From Trypanosoma brucei (Eukaryota), in NCBI GenBank assembly GCA_000002445.1, contig CM000207.1:1056001-1120000 (forward strand): a stretch of 64,000 nucleotides of DNA, given 5' to 3'. This document shows, in pieces, positions 1 to 64,000 of the stretch. Position 1 is the stretch's first letter, and every line of letters begins with the position of its first letter. The position numbers were made by a program, and so were the translations under genes. The notes below the pieces were generated by a model. The model saw only the letters and a program-made list of their open reading frames with translations. It was not told where the DNA came from and did not search any database.

Positions 1-226
1 TGCTAAACGCTCCGATTGGAAGGTAAATTTCATGTTCCCACCCCGGTGGGTTTCGGCACACCCCCTGCGCATGCAAGTGTCTGATTGCTCTTGGGCACCA
101 TGTTCTTCCAGATTAATTGCCCACTTCCTACCGTTTCTTGTCCCACTACATCTAGATACGCATCCTCTCACCTAGTTGGAGTTTTCTCAGGTTTAAAGCG
201 TTGTGTTGTTATCGCGCCGCATCGCT

Positions 227-1228
227 ATGGATGATGAGACATTCGCGTGTATCGTCCCTCCAGCAGCCACAATTCAGCAGTGCTTTGATCGTCTCCTAAA
301 CGAGGCGCCACCCTCGTTAGATGACGGCGAGGGAACGGAAGGGAAAACGTGGAGCATGCTGATTGACCGTAGGGAGTTTGTAGAGGATACGCTTCAGTCC
401 TTCGAGGTCCTGGAAGCACGGCGGAAGGAAACCATGAGAAACGCAAGTGGCCAAGCATACGCAGCTCCTAGCTGTGGCGTAGTGCCCACCGTCGTAGAGC
501 CGTCAGGAAAAGGCCTCCCGTACGCAGTGTCTTCGTTTTTCGGCGAGGGCAAGTGGGAGCACGTGTGGAGTCAGTTTGAGCGTGACGTAGCGCGAGAGAC
601 GCTGATCGTCAACGGTGTAGTGTGCAGAGATGCTGAGGCTGCCTTTGAGAAAATTTCAGATCTCATGAACGATGCATATGACGAACTGCTAGCACAGAAC
701 TCAAATGAAGAGACGAATAGTCCCGCCAGGGTGCCGGGATGGAAAGGACGCGGGATTCTGCGGACCGCAAGGAGTTTTGTGGAGTTAGTGAAGGAAACAG
801 TGAAGAAGCCTGCCAAGGAGCGAAGGGTAAAAGAATCCGTTCGGCTGGCTGTTTTGGGAGCTCAGCAGACTATCTTGGCACTACCACTGGAACTCCTGAC
901 CGCACATTTTTCCAAATCTGAAGAGGACGTGGGAAAGGATGATGATTATGTTCCGCAAATGGTGCACATAGGGGAAATGTCATACGACCCGAGGGATGAA
1001 GGCGTAAAGAGGTACAGTGAAAATAGTCCAGGGAGAATGTTCGTGCAAGTAGAACGTCGCAGCCAGGGAAGTAGGTTACCCTTCGTGCGCGTTGACAAAC
1101 AACTTCGTGTTTTCACGACTGACGAAGCGATGGTGCGGCGAGAAAAATTGTATTTACGCATAATTGTTGAAATTAACCTTCTTTCAGATGATCAAGTGGA
1201 GCTAAGCTGGGAGTGGGGTCGCCCGTAA
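227..1228 (+). CDS. Hypothetical protein, 333 aa from the first ATG. The track's start at 203 is a GTG.
   Basis: Long uninterrupted + strand ORF in the same orientation as the downstream array. ATG verified at 227 ('atcgctATGgatgatgag'). No recognisable domain by eye. Confidence 0.45.
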   Translation: MDDETFACIVPPAATIQQCFDRLLNEAPPSLDDGEGTEGKTWSMLIDRREFVEDTLQSFEVLEARRKETMRNASGQAYAAPSCGVVPTVVEPSGKGLPYAVSSFFGEGKWEHVWSQFERDVARETLIVNGVVCRDAEAAFEKISDLMNDAYDELLAQNSNEETNSPARVPGWKGRGILRTARSFVELVKETVKKPAKERRVKESVRLAVLGAQQTILALPLELLTAHFSKSEEDVGKDDDYVPQMVHIGEMSYDPRDEGVKRYSENSPGRMFVQVERRSQGSRLPFVRVDKQLRVFTTDEAMVRREKLYLRIIVEINLLSDDQVELSWEWGRP

Positions 1229-4200
1229 AGGTAACCATGTTTCTCATACTTTTACTGTTGGTGCTGTTACTTCCATTTCGTCTCGTCGTTGATTCACGGT
1301 CGTGCCCTCGTTGCACCCATTAAAAGGTGTAGCCGTGGTTCGGGGCTGCGCTTTTTGGTCCCATGACACCACACGCAAGTCGCAGCGGACTCAGGAGATA
1401 GAAATGGAGAGGGGTTGCTTTTCGGTCCCGTTTGTGTATCATCCCAATCAACGTCGTGCAATGCTCGCGGAGCATTTTTTTAGTGAGCGCGCTTTGTATG
1501 ACTATTACCAATAACGTGGAGTTTCCACGCATACATCAAATGATTGTCAATGAAAGAAGTGAGGACGACCGTATGGTCCTTAACAAACCCATGGAACCGT
1601 TGCAAATTTTCATCTCTAATATCTCATCCCTCTCTTCCTTCATTTTCTACTTTCTCATTTATCCCTCGATGTTTTTTTGAATATGTGAGACCGGCGCAGA
1701 TTTCAAAGCCCTCCGCTTGGATCTGCCAAGCCGCGAGTTAGGTCTGTTCTCCACATCTGAAAAGAACCGTCTCTTCCTCCCCATTTATAAGTGGCAAAAG
1801 AGTTGAAACTTATTGCAGAGCATCGTAAAGGTCACACGGAAAGAGCACGAAATGCATTCGACAGGGCAGCAGAGCAGCTGAATTGCCTAAATCAACCTTC
1901 AAAGCGTTGTGCAGGCCCCCTGTGGTGCGTGCGGGAGTGTTGTGGTTATCCACTCTGATTCGACACTTGCATGTCGGTTAACTCCCACTTTTTGCACAAC
2001 ATTCCTTTCATCCGAAGGTAGTTGAGAGCATTCTTCTTTTTTTTTTCCTGTCCGCGTTAGGAAAGGGCTGAAGACTTTTATATATCGAATACTCGGACTG
2101 CTCTAAGAAGCACGGTCCCTCAAAGTTTTATTGGTTCTGTAATCGTACAATTTTATCTTACACTTTACCGTTTCGGAAAGGTGAAAGAATCAAAGAGATA
2201 ATGTTAGGGAACCTTATTGAAGGAACCATGAACATCCTGACTTACAGCTCCGATTGCTTTTCCCTCTGGCACAGAACAGAACCCACTCATATATTTAAGA
2301 GTTCTACGCGCAAAGTTTGCTTAGTAGAGCCGATGTGCCTCACATCCCCGTACTAAATAATGAAGGTCGCTCGACCAACTTCAGTTACTTAATATGCCCT
2401 TGTATCACGATGCCTTTGCGGAGGTAGTACCCCTACATCCCTGCCATATGCCTATGACTAGGGCATCAGTCCGCCTGTAGCCCTCAGTTGGCGTTGGGAA
2501 GCGGCCAGGCACGTGAAGCATGTGCTGGTTCCATTTCCGCGGCCCCTGTTGCAGCACATGCGGGAGGCCGGTGGTGTGAAGTCGTTAAAAGCAGCACAAC
2601 AAAGCACTGTTCCATCCGCCAAAAGTAAACCCACCGATGGCTTCTTTAAAAGGGATGCTTTCGTTGTTTTTTTTTTCTTTGGAGGTTGCTGCCGAACTGT
2701 TTTATTGATCGCGGTTGAGGTCATACAGTCCCGGCGTACAATGCTCACCATGTGATTGTCAGTTTGTGAGGGGCCGCGCGCCTGCGGACAAAGCGTGGGT
2801 GGCGAACCGCCATGAGGCAAGGACCTTTGAACCCCGATAGAAGTGAAGGGGGACAGTCGGTGATGGACGTTTCACCGAAGCCCAACCGGCCCCGTTGGTG
2901 GACCTCCGTGAGGCGAAGAGCCCAAAACTGGGGAGTCGGAGTCGGACTGCGACGCCCCCGGGCCCGACGCGCCACCAGGAGCCTCCCGCGCTGTGGATGT
3001 GGTGCAGCAGCTTTTGCCCTTTGGAGAGGTTGAGGGGGGTGTCCGAGGCACCGCTTGGTGTTACTGACGGTGTCATCCTCTTGAACTCTCGTGAGAGGAA
3101 GTGACGGTTGGCTGTGCGGTAAATTCCTTTTAATATTTCAAATGCGCAAAGGGAAAACGCCCCCTCCGGGTGCCGAGTTTGCCTCCAAGCACTGCGGACA
3201 AACCGTTTTTTGGGGGGGAAAGCCGGTGCCATTCGGATTGCAGTTATCCGTCATGAAGGGACGAGGTGTATTTCACTCGAAAGAGCTAAGCGCATCCGAT
3301 CCCTTCGGATTCAGACTGAAGTGTTCGATTCGGCGCTGTTGCTACACCCTGCTTACACCCAATGTCGCCAACGCGCCTCCGCAACCCTGCGGGGTTGTTC
3401 AAATGAACATGTACGGTTGACCCCTGGCCCTTTGGCAAGCGCTGATTGGACCGAAGGTGATGCAAGGGGGAAAGATAACCTAAACGGGGGCAAATCATTC
3501 GCGACACGGTTAGCCAGAAAGCTCGGTATAAATATATTACCTCGGCGATTGACCGGCGAGCGGTCAGCCCACACACACCCAACTGACGTTAGTTGGAGCC
3601 CCAACGGAAAGCGAAACTGCTTCGTTGGCCTCGGTGTGTTGGGAGGCGCGGTCCGTGACATTGTCGAGGTTTTATTCACATTGCGGTACCCTCTTGCTGA
3701 TATGGAAACTCCCAGTTAGAACCGCTGGTCGCCAAGGTTTGTGTGTGCCCTCTGCTGATTATGACGAGTTTACATGGCAAATGTTGCTCCTCATCTTGAA
3801 AGCGCGAACATCCGATGCGCTTTCGGGTCCTAACAGCGCCTCATGGTGGTTCCTGCATCTGCCAGCGCGGATGCTAGGTTATGCAACCCCACAGTCTCCC
3901 ACGAAGCGACGGTTCAGGCGCGCCCGGCGTCCTTACGAGTGGCTTCGCAGCTCCGTCTGGCCTCTGAGTGCTCGTGCCCTTAATATTTGAAACAAGCAGC
4001 ACAACAGCGCCGATCCGTAGCTACGGGAGCCCCTTCCTTCGCACCCCCAGAACGTACACATATTTCCGCGGACGCACACGTGGCCTCCGCGGCTTCAACA
4101 GGGCCTGACGTATCGTTCTTTCAGGGGGCTTCTGGCGCCAGCTCCAGCGTTGGATAACCCAAAGGACGAAAGCTGCCGGTTTGTGTTTCTAAATTTTGGA

Positions 4201-4591
4201 CAAACGAATACGAAACTGCACATTTCGCGACCGGTTTGCTTCTGAACGTTGCCACTGTTTGAAGCAATAGAGTTCCAACCGTATCGTCTCCTTTAAACCT
4301 TTACTTCTTATCTTGATCTGACATTTGTTCTTGAGGTTGTATTTAATGTTGCGATAACTGGCTGCACGTACCTTCCAAAGTGGGCAAGACAGTGCGCCAG
4401 AGGGGGGGCGGTGTGAAGTGCTTTTCGCTGCCATCCACATGCACGTGAAGTGGCAGCAAACACCCCTTTAAACGATAATGCGACCCTGTTGTGTTTTCTT
4501 GTTTTGCTCCTTCTACTCTTTACTTGTTTGTGACATAACCGGAATAGCAAAAGGTTACCACCTCTAAAAAAGTTAAGGCGAGAGCTACGAA

Positions 4592-5470
4592 ATGCACAAG
4601 CAAGGGTTGACATACAAATATGGGAATGAGCCGCGAGTTTTTCCTGAGAGACGGAAAAGGGAGCGGCCGCCGCCTTTCCAACCCCTTGATCCCCAAAGAG
4701 ACCTGGCAGCAACGGCGGAGATTAAATCAGCGGCGCAGACCCTTATGGCAGTGCCCCCCGATTGTTACGGTGCTCAACACAGTTCAGTTAAGCGCCCCGC
4801 GTACGAACACCGCCGCGAGTCATTTAGAAGAAGCGGGCACCGGCGAAGCCAAACAGAAACTGAGCAACTTAGCGTAGAGCAACGCAATTTCACCTCCCGG
4901 CAACAAAATGAAGGATGCAGCACGCAAGATGTAGAGGATGGAGCAGTGAAGACAACGACCCATCAGCCAGAGGTTCCACCGATGGAGGCGAAGCCCCCTG
5001 AACCCAGTCCGCTCCAGGAGCTGTTACGACGAATTATCATATTTGAATTCTCTTCGAAATGCACACAGCGCTCGATCAACGTTGTGCGGACCATTTGTGA
5101 TACACTGTGCAAGAATCCTGCCGGTGTGGTTGAAGCAATGCTAGTCATAGAGGGGTGCTTTGCTGATGCTTTGAAAGAAAGGAACCAGCAAAGACTACTC
5201 CACTATTGGTATATAGTGGACGCCATAATGAAGTTATTCCGGGACAGGCAGCTTATGCTCGAGGCGGTCTTCGTCGCCCTGCCTCATCTTCTTCTTGTGT
5301 ACGTACCCTGGAATAACAGCAAATTGGCCATGGAGCCGTGGTTCAATCGGGAGAAGGACACCGAAAATTATAAAAACTTGTTTAATGTGTGGGAGTCTAT
5401 TGTGCCCGAAAAAATTACAAACGACATCAAGAAACTTTGGCAAGATGGATTCCCTGTGGGAATCCACTGA
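4592..5470 (+). CDS. Hypothetical protein with a possible CID/RPR-like helical domain
   Basis: ATG at 4592. The segment 'LQELLRRIIIFEF…LLHYWYIVDAIMKLF…' resembles the CTD-interaction (CID/RPR) domain pattern of Pcf11/Rtt103-type proteins. The family call is weak. Confidence 0.4.
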   Translation: MHKQGLTYKYGNEPRVFPERRKRERPPPFQPLDPQRDLAATAEIKSAAQTLMAVPPDCYGAQHSSVKRPAYEHRRESFRRSGHRRSQTETEQLSVEQRNFTSRQQNEGCSTQDVEDGAVKTTTHQPEVPPMEAKPPEPSPLQELLRRIIIFEFSSKCTQRSINVVRTICDTLCKNPAGVVEAMLVIEGCFADALKERNQQRLLHYWYIVDAIMKLFRDRQLMLEAVFVALPHLLLVYVPWNNSKLAMEPWFNREKDTENYKNLFNVWESIVPEKITNDIKKLWQDGFPVGIH

Positions 5471-8400
5471 GGGGGGCACTTCAGTGATTGGACACGAGCG
5501 AACGATGGGTCACGCAGAGTGGAAAAAAGATGGCGCCAGTAGTATAATTACATGACAACGACAAAATGTCGAAAACTTAACCGTTAGGAAGAGACCCCAC
5601 AGGAACGTCCCCGTAGGACGACGTACTGGAAAACTCTGACCGCCTTTTCGCCTACCGCGTTGCTAACCGATACACAGTAAGTAATCGTTTTCCGAAAGAG
5701 AAATAGCATCCTGCCTTTAGGTCATACATCATTTTCAGAGCCCTGGTTTTACCTCGTCAACTCTTGGAGGGCAAACCGTCACGGTTATCAAGCGCAGGTG
5801 AAGACCTATGTGTTCCACGCCTGCAAAAACACAAAAGAAAATGAGAGGTATAAGTGTGCTCAGAATTTAACACGCCCCCGGGGACCGTCGGATGCAACCA
5901 CAGACGACAAAGGGACACACCGAGCTGCAAGGCTCTTCGCGGTTTCCTCAAATTGGGATAGGTCCCTGGGTGCGTCGAAGCTTCCCATCTTCCCTGGATC
6001 GCACCCCTCCCTCCCACACACACCACCCACAGTTCCGCTTTTCAGATGGGAAACCCCCTTACCCCATCTTCCTTCATACCGTGTTCAGCCGTAACGACGT
6101 TTATAATTTAAACAGCAAAGCATATAATTGTACTCGAAGTGTTTCCATTTTTTGACGTTCTCTCAGGACAAGAAAAAATTTAGTGTGCAGCGGCGTGGAA
6201 GCAACAGGGTCTCGCATTGTATCTCGTGCGGCGTGGGAAGAGAAAGCCCGCAGAGGTGGGGATTAGAGACGGCATATAGTGAGTGTTGGCGGATTCGGGA
6301 AGACCGTCTGTCGCTGGTTATCCGAAATGTGTCTGCACATCTAAACACGGCGGTGCAGACGCCTTGTTTTCGTCTTAGTGTTTTGTTTGGCGGGTAACGT
6401 TATCTAGGAGAAGACAGGTTCAAGCTTACTCTGAAAGGCAACACGATAAGTAGGGATCTTCGACTTTTTTGACCCCCGAAAACGATAATACTCTAGGAAG
6501 AGATGAAGAAACGGTAGGATTACATGTGCTTTGGAGATTTTCATCTTTTTTTTAGGGGATCTGACGAGGGGAATGACCAAACTTTGCCCATTTTCATGTG
6601 AAATCCAACAATCCATCATGATTCTTGTCTTCATCTCATGCTTCAGAAGGGCGTCACAAAAAGTATGTCTTTGAAACTAGGAGTAGGTTGAAGGCAATGT
6701 TAACCACAAGACCTCAGCGACCCTTCATGGGTGGACAACTGGTGGCAAGACCCATAAGTTCTCACAGTGTTCGTCAGACGGAGTGATCAGATACCATTTT
6801 CTTTTGACTGGAAACCACACTTTGGTACGTAACTCAATTGTACCGAGGGCACCTTAACTATGGAACAAACAAAACTCATGATGCATCCTGAAGGTGGTAC
6901 CAAAACTAACTTTTGTTCTTTACGATACTTCACGTGCCTTTCACCAAGCCGAAGACTGAGGGCTTCCACAGGGCATTTGACGATGCACGAGTGACCCTTC
7001 GGAATGAATGGCTGAAGTTGGATGAAAGGCAAATCAATTATGCATCAGCAGTGTGTGATGGCCCATGCATATCTGGTCGGAGAAATTTAAAGATCCAACA
7101 AAAAGCATACTTGCAAACATTGGGTTCAAGGGGTCGCATGAATCAGCTTCGGCAGCACATCAACGTACTGGGGCTGCAGATAAAGCAGATGCAAGCTCAA
7201 ACGGATCGGGTGAAGGTGTCGCTTGCCCGGAAGTGGAAACAGGCTGGACCTCTTTCCAGCCGCACAAGGCGTCAGCGATAGGGCCGTATGGAGCATTATA
7301 GCACAACTCGTTATGCACTCGTGCCCAATGGCATGCTCAAACAACGAAACCGATAGCGACCGTTGTGGCGGTGAACACCCCAGGTGACACGAAAGTATTG
7401 GAATCTACACTAAGTGAGTGGAAAGGGTGTACCGCGTTTCCAACGAGCTGAAACCCCCTCCGCGGAAAGGCGCCAACACGTTACCCCGTCATGCGGGTTA
7501 TGAAAGAGATGTTTCCCTCGCTCAACACAAGGAAGACCCCACAAGGGGATTGGAAGGGTCTCTTAGGTAAGGCTATGTCACACTTGAAAACTTCAGAAAA
7601 CGAGGTATCAATAAGCAGTACCGGCCCACGATCCCTATGTTGCGGCATTGGCTTCAGAAGCAATTCACATCACCAAGAGTGTATGGACACAAACGAGTTG
7701 GGAACAAAGTGTTTCCATAATGCGGGGATTTTGCAATTCCTTAACAAAGAATAATCCATAGCCTCGGGAAGAAAATGCTTCTTTGCGTATTGTAAGCTAA
7801 TAATTGGCCAGGGGCGGTGCGGTGTGATATACCAGAACCTTATTGACGTTGCTAGCCACAGTAAAATCATCAGTTCATATGTTTTTAGCCGGCCCTCAAA
7901 GGAAGGCGGCCGCAAGCCACACAAAACGAGTTCACCCCATGGAAAGCTTGGGAATTGGATCTTATCGGCGAGTTGTTAACTCTAGAAAACGATCGGGTGG
8001 ACCAACGACCCGTCTGAGTGACAGTCAGTTGATGGATGGAAATCGCGTTGCCCAAAAAAGAAATTTTCATCCCTCACCCTCGAAAAAAGGGCGCTCTGAT
8101 TGTGGATTGGAGGGCCCAGCCGAAGACGCACAAGCCCAACTCACACATAGAGCGGTATGGTATGTGGTGATCGGGGGAGAAGATGCACAAGGGGTAAAAG
8201 CTGTAATCAAGAGCATGGGGGAGGGGGAACGGCTCTCAGTGCCAACCGTGAGGGAAACGGAAAGCGCTCTCCGACTATGCGGCACGACGGGGCATCCCAT
8301 ACAAGAGGCGCGCTAGCGCATGCAATTGCAGCGGTGATCGAAGGCGGTCTCAACACCCGATTGGCGGTGCAGTTATGGGAAACACGCGAACCCTCTAGAG

Positions 8401-11400
8401 TTGCCATGAAAAAACACAGATCGCCGCATAGGGTCTCGGATAGCCCTAGAAGGCAAGTCCGCTCACCTGACACCATATATGTGGTAGAAGCGGTAAGGAA
8501 AATGGGCAAATTCACCGTGGATAGTTCCGATCAGAGGACATGATAGGGGGCAACTCTTCCAATGGCATTGCACCGAACGACGCACTCACCGTGCACGGGT
8601 GGAAGATAAAGACGACGAACGAAGGCCGCTGGCACAGCATGTGAACGTGGACATTCCATCCTTGAACTGAGTCCTGAGTCGACTAAAATCAAAGGAGCCT
8701 GAAAGGTTTGGGGTGCAGTGTGGAACGTTAGGAAACAACCAAATATCTCGAGGAAAGAGCGAGGAGGAAGGAGGGGCCCTTTGAGGACAACAAATGCGGA
8801 TGCTCAAACAATGAAACAGGCGGGAGTTGCTTAAACTGCATCGAGGTTACCAACCATGGGGTGAGTGGCGCCTTTTGCTATCGCTGGGGAGAAACTGTTG
8901 GGGTCGCGGCGGCGTTTCATAGCCTGGTCAAAATCAAAAAATGAACAGGAAGACTGCGGGACGAGGGTTTCTTTGGGTTACATTTCCCTGTAATTTGGGG
9001 GCAGTTTGTATTAAAATCACTGCCATTTCTTCGTTTGAAGGAGGTTATTTTCCAAGTAACTTTTCCAGAAACGCAGAAATTTCCGTTGTCGCGTCGGAAA
9101 ATAATCCTGTGGATGGCGGCTCACGCGGGGTGAAGGTCTCACCGCCGGACATAGCGAAGGGGACTGTGGGAGGCAGATTAGGGGTGCTTTCAGTACCTCC
9201 TTTTCGCCCGTTTAAAAGCCACTAGCCTCCTTATAATCTAAAGTTAGGATTTTCAATAAGGACCCTCAACAATGCAAATGATGGATATGATGGTCGCAAC
9301 GGAAGTTCGATATGAGTTTTTTTTGTTCCAACACACTCCTTACTTAACAAAGAGGTGGGGTATAGACTATTCTATGGAAATAAGTTAATCGCAGCTAACA
9401 AGGATGTGGCCAGCCCTTCCGCTTCAGCCATCTTGCACCGTTTGGACATGATCATGAAAAGACGGTCGCATGCCCAAAGGCGGGCCAAGGGAGCATCGTG
9501 GTAAAACATGATGTATTCTAAGATATCACCCCCTTGCTTCCCTTTCCGCAACTACTTAGGAAATAGGGCCATTCATCGGATCTTTCATTCGGTGTCGAGT
9601 AGGTTGCCAAATGTTTTCATGCGAAAGCGAAACATTGATCCTTTGTGACTAAAAGCCTCCCCTAATAACCACACCGTAGTATGAAGGTTAGACGGCGGCC
9701 GTTTGACGGTTCTCTGCCGAATGTTTCACGGAATCTCACGTCATATGTGGGAAACTATGTCACTGATTTTGCCTTTAAAAAAAAATGATATGATGGAATA
9801 CTTCTTTATTATTTATTTAATTGCTGCTCAATTTATGTAAACCTTCTCAATCTTTCAATGCATATTTTTCTCGATCCCCCACCATTCCCGTGCTTAGAGG
9901 AAAACGATACTATTTCCCGTGGTAATTTACTTCGTCGTTCCGTGAGCATTTGTTCCCTACCCCAAACAAGCCACTTGTTTCCACATATTTGAACAACAGG
10001 CCCCAATAATCCTTCCAATATTTCCACTGAACTACCGCCCTAACTCTTTTACCTTACACACAATCGGCAACAAAAAAAAACATCTTTCAACGAACTTTTC
10101 TCTGCGTACCAAGAGGTCCGTGGATTGGTGACGGCCCGCCTGCACGGGGCTGCGGGCCCTAAATCATTGCTCAGCCGTTAACGGACCTGCTGCGGGCGAG
10201 ATGGCGCGCTGTTGCCATGGCACTTTCCCTGGACCCACAGCTCGCCAAGCAGGTGGCAGCCACTTGTCCGCTCCCGACCCAGCAAGCCGCTAAACAGTAA
10301 TGTCACGCTGGGGCGGCTGTTATCATCGCGACCTCAGTGCTCTCATTTTTTTTTTCCGCGTCGGTACCCACGCAGGTGGATGAACCCTCCCAGGAGGGTT
10401 TTTACCTGTTGGAAGGGTGAACCTCCTCTGAAATTTTCTTTAAATTTTGCTGTGCGCATACGCTACTACGAAGAAATGCGAAGGAAAGTCAGAAGGGGAA
10501 AGCGGAGGCTGAAGCGTTGAATGGTAAAAAAAAAACATAAAGAGAACAGATATTATTAAAGTGGAAGGTCACAGTTTGAAGTTTGCAATAACAACGAGTG
10601 TCAGCAGCAGCCGGCAGCAGGAATGAAGAAATATTTAGAGAAGTGTTTGTCGTGGGGGGAGAAGGCCGAAGGAGGAAGCGCCTGAGCTTTTTATTGAGTC
10701 TGATACTGTAAATATCAGTGTTCTGCTTTCTTCCCCATCAATTTTTCATTCCTAAACATTGGTTTGCTGGCCTTTTCTCGGTGAAACGAAACTGCGAGGT
10801 GGGCGCTTTTCATTTGTCTTCAAGTTTCCCCCTTACAAAGCTCCTCAACAGTTGGTCTTATTCTGGAACGACCTTACAGTTTAGCCATCTCTATTCCCCA
10901 GCACCCTCTCCCAGTACAACACATGACCCTTTCTTTCCCCCTCTTTCGTCCCGCGCGCATCTCAAATCTACCCTCCGCGTTGTCCAATATATGTGGAAAG
11001 ATGCTCAGTGTCCTGCTGCACGGTTTCTTTTATGTTTCGGACAAGGTTTGCACTAATTTTCCAAAGTTTCCTATCCACGCCCTTTTTGAGGTCCACAGGC
11101 ATCACACATTTTCCCCACTTCTCCTCTAGATCCTCCCCAAGGACCAATGTTTCCCTCCTTCCTGGTACTCTCGAAAACCAACTGACCTCCCTCCATCAGA
11201 CCATTTCAATATTCAAAGCACATCCTCCGATAACTCCCAGCACTGCTGAAAAACACTCCTGAACCACCCAGTCGAAAAATAATCACAATTAAAAACGGCC
11301 CCTTTATCCCCCGAATTTGCTTTATATACAGCGCTTCGAACTCTTTTGTACCGCCTTTCCCATGGCGATGTCAATCATATCCACGTTGCGGCATGGCCCG

Positions 11401-12253
11401 CCACTCCGCTCAGGTGATGAAAGGCAAGCACCCGCATCTTATTCCGTTGGAGTGGATCGCGGCGGAAGGGCTTCAGCACCACACCAAAGCTTAGACTATG
11501 ACAAATGCGCTACACAGCAGGCGCCATCATAGGAGGGTCCCTGGGCACGTTCTGACTTCCCGCAAACGGTGCCATCCGCAGGAAAATGCTGGGCAGTGCA
11601 GACGTCAATTAGAATCCCGGGTGCTTTTTTTTTCGGTATAAATTGGAACGTTGCTGCGCTCTTAAACGAAGTGAGCAGCACCCGTCACCGCGTTGCCTTC
11701 AGCCGCGATGCAAAGAGAGATATACCTATTCCGATCCCTGAAGATATCCTTCTGGAGGTGAACTTCTCGAAGGGTTCATTACACGATCATTTCCATTTTG
11801 CGGTATGTCCCATACAAATACTCGAACTAACACAAGCCTCCGCTTTTCCCCTCGTCGAAAAGGAGGGTACGCCAGAGAAAAACTTGACGATCTCCTTCAG
11901 GATGGTCCACGAGTATTTGGTGACGATCCCAACTTTCATTCTCTTGTGCCATAGATGTCTCCCCCTATGCGGTGGAAGTGGCTTCACAGCTCGACTAAAC
12001 GCAGAAAATAAAAACACCGCCGGAAAGACCCACGAAACTGTGTGTTAAGACTTGGGCCAGGGGCGCTGGTCCCACATACGGTGTAATTTCTTGAAAAGAC
12101 TGTTTTGTTGCGAAAAGGAGCCCTCAACCCACGGCGTAAAGCTGCCGTTCGATCATATTCTTCCACGGCCACGTCGGGTCGGACGAGCCGCTATTTTCAC
12201 TGCAAATATCCTTACAAGCATCGCATCAGCGGAAATACCATAACTTGTGGGAA

Positions 12254-12805
12254 CTAGAACTCGCCACGCAGGGGAAAACTGAGACGATTAAGGAAGAGGG
12301 ACATATCCACAGTCACGACGACGCGCTTGCAATCATAGTTTGCGAGGCGCCGATCGCCGCAGTCTGGCAGGTAGAACAATATCCATAAACCTTTCCCCAT
12401 GGACAAAGAGGTGGCTGAAATGGAAAATAAGATTAATAACACCACGGAAAACACTGAACGGAATCGTCCTGTAACGCAGGGTCGACCGCATTTATTACCG
12501 TGCTCGATTCCCAACGTTGTCGAAACAAGTTCTTCAAAATGAGCATATCTGACAAGAAAAGCCTGAAACGTCAGCAGGCGAGTTGTAGCCTGCTCAGTGG
12601 AAACCTCGGCATGAGGATCGCACTGCACGAGAGAAGAATAGGAGCATTTTCCTTGTAACTTCGACCACTTCTGGAGGGTCAAATTCTGATCTGTCCTGCT
12701 TCCCGAGCGGCACTCACCATCACAAGGATGATAGAAGAATTTTGTGAGAGCACCTGACAACTGATTGACCAGTGAAAGTACCAGAAGTAATTTAAAAAAC
12801 GTCAT
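12254..12805 (-). CDS. Orphan minus-strand ORF, 183 aa, with a predicted N-terminal signal peptide and one internal TM segment. It may be spurious.
   Basis: ATG verified on the minus strand ('cat' at 12803-12805). Hydrophobic N-terminus 'MTFFKLLLVLSLVNQLSGA' and an internal hydrophobic stretch 'VFSVVLLILFSISATSL'. It lies alone inside the gene-poor region and opposite to the dominant coding strand. Confidence 0.15.
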   Translation of the reverse strand: MTFFKLLLVLSLVNQLSGALTKFFYHPCDGECRSGSRTDQNLTLQKWSKLQGKCSYSSLVQCDPHAEVSTEQATTRLLTFQAFLVRYAHFEELVSTTLGIEHGNKCGRPCVTGRFRSVFSVVLLILFSISATSLSMGKGLWILFYLPDCGDRRLANYDCKRVVVTVDMSLFLNRLSFPLRGEF

Positions 12806-14372
12806 CCTCTTTAATGCCTATTCCGGAGCATCTCATACAGTGGCCCAACGCGGAGGGTAGTGCAAAAAAAAAAACGTAAAGTTGGTGGAGAAACCCGCCC
12901 GCCCTCCGTCCAACCTCCTTTCAAACAGTGCTAAAGGCGGCACGATACTTAAGCAAACCACTTTCCTAACGGAAATAACTCAAAAGAAAATGGGCAAATG
13001 GCACAGCACCAGGCCCCCTCCACTGTTAGTAAGCGCAGCGAACTTCCTTCCCACTTTGAGGGAGCGTCGCAAGAGATAATATCCAACCCCGACTTGGCAT
13101 CTTCGAAAGCGGCCTGGCGATAAGGAGAGGAAATGAAGATGTGTCTTCAGAAGGGACTGAATATTGCAGCCGTTATAGGAATCCGCATTTACTCCGGCAG
13201 ATTGATCATGAACAAAACAGGGTGTGTGGTGCTCGGGGGACGTTTTGATCTCACAGTTGCGCCGGCAGTCGCTGGCAACCGCTTCAAAATGAGCTTTTCT
13301 TCCCTTCGCTCAAATATTGATGATCTTTTGTTTGTTTTACCTCCTCTCACAAATGAAGAACACGGTGGTGAACGCAAACTGGCGTTGCCACTCTCCATTA
13401 CTCCAAGCATGCATCGCACAAATACACGCGCACAGCTTGTGTATATACGATATCGCGTGATCATGCAGGGCTTTTCAAATATCAGCGACACACCATTGAT
13501 ATTCATGCCTTCTTAACTCTTTTTCACCCAATCTATCATTCCACATCATTTCTCCCACTAGAACACAATGGTATGGAGTAATAATGTGAGGTGAAGCACA
13601 TACATATGATGTGAGAAGGAGAGGTGTGACACTGTAGTGTTTCATCCGAAGGAAGAGTTAACAAATAACATATACAGTAGCCACACCTCCCATATTGTGC
13701 ACATAATGCCTCATGGTATATTATTAGTATGTACAGGGGAAAACTATGTCGATATATTATAACAAACCTTCACAGCCACAAAATATACGGTTTGCATTAT
13801 TCTCACATTTCTAGAAAAGCGGCAAACACAAAGGAGCTTATTATCATATTCCTATAAATTCCCCATACGTGTGCAAGCTGTCCCCTCAGCATATAATATA
13901 TTGTGATATGGTGAACATAACCCCCCACCAGTGCGACAAATATGGGATCTATGTAAATATAAATAAATATACACTTGCCTCTTGGACATATTGGATGTCA
14001 TATACAACAGCATTTGAGTTGTATTCTCTGTTAGGCCAACTTATGTATATATAATAGAGTGAGGCCTTTCCAGACTGTGATGAAATGAGTTGGTGTGTAT
14101 TAATGACAACTCTCCCAAGGCATACGGAAGAGATACTATTTCCCCTGAGGGCTGCCGAATCTTTCCTCTGGAACTTTGCCCTGGGGGCTCCGATGCATTT
14201 TGACGCCCTAAGGGATCCAGCAGCGCATTTTCGTTCTGAACCGGCAATGTCCACACTTCAGCGATGCTGGTGGGCTGCGTCCATACTTCGTCCTATGCAG
14301 CCTCCTTTCGTGAGATGGCCTCGCATTTCGACTCGGCTCCGTTTTGCAAGATTCCCGCCTCCCCGCAAACCT

Positions 14373-14891
14373 CCAGTACACGATGAAAGTTGAGGCATTT
14401 CTTTTTCCCATTGAACATTCAACTTCCGCGCGTGGCACTGCACCGCCAAGACTTCAGTCGCTTACTAGATGCAAGTCCATTCGTGTCATTCCAATATGCC
14501 GGTAACCATGGAGAAATGGTCATTCCACTTTCCAAAACCCTCACGTACGTGCGTTTTACTTCTGATGGAGGAGAAAATAAAAGAGTTACTGCGTCCTCAA
14601 CAATCATATTTACGAAGTAACAATGCCTCGCTATCCGATGAACGACCACCCGCATTCCGTTAGTCTCTTTAGGAAATGGCATTTGGGTTCTTATTGATAA
14701 GCAACAACAAAACACATTTGCATGCATTTATATTCGAAAGGATGCGTGCGCGAGGTTACTTTACCCGACTTATGTTATTTGTCGATGCCGTTTCGATATA
14801 ACAAAAAAAAAGGAGGTTGGCTCTTTTTCTGAGTTCTAGGCAAGGTGCTCGACGCTGACACATTGGTGAGGCAAGTGCCGAACTGTGGAAA
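14373..14891 (-). repeat. Copy A of a ~520-bp dispersed repeat, in inverted orientation relative to copy B
   Basis: The reverse complement of 14373..14891 aligns base for base with 46424..46951. Checked at both ends: '…gtggaaa' ↔ 'tttccac…' and 'ccagtacacgatgaaagttgaggcattt' ↔ 'aaatgcctcaactttcatcgtgtactgg'. Only a few substitutions (e.g. agtcttgg/agttttgg) and a poly-A length difference. The flanks diverge immediately. Confidence 0.85.
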
Positions 14892-15730
14892 GACTATGGT
14901 TTGATCAGCGAATTGCTGCGGGGGATGCGGCGGTGGTTGGCACGGGCTCGTGTTGCTGTCGCCTGAAACGTTCTCTGCGATGTCACCGCCGGTATGAGTT
15001 TGTTGTGGTCGGGATGCTCGGATGCCGATTCTTTGTGGGCTTTGAGAAAGAACGTTTTGATTCCCCACCGCTGGTAACCAGGGATGGGTGTCACGTCTAG
15101 TATCTGATTGTGGTAGGAAGTGGAACAATAGAAATGTAGGTTAGTGGTTTCCCAATCGGGCTGGTAACAGGCTCAAATTGTTTAAAAAAATCAGTTTGTG
15201 AGGTAGACTACCGGTGTGAATAGGGGAGTTCTTCCGCATTTGACTTCTTTGACTGCTTGCTGATCTTACGTTCTACGTACCTTTTCCAAGAAACTGAAAG
15301 AGGGATCGGTGCCCTTACTATGCAGAAGAGGTATTGTTGGGCATCTGCTATTCGCCTTAGTGTTTGTGATTTTATCATTTAAGAAATTGGTGCATTGCTC
15401 AGTAGCGCCTGAAGTGTGTGTGGGGATTAGTTGATACTGTAACGAAGAAAATCGTTTTTGTTATTTCGTGAGCATTACAGCTTTTTATTTTTAAAGGTAG
15501 AAGTTCTTTTCAACCTCTTTGGAGTGCCGGATACAGTATGAATGACTACTAATTGAGGGTTGATTCCTGCGTTGCCTTCCTAACAAAATGCTTTCCAGCA
15601 CTTCATCTACTGTTTCATTTGTTAGTAACTCTTTTTTGGTTTTTGTGACCCTGATTATTCATGAGGGAGATGAGGGGTAGTGAATTACGTGGTTGTGTTG
15701 CTGTGTTTAGGCAAATGTACGTGACTCGAG

Positions 15731-15768
15731 TGTATGTATGTATGTATGCATGCATGTATGTATGTATG

Positions 15769-15802
<34 letters not shown>

Positions 15803-15803
15803 G
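15731..15803. repeat. Compound microsatellite (TGTA/TGCA)n-(TA)n-(GT)n
   Basis: Direct reading: 'tgtatgtatgtatgtatgcatgcatgtatgtatgtatgtatatatatatatatatatgtgtgtgtgtgtgtgg'. Confidence 0.9.
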
Positions 15804-16511
15804 TGTTCTCTTAAGAATGTGTACCTACACCACACGCGTTGTACATAGAGTTAGATGTGGAATTACATTGTATTGGTGCGATCATATCACTCAGCACCGT
15901 TGTTTTTGTTCGTATTTCATTTGTCTGATTGCTTTATTACATATTTCCCTATTGATGTGTTATCAAGGGGCATACAAGGTTATGTCTGTGTCGCTTTGGC
16001 GGACATTTTACCGCGAAGCGGAGCATAGTTGAAGTGAATGTGGCGCGCTAATAACCTGAGATATGTTACTATTGTTGGTACGGTGCGTGGTAGATTGTTG
16101 CGTCACATTCCCACCGTTGTTTGGATGGAATGCCCATGCACGTGATATTTGCGGCTCCTTTCCTCCTTTTTTAACATAATGATTTTTATGGCAGCGGAGG
16201 GTCCTTGCAGCATTGCCATTTGACGTGTTGCACGCAGACCCTTCAGAGTAAAGGACCGTTTGTTAATTGACGACGGGCTATGCGAGGTGCAGTGCTACTT
16301 TCTCTACAAGGACAAAGGACGTGTGTGCGTGTGATATTTAGTTCTTTCATTTTAATTGCATTTCCCCTTGACTAACGTTATTTGATGGCACGCCCCCTGC
16401 AAAGCACGATATACAACAAAAAATTTTCTTATCTGCAGCAGTGAAAAGTTTTTATTTTTTCTGATCCATTTGACTTTTAGTATAAAGGGCAAGGTAAAGT
16501 TTGGTTACCCG

Positions 16512-16512
<1 letters not shown>

Positions 16513-16540
<28 letters not shown>
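16513..16540. repeat. (TG)14 microsatellite
   Basis: Direct reading 'tgtgtgtgtgtgtgtgtgtgtgtgtgtg' followed by 'cgtc'. Confidence 0.9.
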
Positions 16541-16543
<3 letters not shown>

Positions 16544-18968
16544 CATTGGTTTGTTGAACTCAAGGGATTTTCAAAGTTTTGTTTAGAGATCTTTTTTTAG
16601 TTACTACGAAGATATTTAATTTTCCCAGTCCTTTACGGCTCATTTATAGATAAGATGCTTTGTGTAACTTCAGCTATATTTCTTTTGGACAGAATAAAAA
16701 ATAGCTGCGTACATTCCACTCTTTCCCACAATATAAGGCACGTCACTTTTTATATTCGCACGATATGCCGTCTCTGTTTCCCAACACATGTGCTTAGTTT
16801 CACCGACTCAGCTGAACGCTACGGTTTGGTTTGGTTGTGCGTCCTACTTGGTTGTCATCTCTTCCTGTTTTCGTTTATAACTAAGGAATACACAGAAGGA
16901 TGGACTAGAACTCAAAACGCTTTGTGCCGTCCGTCAAATAGATAGATGCCTCTCGCAACGCCCTAAGTTCTTGATGCCTTGTGAAAGGCCAATGAAGGTA
17001 TTAACACAGAAACTTCAATGCAGGAACCAAGGGAAGAATGGAGATAAGTTGGTACTGGAGAGATGTTTTTCGTGTTGTCTTTTTGTTACCTTCGTCTGAT
17101 GCGTTCACAGTGGTTTGGGTATTATTAATGGCGTACCCTGTAGCTTCTGGTATTTTTGGCTGCGTCAGTCGGCCAAAGTTTCAAGTTTTTTTTAAAATAT
17201 TTGGATACCAAACGGACAACGTAAGGTGGCTGGAGCATAAACAAAAACACTCTATTATTCACAACGCTCTTTCTTTCGGTTTTCGAACCAACTGGAGGAT
17301 AACGAATGCTGTACCGGTGACGCAGTGTCGCGGGCAATGCAATGGACCTAAAAAGCACTGAGTACCAAGGTTACTAGCTGACCACTTGTTAGGGGTGTGG
17401 GTTCGTCTCCCATGTGGCGCTTTCCTCTCCCGGGGAATGGCAGCACGTTAAAGGACTACAAGTGCTGACCATTGAAAGTAAATGACACGAAGGCGAAATC
17501 AAACAGGATGCGGTAGCATCATCTCCATGTCCACGCACCATGAAATTTGGAGAAGCGATGTAAAGTTGTATCATTCTTTTATTGGCTCCAGCGCACGTGT
17601 CTTACATGTTGGATGCTTTGGTGTATGTTTCCCATGAGGTGACACATTCGTCGACCTCACGGGACCTTTCGTGTTGTTTATACCACCAATCACCACAATA
17701 GGAAGAAAAAGCAATCATCTTCATGTGAACCAATGGCCGTGCGACTAAGTAAAAGCTTAGCCGTGTATGGAAGATGCCACCTTCATTTCTTGTCGTGTAG
17801 TGACAACATCAATGATTACTATATGTGTTCTGTTTCATCTTCCACCGCAATGATCGCTTTTACGATTCCCGCTTATGCGGGTGGATTGCATGTATGTTTT
17901 GATGAGGTGATGTTTGATCCTATTCGTTTGAATCACTTATGATCGCAGGTTCAAGATGTTCGATACATTTGCCAATGGGAGATGACACAGCACCCTCTTC
18001 TATTGATCATTATGGTCCATAATTGGCGTGTATTCCCTTTCTTTTTCCCTTTCTTTTTTTTTTTGCAAAAAAAAAAAGGAAGCTCATGTGAACTATGCAA
18101 CACCCACTGTCTCGTGGAGGGGCTCTAAATTCTATGTTCTTAGTAACAATCAATTCTTTGCCTTCCCCCAAGGTGTCGGTGAAAGGTTGACACCAGCTAT
18201 CGTCTTTAGTGTGTTGTCCGCCACGGGAAATGCTGCAAGTGGAAGGTGTTATGCCGTTTAGCTTGGACGACACCATTGGGTGATTTTCAGGTATGAAACT
18301 TACGACTCATTAGTCGTTACATGGAGTGTAAAACGGATGAATGTACCTGCCGTTTTGCCCCACACGGACCGTTGCAAAAGGCACAAGACACATGTTCGGC
18401 ACTCCAGCAGTTTGAAATGGGGGTGACACTTCGGAAGACATGCCGTCCTCAGAGTTTTTTTTTGTAGGAACGAATGGAGAGGCTTTTGAGTGTTGGGAAA
18501 ACACGGGATAGTCTTCGAAGGAGGAGTTACTGAAAGTCAGTAGGTGGTGGTGTGCCCTCTTGCTCTCAGCGCACTTTACCGATTCCAGTGTTAAGCAACA
18601 TTATGGCAAGCCCTGATTATTGGAGCAATTCTGGGGAGGCTCGACCTGCGGGTGTCTCCTCGGAAGTTGCTATGCCAGTTATCACTTCCTCTGTAGAATA
18701 TAATGTTTATGGTTATTGTTGGTCTATGGAACTATGTCTGTTGTTTGTGTGGAGTATATGCTGGTCGCAACTTTTTTTTGCTTTTGTGTGTGCGTGTGCG
18801 GATCACTGCTGTTGAATGTGCTCACCTTCATTTTCCCTACAGCAAACTGCTGATCCGACATCTGATTTTGTCTTTTCCCCCATCGAAAACATTTACATAT
18901 CTGTCGGCATTTCTTTATAAATTAAATATTCGGCATAGTTTGCGCGTTTCGTATCCATTTGGTGAGTG

Positions 18969-19415
18969 ATGTCTCGAGTGTACGTTGGTAACATTGAAAA
19001 ACGTGCAACAAAAAAGGAACTACTTGAGTTCCTGAAACCAATGGAGGAACATATCGAGGACTCGTGGTTAGCTCGGCGACCTCCGGGGTTCGCCTTCATC
19101 ACAATTGCTCCGTCTCGTGCGTGTGAATTCGTGGAGACTTTCAACGGAAAGGAGTTTCGTGGAAAGGCTCTTTTGGTTGAGCTGTCCACAATGTCGTCAC
19201 AGCGGAAGGACGGAGAGAACCGCCGCCGCCGAAGCAGTGATAGCAGACGTGATAGCAGTCGACGCAGGAGGAGGTCTGGAAGCCGCTCAAGGCACAGTGA
19301 TAGACGGCGCGACCGGAGTCGCAGCCGCAGTCACCGGCGGGACCATTCAAGAGACAGAAAGCGCCGTTGCCGCTCACGCAGCCGTAGTAGCTCTCAGGGG
19401 CCTTGTTCCCCGTGA
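18969..19415 (+). CDS. Small RNA-binding protein with an N-terminal RRM and a C-terminal Arg/Ser-rich (RS) domain, SR-protein-like
   Basis: ATG at 18969; the track's start at 18966 is a GTG. 'VYVGNI…GFAFITIA…FNGKEFRGKALLVEL' has the RNP-2/RNP-1 pattern of an RRM. The C-terminal ~60 aa are RS/RD/RR dipeptide repeats. Confidence 0.6.
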   Translation: MSRVYVGNIEKRATKKELLEFLKPMEEHIEDSWLARRPPGFAFITIAPSRACEFVETFNGKEFRGKALLVELSTMSSQRKDGENRRRRSSDSRRDSSRRRRRSGSRSRHSDRRRDRSRSRSHRRDHSRDRKRRCRSRSRSSSQGPCSP

Positions 19416-19758
19416 AATGTTGTACTTTCGGAAAAGCAATCCCAAAAGAAGTAACGATACGTGGCGAGATCCCCCCATTTTTTTTCGTTGAAGAGTACTA
19501 ACCGTATCAGTAAAGTCATGAATGAAAGGTGCGTTGAAAATCCCTATTCTTCTTTGAGACATTCTGAGTTACCCTACTCCACCTCTGGTTTAATCATCAA
19601 ACGTTGGCGGCTTATCGGTGGTTTTGTGTACGGGATTTCCCAAACTTGGTTTTCTTTCTGCAGGGGAGTTCGTTCCCCTCATTGATATCCTATTTACAAT
19701 TATATAACTTTGTCTTTCCCTACAGTGTTGTCTACTCTCAGAACAACTCTTGTTAAGA

Positions 19759-21714
19759 ATGGAAGGAAAAAATGAGAGAGACCAATACCAGGATTTGGCA
19801 CTCCACTTGAGTTTCTCATCTGGTACAGAGTTGAGCGATTCATATGTAATGTCCTATAGGGGCAGCGATGGGTGTTTTGGCGATGCTGTGTTCAATGGTG
19901 CCGCACCCGCTCGGAACGTCCTCTTTGGGAACATTCCATGCAAACAAAGAGTGGAAAAGTTTAGTATTCAGGATAGCAGCTTAGCGAATCGGTGTAACAT
20001 GCAGGTAAACTTAAAGCGTGACACACCCGTTCTTCAAGACCCTTCGGACACATTTGCAAGGATGAATCAAGTGATGCACCAAACTTTGAAGTATGTAAAG
20101 GAGGTGGAAAGTATTGATTTTAGTAGCAGTAACATAATAGATTTCAACGGTGAAATCATGGAGGACCCAAGGAGAGTGTTTCTTTCGGTATGCACCAGTG
20201 TGTTTGCTAACTTCTCGTTCTGCTCTCAGTTAGATGTAGAAAAACTTCTGAGTTTTCTATCAGATATTTTCGAGAACTATTCTGAAGACAATGCTTATCA
20301 CAACGCGGTCCACGCGGCTGACTCGGTTCAAATGTTGTACCTCATATTGAGGGAGAAACCTGCAATCCTGTTATTTACCAACGAGGAGATTCTTGTTTGC
20401 TTTTTGGCTACGCTTTGTTTGTCATTCATACACCCAGGTGTAACAGACGCGTTTCTGGCACGCATTGACCACCCGCTAACCCTTGTTTACGGTGACGTTA
20501 CAACCCAGAGGTCAGCAAGCCTTACGGCCTTCCTCTACTTCCTTAATAGAGAGGAGAACCGTTTCATAGATCTGTCCTCCAGCGCTGGCACTCGTCCCAT
20601 TTCCCAATATTTGAGGGAGTTGTTGGTTGAAACGGTTCTGGCAACTGCTCCTCGATCCCGTAGGACGCTGCTGAGTGATCTTCAGGATGTGGCGGCGTCT
20701 AATGTGGTATCGGTGGATGACCTTAGGTTCCTGCTCTCAGCGATTGTGACTCTATCGGATAGTGCGCTAGCATTGCGCCCGCGGGCACAATTTATCAGCT
20801 GGTCGCGGCTACTTTGTGCTGAGTGGCTGAGCGAGGCAACTCAAGAAGAGAGGAGAAGGATGGACCCACTCGTGCCGAACCTCCAAAAGCGAGTCGGTGA
20901 AGGTGGACTCACGATGGTATCGGATTACTGCCGGGTGTGGCTACGACCTGTGGCTGCTGCGACCCGTGCACTGGTTCCGCAGGACCTTTACGACAATTTG
21001 GAGCGAAACAGTGATGTCCCCACTTTTGGTGAAGTTGCAGCCTTCTCTGTGCCGGATGTTTCGGCTGATAAGCCATGGAGTGATGGAAGTTTATCTGTTT
21101 TTGAGATTCTTCGCAAGGTGACTATGCATGCAAAGTCTTTGGACCGAAAGGCCTCAAAGCGTGCCATTCTCAACGCAACATGTGGGCGTCTGGTATCGGC
21201 CCCCGCGTCGCAATTGTCATCACCGTTCCATGCACCTTCTGAACCGTCGATTTCGTGCTCTCCGGTGGAGAAATTGGTTTCTCATCCAAGCCGGTGCGAG
21301 CATTACTTCTCGTTTTTGCGGCTTTACGACACTTACGACAGAGAGGGCCGTCCCGCAACCGAGTTTGCAGAGCAGCTAGTTTTTTTAGCGATGCAGCTGA
21401 ATCCTGATTATGTTGGGCGTTACGCTCGCGAGGGCATAGATGCGTCTTCTAAGGAGGACTGCAGCAAGATTGCGTCCCTTATTATCCAAAGTGAAGAGGC
21501 ACCATCCACCGCGGAGGTGATAGCATCCCCATTGCGCGGGGCTGAGCAGACCGATGGCTTCATTTTGCGTTTGATGGAGATGTACACCGAACGCGACAGA
21601 AACAGAAATAATTGCTCCGTCCAGAATAGCCACACAAACCTTCAGTCGACTTCGAGGTGCCTCTTGCCTTGCTCCAACCCCGTATACGGGGGTATGGACC
21701 GTGGAAGAAAGTAG
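19759..21714 (+). CDS. Class-I cyclic-nucleotide phosphodiesterase-fold protein with degenerate metal-binding residues (probable pseudo-PDE), 651 aa
   Basis: The first ATG is at 19759; the track's start is a TTG. 'AYHNAVHAADSVQ' (nt ~20291-20330) matches the PDEase signature YHNxxHAADVxQ. The downstream region aligns to PDE4-like 'AIHDVDHPGVSNQFL…LALMYND…VLATDMS' but reads 'LSFIHPGVTDAFL…LTLVYGD…VLATAPR'. The HD and the later Asp ligands are therefore replaced. Confidence 0.6.
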   Translation: MEGKNERDQYQDLALHLSFSSGTELSDSYVMSYRGSDGCFGDAVFNGAAPARNVLFGNIPCKQRVEKFSIQDSSLANRCNMQVNLKRDTPVLQDPSDTFARMNQVMHQTLKYVKEVESIDFSSSNIIDFNGEIMEDPRRVFLSVCTSVFANFSFCSQLDVEKLLSFLSDIFENYSEDNAYHNAVHAADSVQMLYLILREKPAILLFTNEEILVCFLATLCLSFIHPGVTDAFLARIDHPLTLVYGDVTTQRSASLTAFLYFLNREENRFIDLSSSAGTRPISQYLRELLVETVLATAPRSRRTLLSDLQDVAASNVVSVDDLRFLLSAIVTLSDSALALRPRAQFISWSRLLCAEWLSEATQEERRRMDPLVPNLQKRVGEGGLTMVSDYCRVWLRPVAAATRALVPQDLYDNLERNSDVPTFGEVAAFSVPDVSADKPWSDGSLSVFEILRKVTMHAKSLDRKASKRAILNATCGRLVSAPASQLSSPFHAPSEPSISCSPVEKLVSHPSRCEHYFSFLRLYDTYDREGRPATEFAEQLVFLAMQLNPDYVGRYAREGIDASSKEDCSKIASLIIQSEEAPSTAEVIASPLRGAEQTDGFILRLMEMYTERDRNRNNCSVQNSHTNLQSTSRCLLPCSNPVYGGMDRGRK

Positions 21715-22078
21715 CGGAGCGATTGCTTCCCCGTGTATGATATTTATGGAAGTGCTATGTATACGATCGTAATTGTTGCGCGTGTAGGGAACTCTTCCCC
21801 CCTTTGCATTTTATATCTTTCAAACTTATTTGGTGAATCATCGTGCCAAGGTAACGGTGGTGATGAGACCACAGAATTTTCTCCTTTTATTCCTTTTCCC
21901 GATTTTTTCAACTGTTGGCCTTGTCGATTTCTGCGGTCACTTCCTTCCTGTTACCGTGTCTGGCAATGCGATCAGTGACTTCGACTGCTGGCTGTGTCTT
22001 TGCCCTTGGTTTAATTTGCATTTTCCTTCTTTCTCCTCCACTACCTTAATTACAACGGTATGGTATTTGCAGGGACTC

Positions 22079-22282
22079 ATGGGCCCACGCATGGCCGGTT
22101 TTCTGTTAGGTTCGGTTGCTGCTGCATCGGTGGCGGCTTTCCTCGTGCAGTACGACGTACTTCGTAGAAAGGACATAACAGAGAGGGAGATTGATGATAT
22201 GGAAACCCAAGCTGCGCTGGTTAAGGATCGTTTTTACCGGGTGCAGAGCAGGTTATTGGAATGTCAGGGAGGTGATGAATAA
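22079..22282 (+). CDS. Possible small single-TM protein, 67 aa. Low confidence; the upstream part of the track ORF is probably UTR.
   Basis: ATG verified at 22079. 'MGPRMAGFLLGSVAAASVAAFLVQY' is a hydrophobic helix followed by a charged tail. It is short and has no similarity I can recognise. Confidence 0.2.
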   Translation: MGPRMAGFLLGSVAAASVAAFLVQYDVLRRKDITEREIDDMETQAALVKDRFYRVQSRLLECQGGDE

Positions 22283-23288
22283 TGTTCTCTCCATTTTTGA
22301 TGGGTGTCATAAACGGTTTAACGAAGGAAAGAGTTTATTTTTATGGAGAGTGTGAAATGAGGAGGTGGTAGAAGAGGGAAAGATAATGCTGGAAACGGAA
22401 GTTTTAGCATCTTCTCTTGCCCTTCCTCTCGTTATTTTAGTGGGACCCCCTTTTCTCACATGCCGACGGTGAATAGTGCTGTAAGAGGACTTCCGGGACC
22501 TCTTCCCTTTCGGGATGAGTACGTCACTGCGTATCGTTAGATGTTTCACCGACGTATAATCCCCCCTTCCTTGATGTCCACTGCAAAAAGCATTGAGGAG
22601 AGAAAAAAATGTGGCGACCGAAACACGGTTCCATTTTTTAAAGATGCCAGATTTCAACACAAATGATTCGGGCGCCACTGCCTGTTCAGCCATTCCCAAA
22701 GGGGTCCGAAAGTTTTTCTTTGTTGTTTTTACCGTGAGTGTTGCACACTATGAGGTGTTTAAGGTATTGCAGTGTTGCTTTAGTGGAATCAGAGGTTGCT
22801 GGTGAGCCGGTGTTGGTGTTGAACTGCCACGGAGAGTCTTTTCCTATAGTGCTTGTGGATTAGTTCGTGCGGGAAGAAGGGGACGTACGTACAGGGTGTG
22901 AAGCAAAATTGGTCACGTAGGTTGGCGTGTTACCTTGTTACACTCTGAATGCTAAAACGGTGCTTCCGCCCCCACACCGGGCTCCAAAGACAAAAGTGTG
23001 TTGCCGTTTATAAAGGTTGAAGTGATGTACTACTATACGAGGGGGGTGCCTAGCTTTGTTGGAGTGGAGTGTGTGGTGATAACGAACCCACTGTTGTAGC
23101 ATTTTATGGGGGTGCCAGAAGGTGCCATTTTTTTAAAGTGACGTTGTGCATTGCACTGAACGTGGAGCGAGTTACATCCTTTCCATACGATACACTTTCC
23201 GCTTTTATTCTCCACGCTTCTTTTTTTTTTTTGTCCATACGCGTTTTTTTTAATTATTTGTGTAGGAATCAGGGAAAGTGGCTTCCCC

Positions 23289-23777
23289 ATGGCTCAGTGG
23301 GTTCCTAAAACGGCGTGGAAGGTATCCAACCTCAACAAGCGCTATGGGCCTGGATATATTACATCTGGGTTTTCAAGTGAAAACACGCTTGGTTATACGC
23401 ATATGGTGCATGACTCCCACAAACTACGCGAGAAGCTTTCCAGCAGGAAAGGCATTTTCGTTATCGATGTACGTGACCCTGGGGAAAGAAAGCTGAACCC
23501 CGTTCCGCGTAGCGTTGCTTTACACCACCACGATCTGCTCTCAGGGGCATCGTGTCCCATTCTTCCACAGCAAAAAAGTGCTGCAGAGCTTTTCGTTTTG
23601 GCCAGTAACGAGAGCCGCGGATTAAATAGCGCGGCGGCTCTCCGTCGCTGGGGATATGACAGTGTTGTTCAGGTCGACTACAATACCTTGGTTGAGGCTG
23701 GTTATGTTTCTCGGTGTGACTATGCGACGGCAGGCACGAAGGACAGTGCTGAGCAAGCGGTTTCTGGTGAGGACTAA
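23289..23777 (+). CDS. Rhodanese-homology-domain protein, 162 aa, apparently lacking the active-site cysteine
   Basis: ATG at 23289. 'IFVIDVRDPGERKLNPVPRSVALHHHDLL…ELFVLASNESRGLNSAAALRRWGYDSVVQVDYNTLVEAG' fits the rhodanese/Cdc25 fold pattern (xIDVRxxxE … active-site loop … GxxxV). The loop reads 'ASNESRG' where a Cys is expected. Confidence 0.45.
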   Translation: MAQWVPKTAWKVSNLNKRYGPGYITSGFSSENTLGYTHMVHDSHKLREKLSSRKGIFVIDVRDPGERKLNPVPRSVALHHHDLLSGASCPILPQQKSAAELFVLASNESRGLNSAAALRRWGYDSVVQVDYNTLVEAGYVSRCDYATAGTKDSAEQAVSGED

Positions 23778-23950
23778 TTTTTGTTGGAGGGTAGGTACGC
23801 GACCTCTTCACCGTATTTATTAACTTTAATCTTTTAAAAACTGTTTGGCGTATTTTTTGTTCACTTACCCACCTTCTTCCCTCATTAGGTGAGAGTGCGT
23901 ACACTGCAGTGAAACAATTTTTTTTCATAGGTAGGACACGAACGAATCTT

Positions 23951-25039
23951 ATGACACCAACAGTAACCCCTCTACAGTTACCTAAGAGGGAGGGAGTGAA
24001 GCCCTTTCCCGATGCACCGTTAGGAGGAGCGGCCGTAGAGCCGCATGCACTGCCTCCAAAGCCAAGAACCCGGGCTTCCAGCGTAAACGATGGGAGGAAA
24101 AAGACGACCAGCTACCCTTCGTACATGAATCCACTGAAGCTCCCCACGAAAGCTATCGTCTGGACAAACAAGCCCCCAGTTAAGCCCAACAAAATTTCCG
24201 TGTCACTTGAAAACTTTGAGGATGCTCCGAGAATCAAAGGTGTTTTTAACAGTCCTCGAAGCCTCAAGGCGTGTGAGATCGCAGTCGTTGATCCACGCAA
24301 CCTGCTAAAGCGCCCTCTCTCTCACTTTGAAGGAAAGGGTGTCCCCGAAACCCTTGCGCAGATGCGGCACACATACTACGAAAACAGAAGGAAAACTAAA
24401 TTGGAGGAAGTGCGCCGGATTCGTGACGGACTACCTGTTGAGGTTCCTCAGGAAAAAGAGGATGAACAAACTAACGTCAATGGGCGAACCCCCTCAGTCA
24501 ATAATGGTCATCGGGCCCCACTACTAAGGGAGAGAAGTCCCCCACCAATGGTCCGCCAGAGAACGCCTATGCGTCGCTCTACGTCCTTTGGTTTCTGTTC
24601 TCGCAGCAGCAGCAGCGCTCCATATAAGGTTGGAGGGGAGAAACCTTATCCTCCCTCACGAAGAACCACGTTGCACGGCGCTGACGGGCGTTCCCCGTCA
24701 GTGGGCGCCCTGAAGGTTCTGAATCGCGCGATGAGTGAGAACCGTTCCCTCTCCGCCGCGGATTACGACATGCTAAGGCGCATTGAGGAGCGTGAGGAAA
24801 GAGCAAACGAGGCCAGGCAACGTGCGGAGGAGATGGAGGCGGCCCGTGAAAGGGAGTTGCTAGAGAGAGGGCTCCGGAAAGAACTTCACGGAATCAATAA
24901 GCTCATCGAGAGGGAAAACGAGAGGATCAGCGCCGTGCAGATGCGCCGGCAGAAACTGGAAATGCGGTTGCAGCAAGCGCGTGAGCGCCAGAAGCGGAGC
25001 GAAGAGGAACGTCTCGGCCAGTGGAACGCTAAGCGCTAG
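23951..25039 (+). CDS. Hypothetical protein, 362 aa, with a Pro/basic-rich N-terminal half and a C-terminal Arg/Glu-rich coiled coil
   Basis: The track's start at 23909 is a GTG. The first ATG is at 23951. The C-terminus 'EERANEARQRAEEMEAARERELLERGLRKELHGINKLIERENERISAVQMRRQKLEMRLQQARERQKRSEEER' is a strong heptad/charged coiled coil. Confidence 0.45.
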   Translation: MTPTVTPLQLPKREGVKPFPDAPLGGAAVEPHALPPKPRTRASSVNDGRKKTTSYPSYMNPLKLPTKAIVWTNKPPVKPNKISVSLENFEDAPRIKGVFNSPRSLKACEIAVVDPRNLLKRPLSHFEGKGVPETLAQMRHTYYENRRKTKLEEVRRIRDGLPVEVPQEKEDEQTNVNGRTPSVNNGHRAPLLRERSPPPMVRQRTPMRRSTSFGFCSRSSSSAPYKVGGEKPYPPSRRTTLHGADGRSPSVGALKVLNRAMSENRSLSAADYDMLRRIEEREERANEARQRAEEMEAARERELLERGLRKELHGINKLIERENERISAVQMRRQKLEMRLQQARERQKRSEEERLGQWNAKR

Positions 25040-25439
25040 TGCCTTTGTGGAACAGAAATTTTGATGCAAAAGGGAAGGAAAGAAAGTGGTAGCAGTTAAG
25101 GGATTGGGGAGGAGAGACTGTAGCTGATTAGTTATAAAAATATGATGAGGAAAATAAATAAACGTGCATATGTAGTTTTCCTTTCTTTGTTCCACTCTGC
25201 CCCATTTGTTGTGGTATTTTTAGCGCGCACTTTAGCGTCTGTTGTTCCTAACGTTGTCACTAGCTCGCTCCATATTCGTGTTCACGAGTATGTTGCCTTT
25301 CATTCGTGCATGACGAGCAAGCAAATTAGTTGCCAATAAGTGACGTGGTGCCGAATGTACAAATCCCCCTAAGAAAAAGGGCACCGAAGGATAAAAACAG
25401 GAGGGGAGGAGAAGGGGTAAAGTGTGAATGGCTGATTTT

Positions 25440-25500
25440 ATTGTACGATTTCCCCTTTTTTTTATTTTTTCCTGCCTTATAATCCTAGGGCATAACGCCA
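25440..25500 (+). promoter_or_regulatory. Polypyrimidine tract, a candidate trans-splice acceptor / polyadenylation-coupling signal, upstream of TOP1S
   Basis: 'ttgtacgatttcccctttttttttattttttcctgccttataatcctagg' is a U/C-rich run followed by AG dinucleotides ~250 nt before the ATG at 25758. This is the kinetoplastid gene-boundary signal pattern (established knowledge). Actual usage is not verifiable here. Confidence 0.35.
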
Positions 25501-25757
25501 GCGGAGTAATTTTGATACATCGGTACACTTCTATACACGTGCGTACGCACATACAGGGAAAGAGGGGTGAGGGCGTTATGAGAGGCTGGAAGGGTAGGGA
25601 TAGTTACGCTACCACTGCGTGCATTTGTTATGTGCTTTGGCCGTTTTTCCCCAAGTCCTTTGACGTACGAACCCTGACCCCTCTTTTCTCTCTTACCTCT
25701 TTATCCTCATTTGCACTTTTTTTTTTGCTTCAAAAATGTGTACCACCCTTTAGAGCA

Positions 25758-26579
25758 ATGTCTTCGGCTAACTCGGAGGTACGTAACGGTGGTTCATCTT
25801 CAGTTGCCGCCGCGCAACCCCGTGCGGCATCGCCCGCGAAGATCCCCGTGAAGGTACCCTACTCACTTGCCAAAGTTCCAATGCCGCGGCTTGTACCGGC
25901 GAAGATGCCGGCACCAAAGCGAGCAGCTGAGAGCGAGGCTCAACATCGCGGCAACAGGGAAGACAGTGACGACGCTCTGCTTGAGTCCTCCGCACCCTCT
26001 AAAAAACCAAAGAAGGAGGAGTCAAAAAAGGCTCCTCTAGTGGAAACGGAGTCTAGCAGTAGCAGCGAGTACAGTTCTTCTGACAGCGATGATACCGATG
26101 CTAGTGACAGCGAAAGCGAGGGCTCGAAAACGTCTACAGTTTCCGATTCAAGTGACATTTCGGACGACGAAGAAAGCGTTTCTGAGGACAATCTGACATT
26201 TTTTGAATTAGCCGAGAGAAGCGGCCTCATGAATGATATCAAGAATAAGGTAAACTCTGGGGAAGGGGAACAGGAGGAGGAGGAGGAGGTGCACATCGAC
26301 GGGAAGCCACCACGGCCCAAGTTTCTTCGTAGCTTTCCTCGCGATATTGAGGCGGAAATCGGGAAACACGAGAAACGCCTCAAGGATGTTGAGAATATGT
26401 TAAAAATGAAACAGGATAATAAAACTGTTTCGTTGGGCACAAGTAAGGTAAATTATATAGACCCACGGATTGTGTGCTCCTGGGCCAACGAGAACAACGT
26501 CCCCATTTCGAGGCTGTTTTCTGCGACACTTCAAAAAAAGTTCCCTTGGGCACTGAAGGCAAGGGACTTTACGTTTTGA
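25758..26579 (+). CDS. TOP1S: DNA topoisomerase IB small subunit, 273 aa: the C-terminal catalytic-tyrosine fragment of the kinetoplastid heterodimeric TOP1B
   Basis: ATG verified at 25758. The track's upstream extension is a hydrophobic pyrimidine-tract translation. The C-terminus 'LGTSKVNYIDPRIVCSWANENNVPISRLFSATLQKKFPWALKARDFTF' matches the human TOP1 C-terminus '[50 protein letters not shown]', including the active-site Tyr. The N-terminal half is a Ser/Asp/Glu-rich low-complexity region. Confidence 0.8.
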   Translation: MSSANSEVRNGGSSSVAAAQPRAASPAKIPVKVPYSLAKVPMPRLVPAKMPAPKRAAESEAQHRGNREDSDDALLESSAPSKKPKKEESKKAPLVETESSSSSEYSSSDSDDTDASDSESEGSKTSTVSDSSDISDDEESVSEDNLTFFELAERSGLMNDIKNKVNSGEGEQEEEEEVHIDGKPPRPKFLRSFPRDIEAEIGKHEKRLKDVENMLKMKQDNKTVSLGTSKVNYIDPRIVCSWANENNVPISRLFSATLQKKFPWALKARDFTF

Positions 26580-27842
26580 GTTGCCGAAACAGAAAGGTAC
26601 CACAAGTTGATGGAGGGGAGCGCTAAATGTGTGTGCTGTGTGTGCGTTTTTCGAAAACCTCAGTTAAACTTGCGAGAGAGAGAAAGAGATAGCAACAACA
26701 TTTGAGAAGGTAATAGCGGCTCGGGTTTAAAGCCGGATTCAGCGGAGACAGAAGGGGGAAGGTGAGATAACTTTTTTTTTTTTTTAAAGAGCCCCCTTTA
26801 CTATATTTTTCTTTTCCCCACTTTCACGTTTGTATTCGTGTGTGTTTAATAGACGGTTCCGCTATTGTGGCTACGCTACCTACGCTAGCGAACACGCTGG
26901 TACGAAAATTGCGGTCACATCGTACATACCTCTGTCTAGTCACCGCCGCACCGCTCGTTCAGGCACCTCACTCCCATTCTCTCGTTGCCTAATACACCGT
27001 GAGCGCGGCCGTGTCGGGTACTGACACACATGCGGCGATCTTTCGTTCCGTACACACTGTTTGTGTGCCACATTTGATGGGGTTTTCCCGTCTCCATGAT
27101 GATCGTTATAACCCCTTGTCTTCCAAAGGTATGAGAGGAAAAAGTATGAGAAGAAGGCACTGGAAGTAACCGCCCTGACTTCTTCACCGCGGACAGCTTC
27201 CGTTGTGCCACCTTTCCCCCTTTTAACCCTGATATTACAATATCTTTTTATTTAAGTGTTTCTCCCTTTTTTTAATTTCATGTGCGCCTGGCTGTTGGTT
27301 GTCTTCATCCATGAGCTTTCGTGTCCATAACGCGCTCGGTGCGAGGTGATTTCGCTCTTCCTAAAAATTTTTAGGGCTCATGCGTTTTTTAACCTTTGAC
27401 GAAATACGGGCAACAGTGGAGGAGAAACACCCCGACCCACCTTGTGTGTTTCTCGACAGGAATGACACTGATCGCCGTTGTGTCCCGCCCCCTGGTCGAA
27501 AACTGCTTTTGATGATGTCGTGGGCGTGGGAAGGTTGGCTACTCAAAAAAAAAAAAAGAAAAGCCTTTGACTTGTCGCAGGACACGCAGATAGACGTTCC
27601 GCTTTTTCTGCGTGGCTTGTTCTTTCTTTCTCACCCTAGCTGGGAACACTGGGAGGCCTTTGTTTATCCGTTGTTGCCGTTGTTGGCCCCGCGCTCCCCT
27701 ATAGGCGAGCTACTTCGGCTCCACGCAGTTACCCTTTATCATTATTATTATTATTTTTCTGGTTCATGCATCTTTCTCTTCTCTGAACTCTTTCCTTTAA
27801 GACTCCCCACAAAAAGTCCCCGCGTCAGCAGCCGTCAGCCAG

Positions 27843-28865
27843 ATGAACTCCCCTCACGACTCGGGGCGCTCATCCGCAACGAGTACGGCGCATTCTGTGG
27901 GTTCATTGGGCGATAGCGGTGGGGCACAAAAAGATCATTCTAATCCGCTCCCTGAGAAGGAAGATGAGGAGGGCGTAGCATGGGATGAAAGGCTCAGGTA
28001 CTTTGTTGGCGTTGTGAAAAGTGCGTTCGATGCCATGAGGTCAGAGCAGCGGCTATGCAATGGCTCTGTTTGCTCCAAGCGGTTGCAGGATCGAATAGAG
28101 TGGGACTACCCAGCTGAATATGCCACATTTGTCAACGGTTTGTTCAACCGTTCGTGGGACCGTTTCCTTGAGGCAAAAACAGATATTGTCTGCTATCCCC
28201 ACAATGAAGGCGGTGCGGAGTCCAACACCAAGTGGTTGATGGCCCATGGTTCTCTGCGTTGTCGACTGCGGACAGAGGATATAAACCGCGTTCGGGATGC
28301 AGATGAAATGCTGGGGCGAATGGTTCGCGACAAGTGCTTGTGGGATCTGGAGGATGCCTGTCGCTCTATCCTTATGGAGGTGTTTCTCTCCATGGATGCC
28401 TCTGCCATTGTGTGTAAGGGGTGCATGCGACTGAACAAGAGTGAACAGTACCATCTTGGGAGTTTGGCGGTGTGGGAGCCCATCCTTGCAAGGTTATGGG
28501 GCCGGCAAACTGTTGGTGGTGCTGTGCGACTTCGTGACATGGAGCGCCCTTCCCAGCAGCTGGGGTTTCACGTCCGGCTGAGGTGCCGCTGGACGGAGCT
28601 TCTAGGGAACAATCTTCTCGCAAAATGCATATGTGGATCTGTTCTCCGCGTTTTTCTTAATGTTGAAAAGCCAGAAATGCTCCCTGTCGCGGGTGCCGGC
28701 GCAAGGCCTGCGAAGGAGGAGTTGGCGGTGAAACTACATCAGCCGTCTGGCGAATTGATTGTGGCTCTAGGCGACACTGGTTTATGGGGCCGCCGGCCTC
28801 CGTCCTCCCAGCCGAATCCCCCCTTTTTGGCCTGTTGCAGGGGATACCCGCGTCACACGAGATAG
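27843..28865 (+). CDS. Hypothetical Cys-rich protein, 340 aa
   Basis: ATG at 27843. It is a long + strand ORF in the array with no recognisable domain. Confidence 0.4.
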   Translation: MNSPHDSGRSSATSTAHSVGSLGDSGGAQKDHSNPLPEKEDEEGVAWDERLRYFVGVVKSAFDAMRSEQRLCNGSVCSKRLQDRIEWDYPAEYATFVNGLFNRSWDRFLEAKTDIVCYPHNEGGAESNTKWLMAHGSLRCRLRTEDINRVRDADEMLGRMVRDKCLWDLEDACRSILMEVFLSMDASAIVCKGCMRLNKSEQYHLGSLAVWEPILARLWGRQTVGGAVRLRDMERPSQQLGFHVRLRCRWTELLGNNLLAKCICGSVLRVFLNVEKPEMLPVAGAGARPAKEELAVKLHQPSGELIVALGDTGLWGRRPPSSQPNPPFLACCRGYPRHTR

Positions 28866-29819
28866 GAGCCCCATTAGCATTCAAACGGAAAACTGTGCAC
28901 GTGTATTAGGGGAGACGTTCCTTTTCTTGTTGGTGCTTGAATTTGTATCCTTTGGGATGAGCAGCGTCTGCTTCATGTTGTTCTTGTTCCTTTTCATGGT
29001 TCCAGAGGCCGACATTTCCCCACGAAACAAAGAGATCATTGAACAGCATCCCCGAGTCCTGCCACTCTTACTTTTTAAATCATTTGCCGCGTTTTGCGCC
29101 GATGGAGGGCACATGACCGCCCCCTTAATTATGTGAGGTTCTGTACCTTATTATTATTTTTTTTTGATTTTTAACCTTCGGCTTTATTTATCGTTATTAC
29201 TGGCTTTCTTTTTTTGTTGTGTGTGTGTGTGACAGCTGCCACTGTCCTGAATGTAATCGCTTCAACTGTGCCTTACTTACTGATCCTCCCACCACCACGT
29301 CCTTTTTCTCTGTTGTTTTGGACGGAGAAAATATTTGCGTGTGTGAAAGGAGGTTCGTAGTCATCGGGCAACAGCTCCCTTCAGTGATGGTGAACCAGGC
29401 ATGCTTTTACTTACTTTTTTTTCAAGTTGCGTTAACAACGCATTTAAGTTGACGTCTGTGCGTCTATTAGTTGCTGTACATTTTTATCCCTTTCGGTTTT
29501 GGTCTTGCTGGTGGGTGTTGTTTGAGCAACTAAGTGGGAATGCACCTTGTCGGAATTTTGTTGTTATTTTATGCGCGAAACAGGCACCGCTCAATAGCTT
29601 TAATGTAAATATGGCTTCTTTCTCTTATTCTTTGTGCCCCCTGGCGGCGTGCCTATTCTTCTTTTGTTGTTCTGTTTTTCGGTATCCTTTCGACGCTTTT
29701 CACTTTATTGAGCAAGTCGCTTTCAGCGTCTGTTTCCATTTCCACTTCGAACGGCGTACTATTGTGTTTTACTTTTCCTTGGGTACTTGTTTTCTTGGCG
29801 TGTGCTGTTACACCCTGCC

Positions 29820-29930
29820 ATATCTTTTTTAACACACTCTTCATTATTCTACTTTTTTGCCCCCTTCCACTTCTTAAATGTTTGTTATTTATTTGCTATT
29901 ATTATTATTTTTTTTTTTGCACCTCTCATG
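29820..29930 (+). promoter_or_regulatory. Long polypyrimidine tract in the intergenic region upstream of the methyltransferase gene
   Basis: 'tatcttttttaacacactcttcattattctacttttttgcccccttccacttcttaaatgtttgttatttatttgctattattattatttttttttttgcacctctc' is more than 100 nt of almost pure pyrimidine on the coding strand. Confidence 0.35.
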
Positions 29931-30484
29931 TAAACTCGTGCGAAGTACGGGGTGGAAAGAACGGTCTACACTTCCCACCCTCTTATTGTCCGTCTTTAAT
30001 CCAGACGTGGCATTTACCAATATCAACAATGACAATGGGCGTTATCACTGCTTACTTCAGTGGTCTAATTAATCTTGTTCGTTTAACTCCGTACTCGCTG
30101 TTGAGACAATGCAGAGTGTGTGCTACTTTTCTTTTATTTCCCTTGCGCCCCGTGCAAGTCGTTGAGACACATGGTTTCCCTGCTCTCACCGACGTTGGTG
30201 AAGGTGCACACACATCGCGGCGGTGGTACCCGCCGCAAAACATGGCGCTTGGAAGCATATTTTTGAATAGGAGCGGATTACCGCTTGCTTTACTTCCTGC
30301 GCTCCGCTCCTGCATACGCTAACCATTATCATTAATATAACTGCACGATAAGGCGGTGTCTTCCCATCACCTGTCCTCTTCACGCATCTGTGTGCAGACT
30401 TCTGTCCTGAATAAACGCCATTGGTTTCCCTTTCCATTTTTTACGTTTAAATTAAAAGTTGTGTGGGCGGTGTTTAAGGCTACG

Positions 30485-31186
30485 ATGGAACCTAAGAGCG
30501 TCGAGGAGTACAGCCAGCAGAACTACTGGATTGGCAGATATGAAGTGGAGGAGCAACACGACTGGTTTTTGTCGGTTCGACAACCAACCATAGCTGCCCT
30601 GTGTGATGAATTGCTGAAGGTGTTTCAGCAGCGTGAGAGGCTGCACTCCGCCGACGGTAACGTGGAGGGGGACCAACCAGCTCTACGTGTACTTCACTTA
30701 GGCACTGGTAATTCATCGCTCTGTATGGATCTGTACGAGGCCGTACGTGAGCGTCAACTTCCATTCGCACTGCATCAGGTAGCTATGGACTATGCGCCAA
30801 ATGTTATTGAGAGGATGCAAAGCAAGTATTCACCTGATATTCTTCCCAACGCCCAGTGGATCGTCGGTGATGTACGCAAGCTGGAGGAATTCCGTGAGTA
30901 TGGTCCATTCGATGCGGTGATCGAAAAGGGAACGATGGATGCCATTGAAGCGGACAAAAATAGACCGGAGATGAAAGGGGATGTTGAGGCTATGCTCCAT
31001 GGTGTGGACACGCTTCTGAAGCACGCGAAAGGTTATGGCGCATTTTTGCAGGTTACGTGGGTGGCACCGCATCTCCGATTGCCATACACAAAAGGAGATG
31101 CGTTCGCGTGGGGTGACCAGGTGCGTTATAGCCTTCTTGGGGAAAGTGATATTTACAGGCTGTTTGTTTACACGGTCAGGGAATAA
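30485..31186 (+). CDS. Class I SAM-dependent methyltransferase of the EFM4/METTL10/ECE2-MT-like family, 233 aa
   Basis: ATG verified at 30485. 'YWIGRYE…HDWF…LRVLHLGTGNSSLCMDLY…VAMDYAPNVIERMQSKY…WIVGDVRKL…FDAVIEKGTMDAI' follows the YWDxRY / LVLGCGNS / IDYS / MDV / FDVVLEKGTLDAL motif order of the eEF1A-lysine-methyltransferase (METTL10 / ECE2 N-terminal) clade. Confidence 0.65.
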   Translation: MEPKSVEEYSQQNYWIGRYEVEEQHDWFLSVRQPTIAALCDELLKVFQQRERLHSADGNVEGDQPALRVLHLGTGNSSLCMDLYEAVRERQLPFALHQVAMDYAPNVIERMQSKYSPDILPNAQWIVGDVRKLEEFREYGPFDAVIEKGTMDAIEADKNRPEMKGDVEAMLHGVDTLLKHAKGYGAFLQVTWVAPHLRLPYTKGDAFAWGDQVRYSLLGESDIYRLFVYTVRE

Positions 31187-31597
31187 CAACTCCGTGGGGG
31201 CTTTTCCCTTTAAAGTTTTCCCACTTTCCAAAACAATTAGCGAACGACCTCATGCATCTGCAACATAGGGACGGGGGCGATAATACTCACATGCGTATAT
31301 ACATTCTTTTTATTTTTCTGTTTGTTCCTTTTTTTTTGAAAAAAAGGAACGCTCTCAACACTAACGCAGAACGCACTTTTGCCGTTTGCACCGCAAGAGA
31401 AGAGTCCTGTTTAGACCTCTATTCCCTAAAACGTTGTTTTATACTTTGTGCCTGAATTCCTTTTCGCTGTTGATGCTCTCGTCATTGTTGTGGGAGGGGG
31501 GGGTTTCGCACTATGGAGGGGTGGGGGGTGCTGCTTTGAGGGAAAGGTACGCCAATCTCTCTCGTTATTTCTCTGACAACAGTAAGGTCAATACAAC

Positions 31598-32275
31598 ATG
31601 GCACTCACGCTGATACCGCGCTGCCTACAGTTCTGCACCCGCCACGCTTTTCCAAGCCTCACGCGAGGTCCGGTAACACCAATGCTGTGGTACTGCACAG
31701 GAAAGAAGGAAGGCACGTCACGGGGGAGTGGAAAGGGCAAAACATCGAGTAAGAAAAAGCGTAAGAGTGAAGGGAACTCCAAAAAGGTGAGGAAAGAGCC
31801 TGACGCGGGCGAATCTACGGTTCCGTGCGTACCAACCACACCAGATGTGGTTTCTCAACCCACGGCTTCTCCTCAAATTGTTGAGAAAATCAAAGAGACT
31901 TGTTCTTCCACAAGCAGTTGGTGCCCTACGACACAAGATTATGAAGCACTTATAGTGGACATGCTTCTGTATCGACAAGAAACGGTGGAAGCAGTGGTGG
32001 ATGCCTTGCGCAAGGAACGGTTATTGCTTGACGAGTCCATTAAGCGAATGGAAGAGCATATTGCTGACGTGTACCTGGTACGGGAGGAAATTCGAGAGAT
32101 GCTTCAGGAGAGTGCCGCCGTTCAGAAGCAAATGCTCTCTGACGCCCTTCAGTTAATTGGCGAAAAGTGCAAAGACGTGGAATCTGCAGTTGACGGTGGA
32201 TCCTCGGGAATAGTTCCAGCAGAGGTGACCGCAGATAACGCCGAAAACGATGATGACGGGGAAATAATATTTTGA
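31598..32275 (+). CDS. Hypothetical protein, 225 aa, with a Lys-rich basic N-terminal region and a central coiled coil
   Basis: ATG at 31598. 'GKGKTSSKKKRKSEGNSKKVRKE' looks like an NLS-like basic patch. An acidic/helical central region follows. Confidence 0.4.
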   Translation: MALTLIPRCLQFCTRHAFPSLTRGPVTPMLWYCTGKKEGTSRGSGKGKTSSKKKRKSEGNSKKVRKEPDAGESTVPCVPTTPDVVSQPTASPQIVEKIKETCSSTSSWCPTTQDYEALIVDMLLYRQETVEAVVDALRKERLLLDESIKRMEEHIADVYLVREEIREMLQESAAVQKQMLSDALQLIGEKCKDVESAVDGGSSGIVPAEVTADNAENDDDGEIIF

Positions 32276-32586
32276 CGCAGTGTAAATTCTTGTCGGGACA
32301 AGGTCACCCTCTGCATTTGTCGATAGTGCACCTCTTTCCTCACCCCCTTCCACAGAGGGCGTGTGTGTATACTTGTGGGCATAGTGCTTAAATGCGAGTG
32401 TCGTCTAATTTGTACGACAGGGGGGTGAGGAGCGCATACCATAGAGTTTTCTTTTTCGTCTGTTGCGCCACGATGTATTGTTGTCGTTAGTACGTCCTTT
32501 TGTACGATGTTTCCACTTTAACCGTAGCACTACATCTCGCCTTTGCTTCTCTCCTCTGCTTCTTTTAAAGGCGGCGGCTGCAAGCC

Positions 32587-35500
32587 ATGTCGCCGTCAGC
32601 GCGGGAGGTGGAGGAAGTTGTACTATCTGCTGTGAGGAGAGGGGAGTGGGCTCACGCCGCCAATCTACTAGCTGGAGCGGCGCAGCTGCGGTGCGTCCCT
32701 ACCATTCGGACATATGCTGAGGTGATAGCCGCAAACTCATTGAATGGTACATGGGAGGACGCTGTGCGCGTTGTTGACCTTCTACAGAGCAGTCCACTTT
32801 CCAGCCGTGCTCTCCTGTGCACAGCCGCTGATGCGCTCCTCATGAAACCCAGTGTCTGTGCAACAGAGAAGCTTTTTTCAATTATCCTCGCGGCTCGTCG
32901 CCGCCGCGTGCAGATGGAAGTTCGCCACCAGGTTCAATGTAGTCGTCTGCTTGTGGAGGCAGGAGACTGGCAGCGTGCACTTACGTTAGGGGCGTATGGG
33001 CGACCCGTCAGACAAATCCCTGCATTAGCGTCCCCAATGATGCTTGCTGCAGCCACTGGCCGGCGGTGGATGGAAGGATCGAGGATCATGGCTGACTTAC
33101 TTATCTCGGGAACCGTCCCAGGCGCAGATGTTGCAAAAAATTACATCCGCTGCTTCACACCCACAGGACCATGGTGGCGCGCACTTGCAGTAGTGTCGGT
33201 ATTAGTCTGTAGTAGTGACGCTGGTGTAACTGCCGCAGCGCGCGGTCTTCTCAGGGAAGTAAGGAGCGGAGTGGGCGAAGCGGAACTCGCTGCGAAAAAG
33301 GCGAGGTATCAGACAGTTTTACGCCTTGTTGAGCGTCGTGGACCGTTGAATGACGTCTCCGTGGAGGAAGCATCTTATGTATTGAACGCGTTGGGTGAAG
33401 AGCGGTGGGAAGAAGCCCTTGGTATCATTCGTGCGTTCCCGTCGTTGTTAAGTTTTACACCCCGACCACGTGCCGTCCTGTTGCCCACGGCTGTACATAA
33501 AACCCAGGCGGGTTGCTACAAGCACTGGGAGTTCGTATGGAAGGTGCTTTCTTCAGGTTTTAGTAGTAACTCTGCAGAGCACGTCTTCGGCGCGGCCACC
33601 TGCTTTGCGTCGTATGTGTCGTCTGCTTGCAGGGCGGGTGAGGAGCAGTCGGAGTGTATGCGAGAAGTGGAACTCATGGGGAACAGTATGAGTTCTTCAA
33701 TAGTGGACTACCGTGCCCTTGGGGGTGGACTTCCAGAGTACGATGTCCTTAACTCCTTCGTACGCGCTTCCTGTGCATGCGGATGGTGGAAGGATGCTCT
33801 TCTGCTTTCCGAACGCCGGGCTGTTGTGCTCCGGGAACTTCTAGAGGTCGGGCCATGGCAGGCAGCACTCGCAGTATACGAAGGGATGCCACCAAGCGCC
33901 CGGGAGCGTATGGGACCTAAGCTTGAATACCTGTTCATCTCCAGAGGGCTCTGGGTGCCCGCACTACAGTACGCACAGCAACGTCTCCCGCGGGATACGC
34001 TACCGCTCCGCAACCTTTCTATACCTCTCTGTGCAGCCCTTGGTCAGTGGGGCCGAACGCTGCATCTGTTGGATCGCTACGTTAGCTTGCCCACCGACAC
34101 GGAGAAAATATTGAGGAAGAAATGTATCACGAAGGATGCTGAGGATTCGGTGCGTGCCGCCTGTGAAGCCGGTGACTGGGTGAGGGCACTCCGGGCCTGG
34201 TCACGGGTTTATTCAGTACCTCGCAGGCAAAGACAACCCGTCTTAGATGAAAGTAGGAGACGTTTTGAAATGGTGCCTGAGGTTGTGAAACAGCTTGCGA
34301 AGCTGTTACTTGCCGCTAAGCGCTATGACGAGTGCTGCGGTGTGGTTTCTTCCCACACACCAACACCGTCCGATCCTGTTGTTCTTCGTTGTCTGCAGCT
34401 CTTTAACGGGGTCCGCTCATCACCGCTAACGTACGGCAGGCTTTTGCAGGAATATAGGGAAGCTCACAAGCATCACCGTGTGTTGGTGGAATGCTATGCC
34501 GTTCTTGCACTTTGCGTGAGTGGAAACTTTTGTGGTGCCTTCTCAGTAGTTCAGCAGCTAACGGCGCAGAATTTCGGTAGACTTGAGAAGGATGTTACTG
34601 TCTTCAGCGTCCTTGAAGAGGTACCTCACTTGAAAGCGTATCTGCCACTCATCCTCTGCGCTGTGGCCACTCCCGCCAGGGCGGTGGAGCTGGAAGCAGT
34701 CATGGTTTCTCTTACTTGGTGTATTAAATTACCCAACGACACTGACCTATTTAACCGACCGCTTTCGGCCCTGTGGGGAAGCGGGGCGGATGAGCCCCGC
34801 GCTTGCGCATTTCGTGTGGCTGTGTTTGTCCTGCAGCACTCATTGGACCATGACCTTCCTTCCTCATGGGTTGTCATGGATGTTGTGGCAAGGAGTTTGG
34901 AAGATTCATCCAGACGTTCTGTGATTCACATGTTGTGTGAATCAGCGGTGCGCCGCCTTGCCTTTGATGCTGAGCAAAATGGCACCGAAAGCGGACAACA
35001 CGGAGTGCGACAAGGAAAGGGCCAGGAAGAAGTTAATGTTGTGTTTCGAAGTTGTGCAACAGCGTTTGCTCGAAAGGGGCTATGGGAACACGCTCTCGCT
35101 TCGATACAGCACTGCGAGACTGTCGATGCGGGAACCCTACTCAGTATTATCGTTTTCACAAAAGAGTTGCGGGAGCGGCGTTTGGCAACGGCCCAGCGCA
35201 TTGTTCTGGAGTTGGAAACAAGGAGGCGCAGTGATGGTGACGAACCTGAATACCCACCCGGCACGTCCGTGTCTAAGGGCCGCGTTGAGAGTGCACTGGT
35301 GGCGCTGACGGAGCTGCGGGCATGGCGAGCAGCCCTCGTCTTATTTAACTCTGAGGAAGCACAACTCTGTCTGCTGAGCAGTGGGGTTCGTAAAACTTCA
35401 AGCACTGTGGTGGGGTTACTTGTTTCTTGTGTCGCCGTTTCTGGTCCATGGGAGTTATCGTTGCGCCTGCTCGAAGCTGTGCATTGTAATATCTTGCCAA

Positions 35501-37542
35501 GCTGCCCGCTAGTTGAGAAAGGTCTCACGGATGTTCTCGGGGCGGTGGACAGTGGTAGTGGTGCTGCCATGTGCAGCCAAGTACTTCTGTTCATGGTGGA
35601 AAGAATGGGCGTCGTACCGACATCAGGGCAGTATGGTCTGTTGTTGCGTTCATGCCTTGAAGTCCGCTTGACAGTGGCGGAGCGGGAGCTGTGCGCCCGT
35701 ACTTTGAAGCGCCTCAGTCGTTGTCTTAATGAAAGGCAGGTCGTTGACCTTGTAGGGGCAATTAGCACATCTCGGCTGCCGTCAAATCCGTGGAACGAGG
35801 AAGGTCATCCCGGCACTTTGTATTCTTTCCCAACAGGGTCCCTATCAAAAAAAAGAGTGCAGCAGCTGGCGCCCGCGTTGGGTTGGATGAGAGAGGACAG
35901 ACCTTTTCTGAATGACGGAGAGTTAAATCAGCTATGTGAAATAGCTCCACTGGTTACTATTCTCAATGCACAGGATATGGAGAGGCTTTCACAGCAGTTC
36001 TTGGGTGGGCGCTTTGCTTCCTTTGAGCTTATGCTCGTGCTTCAACACTACCGGCAGGAGTTAATGGAGATGTTTGAACAGAATGGCGACGATAGTGTGA
36101 ATGTATCGTTGCTTGAGCACTGTAGGGGATCTAGGCTGTTGCATATTATGCTCGTACCTTACGAGCAGTTGTCACACAATATGATTTGCAACGGTAATGA
36201 ATCCAGTGCAATGTCCTTCCTGCAGGAAGTTCGGTGGGGAGTGTTCCGTGGCTTTGCATCGGTACGGACCGTTGCTGCGGTATGGGAGGCGTGCCGCTCA
36301 TTAGTGTCGGACCTTGCTGCGGGTCGGTGGACCCGGTTGTGCGAGTGTGAATTGCTGACAGAAGTGAGGCGGCGCCGCGGACGACCGCCAGTGTCTCTGA
36401 TCACACGGCCAGGCGCCACCCGCAGCGAAATAGCAAAGTACTGGGCAACATACGGCCGCATTGTGTGGCCGGAGTTGTACTTTAGCGGGCCTGAATTATG
36501 CCAACTTGCCGTGTATGTTCCTCTACTGGAGCCATTACTTCGTAGAGATCAAGAGCTGCGCGAACTCGTTTTCGGTATCCACGCATCACACTTTGCTTTC
36601 CACTCTATACCAAGTGGGGAACTGTTGTTCAGGCGACCGCGGTCACCCGAAGCAATCCGTGCGGTGATTCATCTGGTATTTGGTAAGCTAAAACGTCTTC
36701 ACTCTGAACTGGACGCCGATAAACGAGGTGCACGTCGTTACTATCGTCACACACCCGATATGGTGCTGTGGCAGCGCACGGAGCGTGCCATACAAAAGCG
36801 GCAGGAGAGCGCAGACCAGTCAGCGATGGGCGGCACGGTAGAAGAGCAAACGCCGAGGTGGTCGCTCGCATTGCGCATTTTGTACCACTATCGACGTTCT
36901 ACCAAAGTTACTCTTAAAGTAACCGCACTTGCTGCCTTATTCTCAGCATGTGCCGCGGACGTGGAGGGCGGTAACGTTCAAATTTCTTGTCAGTCTCGAA
37001 AGCAAGGGAAACGACTGGGAGAAATTTCGTGGTGGATGCTATCGATTTATTGTGCGCGGTTTGTTGAACCGAACCTAACTTTAACTATGTGGCGCGATGC
37101 GATGAAGTTGGCAGTCCTGCCGTCCGTATCCAATCCACCGAAGACTCTGCTCACTAGCACATATGGGTTGGAGGACATAAATGATATATCCCTGAGGGCC
37201 ACAATGCAAGTGCTGATGTGCCAAGTAAATGATGCCAGTGGAAACGGGCGGGTGCCCTTCTCCACTTCGCTTCTTCTGGTTGATCAACTGAAGGAGTCAC
37301 TATCTGCTCCACATCACTTTCCATCGTACTGTGTTTCTTTGGATGTTTACCGTTGTTATCGTCCCTTGGAGTGTGCGAGTAAGGGTGAGAGCGATGCTCT
37401 TACCGTGTGGTCATTGTTGCAGACCCATCGCTGCTTGGAGAAAATGGAACCGCTCCATGCGAACTTAGTTCGGCGGATGCTGTTGGGTGGGAAGGGTTTT
37501 GGGGAGACAGGGACTTGTAGTCGCTGCAGGAAGGGTATTTAA
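32587..37542 (+). CDS. Large alpha-helical repeat protein, 1651 aa, possibly pentatricopeptide-repeat-like
   Basis: ATG at 32587. Helical motifs of the form 'G(D/T/P)W(x)xAL' recur throughout: NGTWEDAVRVV, EAGDWQRALTLGAYG, TGPWWRALAVV, ERWEEALGII, CGWWKDALLL, VGPWQAALAVYEGMP, RGLWVPALQYA, EAGDWVRALRAWSRV, KGLWEHALASI, SGPWELSLRLLEAV. This is the hairpin signature of PPR/TPR-type solenoids. Confidence 0.55.
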   Translation: MSPSAREVEEVVLSAVRRGEWAHAANLLAGAAQLRCVPTIRTYAEVIAANSLNGTWEDAVRVVDLLQSSPLSSRALLCTAADALLMKPSVCATEKLFSIILAARRRRVQMEVRHQVQCSRLLVEAGDWQRALTLGAYGRPVRQIPALASPMMLAAATGRRWMEGSRIMADLLISGTVPGADVAKNYIRCFTPTGPWWRALAVVSVLVCSSDAGVTAAARGLLREVRSGVGEAELAAKKARYQTVLRLVERRGPLNDVSVEEASYVLNALGEERWEEALGIIRAFPSLLSFTPRPRAVLLPTAVHKTQAGCYKHWEFVWKVLSSGFSSNSAEHVFGAATCFASYVSSACRAGEEQSECMREVELMGNSMSSSIVDYRALGGGLPEYDVLNSFVRASCACGWWKDALLLSERRAVVLRELLEVGPWQAALAVYEGMPPSARERMGPKLEYLFISRGLWVPALQYAQQRLPRDTLPLRNLSIPLCAALGQWGRTLHLLDRYVSLPTDTEKILRKKCITKDAEDSVRAACEAGDWVRALRAWSRVYSVPRRQRQPVLDESRRRFEMVPEVVKQLAKLLLAAKRYDECCGVVSSHTPTPSDPVVLRCLQLFNGVRSSPLTYGRLLQEYREAHKHHRVLVECYAVLALCVSGNFCGAFSVVQQLTAQNFGRLEKDVTVFSVLEEVPHLKAYLPLILCAVATPARAVELEAVMVSLTWCIKLPNDTDLFNRPLSALWGSGADEPRACAFRVAVFVLQHSLDHDLPSSWVVMDVVARSLEDSSRRSVIHMLCESAVRRLAFDAEQNGTESGQHGVRQGKGQEEVNVVFRSCATAFARKGLWEHALASIQHCETVDAGTLLSIIVFTKELRERRLATAQRIVLELETRRRSDGDEPEYPPGTSVSKGRVESALVALTELRAWRAALVLFNSEEAQLCLLSSGVRKTSSTVVGLLVSCVAVSGPWELSLRLLEAVHCNILPSCPLVEKGLTDVLGAVDSGSGAAMCSQVLLFMVERMGVVPTSGQYGLLLRSCLEVRLTVAERELCARTLKRLSRCLNERQVVDLVGAISTSRLPSNPWNEEGHPGTLYSFPTGSLSKKRVQQLAPALGWMREDRPFLNDGELNQLCEIAPLVTILNAQDMERLSQQFLGGRFASFELMLVLQHYRQELMEMFEQNGDDSVNVSLLEHCRGSRLLHIMLVPYEQLSHNMICNGNESSAMSFLQEVRWGVFRGFASVRTVAAVWEACRSLVSDLAAGRWTRLCECELLTEVRRRRGRPPVSLITRPGATRSEIAKYWATYGRIVWPELYFSGPELCQLAVYVPLLEPLLRRDQELRELVFGIHASHFAFHSIPSGELLFRRPRSPEAIRAVIHLVFGKLKRLHSELDADKRGARRYYRHTPDMVLWQRTERAIQKRQESADQSAMGGTVEEQTPRWSLALRILYHYRRSTKVTLKVTALAALFSACAADVEGGNVQISCQSRKQGKRLGEISWWMLSIYCARFVEPNLTLTMWRDAMKLAVLPSVSNPPKTLLTSTYGLEDINDISLRATMQVLMCQVNDASGNGRVPFSTSLLLVDQLKESLSAPHHFPSYCVSLDVYRCYRPLECASKGESDALTVWSLLQTHRCLEKMEPLHANLVRRMLLGGKGFGETGTCSRCRKGI

Positions 37543-37680
37543 CGCGTGCTGTGAGGCTTTATGACGCACTCTTTACAGAAGGGAATACCCTCCGTTGTTT
37601 CTTGCACTTTGCTTCGGTGTTATTTCTTTCGTAATTGCTTCATGTTTCCTTACCACCTGTGCCGTAATACTACAACGCAA

Positions 37681-37705
37681 CTTTATCGATGTCTTTTTTT
37701 TTTTT
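37681..37705 (+). promoter_or_regulatory. Poly(T) tract upstream of the KAR5/GEX1-like gene
   Basis: 'cgatgtcttttttttttttaaaaactcttgg' lies ~110 nt upstream of the ATG at 37818. Confidence 0.3.
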
Positions 37706-37817
37706 AAAAACTCTTGGATGCAAACACGTGCACATAGACAAACATTCATTATTATCAGTGGGTTCGTGGTTGCTAAACATCGATATTGCAGTGAGGAAAG
37801 CGGCTTTTAAGCTTCCG

Positions 37818-39302
37818 ATGCACCGTACCAGTTTACGCCTAACCATTGTACTTTTCTGCACACTGCTCAACTTTCCAGGCCTTGCGGTGGCGTGGTTCTA
37901 TTCGCCTCTCTCCGCTGCTAAGCAGCAAGCAGACAACAAAGCACCGCTACCGACGGCTGGCGACCATCGTCAGCAGCAGCGACGACGAGCTTCAGTTCAC
38001 ATGGAGTTTCTTAGGGAGAAGAGAGCTGGGGGTGTTGGGAGTGGCCAGCTGACGCAGTTGTGGGCGGAGGCTGAGGCGAAGGGGAGTGTTTCCTCCTGCT
38101 GGAAAAAGGCTCTAGATGAACTGAAAAGTGGATGCAGATCGCTGCGCACGGACGATGGAGCGAGGAGCTGGTTGGCGCTAACCATGGCGACATGTGATGA
38201 TGAAACCGATGGACGGCGGCGTAGCTGGCCCCGCTGTGAAAGCAGAGACAAAATCCAGGACTGTATATACGGTTTAGATGATACACACTATTTAGTTTAT
38301 GTGCAGTACAAGCTTCATACCGACGTTCTTTGCCTCTATATCCAAGAGGAGTCATTTCAAGAGCGTACTGAGGCTGCGGTGCACGCACTGCACACCAGCT
38401 CGATGACAGCAGCAGAGACCCTTGGTGACCTGCATCACTCTAACAAGGAATTGCTGTCATCCATGGGTGACGCCACTGAGCAGCAAAGATTGAATGTTGC
38501 GGAGACGAAGCGGCTTCACCATCAACTGCAGGACATCCAGAAAGGTCAAACGACTGCCTTTGAATCGCTGAAAAGTTCGGCTCAACGCATAACAAGAACA
38601 GTGGAGGATGCATCGTTGCACCTTCAACAACTGCACGCAGCAATTGATGAAGGCGCTGCACGCTCCGTTGCGGCACTAAGGAATGTCGCTCAGGAGGCGG
38701 AGGCATTCCAGAGTCGGACGGAGCTTCATGTTACCGGCATGCTCCGCGGATTGGAGCGGCTCGAGGTTTTCGTGCAGTTGCTTTTGGATGGGACGGTAGG
38801 CATAAGTGAGATACTGCGGGGCGTAGCACTTATGACTATGGTATTGTTGCTCACAATGCCAGCGAGGACTAGTGAAGCACGGCTCCCTTGCCTTTCTCTA
38901 GCTGCGGCAGCATACGCAGTGCGTCCGTTACTTTCAACTTCGCTTCGCAGCACCGTCACCGCGAGGTCATTCCTTACGGCACTCTCTTTCGCAGAGATCT
39001 CTGTACTGGCATACTATGCGTTGATGTACCGCACACCGGAGGAGGCTCTTCGGAGGTTGTTCCGGAGGGAAGTAAAAGGTGCGCTGGACGAGATGTGGGT
39101 ACTTCAGCTGGAAGAAATACACACAACTGTTGACACAGCTTTTAGTACTGCATTTGCCCTGATTGCAGATAGTGAAGGTCGGCACGGATGTTTGAAGGGC
39201 ACTGTGACCCCACGAAATGTTGACACAGAGGAGATCGATCCGACGGATACCCGAAAGGTAGTGCGGAAAATAACAAGCCGAAGCCGATCTCGGCGTGTCT
39301 AA
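37818..39302 (+). CDS. Membrane protein with the KAR5/GEX1 nuclear-fusion-protein architecture: signal peptide, Cys-rich ectodomain, coiled coil, C-terminal TM helices. 494 aa.
   Basis: ATG verified at 37818. The N-terminus 'MHRTSLRLTIVLFCTLLNFPGLAVAWF' is signal-peptide-like. Cys cluster: 'CWKKALDELKSGCRSL…TMATCDDE…WPRCESRDKIQDCIYG…LCLYIQ'. A long helical/coiled region follows. At the C-terminus there are 2-3 hydrophobic helices ('GVALMTMVLLLTM', 'SLAAAAYAVRPLL', 'FLTALSFAEISVLAYYALMY'). Confidence 0.45.
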   Translation: MHRTSLRLTIVLFCTLLNFPGLAVAWFYSPLSAAKQQADNKAPLPTAGDHRQQQRRRASVHMEFLREKRAGGVGSGQLTQLWAEAEAKGSVSSCWKKALDELKSGCRSLRTDDGARSWLALTMATCDDETDGRRRSWPRCESRDKIQDCIYGLDDTHYLVYVQYKLHTDVLCLYIQEESFQERTEAAVHALHTSSMTAAETLGDLHHSNKELLSSMGDATEQQRLNVAETKRLHHQLQDIQKGQTTAFESLKSSAQRITRTVEDASLHLQQLHAAIDEGAARSVAALRNVAQEAEAFQSRTELHVTGMLRGLERLEVFVQLLLDGTVGISEILRGVALMTMVLLLTMPARTSEARLPCLSLAAAAYAVRPLLSTSLRSTVTARSFLTALSFAEISVLAYYALMYRTPEEALRRLFRREVKGALDEMWVLQLEEIHTTVDTAFSTAFALIADSEGRHGCLKGTVTPRNVDTEEIDPTDTRKVVRKITSRSRSRRV

Positions 39303-39787
39303 ATGGAAGCAGCGTGCCGGTGCCGCCGCTGCACCAAAGCTTACTTGACTCAATGATGAGAGTACTTCCGTTTCTTTCCTCTATTTTTTGTTACCCTTTG
39401 TTACCCTTGTTTTTATCAGCATCGTCAAATTCAATGTTTTTCTACTTTCCTTCATTCATTTTCTCGTTTCTTAGTTTGTTTATTGACTGGTCCGTTATAT
39501 TTTATGGCATTGTGGCTTGCAATGTGTTTGTTGCCCTCAGGGAAGATGGGGTTTACTGCAGACGTGAGGAGCACTCTCACAGCAAAGCTCAACTACTTGA
39601 CTTATTTCCCTCCTTTGACACATCCATTACTTCATTTCCTTGAAAGGAAGGGAAATGTGTTATTTGGTGATGTCCTCCCTCCCACTGATGCTGCGGGTGG
39701 TGTGTAAATATTCTTGTGCCTCTCCTGCGTTCGTTTATTAAATCTTATCTTCTTCCCTTCCTCTGTCGTGTTTTATATCAAAAGGTG

Positions 39788-40681
39788 ATGATACTCCCTT
39801 CTGCCCCTCCTGATTCGTCGTCCGTAAGTAATGAACTGATGGGGTGGGCGTACGTTACGAATCAGTTGCTCTTGGACAACGCGCGGCGTGTGGTCACGGA
39901 GGTCGAAGAGCCCTCACGACGTGCCGACCTTGCGGCGGAGTGGGCAGCGGGTTTGGCAGAGCTTCTACACGTGCGTAGCACCTGCGTTTCCTCCATGTTG
40001 TGCCGATTAGTGACGGGGAACAGCAGAGAGGGTACCGAGTATGGAGTAGGGGAAACGATGGGCCTGTGTGCAGAGAATGACCACCGCGAGGCTGCCGAAC
40101 TAAACCGCCTTGAGGCCGCCCGGCGTGAACTTCATCAGTTGCGTGCAGAGCGAGAGGCAGAAAAGCAGTGCCTACGGAGGATGCGCCAATGTGTGAAGCA
40201 AGCATCTAATACTTTCGAAGAGCAGTTTGGCGTCCAGGTTTTCGCACCGAACGTGGAGGACGACACATCTGTGAAGGTAGCGGAATTACAAGATAGTCTT
40301 GCTGCGTACGTGGAGGCTACACAGAAGAAGCAAGTGCAGCTCCAAGAAGAAGTAGCGGCGCTTCGAGTGTTGTTGAAAAGCTGTGAACAGGAAGGGGGCC
40401 AACGGCACGCGTTGCGGGTAGGAGGAACGCCACTTTCATTCCCTTCGCGTAGTAATGGGACGCAGTATTCTGGCGTATTCGTGGGTGAGACGCCGTATGG
40501 TTTAGCACACACTGCAATGGGGGGCTCCCGGCCACAGCAACAGTTGTTACAGAGGAACGCCGACGGTGCAGCTTTCTCTCCTTTTCAGGGGGATCTCTCA
40601 ACCTCAGGGTTGGCTAATGCAGTCCGGGCTTGGAAAGAGAGACAACAGCGACTAAAGGAGGAGTTGCGCAACCTGCAGTGA
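39788..40681 (+). CDS. Hypothetical coiled-coil protein, 297 aa
   Basis: The track's start at 39716 is a GTG. The first ATG is at 39788. The charged helical region 'AAELNRLEAARRELHQLRAEREAEKQCLRRMRQ…' is present, and no enzymatic motif. Confidence 0.4.
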   Translation: MILPSAPPDSSSVSNELMGWAYVTNQLLLDNARRVVTEVEEPSRRADLAAEWAAGLAELLHVRSTCVSSMLCRLVTGNSREGTEYGVGETMGLCAENDHREAAELNRLEAARRELHQLRAEREAEKQCLRRMRQCVKQASNTFEEQFGVQVFAPNVEDDTSVKVAELQDSLAAYVEATQKKQVQLQEEVAALRVLLKSCEQEGGQRHALRVGGTPLSFPSRSNGTQYSGVFVGETPYGLAHTAMGGSRPQQQLLQRNADGAAFSPFQGDLSTSGLANAVRAWKERQQRLKEELRNLQ

Positions 40682-40919
40682 GGGAATGACGGCTAGTTCA
40701 TCATTATTCCAGTTTTCCCAATCCATGACTTTCCTTTTCGAAAGTACAGGCACCCCATTCCAGAGAAAGAAACACTAATGCTTGGTGCGTGTGAGTGGAA
40801 ACTTTCCTGTTTTAACATTTGCATGTATTGCGCCGTGAAACATCCCTTTGCCCTTTGTTTTTCATTATTTTCAATCACTTAGTCAGTGGGACCTGCATCA
40901 AGTCATAGTTGGGTCACAT

Positions 40920-41834
40920 ATGAGTGAAACAAACCCAGTAGTGAGAGGTGCCGTTGGTGTACATGAACTTGCACCACTCTGTTCTCACGTTTGTTTGCCA
41001 GGGGAATCGGTGCTACTGCTGGAACCCACGGCTGTCGTGACCCTTGGTAGTGGTCTTCATCCACTCCAACAAGATGGCAGTGATGACCGTAAGGAGAGTT
41101 TTGAAGCCTCAGGTGAAGAAGGAAGCACTGTTGTGGTTTCCGAGTTTTGTGGACCTGTGTTGCGCACCGCGGGGCCAAATCACACACAGCTATACAAACT
41201 CAATGGACCGGCGGCACGTCGCTACATGTACGCAGCCAGGGACCCCGTAGTGGCAATTGTAATGAAGAAGAACGCGAGTTATTACTCGTGCTATACTGGT
41301 GCTGCATCGTTGGCTGTGCTTGACGCTCTTGGCTTTGATGGTGCCACGAAAACAAACAAACCTCGATTACAAGAGGGTGACGTTGTTTATGCCTTTGTGA
41401 AAGGGAACGCTGATGCCTCATCCCTTGATACAAAGTTTGATGATGGTCGTGTGGTGGTTTCCTCCAGTGACGAGGTGGAACTAAGTTGCATGGCTGCTGA
41501 GGTCGGTTTAGTGGCGCGGGACTGGACCTCAGCAGAGGCAGTCTTTGGCCCGCTTGTGGGTGGCACAGTTGTTCGTGTCGCGTTACCTTATGCGCGCAGT
41601 CTTATCGACGGCCCTGCTTCGCGGTTGCTTGCACTGTTGGGAGATCGCGTGCCGTACGATGTGTGTGTTGGAGTCAACGGTCTCGTCTGGGTGCGAGGAC
41701 ATCCCAGTGCTGCTGACCCCACGGCAGCCGCCCGCCGTACTGTTGCTGTGGCGGCGTGTGTAGTTGAGGCGCAGGATGCCGCGACACTGGAGGAGATGGA
41801 AGCCCACGTACGCGGTTATTTTCCCAAGGAGTAA
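40920..41834 (+). CDS. Exosome cap subunit-like RNA-binding protein with S1 and KH folds, RRP40/RRP4-type, 304 aa
   Basis: ATG verified at 40920. 'GDVVYAFVKGNADASSLDTKFDDGRVV' is S1-like. The C-terminus 'FGPLVGGTVVRVALPYARSLI…LLALLGDRVPYDVCVGVNGLVWVRG' matches the RRP40/RRP4 KH consensus '…LGxxFPFEVAVGMNGRIWV'. Confidence 0.5.
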   Translation: MSETNPVVRGAVGVHELAPLCSHVCLPGESVLLLEPTAVVTLGSGLHPLQQDGSDDRKESFEASGEEGSTVVVSEFCGPVLRTAGPNHTQLYKLNGPAARRYMYAARDPVVAIVMKKNASYYSCYTGAASLAVLDALGFDGATKTNKPRLQEGDVVYAFVKGNADASSLDTKFDDGRVVVSSSDEVELSCMAAEVGLVARDWTSAEAVFGPLVGGTVVRVALPYARSLIDGPASRLLALLGDRVPYDVCVGVNGLVWVRGHPSAADPTAAARRTVAVAACVVEAQDAATLEEMEAHVRGYFPKE

Positions 41835-42184
41835 ATATAAGTTAAGGATGTTAGCGACGGTGCGCTTGCCGCTGTAAGTTTCTTTATTCCTTCTTTCCCT
41901 TTCTTCAAGGAGCTCGTGGAGTTTAATTGCTGTGCTTATACACTCCTCGTATTTTCTATCCCTCCATTTTTTCTACAACCTTTTGTTTGAAAAAGCACTT
42001 TCTGTGTAATTTATTATACACATAAAAGCCCAGGGTGCGGGTGAGATAACAAGGCTAAGGGGAAAAAAGAATAAAAGAAGAAGCGAAGTGGAGTAAACCC
42101 TCTGTCTACGCAGTGTGAAAGGTTTCACAACACTAGCATCATCGTCGCTTTTATTATTAATACTATCACAGGTGAAGCTCACCG

Positions 42185-42565
42185 ATGCCGGATTACACGC
42201 AGTTCATCAAGTACTTTAACGAGTACCCGAACATCCCACCAAGTGAGACCTCTGCGTATAGTCGACTAGCCGACACTACGTGGCGTCTGCTCACAGCTAC
42301 TGACAAGGAAAGTACGGGCACGAAGGCATCATCTCGTTCCGACGCCAACATCACCACGGGACCAACATGCCCGCCCATTGTTGTTGGGCGCTTACTTGTT
42401 TCCACGGAGGACCGCTGGCGTATACAGGCACACATGCGACGTGAGGAGGCGAAAGCTGGAGCCGGTAGGAAAGAATACAATAAAAAGGTGACACGGGCTG
42501 CTAAGCCAACGAAGGGTCCGGCACCCGGCGAAGGTTTCCCTCCGGGGCGCGGTCGGCCCGTGTGA
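42185..42565 (+). CDS. Hypothetical small basic protein, 126 aa
   Basis: ATG at 42185. It lies on the + strand between two array genes and has no recognisable domain. Confidence 0.3.
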   Translation: MPDYTQFIKYFNEYPNIPPSETSAYSRLADTTWRLLTATDKESTGTKASSRSDANITTGPTCPPIVVGRLLVSTEDRWRIQAHMRREEAKAGAGRKEYNKKVTRAAKPTKGPAPGEGFPPGRGRPV

Positions 42566-42645
42566 GGGAGAGCATTACTCGAGAAGCTGCTAGCCGCGGC
42601 CAAAACTCACCTATCCTGTGTCGCTCAGTCGTTGGGTTCTGCTGC

Positions 42646-43995
42646 ATGCGGTTACTTCTCGTGTTCCTCCTCGTGTTTCGAGAAGAACAACGTGCCGCTC
42701 TTGCGACCATCCGACAGTTTTCAATTACTTCTCATCGTTCTCACAGTGCTATTTTTCTCTTTTCCTTTTCCATTCTGCTTGCCAATGAGTATATTGTAGA
42801 CCGAGAGCACCAGTGGAGAGACCAAAGGGCAAGGCTTGTGCGACAGGAAGGAAGCAGTGGACTTCGGCGACATCACAGCGAACTGCAAATTATGTACTCT
42901 CCAAGTGAAGAAGCAGGTGCTTCCCCCGGAAATGGGCAGGACGAGAGGTTAACCTCACAACCTTTTGAAACTTCCAGGGTGCCTTCAATGACTCCCCGGA
43001 GTCTTTGGGCGAATAGCTCGAGAAGCGATGCGAGTGCGAAGCAGTTGGGAAAAAGCGGACAGTCGCTACGCTATCCTTCTCCACCACATGTACCACCTGA
43101 TGGACAGTTGGGAGCGGAGGAAGAAGTGGAACATGAGAAATACGTCTTGCAACTGCTGCAGAGGGCGTCGCGGACCATCAAGGATGAGCGTGCTCACTCA
43201 CTTTCGCTAAAGAAGGAGCTCGACGAACTAAAGCAGCTGGGTGTGACTCCTGGTGGAGTGGAGAAGCTGCAGAAGGAGAACAGATCTCTCAAGGACAGAC
43301 TGACTTTTCTTTGCGGGGGACTAAGTCAAGGAAACTTATTCAGTGTACCGGGTCAGCATTTAGAGGGTGGCAAGCATTACCGATGGAGAAGGGACCAACG
43401 ACCGCTAAAACACACTCCTGTGAGTGCGCGCGTTGACAACACGACACCAGTCCGGACGTTGTTTGGTGTCTCGCCAATGCGTCGCGATTTTGCAAGAGGT
43501 GGGACAGAATCCTGCAGTGGTACGTGGCGTTCTGCGAGTTCGTGTCACACATCACGGCGGGTTTCGGCCCGTGGGCGGTGTGGACTGCGAAGGCGGCTCA
43601 GCGTGGGGAGTACTGGGGCATTAACTGCTCTGTGGGCAGCCGCACCATTGGAAACGAGGGCGGTGAAATACACTGTGGGAATGATCGCACATCTTCGTCG
43701 CGCCATGGCACCATTACCGGCGAAGGAACAGGTTGGAGAGGTAATCCATGCAATGGTACAGGAAATTCTCCGAGAGGCTCGACAGCGCGGCACAGGTCTT
43801 AAGATGAAGCGACAAAAGCCATGTGTCTATGAGTGTACATACTCACCAAAACGAGAAAGGAAAATAGGATGTACTGTCACGCGAGTGGTTCATCTATCCA
43901 TAGACAGCGGCCGACTAACCGTAAAGGTTGGTGGAGGTCACGTGAATTTCTTAGATTTCCTGGAGCGGTATTGCAACTGCCGTTTCGCACGATAG
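42646..43995 (+). CDS. Hypothetical protein, about 449 aa from the first ATG, with a possible N-terminal hydrophobic segment
   Basis: The track ORF 42562..43995 begins at a GTG and overlaps the upstream gene. The first in-frame ATG is at 42646 ('MRLLLVFLLVF…'). The central region is helical and charged ('LKKELDELKQLGV…LQKENRSLKDRL'). Confidence 0.35.
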   Translation: MRLLLVFLLVFREEQRAALATIRQFSITSHRSHSAIFLFSFSILLANEYIVDREHQWRDQRARLVRQEGSSGLRRHHSELQIMYSPSEEAGASPGNGQDERLTSQPFETSRVPSMTPRSLWANSSRSDASAKQLGKSGQSLRYPSPPHVPPDGQLGAEEEVEHEKYVLQLLQRASRTIKDERAHSLSLKKELDELKQLGVTPGGVEKLQKENRSLKDRLTFLCGGLSQGNLFSVPGQHLEGGKHYRWRRDQRPLKHTPVSARVDNTTPVRTLFGVSPMRRDFARGGTESCSGTWRSASSCHTSRRVSARGRCGLRRRLSVGSTGALTALWAAAPLETRAVKYTVGMIAHLRRAMAPLPAKEQVGEVIHAMVQEILREARQRGTGLKMKRQKPCVYECTYSPKRERKIGCTVTRVVHLSIDSGRLTVKVGGGHVNFLDFLERYCNCRFAR

Positions 43996-44393
43996 ACATT
44001 GATACCATAGAAAAGGGTCGCACGGTCATGCGTTCCCTGTTCGATGATAGATAGATATACTGATGCATATAGCACCTTGTTCGCCCGTTTGTTGTCGATG
44101 AGGTTGGAAGGCGGTGCTTAAATACTTTTTCTTCATTATGTTATATTCGGAGTTAACTGCTACATCACGCGCACCCGTCCGGAGTCGCGGATCTTCTCCT
44201 CCCCTCTGCGGTACTTGGTGTGTGTTGATCTGTCCCCACAAGCGGGAGCTCCCGATCTTTCTCTCTTCAACTTTCTCTGAAAACAACAAGGACGAGCTTA
44301 GGAAGAGGAAAGAAACTCCACTTTTTCGTTTCGCGGAGTGACGTGGGGGAAAACGCTTACACTCCTGTACGCGTCAAACGGAACGAGTGACAA

Positions 44394-45134
44394 ATGGCAT
44401 CCAACGGTTTGGCGGAATCCAGTGAAGGCTCTCTGCCTGACGACCTGTGGTTGATCATTGGATTAGGGGGGAGTGGCGCGTTGCTGATCCTCCTCATCCC
44501 TGTGGTGTTTTTGGCCCGGCACTTCTGTGACCGGCGCCATTTCATCTCTGCCGCACCTTTACCTTCCCAAAATCACTTGCCATCGTCCAAAATTCGACTG
44601 AGGAGCAACAGTGCCCCGCCGGCCTCACTTGCTGCCTTATGCGGGCAATCGGGGTCGTATGCCGGTTTCGGCATCGGTGCAACGTCTGCGGGTGGTGGGG
44701 TGTACAACGAAGCAGTGCCTCATAACGGCCCCACGAACACCAACTGCTTCAATTCCGGTACACTCGGTGCAGCGTATAACCCTTCGACACCATCGGGGTG
44801 GGAGGCTGAAGCGGGGCGAAGCTTTACGACCCTTTCCATAGGTCTCAGTGCCCCCCAACCCACTTGGAGTGACACCACTGGGGAACGGCAGCACCCGCCT
44901 GCCACCCCGGTGGGAGACACTTCGCAGTTAGGTTACAACCCGCTAGCAGTTACGAAAGAAGCGCATCTTTTTCAATCCCATCCAAATGTTCCACAGGAGT
45001 GTGGAGGGCCTCCTCAGGAGAGTGCGGACCCCGCACAGCCGTCACCTCAATGTACCACAGAGGATGCGGAACCTCAGCCTTGTCTTAGACGCCGAAATTC
45101 TCGCGTCTCGTTCGTAGGTGAATTCCGTGCATAG
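44394..45134 (+). CDS. Hypothetical single-pass membrane protein, 246 aa
   Basis: ATG at 44394. 'LWLIIGLGGSGALLILLIPVVFLARHF' is a TM helix. The remainder is a Pro/Ser/Gly-rich low-complexity tail. Confidence 0.45.
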   Translation: MASNGLAESSEGSLPDDLWLIIGLGGSGALLILLIPVVFLARHFCDRRHFISAAPLPSQNHLPSSKIRLRSNSAPPASLAALCGQSGSYAGFGIGATSAGGGVYNEAVPHNGPTNTNCFNSGTLGAAYNPSTPSGWEAEAGRSFTTLSIGLSAPQPTWSDTTGERQHPPATPVGDTSQLGYNPLAVTKEAHLFQSHPNVPQECGGPPQESADPAQPSPQCTTEDAEPQPCLRRRNSRVSFVGEFRA

Positions 45135-45251
45135 TTATCGATTTTAGGGTGACTCGACGCAGAAGGAAGATCAGGGGATTGAAAGAACCGAGAGTGCGCA
45201 AGCATATGGGCATTTGTATACTTTCGTATGTCGTATGCCCGTATATAAACA

Positions 45252-45271
45252 ATATATATATATATATATAT
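45252..45271. repeat. (AT)10 microsatellite
   Basis: Direct reading 'atatatatatatatatatat'. Confidence 0.85.
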
Positions 45272-46423
45272 CACAGTTGTGTGCATGTATGTTTGCATTT
45301 TTTCCGCCAAAGTATTTGGCGCATTTTACTATCATTGTATTGTAGGAACCGCTTAGGGATGTAGCGATAAAAGTCGAACCAGTCGCTCGTTGTATCTCTC
45401 TGCGACCATCATCGCTGTTTCACCTGCACCCTTTTCCCTCTCTGTACTTTTCATTACCATTTCCACTATTTAACAGTTTTGTTTTGGTTTCACTGCGTTT
45501 TTGTTCACCCTATTCATGCTCATGTCTCTGGGGATTTTGTTGTTATCGTTTCCCTCACCATTTCCCCTCTGAGGTGATGCTTGGGTGAAGGATGAAATTA
45601 AATTTCATCCACTCGGCCACTTCATGCACAGTTGCTCGAACAGCATCCACGCCTAGTGGGGAGAATGAGACTCCCGCATATTTGGTTTAGTCGCCTGACG
45701 CGGTTGTAGTAATTTTTTAAAATATTCACCATTATACTGTAATTTTTACGTTGCCTCCCCCCTTTCATTTTGTGGCGAAATCGTTTGCCATTGTGTTCTT
45801 TCCCTATTTTTTTTTTTTTTTGGTCGAGGGGAGAGTTCCCCAGACTCCAGTTGTTTTTCTCTACAAAAAATAACGACGCAAGGGCATAGTAACGTCCCCT
45901 AAGTTTGAAAACGAAAGGTGTGTTGAGTTGTGTGTAAATTCACCCATCCATACACCTCCTTTTTTACTTCATCTTTTTAATTTTACTTCGTGCATTCACC
46001 CTAACATCGATGTATCCGTGAAAAAAAGTAAAAAATAAAATAAAATAAAACCAAGGTTGTTTGCTCATTAGTTGCACGTGCCTGAAAAAGTGGTTCTTTT
46101 CTCGTTTGTTTTCCTAATTTCTTCCCTTTCCTCTTTTCTCTTAAAGTTTATGTGAATAATGAGTTGACTAACTAACAATCAAAAGCGCTGCATGTACGTA
46201 ACTGTAGAATGTATGTGTGTGTATGTGTATGGGGAAGGGGGCTCATACATTTAAACCATCGGAAAGGTCGGAAGTTAATATGCACCAGCTAAAAGAAAGG
46301 CGACAAGGCTAGAATAAAGACGGAGGATGCACACAAAACGGATAAAGCAAGTGGGGAACCAAATGTTGTTTTCAAACGCCTCTACCTTTCTTTGACGCAT
46401 TCTCACCAAAGACCGTTGCATCA

Positions 46424-46951
46424 TTTCCACAGTTCGGCACTTGCCTCACCAATGTGTCAGCGTCGAGCACCTTGCCTAGAACTCAGAAAAAGAGCCAACC
46501 TCCTTCTTTTTGTTATATCGAAACGGCATCGACAAATAACATAAGTCGGGTAAAGTAACCTCGCGCACGCATCCTTTCGAATATAAATGCATGCAAATGT
46601 GTTTTGTTGTTGCTTATCAATAAGAACCCAAATGCCATTTCCTAAAGAGACTAACGGAATGCGGGTGGTCGTTCATCGGATAGCGAGGCATTGTTACTTC
46701 GTAAATATGATTGTTGAGGACGCAGTAACTCCTTTATTTTCTCCTCCATCAGAAGTAAAACGCACGTACGTGAGGGTTTTGGAAAGTGGAATGACCATTT
46801 CTCCATGGTTACCGGCATATTGGAATGACACGAATGGACTTGCATCTAGTAAGCGACTGAAGTTTTGGCGGTGCAGTGCCACGCGCGGAAGTTGAATGTT
46901 CAGTGGGAAAAAGAAATGCCTCAACTTTCATCGTGTACTGGCAAGTGAGAA
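46424..46951 (+). repeat. Copy B of the same ~520-bp repeat. It carries the 102-aa ORF 46587..46895 that mirrors 14419..14727(-).
   Basis: About 98% identical to the reverse complement of copy A. The ORF-track proteins from the two copies differ at 2-3 residues only. Confidence 0.85.
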
Positions 46952-47277
46952 GTGTAAACATATTTTCTCATTTCATTCCTTTCCGTTGTGGTGTTGTGAC
47001 AATGAGGTGCCTTCCCTTATGGGGGCGGCACACACGTCTGCGTCGGTTTTAAAGTTCAATAACAGGTCATAGCACACACCAGTGGTGTGATTGTTGCTTG
47101 TGCCCATACCTTCTCTTCCTACGCTTTCCCTTTACTTTCCTCACTGCTTCATTTTTCTTCCCGTTTTTAAAGAAAAAATATTAATCGTTTCTGACACGTA
47201 TCCACACTCCTCTGCACGTGTGTATTTGTGTTTCTGCTTGAAGAAGTTAACGTTGCACTAAGAGACAGGAACAAGTG

Positions 47278-48165
47278 ATGGAGGGAAGCACTGCGCATCG
47301 GGGAGACAGTTTAGAGCTCCAACCGCTGATATTTAATGGCCCTGTTCCTAAACCACATCCGCCCTGCACTGATCCCACACCGGATGAGCAGTACCGCATG
47401 GCTTCTGAAGAGCAATTGAAAAAAATGGAAAAGAAGGACCAAAAAGCACCTCCTCCTGAGGAACAACCAGCGCCTGAGGGGGGAACTAAGGGCTCGAAGA
47501 TGTCTTCACTATTTTCAGGCGCCACCCGCAATATATGCAGCATTGCACATCAGGTGTCGAGTACAGTGGAGAGAGCTGCTGTAAAGGCATCAAATGCAAC
47601 AGGAAACAAAATGCGAGAAATTAACGAGCGGATGAACCACAGTTGGTTCAAGGAAAACTTCCCGCACTTAAGGGCACAAGGCGAGACACTCGTGGCGGAT
47701 TATCCTTGCTCCGCTATCCACGGACCAGGTTATGTTCATGGACGTGTTTATATCACAGCGAACAACCTTTGCTTCAGCACGGGTACGTCCTCTACGTTTC
47801 AGCGAACGAAAGACGTACTGAAGGCGGCTGCTTTTTCAGGGGATGGCAACGAACCAATCATACGGCAAATTATTCCCTTGGCAGATATTGCAAGTATTCA
47901 GCTCTCTGTTCACTTGGAGACAGCGAATAAGGGACCTCCATACTTCATGCTTCTCCCCGCTGAGGTGGTAATTCCAACCTGCCTTCAAGTATTCACCAGG
48001 CGGCAACAAGTGTTTCAGTTCTTCAGCTTCGGGAATCGCGATAAGACAGATTCACTGTCAGACACTTTGAAGGGGAAGCCGGTGGAGCAAGCTTACAATT
48101 ATATTGATCATGTATGGCGTGCTGCCACAACAGTTCCACTGCCGGGTGTTCAGTACACTCAGTAA
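47278..48165 (+). CDS. GRAM-domain-containing protein, 295 aa
   Basis: ATG at 47278; the track's start is a GTG at 47275. 'FKENFPHLRAQGETLVADYPCSAIHGPGYVHGRVYITANNLCFSTG…IIPLADIASIQ' follows the GRAM pattern (F…F…E.L…Y.CAL……G.LYIS.N.ICF.S ……IP…I.SI). Confidence 0.5.
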   Translation: MEGSTAHRGDSLELQPLIFNGPVPKPHPPCTDPTPDEQYRMASEEQLKKMEKKDQKAPPPEEQPAPEGGTKGSKMSSLFSGATRNICSIAHQVSSTVERAAVKASNATGNKMREINERMNHSWFKENFPHLRAQGETLVADYPCSAIHGPGYVHGRVYITANNLCFSTGTSSTFQRTKDVLKAAAFSGDGNEPIIRQIIPLADIASIQLSVHLETANKGPPYFMLLPAEVVIPTCLQVFTRRQQVFQFFSFGNRDKTDSLSDTLKGKPVEQAYNYIDHVWRAATTVPLPGVQYTQ

Positions 48166-49280
48166 ATATGTGAACTTAGGAAGGACAAGGATGGTCGTTG
48201 AATGGGAAGAACAACATGGAAAAAAGAAATGAAGGATAGGGTGTAAATGATGTTCTTTCCCCTACGGCTAATCTGCTTTGGCGTAACTCTCTGGAGAGCG
48301 CTTGTAGACAAAACAAAACGAAAAAGTATTGGAAAAGGTTTGTCCGAAGGAACAAGGTCGCGATATGTAGGTTCCCGCGTTCAACTTAAGGTTTGCACAA
48401 CACAAAATCGATTTTCGAAGAAAAAAAAATGCTCGCACGGTGTGAAAGAGAATGGAGCGAAGATACTGAAGAAAGGGGAAAAGGGGCTTCGGTACCGTGG
48501 AGAACACTGCTTTACTTATTTTTGTATTTTCCGTTTGCTTTCACACCTATGTTTGCGATCTTGGTCCCATACATGAATTACGAGGGCATCTGCTGAGGAA
48601 ACTCTGTCTATTGTTGGGAATGGGAAATGCACGCATAACGCATGTTTCCTTTACAACAACTACTCGCTTTACTACCTCTCTACTTTCGCTTGGTAACAAT
48701 TTTTAAAATTTTACGTGTAATTGAATCTCGCACATCTTTCCTTTTTTTTATCGCACTTTTCTTCAACTGTCTCACGTCTATACAGGAATTACCGTTGCGT
48801 TGCGGTTGGTGTGTGCGTGGGTGGCGGACTACTCGCCGCCCTCCATTAGTCGCTGCGAGAAGAAAAGTTGTTATTTTAGTTCTAAAGAAACTTTTGAAAA
48901 GGGGTGAGGGCGAAAGAGTAGAGAAAGTGCGGATGAGCGGGGATGTGATGTGTGGGTTTAGACTGCAAATGGGCGGAAGGAAGTTTAATTCAAGTGCATT
49001 TTATATTATGGTGTTGGGTACGTTGTGTGTGTACCTCCCCTCGGATGGGTCGTTAACTTGGAAAGCGCTCTAATGCCTTTGACAGCATGGCAGGGGGAGG
49101 TCCACTGAACCGAAAAGGTACTCACGACGTAGCGGTTCCTTCTTTTTAAATCCGATTACCCAAAATATGACGTCACACAAAACAATGTGGATGTGCTACT
49201 TTATGGCGGAGTACGGTCTGTTCAATGAGGAGTAAAATTGTTGTGACCGTAATTTTAACACTACCGGGGCCGGAGACAGA

Positions 49281-49295
49281 TACACACATACATAT

Positions 49296-49335
<40 letters not shown>
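49281..49335. repeat. Compound (CA)n/(TA)n microsatellite
   Basis: 'tacacacatacatatacacacacacatatatatatatatatatatatatatatat' lies immediately upstream of the pseudouridine-synthase gene. Confidence 0.9.
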
Positions 49336-49338
<3 letters not shown>

Positions 49339-49567
49339 ACTTGTGCCCCAATTCTAAAATATGAAATCTTATTATTCAAATGTAAATTATAATGTTTGCT
49401 CACAGTTAGTGGTGTCACAGGTGGCTAACCGCCGTGGCTGAAGGGAGGGGGAACGTAGTTTGCTGCCACACGCCATATATACGTGAAATGCTATGGGTTC
49501 CCTGTGTTTGTGTCTTGATTTGCATTCCCTTATCATTTTGATTAACCACAAAGGCTGTAACGTAAAC

Positions 49568-52500
49568 ATGTCAGTCGGCAAGGTCGCTATGGTGGGTGGC
49601 GGTGGAAGAGTTACTGTTCCGCGAAAATACTTCCGCGCCGCGGTTCGTGGTCTTCAGCACGTCCCGTGGTGGTGTCAAAGCGACGCACGGACCTCAGCCA
49701 CCGGCAAGCATCCGCTAGACGAAGCTCTGAAGTGTGCGGCAACTTTTCAGAGCAGATCATTGAAGCAGTGGGAAGATGCATTGTCTGTTTCCAGTCCTTA
49801 CCGAAGCACCGACCACCTTGCGGCAGGTAAAGCGGTAGTAACAGCACCCGGCACTACCATAACTCTGCAGAGCCTCGCTGATTATGACGGTGGCGAAGCG
49901 GAGGACCAGGAGGAGTCGCACGAGGTGTCTGCGGCGTTTGTTGAAAAACAACAGGCAAAGTTGCACGCCATGTTGCAGCAATGGGTCGCCTACTGTGCAT
50001 TCCACTGTACACGCGCGGAGTTCGCTGCGAGGCAGTCGCTCGTGGCACAGCGACTTCTTCTCTCCCCTCTGGGAGTCTTGCCATCAAGTGCGCACCACCA
50101 AGTGGGTTCGGCTCGTTTGGAGAGGACTTTGCGGCGCCGTGGGGCCCGCGCTTACGTTGATTTGCTCGTTCACCACCAGCTACCCATGCAGCAAAAGCAA
50201 GAATGGGATGTATTGTGCTCGGTTTGGTCCTCCGTGGGGGAAGGACTCCGACGTCAGGGCCTCACCGCCTCTTCAGCAGCTTCCGTTGTAAGACTCCCCT
50301 TTACCCAAGAAGCAGTTGATGAACCGTCGTGGGAAAGAAGTTTGGCTGTATTATCGTGGGCAATGCACTTTAAAGGGGGAAATCAGTTCCATATACCCTC
50401 TTCTGACATTGCCATTGTTCTCCATCAGTACATCCAGAGCTTGGAGGATCGCGTGCAAGGGCCCAACCCTCAACAAATGCCCGTCACAGAGGAACAGGCC
50501 GTTATTCAGCAGCTTCAGCAGTGGTGGAACTCTGCGAGGGAAGCCGAGCAGCGCGACGCAGGGTTGGCGGCGGCATGTGGATTAGACCGTACGGCTTTTA
50601 ACTCAATCCATGTGGAAGGCCGGAAGGTAACCCTCTGTTTATCTGACAAGGAGTTGTCGAAAAGCACTGCTGCGTACGCAGAGTTGCTGTTGCAGGGAAG
50701 GTGGGAGGACGTTCTTGAGCACATTCGACTCGTGGCCACCAATGTCGCTTCCGGTCCTTTCAGTCGCGATAGAGGCGCGGATAGAAGGCAAGGTGACGAT
50801 TTATCCAACCAGCGAGCGGCTGCTGCAGGTGATTGTGACGATGACGAAGGGAAGGAGGAGATTGCACTGATTACGGACGGCGGTTTTGGTGATGTTTTCT
50901 TCAGCATTGGATCGAACGTAACTTCGTGTGGCTCGTCAACTACGGATGCGCTTGTCGCGTTGTTTAACACCCCACGTCCTGTATTTCTGAAAAGCAAAGT
51001 ATGGGCCCGGTCGTCTTCTTCCCCGCTGGGAAAACCACCGCGTGAGTACCTTCTAGCATTGGAGACACCACTTGAGACGGTGTTGCTCCAAAAGCCTCCA
51101 GTGGTTGGGCTTCGGACCCGTGCTTTTGCTACACGGAGTGACGGGGGCACAAGTGGGATAGGATTAATGGGTAAAGTGAGTTGCAGTGATTGTTCGGATA
51201 AGCAGTTGCAAGAGAGTGGGGAGTGTTTAAGGGCGACATCTGCCGCGCTGGTTGAGCTGCGTCGCAAGTTATGGATACTAAGGCAACTTCCCCGGCATCT
51301 TTCGCGTTCATTAGTCCGCTTTGAGGGTGCTGGTTCCTTCATGGTGCCTTATCTATTGCGGTGCCCCGCAAAGGAGCTCCTCCCTTGGTTTCTGCTTAGC
51401 AAAGTTGCCTCAGCACATTCCAGGCATCAGAACCAAGAGAAACTTGAGGAAGCTTTCCGTGACACCCGCTTGCATGTCCTTTATACACTTTTCTTACCGC
51501 ACGCTCATTACGCTGCGTTTCAAGAATACTGTGCAGACCTACTCCTGCAGGTGGGAAGTTTGATTGTACCACTAGATGTTCTTCGAGTGGCAGTACGAGT
51601 TCTTCTTCAACCTCCGTCGTTCGACCACTTCTACGATGTGTTGCAGGGTCGCCGTCTTCCAGTGGAAGTTGACTGCCGCCATTTATGGTCGCGTTCGGTG
51701 GAGTCGTCACATGTAGAGCGAGAGTCTGATTGCTCCACTTCACTGACGCCTTCGTGTTTGAGTCTTTTAAAAGAGTTACAGGGCGACGCTGCCAAGCGGC
51801 AGGCGTTCTTCGTTTGCAAGTCGCATAGCGCGCGTAACTACCACCTCTCTACTTGGATTGAAAGCTGCAGTAAAGTGGAGACGCTATCTGGACTTATAGG
51901 AATTATTGCCCGGGAGGTTAATCTTTATGGGCCGCCACTTCTGTCTCCAGAGGCTGCCGCTGCGCTGCTGACCGCCATTGTCATTCCCCATATTGGTGAA
52001 AGAGGGGGTGCGAAGTATGAAGGCTGTGAACAAGCGTCAGAAATCGGTAATGACACGTTGCGCATGCTAGGAGTTGCATACTTTGTACTACCCAGTGATA
52101 AGGCTTTTGGTGCCGCTCCGTACTTTAAGGGAACTTACAATGAGAAGTACATAATCGATGACGGGTTTGAGTGGACAACCGACTGGGATGGTGCTGAAGC
52201 ACTCCTTGTCGGTCGATCTCTTCGCCGGGTCACTAAATACCCTACCACAACAACAGAATCGTTCTTCCGTGTAGAGTGCTGCTCCACTCAGCAGATGGTA
52301 ACATACCGCGTGCCAAAGCTTCGCTTGCGACTTATGAAGGTTGACCTTGTTGAGGCAATACAATACTTTGAGTGCGGAGTCAAGCGAATCACGCAGGACG
52401 AAGGCGCAAACGACAAAATATGTGGAGAAACAGTGGTGGGCGCGGTAGGGAGACCCGCAGTTGTGGCGTACCACTTGCCTTTTGGCGTTGCAGCGGTTGA

Positions 52501-53332
52501 CAAACCTGCGGGTATGAGCACCACCCTTCATGTGGGGCACCCTCACTTGCTCGATTTTTTGGCAGGGAACCTCCCGTGGAAAGGACCTAGTGCGCCCGTG
52601 CTGTTTCAGCATGGACTTGTTAACCGTATCGACTTGGGTACTAGTGGATTAGTGCTCGTTGCGGATACAGAAGCCTCGCTTGAGGAGGCTCGCCGTGCGA
52701 GTATTGTGGAGCGTTGCGTGGAAAAGGTTTACCGGGCGCTTGTTTTGCATTGTCCCCCACCGATCTCCCGCATAGATACGTCAGAGTGTTGGTACCTCAA
52801 TCCATGTGGGATCATAATGTGCGACGTCCTTGCAAATGGCGCCGACTTTTCTCTTCAGATCGCTGCGTACAATTCCTCGAAGGGAGGCGCCTTGCCTGTA
52901 GGGGCGATGGATCGGCGGTCAGCCACAACAACATATCGTGTATTGCAGTACTTTCCGAGGAGTGGCGTCTATTACTTGGAAATTCATTTACACACGGGAC
53001 GTCGTCACCAGATCCGGCAGCACTTTGCTCGGTTATGTCATCCATTGTTGGGTGACGGCCGTTACAGTCGGCGAGCGCAGGTAGTGGGGGAGGAATTCGG
53101 TTTGCAGCGGCCTGCACTCCATGCAGTCCGTGTTACACTTACCCCACAACATGGAACATCTGCCAAACCACGGGGTGGCGTCGTGGCTCCGCGTGTGGGT
53201 GATGCCGATTACGATGAATATTGCGGCAACGGAGGGGGAAAGACCGTAGTGGAGTGCCCAGTTCCGGAGGACATGCGGCTGACTCTAAAAATGTTGCGGG
53301 AGCGTGAGGACCCGGTAGGGTTGGGTGCTTAA
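49568..53332 (+). CDS. Giant RluA-family pseudouridine synthase, ~1254 aa. The catalytic domain is C-terminal, after an ~800-aa N-terminal extension of unknown function.
   Basis: There is an in-frame ATG at 49493 and another at 49568 (MSVGKVAMVGGGGRVTVPRKYFRAAVRGL…, an Arg-rich presequence-like N-terminus). The choice between them is uncertain. The C-terminal region has the motifs 'HGLVNRIDLGTSGLVLVA' (motif II, with the catalytic Asp) and 'HLHTGRRHQIRQHFARLCHPLLGDGRY' (motif III, HTGRTHQIR…GDxxYG). Confidence 0.7.
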   Translation: MSVGKVAMVGGGGRVTVPRKYFRAAVRGLQHVPWWCQSDARTSATGKHPLDEALKCAATFQSRSLKQWEDALSVSSPYRSTDHLAAGKAVVTAPGTTITLQSLADYDGGEAEDQEESHEVSAAFVEKQQAKLHAMLQQWVAYCAFHCTRAEFAARQSLVAQRLLLSPLGVLPSSAHHQVGSARLERTLRRRGARAYVDLLVHHQLPMQQKQEWDVLCSVWSSVGEGLRRQGLTASSAASVVRLPFTQEAVDEPSWERSLAVLSWAMHFKGGNQFHIPSSDIAIVLHQYIQSLEDRVQGPNPQQMPVTEEQAVIQQLQQWWNSAREAEQRDAGLAAACGLDRTAFNSIHVEGRKVTLCLSDKELSKSTAAYAELLLQGRWEDVLEHIRLVATNVASGPFSRDRGADRRQGDDLSNQRAAAAGDCDDDEGKEEIALITDGGFGDVFFSIGSNVTSCGSSTTDALVALFNTPRPVFLKSKVWARSSSSPLGKPPREYLLALETPLETVLLQKPPVVGLRTRAFATRSDGGTSGIGLMGKVSCSDCSDKQLQESGECLRATSAALVELRRKLWILRQLPRHLSRSLVRFEGAGSFMVPYLLRCPAKELLPWFLLSKVASAHSRHQNQEKLEEAFRDTRLHVLYTLFLPHAHYAAFQEYCADLLLQVGSLIVPLDVLRVAVRVLLQPPSFDHFYDVLQGRRLPVEVDCRHLWSRSVESSHVERESDCSTSLTPSCLSLLKELQGDAAKRQAFFVCKSHSARNYHLSTWIESCSKVETLSGLIGIIAREVNLYGPPLLSPEAAAALLTAIVIPHIGERGGAKYEGCEQASEIGNDTLRMLGVAYFVLPSDKAFGAAPYFKGTYNEKYIIDDGFEWTTDWDGAEALLVGRSLRRVTKYPTTTTESFFRVECCSTQQMVTYRVPKLRLRLMKVDLVEAIQYFECGVKRITQDEGANDKICGETVVGAVGRPAVVAYHLPFGVAAVDKPAGMSTTLHVGHPHLLDFLAGNLPWKGPSAPVLFQHGLVNRIDLGTSGLVLVADTEASLEEARRASIVERCVEKVYRALVLHCPPPISRIDTSECWYLNPCGIIMCDVLANGADFSLQIAAYNSSKGGALPVGAMDRRSATTTYRVLQYFPRSGVYYLEIHLHTGRRHQIRQHFARLCHPLLGDGRYSRRAQVVGEEFGLQRPALHAVRVTLTPQHGTSAKPRGGVVAPRVGDADYDEYCGNGGGKTVVECPVPEDMRLTLKMLREREDPVGLGA

Positions 53333-53592
53333 TTACTGCTTCTCTACGCCGTCAGAAATTCAGCAGGGACGCTTGCCTATCCAGATACATGCGCACGTAA
53401 TTATTTTAACATGCCCTCTTCTTTGTTTTGTTTTTTTCTTTGCATAAGGGAATTAAATTTCAATTTAGGATTTCATTTATGAGACTCCCTTGATCCCTCA
53501 AGGAGTTTTTGCTTCCAAATTTATCTGTTATTCGAATAAGGAAGGCTAAATATAGTTGACATCCAGATTGTTCTCACACGGAGCCGCAGTGC

Positions 53593-54210
53593 ATGGAGGA
53601 CGTGAGGCCTGTAACTTCACCGTTGACGGAAGACACAGCTTATACGCGGTGCTTGCGCGGAGCGAAGGAGGCCAAGGAAAGGGGAAATACCGCCATATCG
53701 GACAAAAACTTTAAAGAGGCTTCCTTTCAGTACAAGAAGGCACTGCTGTTTCTATCTGAATACATACCGGGAGACGGAGGTTTCTCGGAAGATGCGTTGA
53801 TCGACATGTTGGCACGGCGAAGAGGCGTAGCAACACCTCGGGACCTCAGCCCTGGTCGCAAGAGTGAGTTAATGGATCTCTACGTAACAGTTATGAACAA
53901 CTTGGCGGTTGCTGATATGAGGCTCTGTCGTTTTGACAAAGGCGTTGAACACACAACAAAAGTCCTCAATGTTCCTGGACAGGAGAAAAACAGAAAAGCG
54001 TTGTGGCGGCGTGCCGAATGCCATGTGCAAAGAGGCCATATTGAAGAGGCCGAGAAGGATGTGGATGTGCTTGCCGCTTGTGCGGAGGGAAATGGCCAGC
54101 AGTCGGAGGAAGTTGTCGAACAACTACGTATGAAGATAAAAGAAAAGAAGAAGCAGCTGGTGAGGGAAGAGCGTGCGATTTGTAAGAAAATGTTTGAACA
54201 CGGGTCTTAG
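53593..54210 (+). CDS. TPR-repeat protein of the FKBP/cyclophilin-40 C-terminal TPR clamp type, 205 aa
   Basis: ATG at 53593. 'AKEAKERGNTAISDKNFKEASFQYKKALLFL…LYVTVMNNLAVADMRLCRFDKGVEHTTKVLNVPGQEKNRKALWRRAECHVQRGHIEEAEKDVDVL' matches the three-TPR pattern KEKGNxxFK…Y.KAL…N.AaC.LKL…A……L.ld..N.KALFRRGEA. Confidence 0.55.
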   Translation: MEDVRPVTSPLTEDTAYTRCLRGAKEAKERGNTAISDKNFKEASFQYKKALLFLSEYIPGDGGFSEDALIDMLARRRGVATPRDLSPGRKSELMDLYVTVMNNLAVADMRLCRFDKGVEHTTKVLNVPGQEKNRKALWRRAECHVQRGHIEEAEKDVDVLAACAEGNGQQSEEVVEQLRMKIKEKKKQLVREERAICKKMFEHGS

Positions 54211-54514
54211 TGTAGCGCACAAACTCGTGTCTGCGTGCCCTTTACATTTCAAGAGTTTCTTGTATGCGTTTTTCATTGAATGTGGTCCAGGACACAATCT
54301 TCCACAGCTTTAATTCTAACACCTCATACACTATTGTATGCTATCCCTCGTTTTTACGTTTACTTATCCTTATTTCTCTACTTTCGAACACGAGGGAGGT
54401 GCTTGATGTTCTCTTTTCTTCATTGGTCATTGTTTGGGAGAAGTAAACAGAAGCAAGGCTGTTCGTCTTCGGCGGTACTGTTCACATTTGGTTACATTCA
54501 CGTTTGCTCGGAAC

Positions 54515-55930
54515 ATGCAGCGTAATTTAACGAAATTGAGCGCAGCAGCATTCTATGAGTTCGTTGACAATAATTTCCTCAACAACAAACGACCCCCCGT
54601 TCCCGGCGGGTCATGGACGGTTGAGGTGCTACGTAATAAAAGTCTCGCCGATTTGCAGCACATATGGTTCCTGCTTTTGAAGGAGCGAAACATGTTAAAG
54701 TCCATGAAGGAACACTATTTGCGGCACCAAGAAGAACTGGGTGCAATGCCTGCCCCCTCGAGGCTGAAAATGATCGATGAATCGATGCGCAACATTAAGC
54801 GTGTCGTGAAGGAGCGTGATGAGGAAGCAACGGCCCGAGCAGTGGAGATATTTAAGGAAAGGCTGAAACGTGGCATTTATCGTTATCCACCGGGTCCTCC
54901 TCCTCCCCCTGGGGCGCATGACAAAACAAGTGTGGTGAAGGTGGAACTGAGTTGCTATGTTGAGGAGGAGCGCCTGCGTGAACTTTTCGGTCGTTATGAT
55001 GTTTTTGAACCACATAAAGGTATCGTGCGAGTCGAGCTGAAGCTTCCGGATGAGGTGTTGAAACAGAAGGAGGAAGCGGAGCAACTTTGGACGCAGTACA
55101 TGGCGGAATGTAGTGATGTGAAGGCATACCATCAGTGGTCAACGGCAGCACCCAGCGCGTACGACTATACTGAAGTGGAACTGGCCCCGGGGATATTTGC
55201 CAACGATGCCATTTCAGATAAAGGTGCTAAACACAGTGGTGACACTGAAACTCATGAGGGGGTAATTGTCGCAGCACGCGTGCCCGTTCCACCCCCCAAG
55301 GAAAAACAGCCTCCACCAAAGAACCCACTCGAGCGGCTTAAAGCTGAACGGCGGTCATACCTCGCACGCACTACCATCCAACTTGGTTATTTCCCAAATG
55401 TGACGCTACCCCCGCCGCGGTATGAGACTGTTGAGGCTGTGCCGCGTCCGGTACACCCAGATGAGATCGAGGGACCGTGGGAGGCATACATAACCTACGA
55501 CCGGGAGGATGGCTTATCGTACGCGCAGTCATTGGGCATAACTACTATCGGTGTAGCCACTGTGCTTGGCTTGACGGAGCACGTGCGCGAGCCTCAGCCG
55601 TACGCTGTGGTGGATCCCGTGTACTGCGAGGCGCTACGGCGTGAAAGGGCCCGTGAGGAGACACTCATGAAATGGCCACACGTCCCTGAATGGAAGTATG
55701 AGTATAGCACCTATACTCGGAAACATTTGGCTGATATTGTGCAGTACAACTACACGAATGTTGTTGACTATGTGGACCGTGAGGTTCTTCTCACTGGAAA
55801 GTCGGTCTGGGAATGCCCCATTCACATTGATCATACATGCGGTGGAAGCAAGACAGTGCCACCTCACGCCAAAAAACCGGTTCGGTACATGGATGCGGGC
55901 ATTGCAAACGTGGGCGTTACTGACATTTAG
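54515..55930 (+). CDS. Mitochondrial ribosomal protein uL29m (MRPL47 family), 471 aa
   Basis: The track's start at 54434 is a TTG. The first ATG is at 54515. 'GGSWTVEVLRNKSLADLQHIWFLLLKERNMLKSM…MPAPSRLKMIDESMRNIKRVVKERDE' matches the MRP-L47 signature (G.AWT..ELR.KS..DLHKLWYVLLKERNML…P.P.RL.KV..SM…V..ER). Confidence 0.7.
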   Translation: MQRNLTKLSAAAFYEFVDNNFLNNKRPPVPGGSWTVEVLRNKSLADLQHIWFLLLKERNMLKSMKEHYLRHQEELGAMPAPSRLKMIDESMRNIKRVVKERDEEATARAVEIFKERLKRGIYRYPPGPPPPPGAHDKTSVVKVELSCYVEEERLRELFGRYDVFEPHKGIVRVELKLPDEVLKQKEEAEQLWTQYMAECSDVKAYHQWSTAAPSAYDYTEVELAPGIFANDAISDKGAKHSGDTETHEGVIVAARVPVPPPKEKQPPPKNPLERLKAERRSYLARTTIQLGYFPNVTLPPPRYETVEAVPRPVHPDEIEGPWEAYITYDREDGLSYAQSLGITTIGVATVLGLTEHVREPQPYAVVDPVYCEALRRERAREETLMKWPHVPEWKYEYSTYTRKHLADIVQYNYTNVVDYVDREVLLTGKSVWECPIHIDHTCGGSKTVPPHAKKPVRYMDAGIANVGVTDI

Positions 55931-56104
55931 AGGCGTTTGCTTACAGGCGGGGTGCGGGCAGAAACTTCTATTTGTGTTGGTGCTATTAGGAATTTCAATG
56001 GCTAGGGCGAAAGCTGTGTTTATCGAGTGCAATTTTTTTTGGGGGGGGAGGGGCGGCATCGCGCGCAGCCGGTTTACAGTGCACGATTGACTGGGTGTAA
56101 ACAG

Positions 56105-56200
56105 CACTAAAGCTTATTTCTCTCTCTCATGGACTGTGAGCTTCTCTGTATCTCTTTCTTTATTTTTTTCTCCGTTTGTTGAAGGGAGCTGGACGTGTTC
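56105..56200 (+). promoter_or_regulatory. CT-rich polypyrimidine region upstream of the AMPD-like gene
   Basis: 'cttatttctctctctcatgg…cttctctgtatctctttctttatttttttctccgtttg' lies 140-230 nt before the ATG at 56335. Confidence 0.3.
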
Positions 56201-56206
56201 CTCTTC

Positions 56207-56226
56207 TGTGTGTGTGTGTGTGTGTT
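56207..56226. repeat. (TG)10 microsatellite in the pyrimidine-rich leader upstream of the AMPD-like gene
   Basis: Direct reading 'tgtgtgtgtgtgtgtgtgtg'. Confidence 0.85.
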
Positions 56227-56334
56227 TCATTTGATCGACTTTGTGTCTTCCTTTTATTAATATTTTACGGCAGTTTACACCCGTCTGAGCAGAAAGGGGC
56301 TGTTTATAGGAGGTAAAAACCATTTTGGAGGAAC

Positions 56335-59300
56335 ATGGAGCAGCAGGTCTCTAACCGGGGAAGTAACTCTGACCCCCCAGCGTCTTCTCAGTGCGAGGAA
56401 GAGACCAAACAACATGAAGTCTCGGAAACGACTTTTTGCGGAAGTGAGTTTGCAGAAGGCAGTGGTGGAACTTTGTTACAGACGGTGGCACCCGATGCCC
56501 CCAGTGTGAGGAGTTGTGGCAGCCATCAAGTCCCGAGCTCAAGTAAAGGTGCTCCCTTCGCCTCACGGGCGCAGGCGCTGATGTCAGGCGCTGCCAGCGT
56601 CGTGGCGCCACTTTCAGTTCACTCTGGTAGTCAACACACATCCCGAAAGGGAAACACCCACAACTTAGCGCGACTCGCGGTGAAGCACAATTTATATGCC
56701 GTACAACTGGATGGTGACTCCGGCGGCATTGAAATGCAAGCCGCTAGCCAATATCTCCTCCGGGCGGTAACCACACGAGAGAAGTACAAATCAGTGGATA
56801 AGGGACAGAAGGAGGGAACAGGGCGCTTGGTGCCTCCGGTTGTTTTCTCCTTTGAAACTGGTGTCGCCCAGTTCACGGACCAAAAGACCGAAGTTTTACC
56901 ATGGGAGCAGTTCTACGACGACGTGATAGAGTTGTGTGCCACGATGCAGCATCCAGATTGCCGCCGGGCGTGTTCGCAGCGTCTACAAGTGCTGGAAGAG
57001 AAGTATAACCTGTACAAATTGTGCAGCAGCAACGTTGAGAACCCTGACCACCACCGCCACGATGTTGGTGTATTTTCCGATTGTACAAAAGTTGATAATA
57101 GCGTGTATCTGAGTTGCATGGTGAATTCGGAGTTGCTGCGTGAATACATCCAGGACAAGGTGGAGTATTGTGGATCGGATGAGGTGCGGTATTCGGCGGA
57201 TAAAACTGAGGTGCACACACTGAGTACAACATGCGATCAGCTCGGATTTACGGAGGTTGAGCAGCTAACTATCGAGGGTCTGGGGTTGTCACCACCAAAT
57301 GAAAAGCAACGTTACCATTACGATCCGCTTGATCTTGAACTGAACCGCACTGGACGCAACTGCGCGGAGCTATTGCAACTCTTCCTCACACACAATACTT
57401 TGAATAAGGGGAAATACTTTGCAGAAATTGTGAAACCCACACTGTCCGAGAATGAGCAACGAATGCGAAACCCACAGGCAACTGAATGTATAGTTGAACT
57501 ATGTGGTACTTCTGCCGAAGATTGGGAGCAGCTGGCCGCGTGGGCACAGGAGCATAATCTGCTACGAATGTGGCATAACCGCTGGTTCGTTGCCTTACCC
57601 CGGAGACGGATACGAAGCGATTCAACAAAGGATGCACTTGAGAACCACCAGCAACACTTGGAAAATATTTTCCTACCACTGTTTACAGCAACACTCGCTC
57701 CCGAAGACCCGAAGAACGCTTCTATTGTGGCGCTGCTCCAGAACCTTGGTGGGTTTGTGATTGTGTCCGATGAAGAGGAGCGCAACTCCACTTTCGAGCG
57801 CAAGCTGAGGCGACCCGTTGAGGTGCCATGGAGTGAGAATGTTTGCGATCTCTACTTCGCTTACCATGTATGGGCAAATCTTTGTTCCCTCAACGCTTTG
57901 CGCCGTCGCAAGGGCCTCAATACTTTGCAGCTACGTGCCTTCGCCGGGAATCGTGACGGTCAAATAGATGTATTGGTTTATTCTTACCTACTGTGCGACA
58001 GCCTTGTTAACGGTGTTCTCCTAGAGCATAATCCTGTGCTGCAGTATCTTTATGGTGCCGGAAAGATCGGACTGGTCATGATGCCACTGTGTAACAATGG
58101 GATGGGGCTCCCGTATATGCAGAACCCCTTTCCTGTTTTCTTTCGCCGCGGGTTGCTCGTGACACTGACGACCAACCAACCTTTGTTGTTTCACCATTCT
58201 AAAGAACCTCTCATCGAGGAATACGGCACTGCGAGCAAACTGTTTCAGCTATCTGGCACTGATGCATGTGAGATAGCGTTAAACTCCGTGATTGTGTCGT
58301 CATTTCCCGCCGATGTTAAGGCACTGTGGTTGGGGGATTCATTCCTTCAGGAAGGCATTCAGGGGAACATGCTAGAGTTTAGCAAAGTTCCGACGTGCCG
58401 TCTTGTGTTGCGACAGGAACTGTGGCAAACGGAATTGAACATTATTCATCAGGCCGCGGTGCGAAATACGAGGGGAAAGCGAGGGGCGTTTCCTCTCCCG
58501 ACACTGCTGTCCACCCCTCCCCCTCTCATGGCTTCTGGGAGCCATGCTGGGGATTCGACCGAAGTTGAGCCAAGCGGCGTAACTTTACAACAAGCCGTTA
58601 CAATGATGCAGTCAAGTCAAATGCCGTTCCTCGCTCGCGATCCACATACGGACTTTCCTCGCGTTGTCTTCTTAGGCCCCCTCGAACGTGATCCTTCTGA
58701 TACGCTGGTTGTGACTCTGTTGCATCGTGCGTTACAGCTGCGCTCGCAGTATGTTCGGCAGCACAACATACGTGATGTAGATGGGAGAGTGCTGCGGTCG
58801 GACGATATTGAACATGCATTCCGCCGTGATGATACATTTGATGAGGACGAGTGGATGTTCAAAACCGTCGAAGGTGTTGTTGTGCCACACGAGGTTCATC
58901 AGATTCCCCGTCTCCCAAAAGATATGTTTCACTTTGACGACTTTCGTCAACATGTGCAGGAACTGCGCGCCATGCTAGAGAATGCGCACGTACGCAACTT
59001 CGCGACGCGGCGATTGAATTTGCTTGAGCGCAAGTTTATGTTACACCTTGCGGTTAACCGCAGTCTTGAAGCGGGGACAACGGCCAGCAAGGCTTCTCAG
59101 AATCGTGACTTCTATCAAGCAACAAAAGTGGACAATAATGTTCGTATGGAGTCCGGTATGACTGCTCGGCAGCTGCTGAACTTCATCGTTTCCAAGGCTA
59201 ATAATAATGGTGATGACATTGTGGCCCACCAAGAGGGAAAAGAACCGCAAACGTTGCGGCAACTGCTACAGGAGTTAAATATTTCTCCGAGCACACTAAC

Positions 59301-61407
59301 TGTAGATGACCTCAATGTGCAAGTCGACACAACACTTGGTGTTGGGAGCGCACAATATACACCTGGCGGCCGTGATGTCTTGTGTACACTACTGCTGAAC
59401 ACAGACAACCAAATGAAGGGACGCTACTTCGCTGAGTTGACAAAGCTAACCTTTGAGAACTTCGAGCATGACCGTTTCACCTTCACCGAAAACAGGCTAC
59501 CGATTTATGGCGCGAGCCCCAATGAATGGGGGTTGCTCTCTGATTGGTTCGACACACATGGTATGGCATCAGTACACAACCGATGGATGGTGCAGATCCC
59601 GCGCATTTACGGTTATCTGCGCGAGTGTGGAAAGGTCCAAAGTTTTACTGAGTACATCGAAAACATATTCAAACCACTATGGACTGTTTCACTCCATCCA
59701 AGCAAAGATCCCCGCTTGTTCCACTTCCTTAACCACATCTCTGGCTTCGATTGCGTTGAAGACGAACGAAGACACGACATACCGCTCAACAATGCAACGA
59801 AACCGCCTCATGAGTGGACGACCGAGGAAGAGCCTCCATACAACTACTACATGTATCATGTGTGGGCAAATATTTACTCACTGAACGAGTTTCGTCGACG
59901 CCGGAAGTTCTCGACGTTTACATTTCGACCAAGCTGTGGAGAAACAGGCCCTGTGGAACACCTCATCGGTGGGTTTTTACTTGCCAACGCTATTAATTAT
60001 GGCGTTACTCTCGCTGATGATACCCCACTGCAGTATCTTTTTTACCTCGCCCGCATTGGGGTAACGGTAAGCCCGCTGAGCAACAACACGAAGGTGCTCG
60101 GGTACCTGGACAACCCGTTTCCGACGTTCTTTCGTCGCGGTCTTAATGTTTCCCTCGGCACGGACAGCCCACTTATGTTTCATCACACCCAGGAGCCACT
60201 ACTAGAGGAGTACTCCATTGCCTCAAAGGTGTGGAAGCTTTCGCCCAATGATATGTGTGAGATTGCCCGCAACAGTGTGCTTCTTTCAGGTTTTGATGCT
60301 GCCTTTAAACGTGAGCGACTAGGGGATCTGTTTTTTCTTTCAAGTAGCAGAAGCAACGACGCGTCACACACACACCTATCCGACATCCGTGTCGCGTACC
60401 GTTTCGAGACCTACCACGCAGAGATTGCTTTTCTGGAGATGATCTCCACCCTTAATTTCCCAAAGGCACTTCTTACTCTGAGTGAAGAGAGGGCACTGGA
60501 AGCTGATTTTCTTGAGGCGGTAAAGAAAAAGGAAAAGCAGCTTGGGTGTATCATAGAAGTTAAGACTGAGGAGGAGGACATTAAAAGGTTAGAGCAAAGT
60601 CGTGCCGCTCTACTGCGACAGGTTCGAGAGGCTGAAGATACTGTTGAGGAGTTACGCCGGCAGAACAAACAGCTAACGGAGAAGCTTGCTGAAGAGCGGG
60701 CGAGGGACCAACACGCACAGCAGATGCGTCGCAAGGGACTTAAGGAGCGTGTTGTGGGTATTTCAGATCCGGAGGGGAGACGGCAGACATCGTCGTCAAA
60801 CGCCGATATGTCGAGTGATCACCAGCCCTCCCTCGAAATTTCTGTTTTGGAACAAGTGGCGAAGGAAGAAACCAACGGTGAAGATGCCACAGCTGCTGGA
60901 CAAAGTCAGCATCTAGGGGGTGCGAAAGTGGGGCTGACCGCTTTGTCGCCCACTGCTTTGGAGGACACCTCACCGAGGAGTGCTGGCTTCATCTCTAGTG
61001 GGAATGTAGCTGATTTAGACGACAATTTGGATACTGCTGCCACAACGAGTGCACTAGTTGGTATGCTAGAGAGTATGTGGAAAGAAAAACCTGCTGGGGC
61101 CTCTCACTCCGGCGGGCATACCGTTACGGGCGGAGATGCGAGCAGTACCTTCCCACCAATTAATGTTGATGCGGTTACGCTCAGTGAAAGAAAACCGTCA
61201 GGGGCCAGTGGCAGCACCACTAAGCGGGGACCACCACCACCGAGGCGGACCTCCGCGAATTCTGCCTTTGTATTCCCTAAACCTTCCGGGGAAGGGGGTT
61301 CGCATCGCGCGTCACTTCAGGGGTTTGCTAATGTTCAGCAAGCCGCCCGTGAACAGGAAGCAAAAGAGACGGGGAGTTCGCACCGAAGCAGTGAAAGAGG
61401 AGTTTAG
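56335..61407 (+). CDS. AMP-deaminase-like protein, 1690 aa. It has two tandem AMPD catalytic-domain modules, both with substituted zinc-binding/catalytic residues, and a C-terminal coiled-coil plus Ser/Gly-rich tail.
   Basis: ATG at 56335. Module 2 (nt ~59300-60450) aligns almost end to end with metazoan AMPD catalytic domains. Shared motifs include NxxxKGRYFAE, WMVQIPRIY, ENIFKPL, YHVWANIYSLNEFRRRRKF, FRPSCGETG (canonical FRPHCGEAG), LQYLFYLARIGV, SPLSNN, NPFPTFFRRGLNVSLGTDSPLMFHHTQEPLLEEYSIASKVWKLSPNDMCEIARNSV (canonical SLSTDDP…) and IRVAYRFET. Module 1 (nt ~57300-58400) has the same motif order but is more diverged: LRAFAGN, TLTTNQP. Confidence 0.8.
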   Translation: MEQQVSNRGSNSDPPASSQCEEETKQHEVSETTFCGSEFAEGSGGTLLQTVAPDAPSVRSCGSHQVPSSSKGAPFASRAQALMSGAASVVAPLSVHSGSQHTSRKGNTHNLARLAVKHNLYAVQLDGDSGGIEMQAASQYLLRAVTTREKYKSVDKGQKEGTGRLVPPVVFSFETGVAQFTDQKTEVLPWEQFYDDVIELCATMQHPDCRRACSQRLQVLEEKYNLYKLCSSNVENPDHHRHDVGVFSDCTKVDNSVYLSCMVNSELLREYIQDKVEYCGSDEVRYSADKTEVHTLSTTCDQLGFTEVEQLTIEGLGLSPPNEKQRYHYDPLDLELNRTGRNCAELLQLFLTHNTLNKGKYFAEIVKPTLSENEQRMRNPQATECIVELCGTSAEDWEQLAAWAQEHNLLRMWHNRWFVALPRRRIRSDSTKDALENHQQHLENIFLPLFTATLAPEDPKNASIVALLQNLGGFVIVSDEEERNSTFERKLRRPVEVPWSENVCDLYFAYHVWANLCSLNALRRRKGLNTLQLRAFAGNRDGQIDVLVYSYLLCDSLVNGVLLEHNPVLQYLYGAGKIGLVMMPLCNNGMGLPYMQNPFPVFFRRGLLVTLTTNQPLLFHHSKEPLIEEYGTASKLFQLSGTDACEIALNSVIVSSFPADVKALWLGDSFLQEGIQGNMLEFSKVPTCRLVLRQELWQTELNIIHQAAVRNTRGKRGAFPLPTLLSTPPPLMASGSHAGDSTEVEPSGVTLQQAVTMMQSSQMPFLARDPHTDFPRVVFLGPLERDPSDTLVVTLLHRALQLRSQYVRQHNIRDVDGRVLRSDDIEHAFRRDDTFDEDEWMFKTVEGVVVPHEVHQIPRLPKDMFHFDDFRQHVQELRAMLENAHVRNFATRRLNLLERKFMLHLAVNRSLEAGTTASKASQNRDFYQATKVDNNVRMESGMTARQLLNFIVSKANNNGDDIVAHQEGKEPQTLRQLLQELNISPSTLTVDDLNVQVDTTLGVGSAQYTPGGRDVLCTLLLNTDNQMKGRYFAELTKLTFENFEHDRFTFTENRLPIYGASPNEWGLLSDWFDTHGMASVHNRWMVQIPRIYGYLRECGKVQSFTEYIENIFKPLWTVSLHPSKDPRLFHFLNHISGFDCVEDERRHDIPLNNATKPPHEWTTEEEPPYNYYMYHVWANIYSLNEFRRRRKFSTFTFRPSCGETGPVEHLIGGFLLANAINYGVTLADDTPLQYLFYLARIGVTVSPLSNNTKVLGYLDNPFPTFFRRGLNVSLGTDSPLMFHHTQEPLLEEYSIASKVWKLSPNDMCEIARNSVLLSGFDAAFKRERLGDLFFLSSSRSNDASHTHLSDIRVAYRFETYHAEIAFLEMISTLNFPKALLTLSEERALEADFLEAVKKKEKQLGCIIEVKTEEEDIKRLEQSRAALLRQVREAEDTVEELRRQNKQLTEKLAEERARDQHAQQMRRKGLKERVVGISDPEGRRQTSSSNADMSSDHQPSLEISVLEQVAKEETNGEDATAAGQSQHLGGAKVGLTALSPTALEDTSPRSAGFISSGNVADLDDNLDTAATTSALVGMLESMWKEKPAGASHSGGHTVTGGDASSTFPPINVDAVTLSERKPSGASGSTTKRGPPPPRRTSANSAFVFPKPSGEGGSHRASLQGFANVQQAAREQEAKETGSSHRSSERGV

Positions 61408-62031
61408 CTCAGTAGTAGGGCGTTGGCTGCGTTGGACCCCTACTTTGCTTCACCTATTTTATCCTGTTTGTCTCATGCTGTTCCTATCACGTCCAGGAGC
61501 TTTTACTATTTCAATGTGGCAAAGGGGCGCTTCTGTGGTCGTATTGCCGGCATATGAATGGCGCAGACAGAGAGTCTGCTGTGTAGGTGTGTGAAGAGCA
61601 TTTATTTATGTACAAAGTTTGCAAGGGGGAGGGCGTTTGTGTGAACACTTTTGTTTTGTTTTACACTTTACTCCCTTGCGGTAGAAGCACGGGTCCACGC
61701 CCCCCTGCGTGGTGGTTATGTCAAGATGGTGTACGCACATGAGGCTTAAGTTTTAGTGCATTCTCCTTATGTGGCTCGATGGTTGGCCTGCTTCCATTAC
61801 CGATTTGTTTCAATTTTACTTTCAGCTCTGACAGGAATTAATCTCCCTTTGTAAGTGCTCCAGGAGAGACAACACCGGTACGTGTACCTTAAAATAGGCA
61901 GGCGTATCCCATAGTGCCCTCGTGTCTGAGGCACATTAGCAGTAGTACACTTTGTGAGGATACGACACGGGAGGGGAACAAAGAAAGTACAGAAAGTAGT
62001 TTTAGTAAGTTTAGATACTGGGATCGGGAAG

Positions 62032-63369
62032 ATGCGACGCTCTGCCACCTTCCTGGGGTTGACTGCTCTGCGGAGCGTTGCTGCCACTGGTTGGCGCTAC
62101 CACAAACAAGGGGCACCTGAGCGGGTTTTGCAGTACGAGCGCTACCGAATCCCTTTTGATAGGAGCGGTTCTCAAGCAGTGGTAAAGATGTTGGCGGCCC
62201 CCGTCCACCGACACGACCGGGCCATGATCGGCGGGTACTGTGGGCCGCTTCGACCCACCGCATTTCCGCAGGTTGCGGGTGTTGAGGGTGTTGGAGTTGT
62301 TGAAGAAGTTGGTAAAGGGGCCTCACTGCTGCTTCAGGAAGGCGACCTTGTATGGGTTAATAATCCAACAGTGGGCACATGGGCCACACATGTTGTGACG
62401 GATGTTGAAAATTTGGACGTCGTGCCAAATCGCGCAGATGTTGATATTGAATACCTTGCTTCGCTCTCGCTTTTCCATACGGCGTACCATTTAACGAATA
62501 GTTTCGTGAGTCTGCAACCAAACGACGTAGTACTTCAGACAGGCGCCTCGTCCTCTATCGCTCAAATTTGTCAGGGTTACATCCGTGCCCGTGGTGCAAA
62601 ATTGTTCCAGACAATGCAATTGGGACGCACGGAGCATGCACATCTTTTAGCTTTCTTCAAAATGAGGGGAGCATTTGCCGTCGTGCCGTACAATTACGTG
62701 CGAACTAACTACATGCGTCGGCTTCTTTCTGACGTGCCGCCGCCAAAGCTTTTACTCAACCACACCTGTGGTAACTTCGCTTCCAGTTTAGTTAATCTTC
62801 TCGGTGACAATGGTGTTTGTGTTACATATGGCAATACAGGCGGAAAGCCGCTTCAGATCGCCAATATGGACGTCATTGCACGTGGTATTAAGTTCAAAGG
62901 ATTCTTCCTACCACACTGGATAAAGAGCCACACACGTGAGGCTCGGATGCGCGTTCACCAGAATGTTGTGGAGAGCATGACGATTTCGCAGGGCCACGGT
63001 ATATTTCGGGCGCAGCGCTTCAAAATGGATGGCGACAGCATATTCGCCTTCAGCAACGCATGGGATGCTCCCCTCGGCAGCCGCAAACCCGTTCTGCGCA
63101 TGGTGGGCGAATACGGTGAGTGGCGCCGACCCCGCTCAGACCAAGCCGCATGGAACATTGGTCGTGCGGTATGGGACGATTTACTGCAGCAAATGTGGGA
63201 GAGCGCCGGAACAACTGAAAATCCTCAGTCAATGAAGTACTACACTCCCTTCAACGACATTTATTCGCAATTTCATGACGGGAAGCAATCAAAGGAGATG
63301 GGCCATCGTGAAGTTTTCTTCCGTCGGCCAAACGCCCCACGTCACAATGCGGCAGAGAGCACACATTGA
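62032..63369 (+). CDS. Mitochondrial trans-2-enoyl-CoA/ACP reductase (MECR/ETR1-like, MDR superfamily), 445 aa
   Basis: The track's start at 61954 is a GTG. The first ATG is at 62032, giving 'MRRSATFLGLTALRSVAATGWRY', which is mito-presequence-like. 'VVKMLAAPVHRHDRAMIGGYCG…AGVEGVGVVEEVGKG…GDLVW…GTWATH' parallels MECR '[23 protein letters not shown]…GGNEGVAQVVAVGS…GDWVI…GTWRTE'. The Rossmann 'TGASSSIAQ' region and a C-terminal extension follow. Confidence 0.65.
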   Translation: MRRSATFLGLTALRSVAATGWRYHKQGAPERVLQYERYRIPFDRSGSQAVVKMLAAPVHRHDRAMIGGYCGPLRPTAFPQVAGVEGVGVVEEVGKGASLLLQEGDLVWVNNPTVGTWATHVVTDVENLDVVPNRADVDIEYLASLSLFHTAYHLTNSFVSLQPNDVVLQTGASSSIAQICQGYIRARGAKLFQTMQLGRTEHAHLLAFFKMRGAFAVVPYNYVRTNYMRRLLSDVPPPKLLLNHTCGNFASSLVNLLGDNGVCVTYGNTGGKPLQIANMDVIARGIKFKGFFLPHWIKSHTREARMRVHQNVVESMTISQGHGIFRAQRFKMDGDSIFAFSNAWDAPLGSRKPVLRMVGEYGEWRRPRSDQAAWNIGRAVWDDLLQQMWESAGTTENPQSMKYYTPFNDIYSQFHDGKQSKEMGHREVFFRRPNAPRHNAAESTH

Positions 63370-64000
63370 CAATTTTTTCCGAAATCATAGTGGAGGGCAG
63401 AGCAAGTAGGGGAACACTTAATCTTTTGTAGTGGAAGAATGGCGACTAGCGGCGGGTTCACGTATATGAGTATCAACCAAAGATACGTACATTCTGCAGT
63501 TTTGAGTGGTGCGGGAGTCGGGTAGTTGCGCAATGATAGGAGTGTTGTGATGTGTGTTGACATGCGGTACATCTGGTGGGTATGTGACACAATGTTTACG
63601 GCAGACCGGCTGAAGGAAAACACACAGGTGTTGAGGGACGAAGCCAGTTAGAAGGAGACCCATGTCGAAAATTGCGCATTACCACATGGTAAGGGGTGTC
63701 GTAGCGTGCTAACCTTATGTTATTGATGCACTGTGTGCTCACGTAATTGTTTTAAAACCATTGTGTCCCCCGTTCTTTTCGTTTTGATTACTTCCAAATG
63801 CGCGTCGTTACCCCTTCTCAAACGTGATGGTGGTGAAAGGAATAGGGTGGAACCGTGGAAGGAGAGCGTCGGTTGTACCAGTTAGGCACCAGAAACGGCG
63901 ACGGAAGAGGAAGGTGAAAGGGACAAAGGTGTAGTACATTAATAGTATTTGTGTCCGGTTGTTTTGCCTTATGCTCGCGACCCAAACCAAGACGTGGGTT

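What the first reader, a model, noticed from the sequence alone, without database searches (positions are those of the whole stretch)
56335..61407. AMP-deaminase-like gene with two tandem catalytic-domain modules, both missing the zinc-binding/catalytic residues
Module 2 (nt ~59300-60450) aligns essentially end to end with canonical AMPD catalytic domains, but the key residues are substituted at the positions of the canonical motifs:
- VDTHxH zinc-ligand pair → 'VDTTLG'
- FRPHCGEAG → 'FRPSCGETG' (His→Ser)
- SLSTDDP → 'SLGTDSP' (Asp→Ser)

Module 1 (nt ~57300-58400) is an older, more diverged copy of the same fold:
- 'YHVWANLCSLNALRRRKGLNTLQLRAFAGN…'
- 'NPFPVFFRRGLLVTLTTNQPLLFHHSKEPLIEEYGTASKLFQLSGTDACEIALNSV'

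It shows the same substitutions (LRAFAGN, TLTTNQP), and no HxH motif was recognised.

This is therefore an internal tandem duplication of an AMPD fold in which both halves look catalytically dead. That points to a structural, regulatory or ligand-sensing role rather than a deaminase. The long C-terminal coiled-coil and low-complexity tail are consistent with a scaffold.
Basis: partly seen in the sequence, partly recalled or inferred. Interest (0 to 1): 0.65.

Follow-up and report, generated by a model that had tools for sequence, protein, structure and literature searches.

The report
Doubly dead trypanosome AMP deaminase
This Trypanosoma brucei gene, annotated as an AMP deaminase, encodes two back-to-back AMP-deaminase folds that have both lost the zinc-binding and catalytic histidines yet are strongly conserved, so it is most likely a non-catalytic scaffold or regulator of the flagellar paraflagellar rod, not a purine-salvage enzyme.

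Summary
The ORF 56335-61407 (+) encodes a 1690-aa protein identical to T. brucei TREU927 XP_827074.1. It is very probably Tb927.9.7180, which a TrypTag-based preprint lists as a paraflagellar-rod protein.

Pfam and PDB searches confirm two full AMP-deaminase modules: M1 (aa 170-707) and M2 (aa 824-1368). Both lack the HxH zinc pair, the third zinc His and the catalytic His. M2 keeps the catalytic Glu and the zinc Asp; M1 keeps nothing.

The substitutions in M2 (N, R, S, Y) are nearly invariant across about 30 trypanosomatid orthologues. M2 is also the most conserved part of the protein: 88-91% identity within Trypanosoma, and pN 0.065 against 0.44-0.52 in the tails.

The two-module layout is not private to this gene. 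It is ancestral to euglenozoan AMPD paralogues, where M1 is always dead and M2 is usually intact. Amoebozoa have a similar layout in the opposite order.

Verdict: a real, conserved double pseudo-deaminase. It most likely acts as a non-catalytic scaffold or regulatory subunit in flagellar adenine-nucleotide handling. The function itself is untested.

The parts
56335..61407 (+). Complete ORF of 1690 aa plus stop. Identical to T. brucei brucei TREU927 XP_827074.1/EAN76744.1 'adenosine monophosphate deaminase, putative'; very probably Tb927.9.7180.
   Evidence: Gene-ID inference from product name, per-species identities and neighbouring genes.
56335..56841 (+). N-terminal S/A-rich extension (aa 1-169). 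Poorly conserved (36% identity to T. cruzi); carries 5 of the 8 polymorphic sites seen among Trypanozoon copies.
56842..58455 (+). Module 1 (aa 170-707): AMP-deaminase fold with no zinc ligand and no catalytic residue left. This is the ancestral pseudo-module of euglenozoan two-module AMPDs.
   Evidence: Pfam E 2.1e-105; PDB E 5.9e-82; key-column signature D-S-Y-F-G-N-N-N-Q against canonical D-H-H-H-G-E-H-D-D; AF2 pLDDT mostly above 85.
57088..57108 (+). M1 equivalent of KVDTHxH: 'KVDNSVY' (His to Ser, His to Tyr).
57931..57951 (+). M1 equivalent of RPHCGE: 'LRAFAGN' (zinc His to Phe, catalytic Glu to Asn).
58000..58020 (+). M1 equivalent of ISHG: 'SLVNGVL' (catalytic His to Asn).
58162..58182 (+). 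M1 equivalent of SLSTDDP: 'TLTTNQP' (zinc Asp to Asn, catalytic Asp to Gln).
58456..58803 (+). Inter-module linker (aa 708-823). Its first half is unconserved and has low AF2 confidence; its second half is the helical lead-in of M2.
58804..60438 (+). Module 2 (aa 824-1368): very well conserved AMP-deaminase fold. It has lost 3 of 4 zinc ligands, the catalytic His and the second Asp, but keeps Glu1203 and Asp1277.
   Evidence: Pfam E 1.1e-158; PDB E 2.8e-131; signature D-N-R-S-G-E-Y-D-S; 88-91% identity within Trypanosoma; pN 0.065.
59125..59145 (+). M2 equivalent of KVDTHxH: 'KVDNNVR' (His to Asn, His to Arg). Arg is present in 28 of 30 orthologues.
59323..59340 (+). It lies at the shortened, variable remnant of the 'FHRFDKFNxKYNP' loop (the loop holding Arabidopsis F463/Y467, proposed to contact the ribose).
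   Evidence: AF2 pLDDT below 50 here.
59923..59943 (+). M2 equivalent of RPHCGE: 'FRPSCGE' (zinc His to Ser in 30/30 orthologues; Glu kept in 30/30).
59992..60012 (+). M2 equivalent of ISHG: 'INYGVTL' (catalytic His to Tyr in 30/30 orthologues).
60151..60171 (+). M2 equivalent of SLSTDDP: 'SLGTDSP' (zinc Asp kept in 28/30; second Asp replaced by Ser, Gly, Ala or Cys).
60556..60705 (+). Short coiled-coil-like heptad segment (aa 1408-1457). Moderately conserved; also present after M2 in Diplonema and Papus two-module AMPDs.
   Evidence: Crude heptad score above all 100 shuffles; weak Pfam coiled-coil family hits; relatives.
60775..61404 (+). S/A/G/T-rich low-complexity C-terminal tail (aa 1481-1690). 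About 20% identity to T. cruzi; pN 0.52.

Best explanation
The gene encodes a double pseudo-AMP-deaminase that works without catalysis.

Shown:
- Two complete AMPD folds lie in one chain.
- M1 has none of the seven zinc/catalytic residues.
- M2 has lost His-x-His, the third zinc His, the catalytic His and the second Asp of STDD.
- The replacement residues in M2 (Asn935, Arg937, Ser1200, Tyr1222) are fixed across trypanosomatids.
- M2 is under very strong purifying selection.
- The two-module layout with a dead M1 is ancestral to euglenozoan AMPD paralogues.

Inferred:
- M1 and M2 pack against each other as an intramolecular pseudo-dimer. This would imitate the subunit pairs of the tetrameric canonical enzyme.
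- The short coiled coil after M2 pairs two chains into a pseudo-tetramer.
- In the ancestor and in paralogues, M1 serves as a built-in non-catalytic partner (a 'prozyme in cis') of the live M2.
- In this orthogroup M2 also gave up chemistry, and the protein was retained as a non-catalytic structural or regulatory subunit of the paraflagellar rod.
- There it organises or tunes the flagellar adenine-nucleotide module: adenylate kinases, the two-module AMPD Tb927.9.9740 (whose Leishmania orthologue has an intact M2), and adenylosuccinate lyase. It could do this by AMPD-type oligomerisation and/or by nucleotide binding at the allosteric site, which in canonical AMPD lies within the catalytic domain.
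For: Fold and dead sites:
- Pfam and PDB alignments.
- HMM-anchored key columns are D-H-H-H-G-E-H-D-D in 108 canonical AMPDs, D-S-Y-F-G-N-N-N-Q in M1 and D-N-R-S-G-E-Y-D-S in M2.
- Single Ala substitutions of each equivalent residue abolish complementation by Plasmodium AMPD (bioRxiv 10.1101/447789).

Selection:
- S1200 and Y1222 are present in 30/30 orthologues, R937 in 28/30 and N935 in 23/30.
- T. brucei versus T. cruzi identity: M2 88%, M1 64%, linker 38%, tail 20%.
- pN is 0.065 in M2, 0.23 in M1 and 0.44-0.52 in the ends, with pS saturated at about 0.78.
- None of the 8 polymorphic sites among Trypanozoon copies lies in M2.

Rigid two-module body:
- The AF2 model of aa 176-1370 has pLDDT 82.9 and pTM 0.80.

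Family context:
- About 45 sequence clusters carry two AMPD modules.
- Named members include Diplonema, Papus, Namystynia and Hemistasia proteins, Leishmania CBZ13110.1 (the orthologue of Tb927.9.9740, with an intact M2) and T. brucei XP_828464.1.
- The M1 and M2 subtrees mirror each other. NJ bootstrap: 97 for the M1 clade, 88 for the M2 clade, 100/100 and 100/87 for two paralogue groups.

Localisation and partners:
- Tb927.9.7180, Tb927.9.9740, adenylate kinase and adenylosuccinate lyase are all on the TrypTag-derived PFR list (bioRxiv 10.1101/2024.04.19.590284).

Canonical enzyme:
- AMPD2 is a tetramer with an allosteric ATP site inside the catalytic domain (PMC13277832).
Against: - No experiment on this protein was found.
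- The link between the window ORF and Tb927.9.7180 rests on product name, matching identity values and gene order. It is not an accession match.
- PFR localisation comes from a preprint's list, and I did not see the images.
- The T. brucei sequence of Tb927.9.9740 could not be retrieved, so 'live partner' rests on its Leishmania orthologue.
- Hetero-oligomerisation is pure inference.
- pTM is only a proxy for module packing. The tool returns no coordinates or PAE.
- The canonical ribose loop of M2 is shortened and variable even among orthologues. This argues against AMP binding in the old mode.
- The residues of the allosteric site are unknown, so their retention cannot be scored.
- In the preprint, deletion of 'AMP deaminase' (probably Tb927.9.9740) had little effect on growth or Rod1. 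The nucleotide module may therefore not be critical in culture.
Confidence: 0.5

Rival explanations
1. Stand-alone metabolite sensor. The remodelled M2 pocket (Asn/Arg/Ser/Tyr plus the retained Glu and Asp), or a retained allosteric ATP/GTP/Pi site, binds a nucleotide without turning it over. It would relay flagellar energy charge to the PFR or axoneme, independently of any active AMPD partner.
For: - The replacement residues are themselves invariant, rather than free to drift.
- Conservation of M2 is extreme.
- Canonical AMPD has an allosteric ATP site in the catalytic domain.
- The PFR hosts cAMP and adenylate signalling proteins.
Against: - The loop proposed to contact the ribose is truncated and variable among orthologues.
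- No ligand-site residues are known against which to test the allosteric site.
- Invariant replacements could equally be structural filling of the empty metal site, for example Arg937 salt-bridged to Glu1203/Asp1277. That idea is my inference.
Confidence: 0.22
2. Purely architectural brick of the paracrystalline PFR lattice, with no remaining connection to nucleotide metabolism. This would be analogous to amidohydrolase-fold CRMP proteins, which became cytoskeletal factors.
For: - The protein is on the PFR list.
- The very high conservation is typical of lattice proteins.
- The catalytic site and the ribose loop are both lost.
Against: - The protein sits with several adenine-nucleotide enzymes on the PFR list.
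- It was not among the 81 proteins mapped to a PFR sub-domain in that study.
- The retention of Glu1203 and Asp1277, and the fixed pocket replacements, are not explained by this reading.
Confidence: 0.15
3. Still an enzyme. M2 would catalyse deamination or another hydrolysis with migrated residues or a different or absent metal, so the 'dead' call would be an artefact of motif thinking.
For: - M2 retains the catalytic Glu and one metal-ligand Asp.
- The pseudoenzyme literature warns that catalytic residues can migrate (PMC10211241 abstract).
Against: - Three of four zinc ligands, the catalytic His and the second Asp are all replaced.
- Each single loss inactivates Plasmodium AMPD.
- The substrate ribose loop is degraded.
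- Canonical AMPDs are invariant at these columns: 106 of the 107 full-length hits outside this orthogroup carry the full signature.
Confidence: 0.05
4. A decaying relic, or a mis-assembled or mis-annotated gene without function.
For: None beyond the loss of catalytic residues.
Against: - An intact ORF of similar architecture occurs in more than 30 taxa, with conserved synteny: MRP-L47 lies upstream in T. brucei, T. cruzi and an environmental kinetoplastid.
- pN is far below pS.
- The Leishmania donovani protein AMPDA-04, inferred from accession and gene-number spacing to be the orthologue, was detected by mass spectrometry (PMC3937319).
Confidence: 0.01

Closest known systems
Canonical eukaryotic AMP deaminase (human AMPD2, PDB 8HU6/8HUB; Arabidopsis FAC1, PDB 2A3L)
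   Same: - Both modules have the same fold and are alignable end to end.
- M2 is 43% identical to the AMPD2 catalytic domain and M1 is 35%.
- Foldseek TM-score is 0.84-0.87, normalised to target length.
- M2 keeps 98 and M1 keeps 75 of the 124 columns that are at least 97% invariant in canonical AMPDs.
   Different: - There are two modules in one chain.
- Neither module has the HxH pair, the third zinc His or the catalytic His.
- M2's ribose loop is shortened.
- A coiled-coil segment and a low-complexity tail are added.
- The protein is very probably not an enzyme.
Euglenozoan two-module AMPDs with a live second module (Leishmania major CBZ13110.1, the orthologue of Tb927.9.9740; Diplonema papillatum KAJ9449103.1; Papus ankaliazontas; T. 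brucei XP_828464.1)
   Same: - Same architecture: a degenerate M1, a linker and an M2, often followed by a short coiled coil.
- The M1 and M2 clades have mirrored paralogue groups, so they share a two-module ancestor.
   Different: - In those proteins M2 carries the full D-H-H-H-G-E-H-D-D signature. The exception is the T. brucei chr 11 paralogue, which ends in Gly, has -SRL at its C-terminus and matches the glycosomal AMPD described in the literature.
- In the Tb927.9.7180 orthogroup M2 is also dead, yet it is more conserved than M1.
Trypanosomatid 'prozymes' (catalytically dead paralogues that activate AdoMetDC or deoxyhypusine synthase)
   Same: It is a dead paralogue of a metabolic enzyme retained under selection in the same lineage. 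The enzyme families involved are oligomeric, so a dead subunit can pair with a live one (PMC6221367 and PMC3663545 abstracts).
   Different: - Here the dead partner (M1) is fused in cis to the module it would pair with.
- In this gene both partners are dead.
- No activation of a live AMPD has been shown.
CRMP/DPYSL proteins (amidohydrolase-fold dihydropyrimidinase relatives without metal ligands that act on the cytoskeleton). This comparison is from my own knowledge and was not tested here.
   Same: It is an amidohydrolase-superfamily pseudoenzyme that lost its metal site and was recruited to a cytoskeletal structure.
   Different: - A different branch of the superfamily.
- CRMPs are single-domain homo- or hetero-tetramers in animals.
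- There is no sequence relationship beyond the fold.
Amoebozoan tandem AMPDs (Pelomyxa schiedti KAH3731959.1, Soliformovum irregulare, and the protein P0035 from an assembly labelled 'archaeon MAG')
   Same: Two AMPD modules in one chain, one of them catalytically impaired.
   Different: - The order is opposite: M1 is intact, and M2 has Glu replaced by Ala or Gln (or a gap in one) in most members and the second Asp replaced by Asn or Thr in all, with the zinc ligands kept.
- In the NJ tree their M1 modules fall among non-euglenozoan canonical AMPDs and their M2 modules outside both euglenozoan clades. This suggests independent origin but does not prove it; a single amoebozoan M2 clade was not supported (bootstrap 5/100).

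Membership tests
AMP deaminase (EC 3.5.4.6; Pfam PF19326) | Sequence and fold homology to the AMPD catalytic domain | tested here: met
   Two Pfam hits, E 2.1e-105 and 1.1e-158. PDB hits to 8HU6-type AMPD2 and to 2A3L. Foldseek TM-score 0.84-0.87.
AMP deaminase (EC 3.5.4.6; Pfam PF19326) | Four zinc ligands: His-x-His, His of RPHCGE and the first Asp of STDD (Arabidopsis H391, H393, H659, D736) | tested here: not met
   M1 has S, Y, F, N (0 of 4). M2 has N, R, S, D (1 of 4). Each ligand is required in Plasmodium AMPD.
AMP deaminase (EC 3.5.4.6; Pfam PF19326) | Catalytic Glu, His and second Asp (Arabidopsis E662, H681, D737) | tested here: not met
   M1 has N, N, Q. M2 has E, Y, S, so only the Glu is retained.
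AMP deaminase (EC 3.5.4.6; Pfam PF19326) | AMP to IMP + NH3 activity | not testable with these tools
   Needs a recombinant enzyme assay.
Euglenozoan two-module AMPD family (defined here) | N-terminal degenerate AMPD module, then a linker, then a C-terminal AMPD module, with both modules falling in the respective M1 and M2 clades | tested here: met
   Bootstrap 97 for the M1 clade and 88 for the M2 clade; the orthogroup is recovered at 100 for M2 and 64 for M1.
Pseudoenzyme / prozyme-type regulatory paralogue | Homologue of an active enzyme that lacks catalytic residues but is kept under purifying selection | tested here: met
Pseudoenzyme / prozyme-type regulatory paralogue | Physical complex with, and activation of, a catalytically competent paralogue | not testable with these tools
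   There is only circumstantial evidence. Tb927.9.9740 is also on the PFR list, and its Leishmania orthologue has an intact M2.
Paraflagellar rod component | Localisation to the PFR | not testable with these tools
   Literature only: Tb927.9.7180 is in the TrypTag-derived list of 151 PFR proteins. The identity of the window ORF with Tb927.9.7180 is inferred from three things: the product name; identity values (65.2/61.4/51.4% in the paper against 64-65/61/51% here); and a PDE-like gene about 36 kb upstream that fits Tb927.9.6880.

The most novel reading that the evidence does not exclude
Euglenozoan AMP deaminases are built as 'prozyme-in-cis' enzymes: a permanently dead module fused to a live one. 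The trypanosomatid PFR protein would then be the end-point of this design. It would be a fully non-catalytic, AMPD-derived sensor of adenine nucleotides (energy charge) that is wired into the paraflagellar rod. It would control flagellar beating or the activity of the co-resident live AMPD (Tb927.9.9740) through hetero-oligomerisation.
Probability: 0.15. Interest if true: 0.75.

Novelty: new variant of a known kind. Interest (0 to 1): 0.55.

Why it matters
1. Purine-salvage schemes for T. brucei and Leishmania count this gene as an AMP deaminase. One example is 'AMPDA-04' in L. donovani proteomics (PMC3937319). If it is dead, the number of real AMPD activities is smaller, and flux or drug-target models should drop it.

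2. It adds AMPD to the list of trypanosomatid enzyme families with conserved dead paralogues. It also shows an unusual form of the 'prozyme' theme: the dead partner is fused to the live one across Euglenozoa, with an analogous arrangement in Amoebozoa.

3. The dead module M2 is one of the most conserved stretches in this chromosomal neighbourhood. That points to an important unknown non-catalytic job in the paraflagellar rod, a structure required for trypanosome motility. It gives a concrete handle (Arg937, Tyr1222, the coiled coil) for testing how the rod couples metabolism to motility.

Tried and rejected
- **Full-length homologue search.** It returned only the orthogroup, because low-complexity words dominated the candidate list.
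- **M2-only search.** It returned canonical AMPDs but no T. brucei paralogues.
- **Search with P0102.** I guessed this was a kinetoplastid single-domain AMPD.
- **Paralogue retrieval.** Paralogues were eventually reached through the exhaustive HMMER search with M1 plus cluster look-ups. The T. brucei Tb927.9.9740 sequence itself was never obtained; only its Leishmania orthologue was.
- **Literature searches.** Searches for Tb927.9.7180, Leishmania gene IDs, 'AMP deaminase + pseudoenzyme', '+ kinetoplastid + inactive' and '+ diplonemid' found no description of the dead sites or of the two-module architecture.
- **dN/dS against T. cruzi.** Synonymous sites are saturated (pS about 0.78), so only pN ratios are reported.
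- **Structure tools.** They return no coordinates or PAE. I could not inspect the pocket, test whether Arg937 fills the metal site, or compare M1-M2 packing with the AMPD2 dimer. Only pTM is available as a proxy.
- **Origin of M1.** NJ trees cannot decide whether M1 arose by internal duplication or by fusion, because M1 is a long branch.
- **Rejected readings.** Pseudogene or assembly artefact is rejected on conservation and synteny. 'VDTTLG' as the HxH site is rejected because the alignment register is off by about 65 residues.
Full report
**What is there**

The window carries one ATG-initiated ORF at 56335-61407 (+) of 1690 codons. Its translation is identical to T. brucei brucei TREU927 XP_827074.1/EAN76744.1, 'adenosine monophosphate deaminase, putative', on chromosome 9.

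All ORFs of 250 aa or more lie on the + strand, apart from two that sit inside larger + strand ORFs. This is as expected for a trypanosome polycistron.

A bioRxiv preprint that compiles 151 TrypTag-localised paraflagellar rod (PFR) proteins lists two chromosome-9 AMPD genes. [quoted passage not shown]

The ORF here matches Tb927.9.7180 on three counts:
- The product name is the same.
- The per-species identities agree: T. cruzi 65.2%, Leptomonas 61.4% and Phytomonas 51.4% in their table, against 64-65, 61 and 51% here.
- A PDE-like gene about 36 kb upstream fits Tb927.9.6880.

Tb927.9.9740's Leishmania orthologue, CBZ13110.1, is a different 1473-aa protein. The gene-ID assignment is therefore an inference, but a good one.

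**Checking the observation**

Pfam PF19326 (AMP_deaminase) matches twice, each time over nearly the whole 630-position profile. M1 is aa 170-707 (E 2.1e-105) and M2 is aa 824-1368 (E 1.1e-158).

Both halves align over about 500 residues to the solved human AMPD2 and Arabidopsis FAC1 chains.

An AlphaFold2 model of aa 176-1370, built on 32 orthologues, has mean pLDDT 82.9 and pTM 0.80. Its best PDB matches are AMPD2 (8HU6) and FAC1 (2A3L), with TM-score 0.84-0.87.

I built an HMM from about 60 canonical AMPDs and read nine key columns. The canonical set of 108 sequences reads D-H-H-H-G-E-H-D-D. M1 reads D-S-Y-F-G-N-N-N-Q and M2 reads D-N-R-S-G-E-Y-D-S.

'VDTTLG' is not. The HxH equivalents are KVDNNVR (aa 931-937) and KVDNSVY (aa 252-258). 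VDTTLG lies in the remnant of the FHRFDKFNxKYNP loop.

In addition, M2 keeps the catalytic Glu and the zinc-ligand Asp.

Published complementation data for Plasmodium AMPD show that Ala substitution of any one of the four zinc ligands, the Glu, the His or the second Asp abolishes function. Canonical catalysis is therefore excluded for both modules.

**Is it a relic?**

No, for four reasons:

1. All 35 hits to the full-length protein have two modules. All but the two most distant (P0034 and P0035) lack the catalytic histidines in both modules.
2. In about 30 trypanosomatid orthologues the M2 replacements are themselves fixed. Ser1200, Glu1203 and Tyr1222 are present in 30/30, Arg937 and Asp1277 in 28/30, and Asn935 in 23/30. 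M1's positions vary.
3. Conservation is strongly uneven between regions:

| Region | Identity, T. brucei vs T. cruzi | pN |
|---|---|---|
| M2 | 88% | 0.065 |
| M1 | 64% | 0.23 |
| Coiled-coil region | 60% | 0.27 |
| N-terminal extension and linker | 36-38% | 0.41-0.44 |
| Tail | 20% | 0.52 |

   M2 is 91% identical to T. vivax and 68% to L. major. Synonymous sites are saturated (pS about 0.78).
4. Neighbouring genes give a local yardstick: 52%, 77% and 87% identity to T. cruzi. None of the eight amino-acid polymorphisms among Trypanozoon copies falls in M2.

Of the 124 columns that are at least 97% invariant in canonical AMPDs, M2 retains 98 and M1 retains 75. M2's losses concentrate in the metal and catalytic residues and in the ribose loop. 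That loop is shortened and is variable even among orthologues.

**Wider family**

An exhaustive HMMER search with M1 found about 45 sequence clusters (at 50% identity) with two AMPD modules. Cluster look-ups name several of them:
- Diplonema papillatum KAJ9449103.1, two Papus ankaliazontas proteins, and Namystynia and Hemistasia transcripts.
- The Leishmania orthologue of Tb927.9.9740 (M1 dead, M2 fully intact).
- T. brucei XP_828464.1 (an M1 remnant; M2 reads D-H-H-H-G-E-H-D-G).

XP_828464.1 ends in -SRL, which matches the glycosomal AMPD reported in proteomics.

In NJ trees with 100 bootstraps:
- The euglenozoan M1 modules form one clade (97, leaving out one Namystynia sequence).
- The M2 modules, together with single-domain euglenozoan AMPDs, form another (88).
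- The same paralogue groups recur in both subtrees (100/100 and 100/87; this orthogroup 100 for M2 and 64 for M1).

The two-module gene therefore predates the paralogue radiation. M1 is dead everywhere and M2 is normally alive. The Tb927.9.7180 orthogroup is the case where M2 also lost its chemistry. This orthogroup includes an environmental kinetoplastid that shares the upstream MRP-L47 gene.

A second clade of unknown taxonomy is also dead in both modules. Amoebozoa (Pelomyxa, Soliformovum) have the reverse design, with a live M1 and an impaired M2. In the NJ tree their modules do not fall in the euglenozoan M1 or M2 clades, which suggests an independent origin.

Whether M1 began as an internal duplicate or as a fused paralogue cannot be settled. 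M1 is 33% identical to M2 and 35% to human AMPD2.

**C-terminus**

A crude heptad score singles out one segment, aa 1408-1457, which scores above all 100 shuffles. Weak Pfam hits to coiled-coil families support it.

Equivalent segments follow M2 in orthologues and in the Diplonema and Papus proteins. This is therefore a family feature, plausibly a dimerisation element. The last about 210 residues are low-complexity and unconserved.

**How it most likely works**

Canonical AMPD is a tetramer whose allosteric ATP site lies inside the catalytic domain. The pTM of 0.80 for a 1195-residue two-module model suggests that M1 and M2 form a fixed pseudo-dimer. The coiled coil could pair two chains into a pseudo-tetramer. 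Both points are inference.

In relatives, M1 looks like a built-in non-catalytic partner of M2. This is a cis version of the trypanosomatid 'prozyme' principle.

In this protein both modules are non-catalytic. It is reported at the PFR together with adenylate kinases, adenylosuccinate lyase and the live-type AMPD Tb927.9.9740. My best reading (about 0.5) is a non-catalytic scaffold or regulatory subunit of that flagellar adenylate module.

The rivals are:
- a stand-alone nucleotide sensor (about 0.2);
- a purely architectural lattice protein (about 0.15);
- residual or novel catalysis (about 0.05);
- a relic (about 0.01).

**Novelty**

The gene is annotated and has been treated as an AMP deaminase in purine-pathway papers. 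I found no text that notes the dead sites or the two-module architecture. That search covers only the held open-access library.

I rate it a new variant of a known kind: a pseudoenzyme within the AMPD family. It is of moderate interest. The family-wide 'dead module fused to live module' design is the more surprising by-product.

Noticed in passing
window 19750-21714 (+): [quoted passage not shown] It scores only 82 bits on PDEase_I. In the alignment to PDE4D the 'HD' of the HDxxH metal motif reads 'LS' (…LSFIHPGVTDAFL), and the metal-binding Asp of 'VLATDMS' is Ala. It is probably a second pseudoenzyme of the paraflagellar rod in the same window.
   Followed up: partly
P0264, P0268, P0269, P0283, P0286, P0290, P0401, P0414 and about 35 further clusters: Two-module AMP deaminases with a dead N-terminal module and a live C-terminal module are widespread in Euglenozoa (diplonemids, prokinetoplastids, trypanosomatids). 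They appear to be the ancestral form of the family there. I found no description of this in the searched literature.
   Followed up: partly
L002 3225-7265 (P0035); P0272, P0277, P0279, P0281, P0288: Amoebozoa (Pelomyxa schiedti, Soliformovum irregulare) carry tandem AMPDs of the opposite polarity. So does a contig filed under an 'archaeon' MAG (GCA_030685055.1); AMPD is regarded as eukaryote-only and its closest relatives are these amoebozoan proteins, so it is probably a mis-binned eukaryote. In these proteins M1 is intact. M2 keeps the zinc ligands, has the catalytic Glu replaced by Ala or Gln in most of them, and has the second Asp replaced by Asn or Thr in all.
   Followed up: partly
P0414 (T. 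brucei XP_828464.1, chromosome 11): Another T. brucei two-module AMPD ends in -SRL (PTS1-like), which matches the glycosomal AMPD seen in proteomics. Its M2 has all zinc ligands, but the STDD motif reads STDG. This substitution is conserved in its whole paralogue group, although the equivalent D-to-A change inactivates Plasmodium AMPD.
   Followed up: no
P0274 (eukprot, 7575 aa), modules at aa 6210-6745 and 6869-7372: A giant predicted protein of unknown taxon carries two dead AMPD modules at its C-terminus. It belongs to a second clade in which both modules are dead (with P0265, P0266, P0271, P0273 and P0280).
   Followed up: no
window 54434-55930 and 61954-63369; L004; L003: The local gene order PseudoU synthase, MRP-L47, AMPD-like, ADH_N-type reductase is conserved between T. 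brucei and T. cruzi. MRP-L47 also sits directly upstream of the orthologue on an environmental groundwater kinetoplastid contig.
   Followed up: yes
window 56335-61407 compared with P0001, P0037 and P0041-P0044: Among Trypanozoon copies there are eight variable amino-acid positions: 11, 46, 55, 72, 102, 386, 1521 and 1668. Seven lie in the disordered ends, one lies in M1 and none lies in M2.
   Followed up: yes
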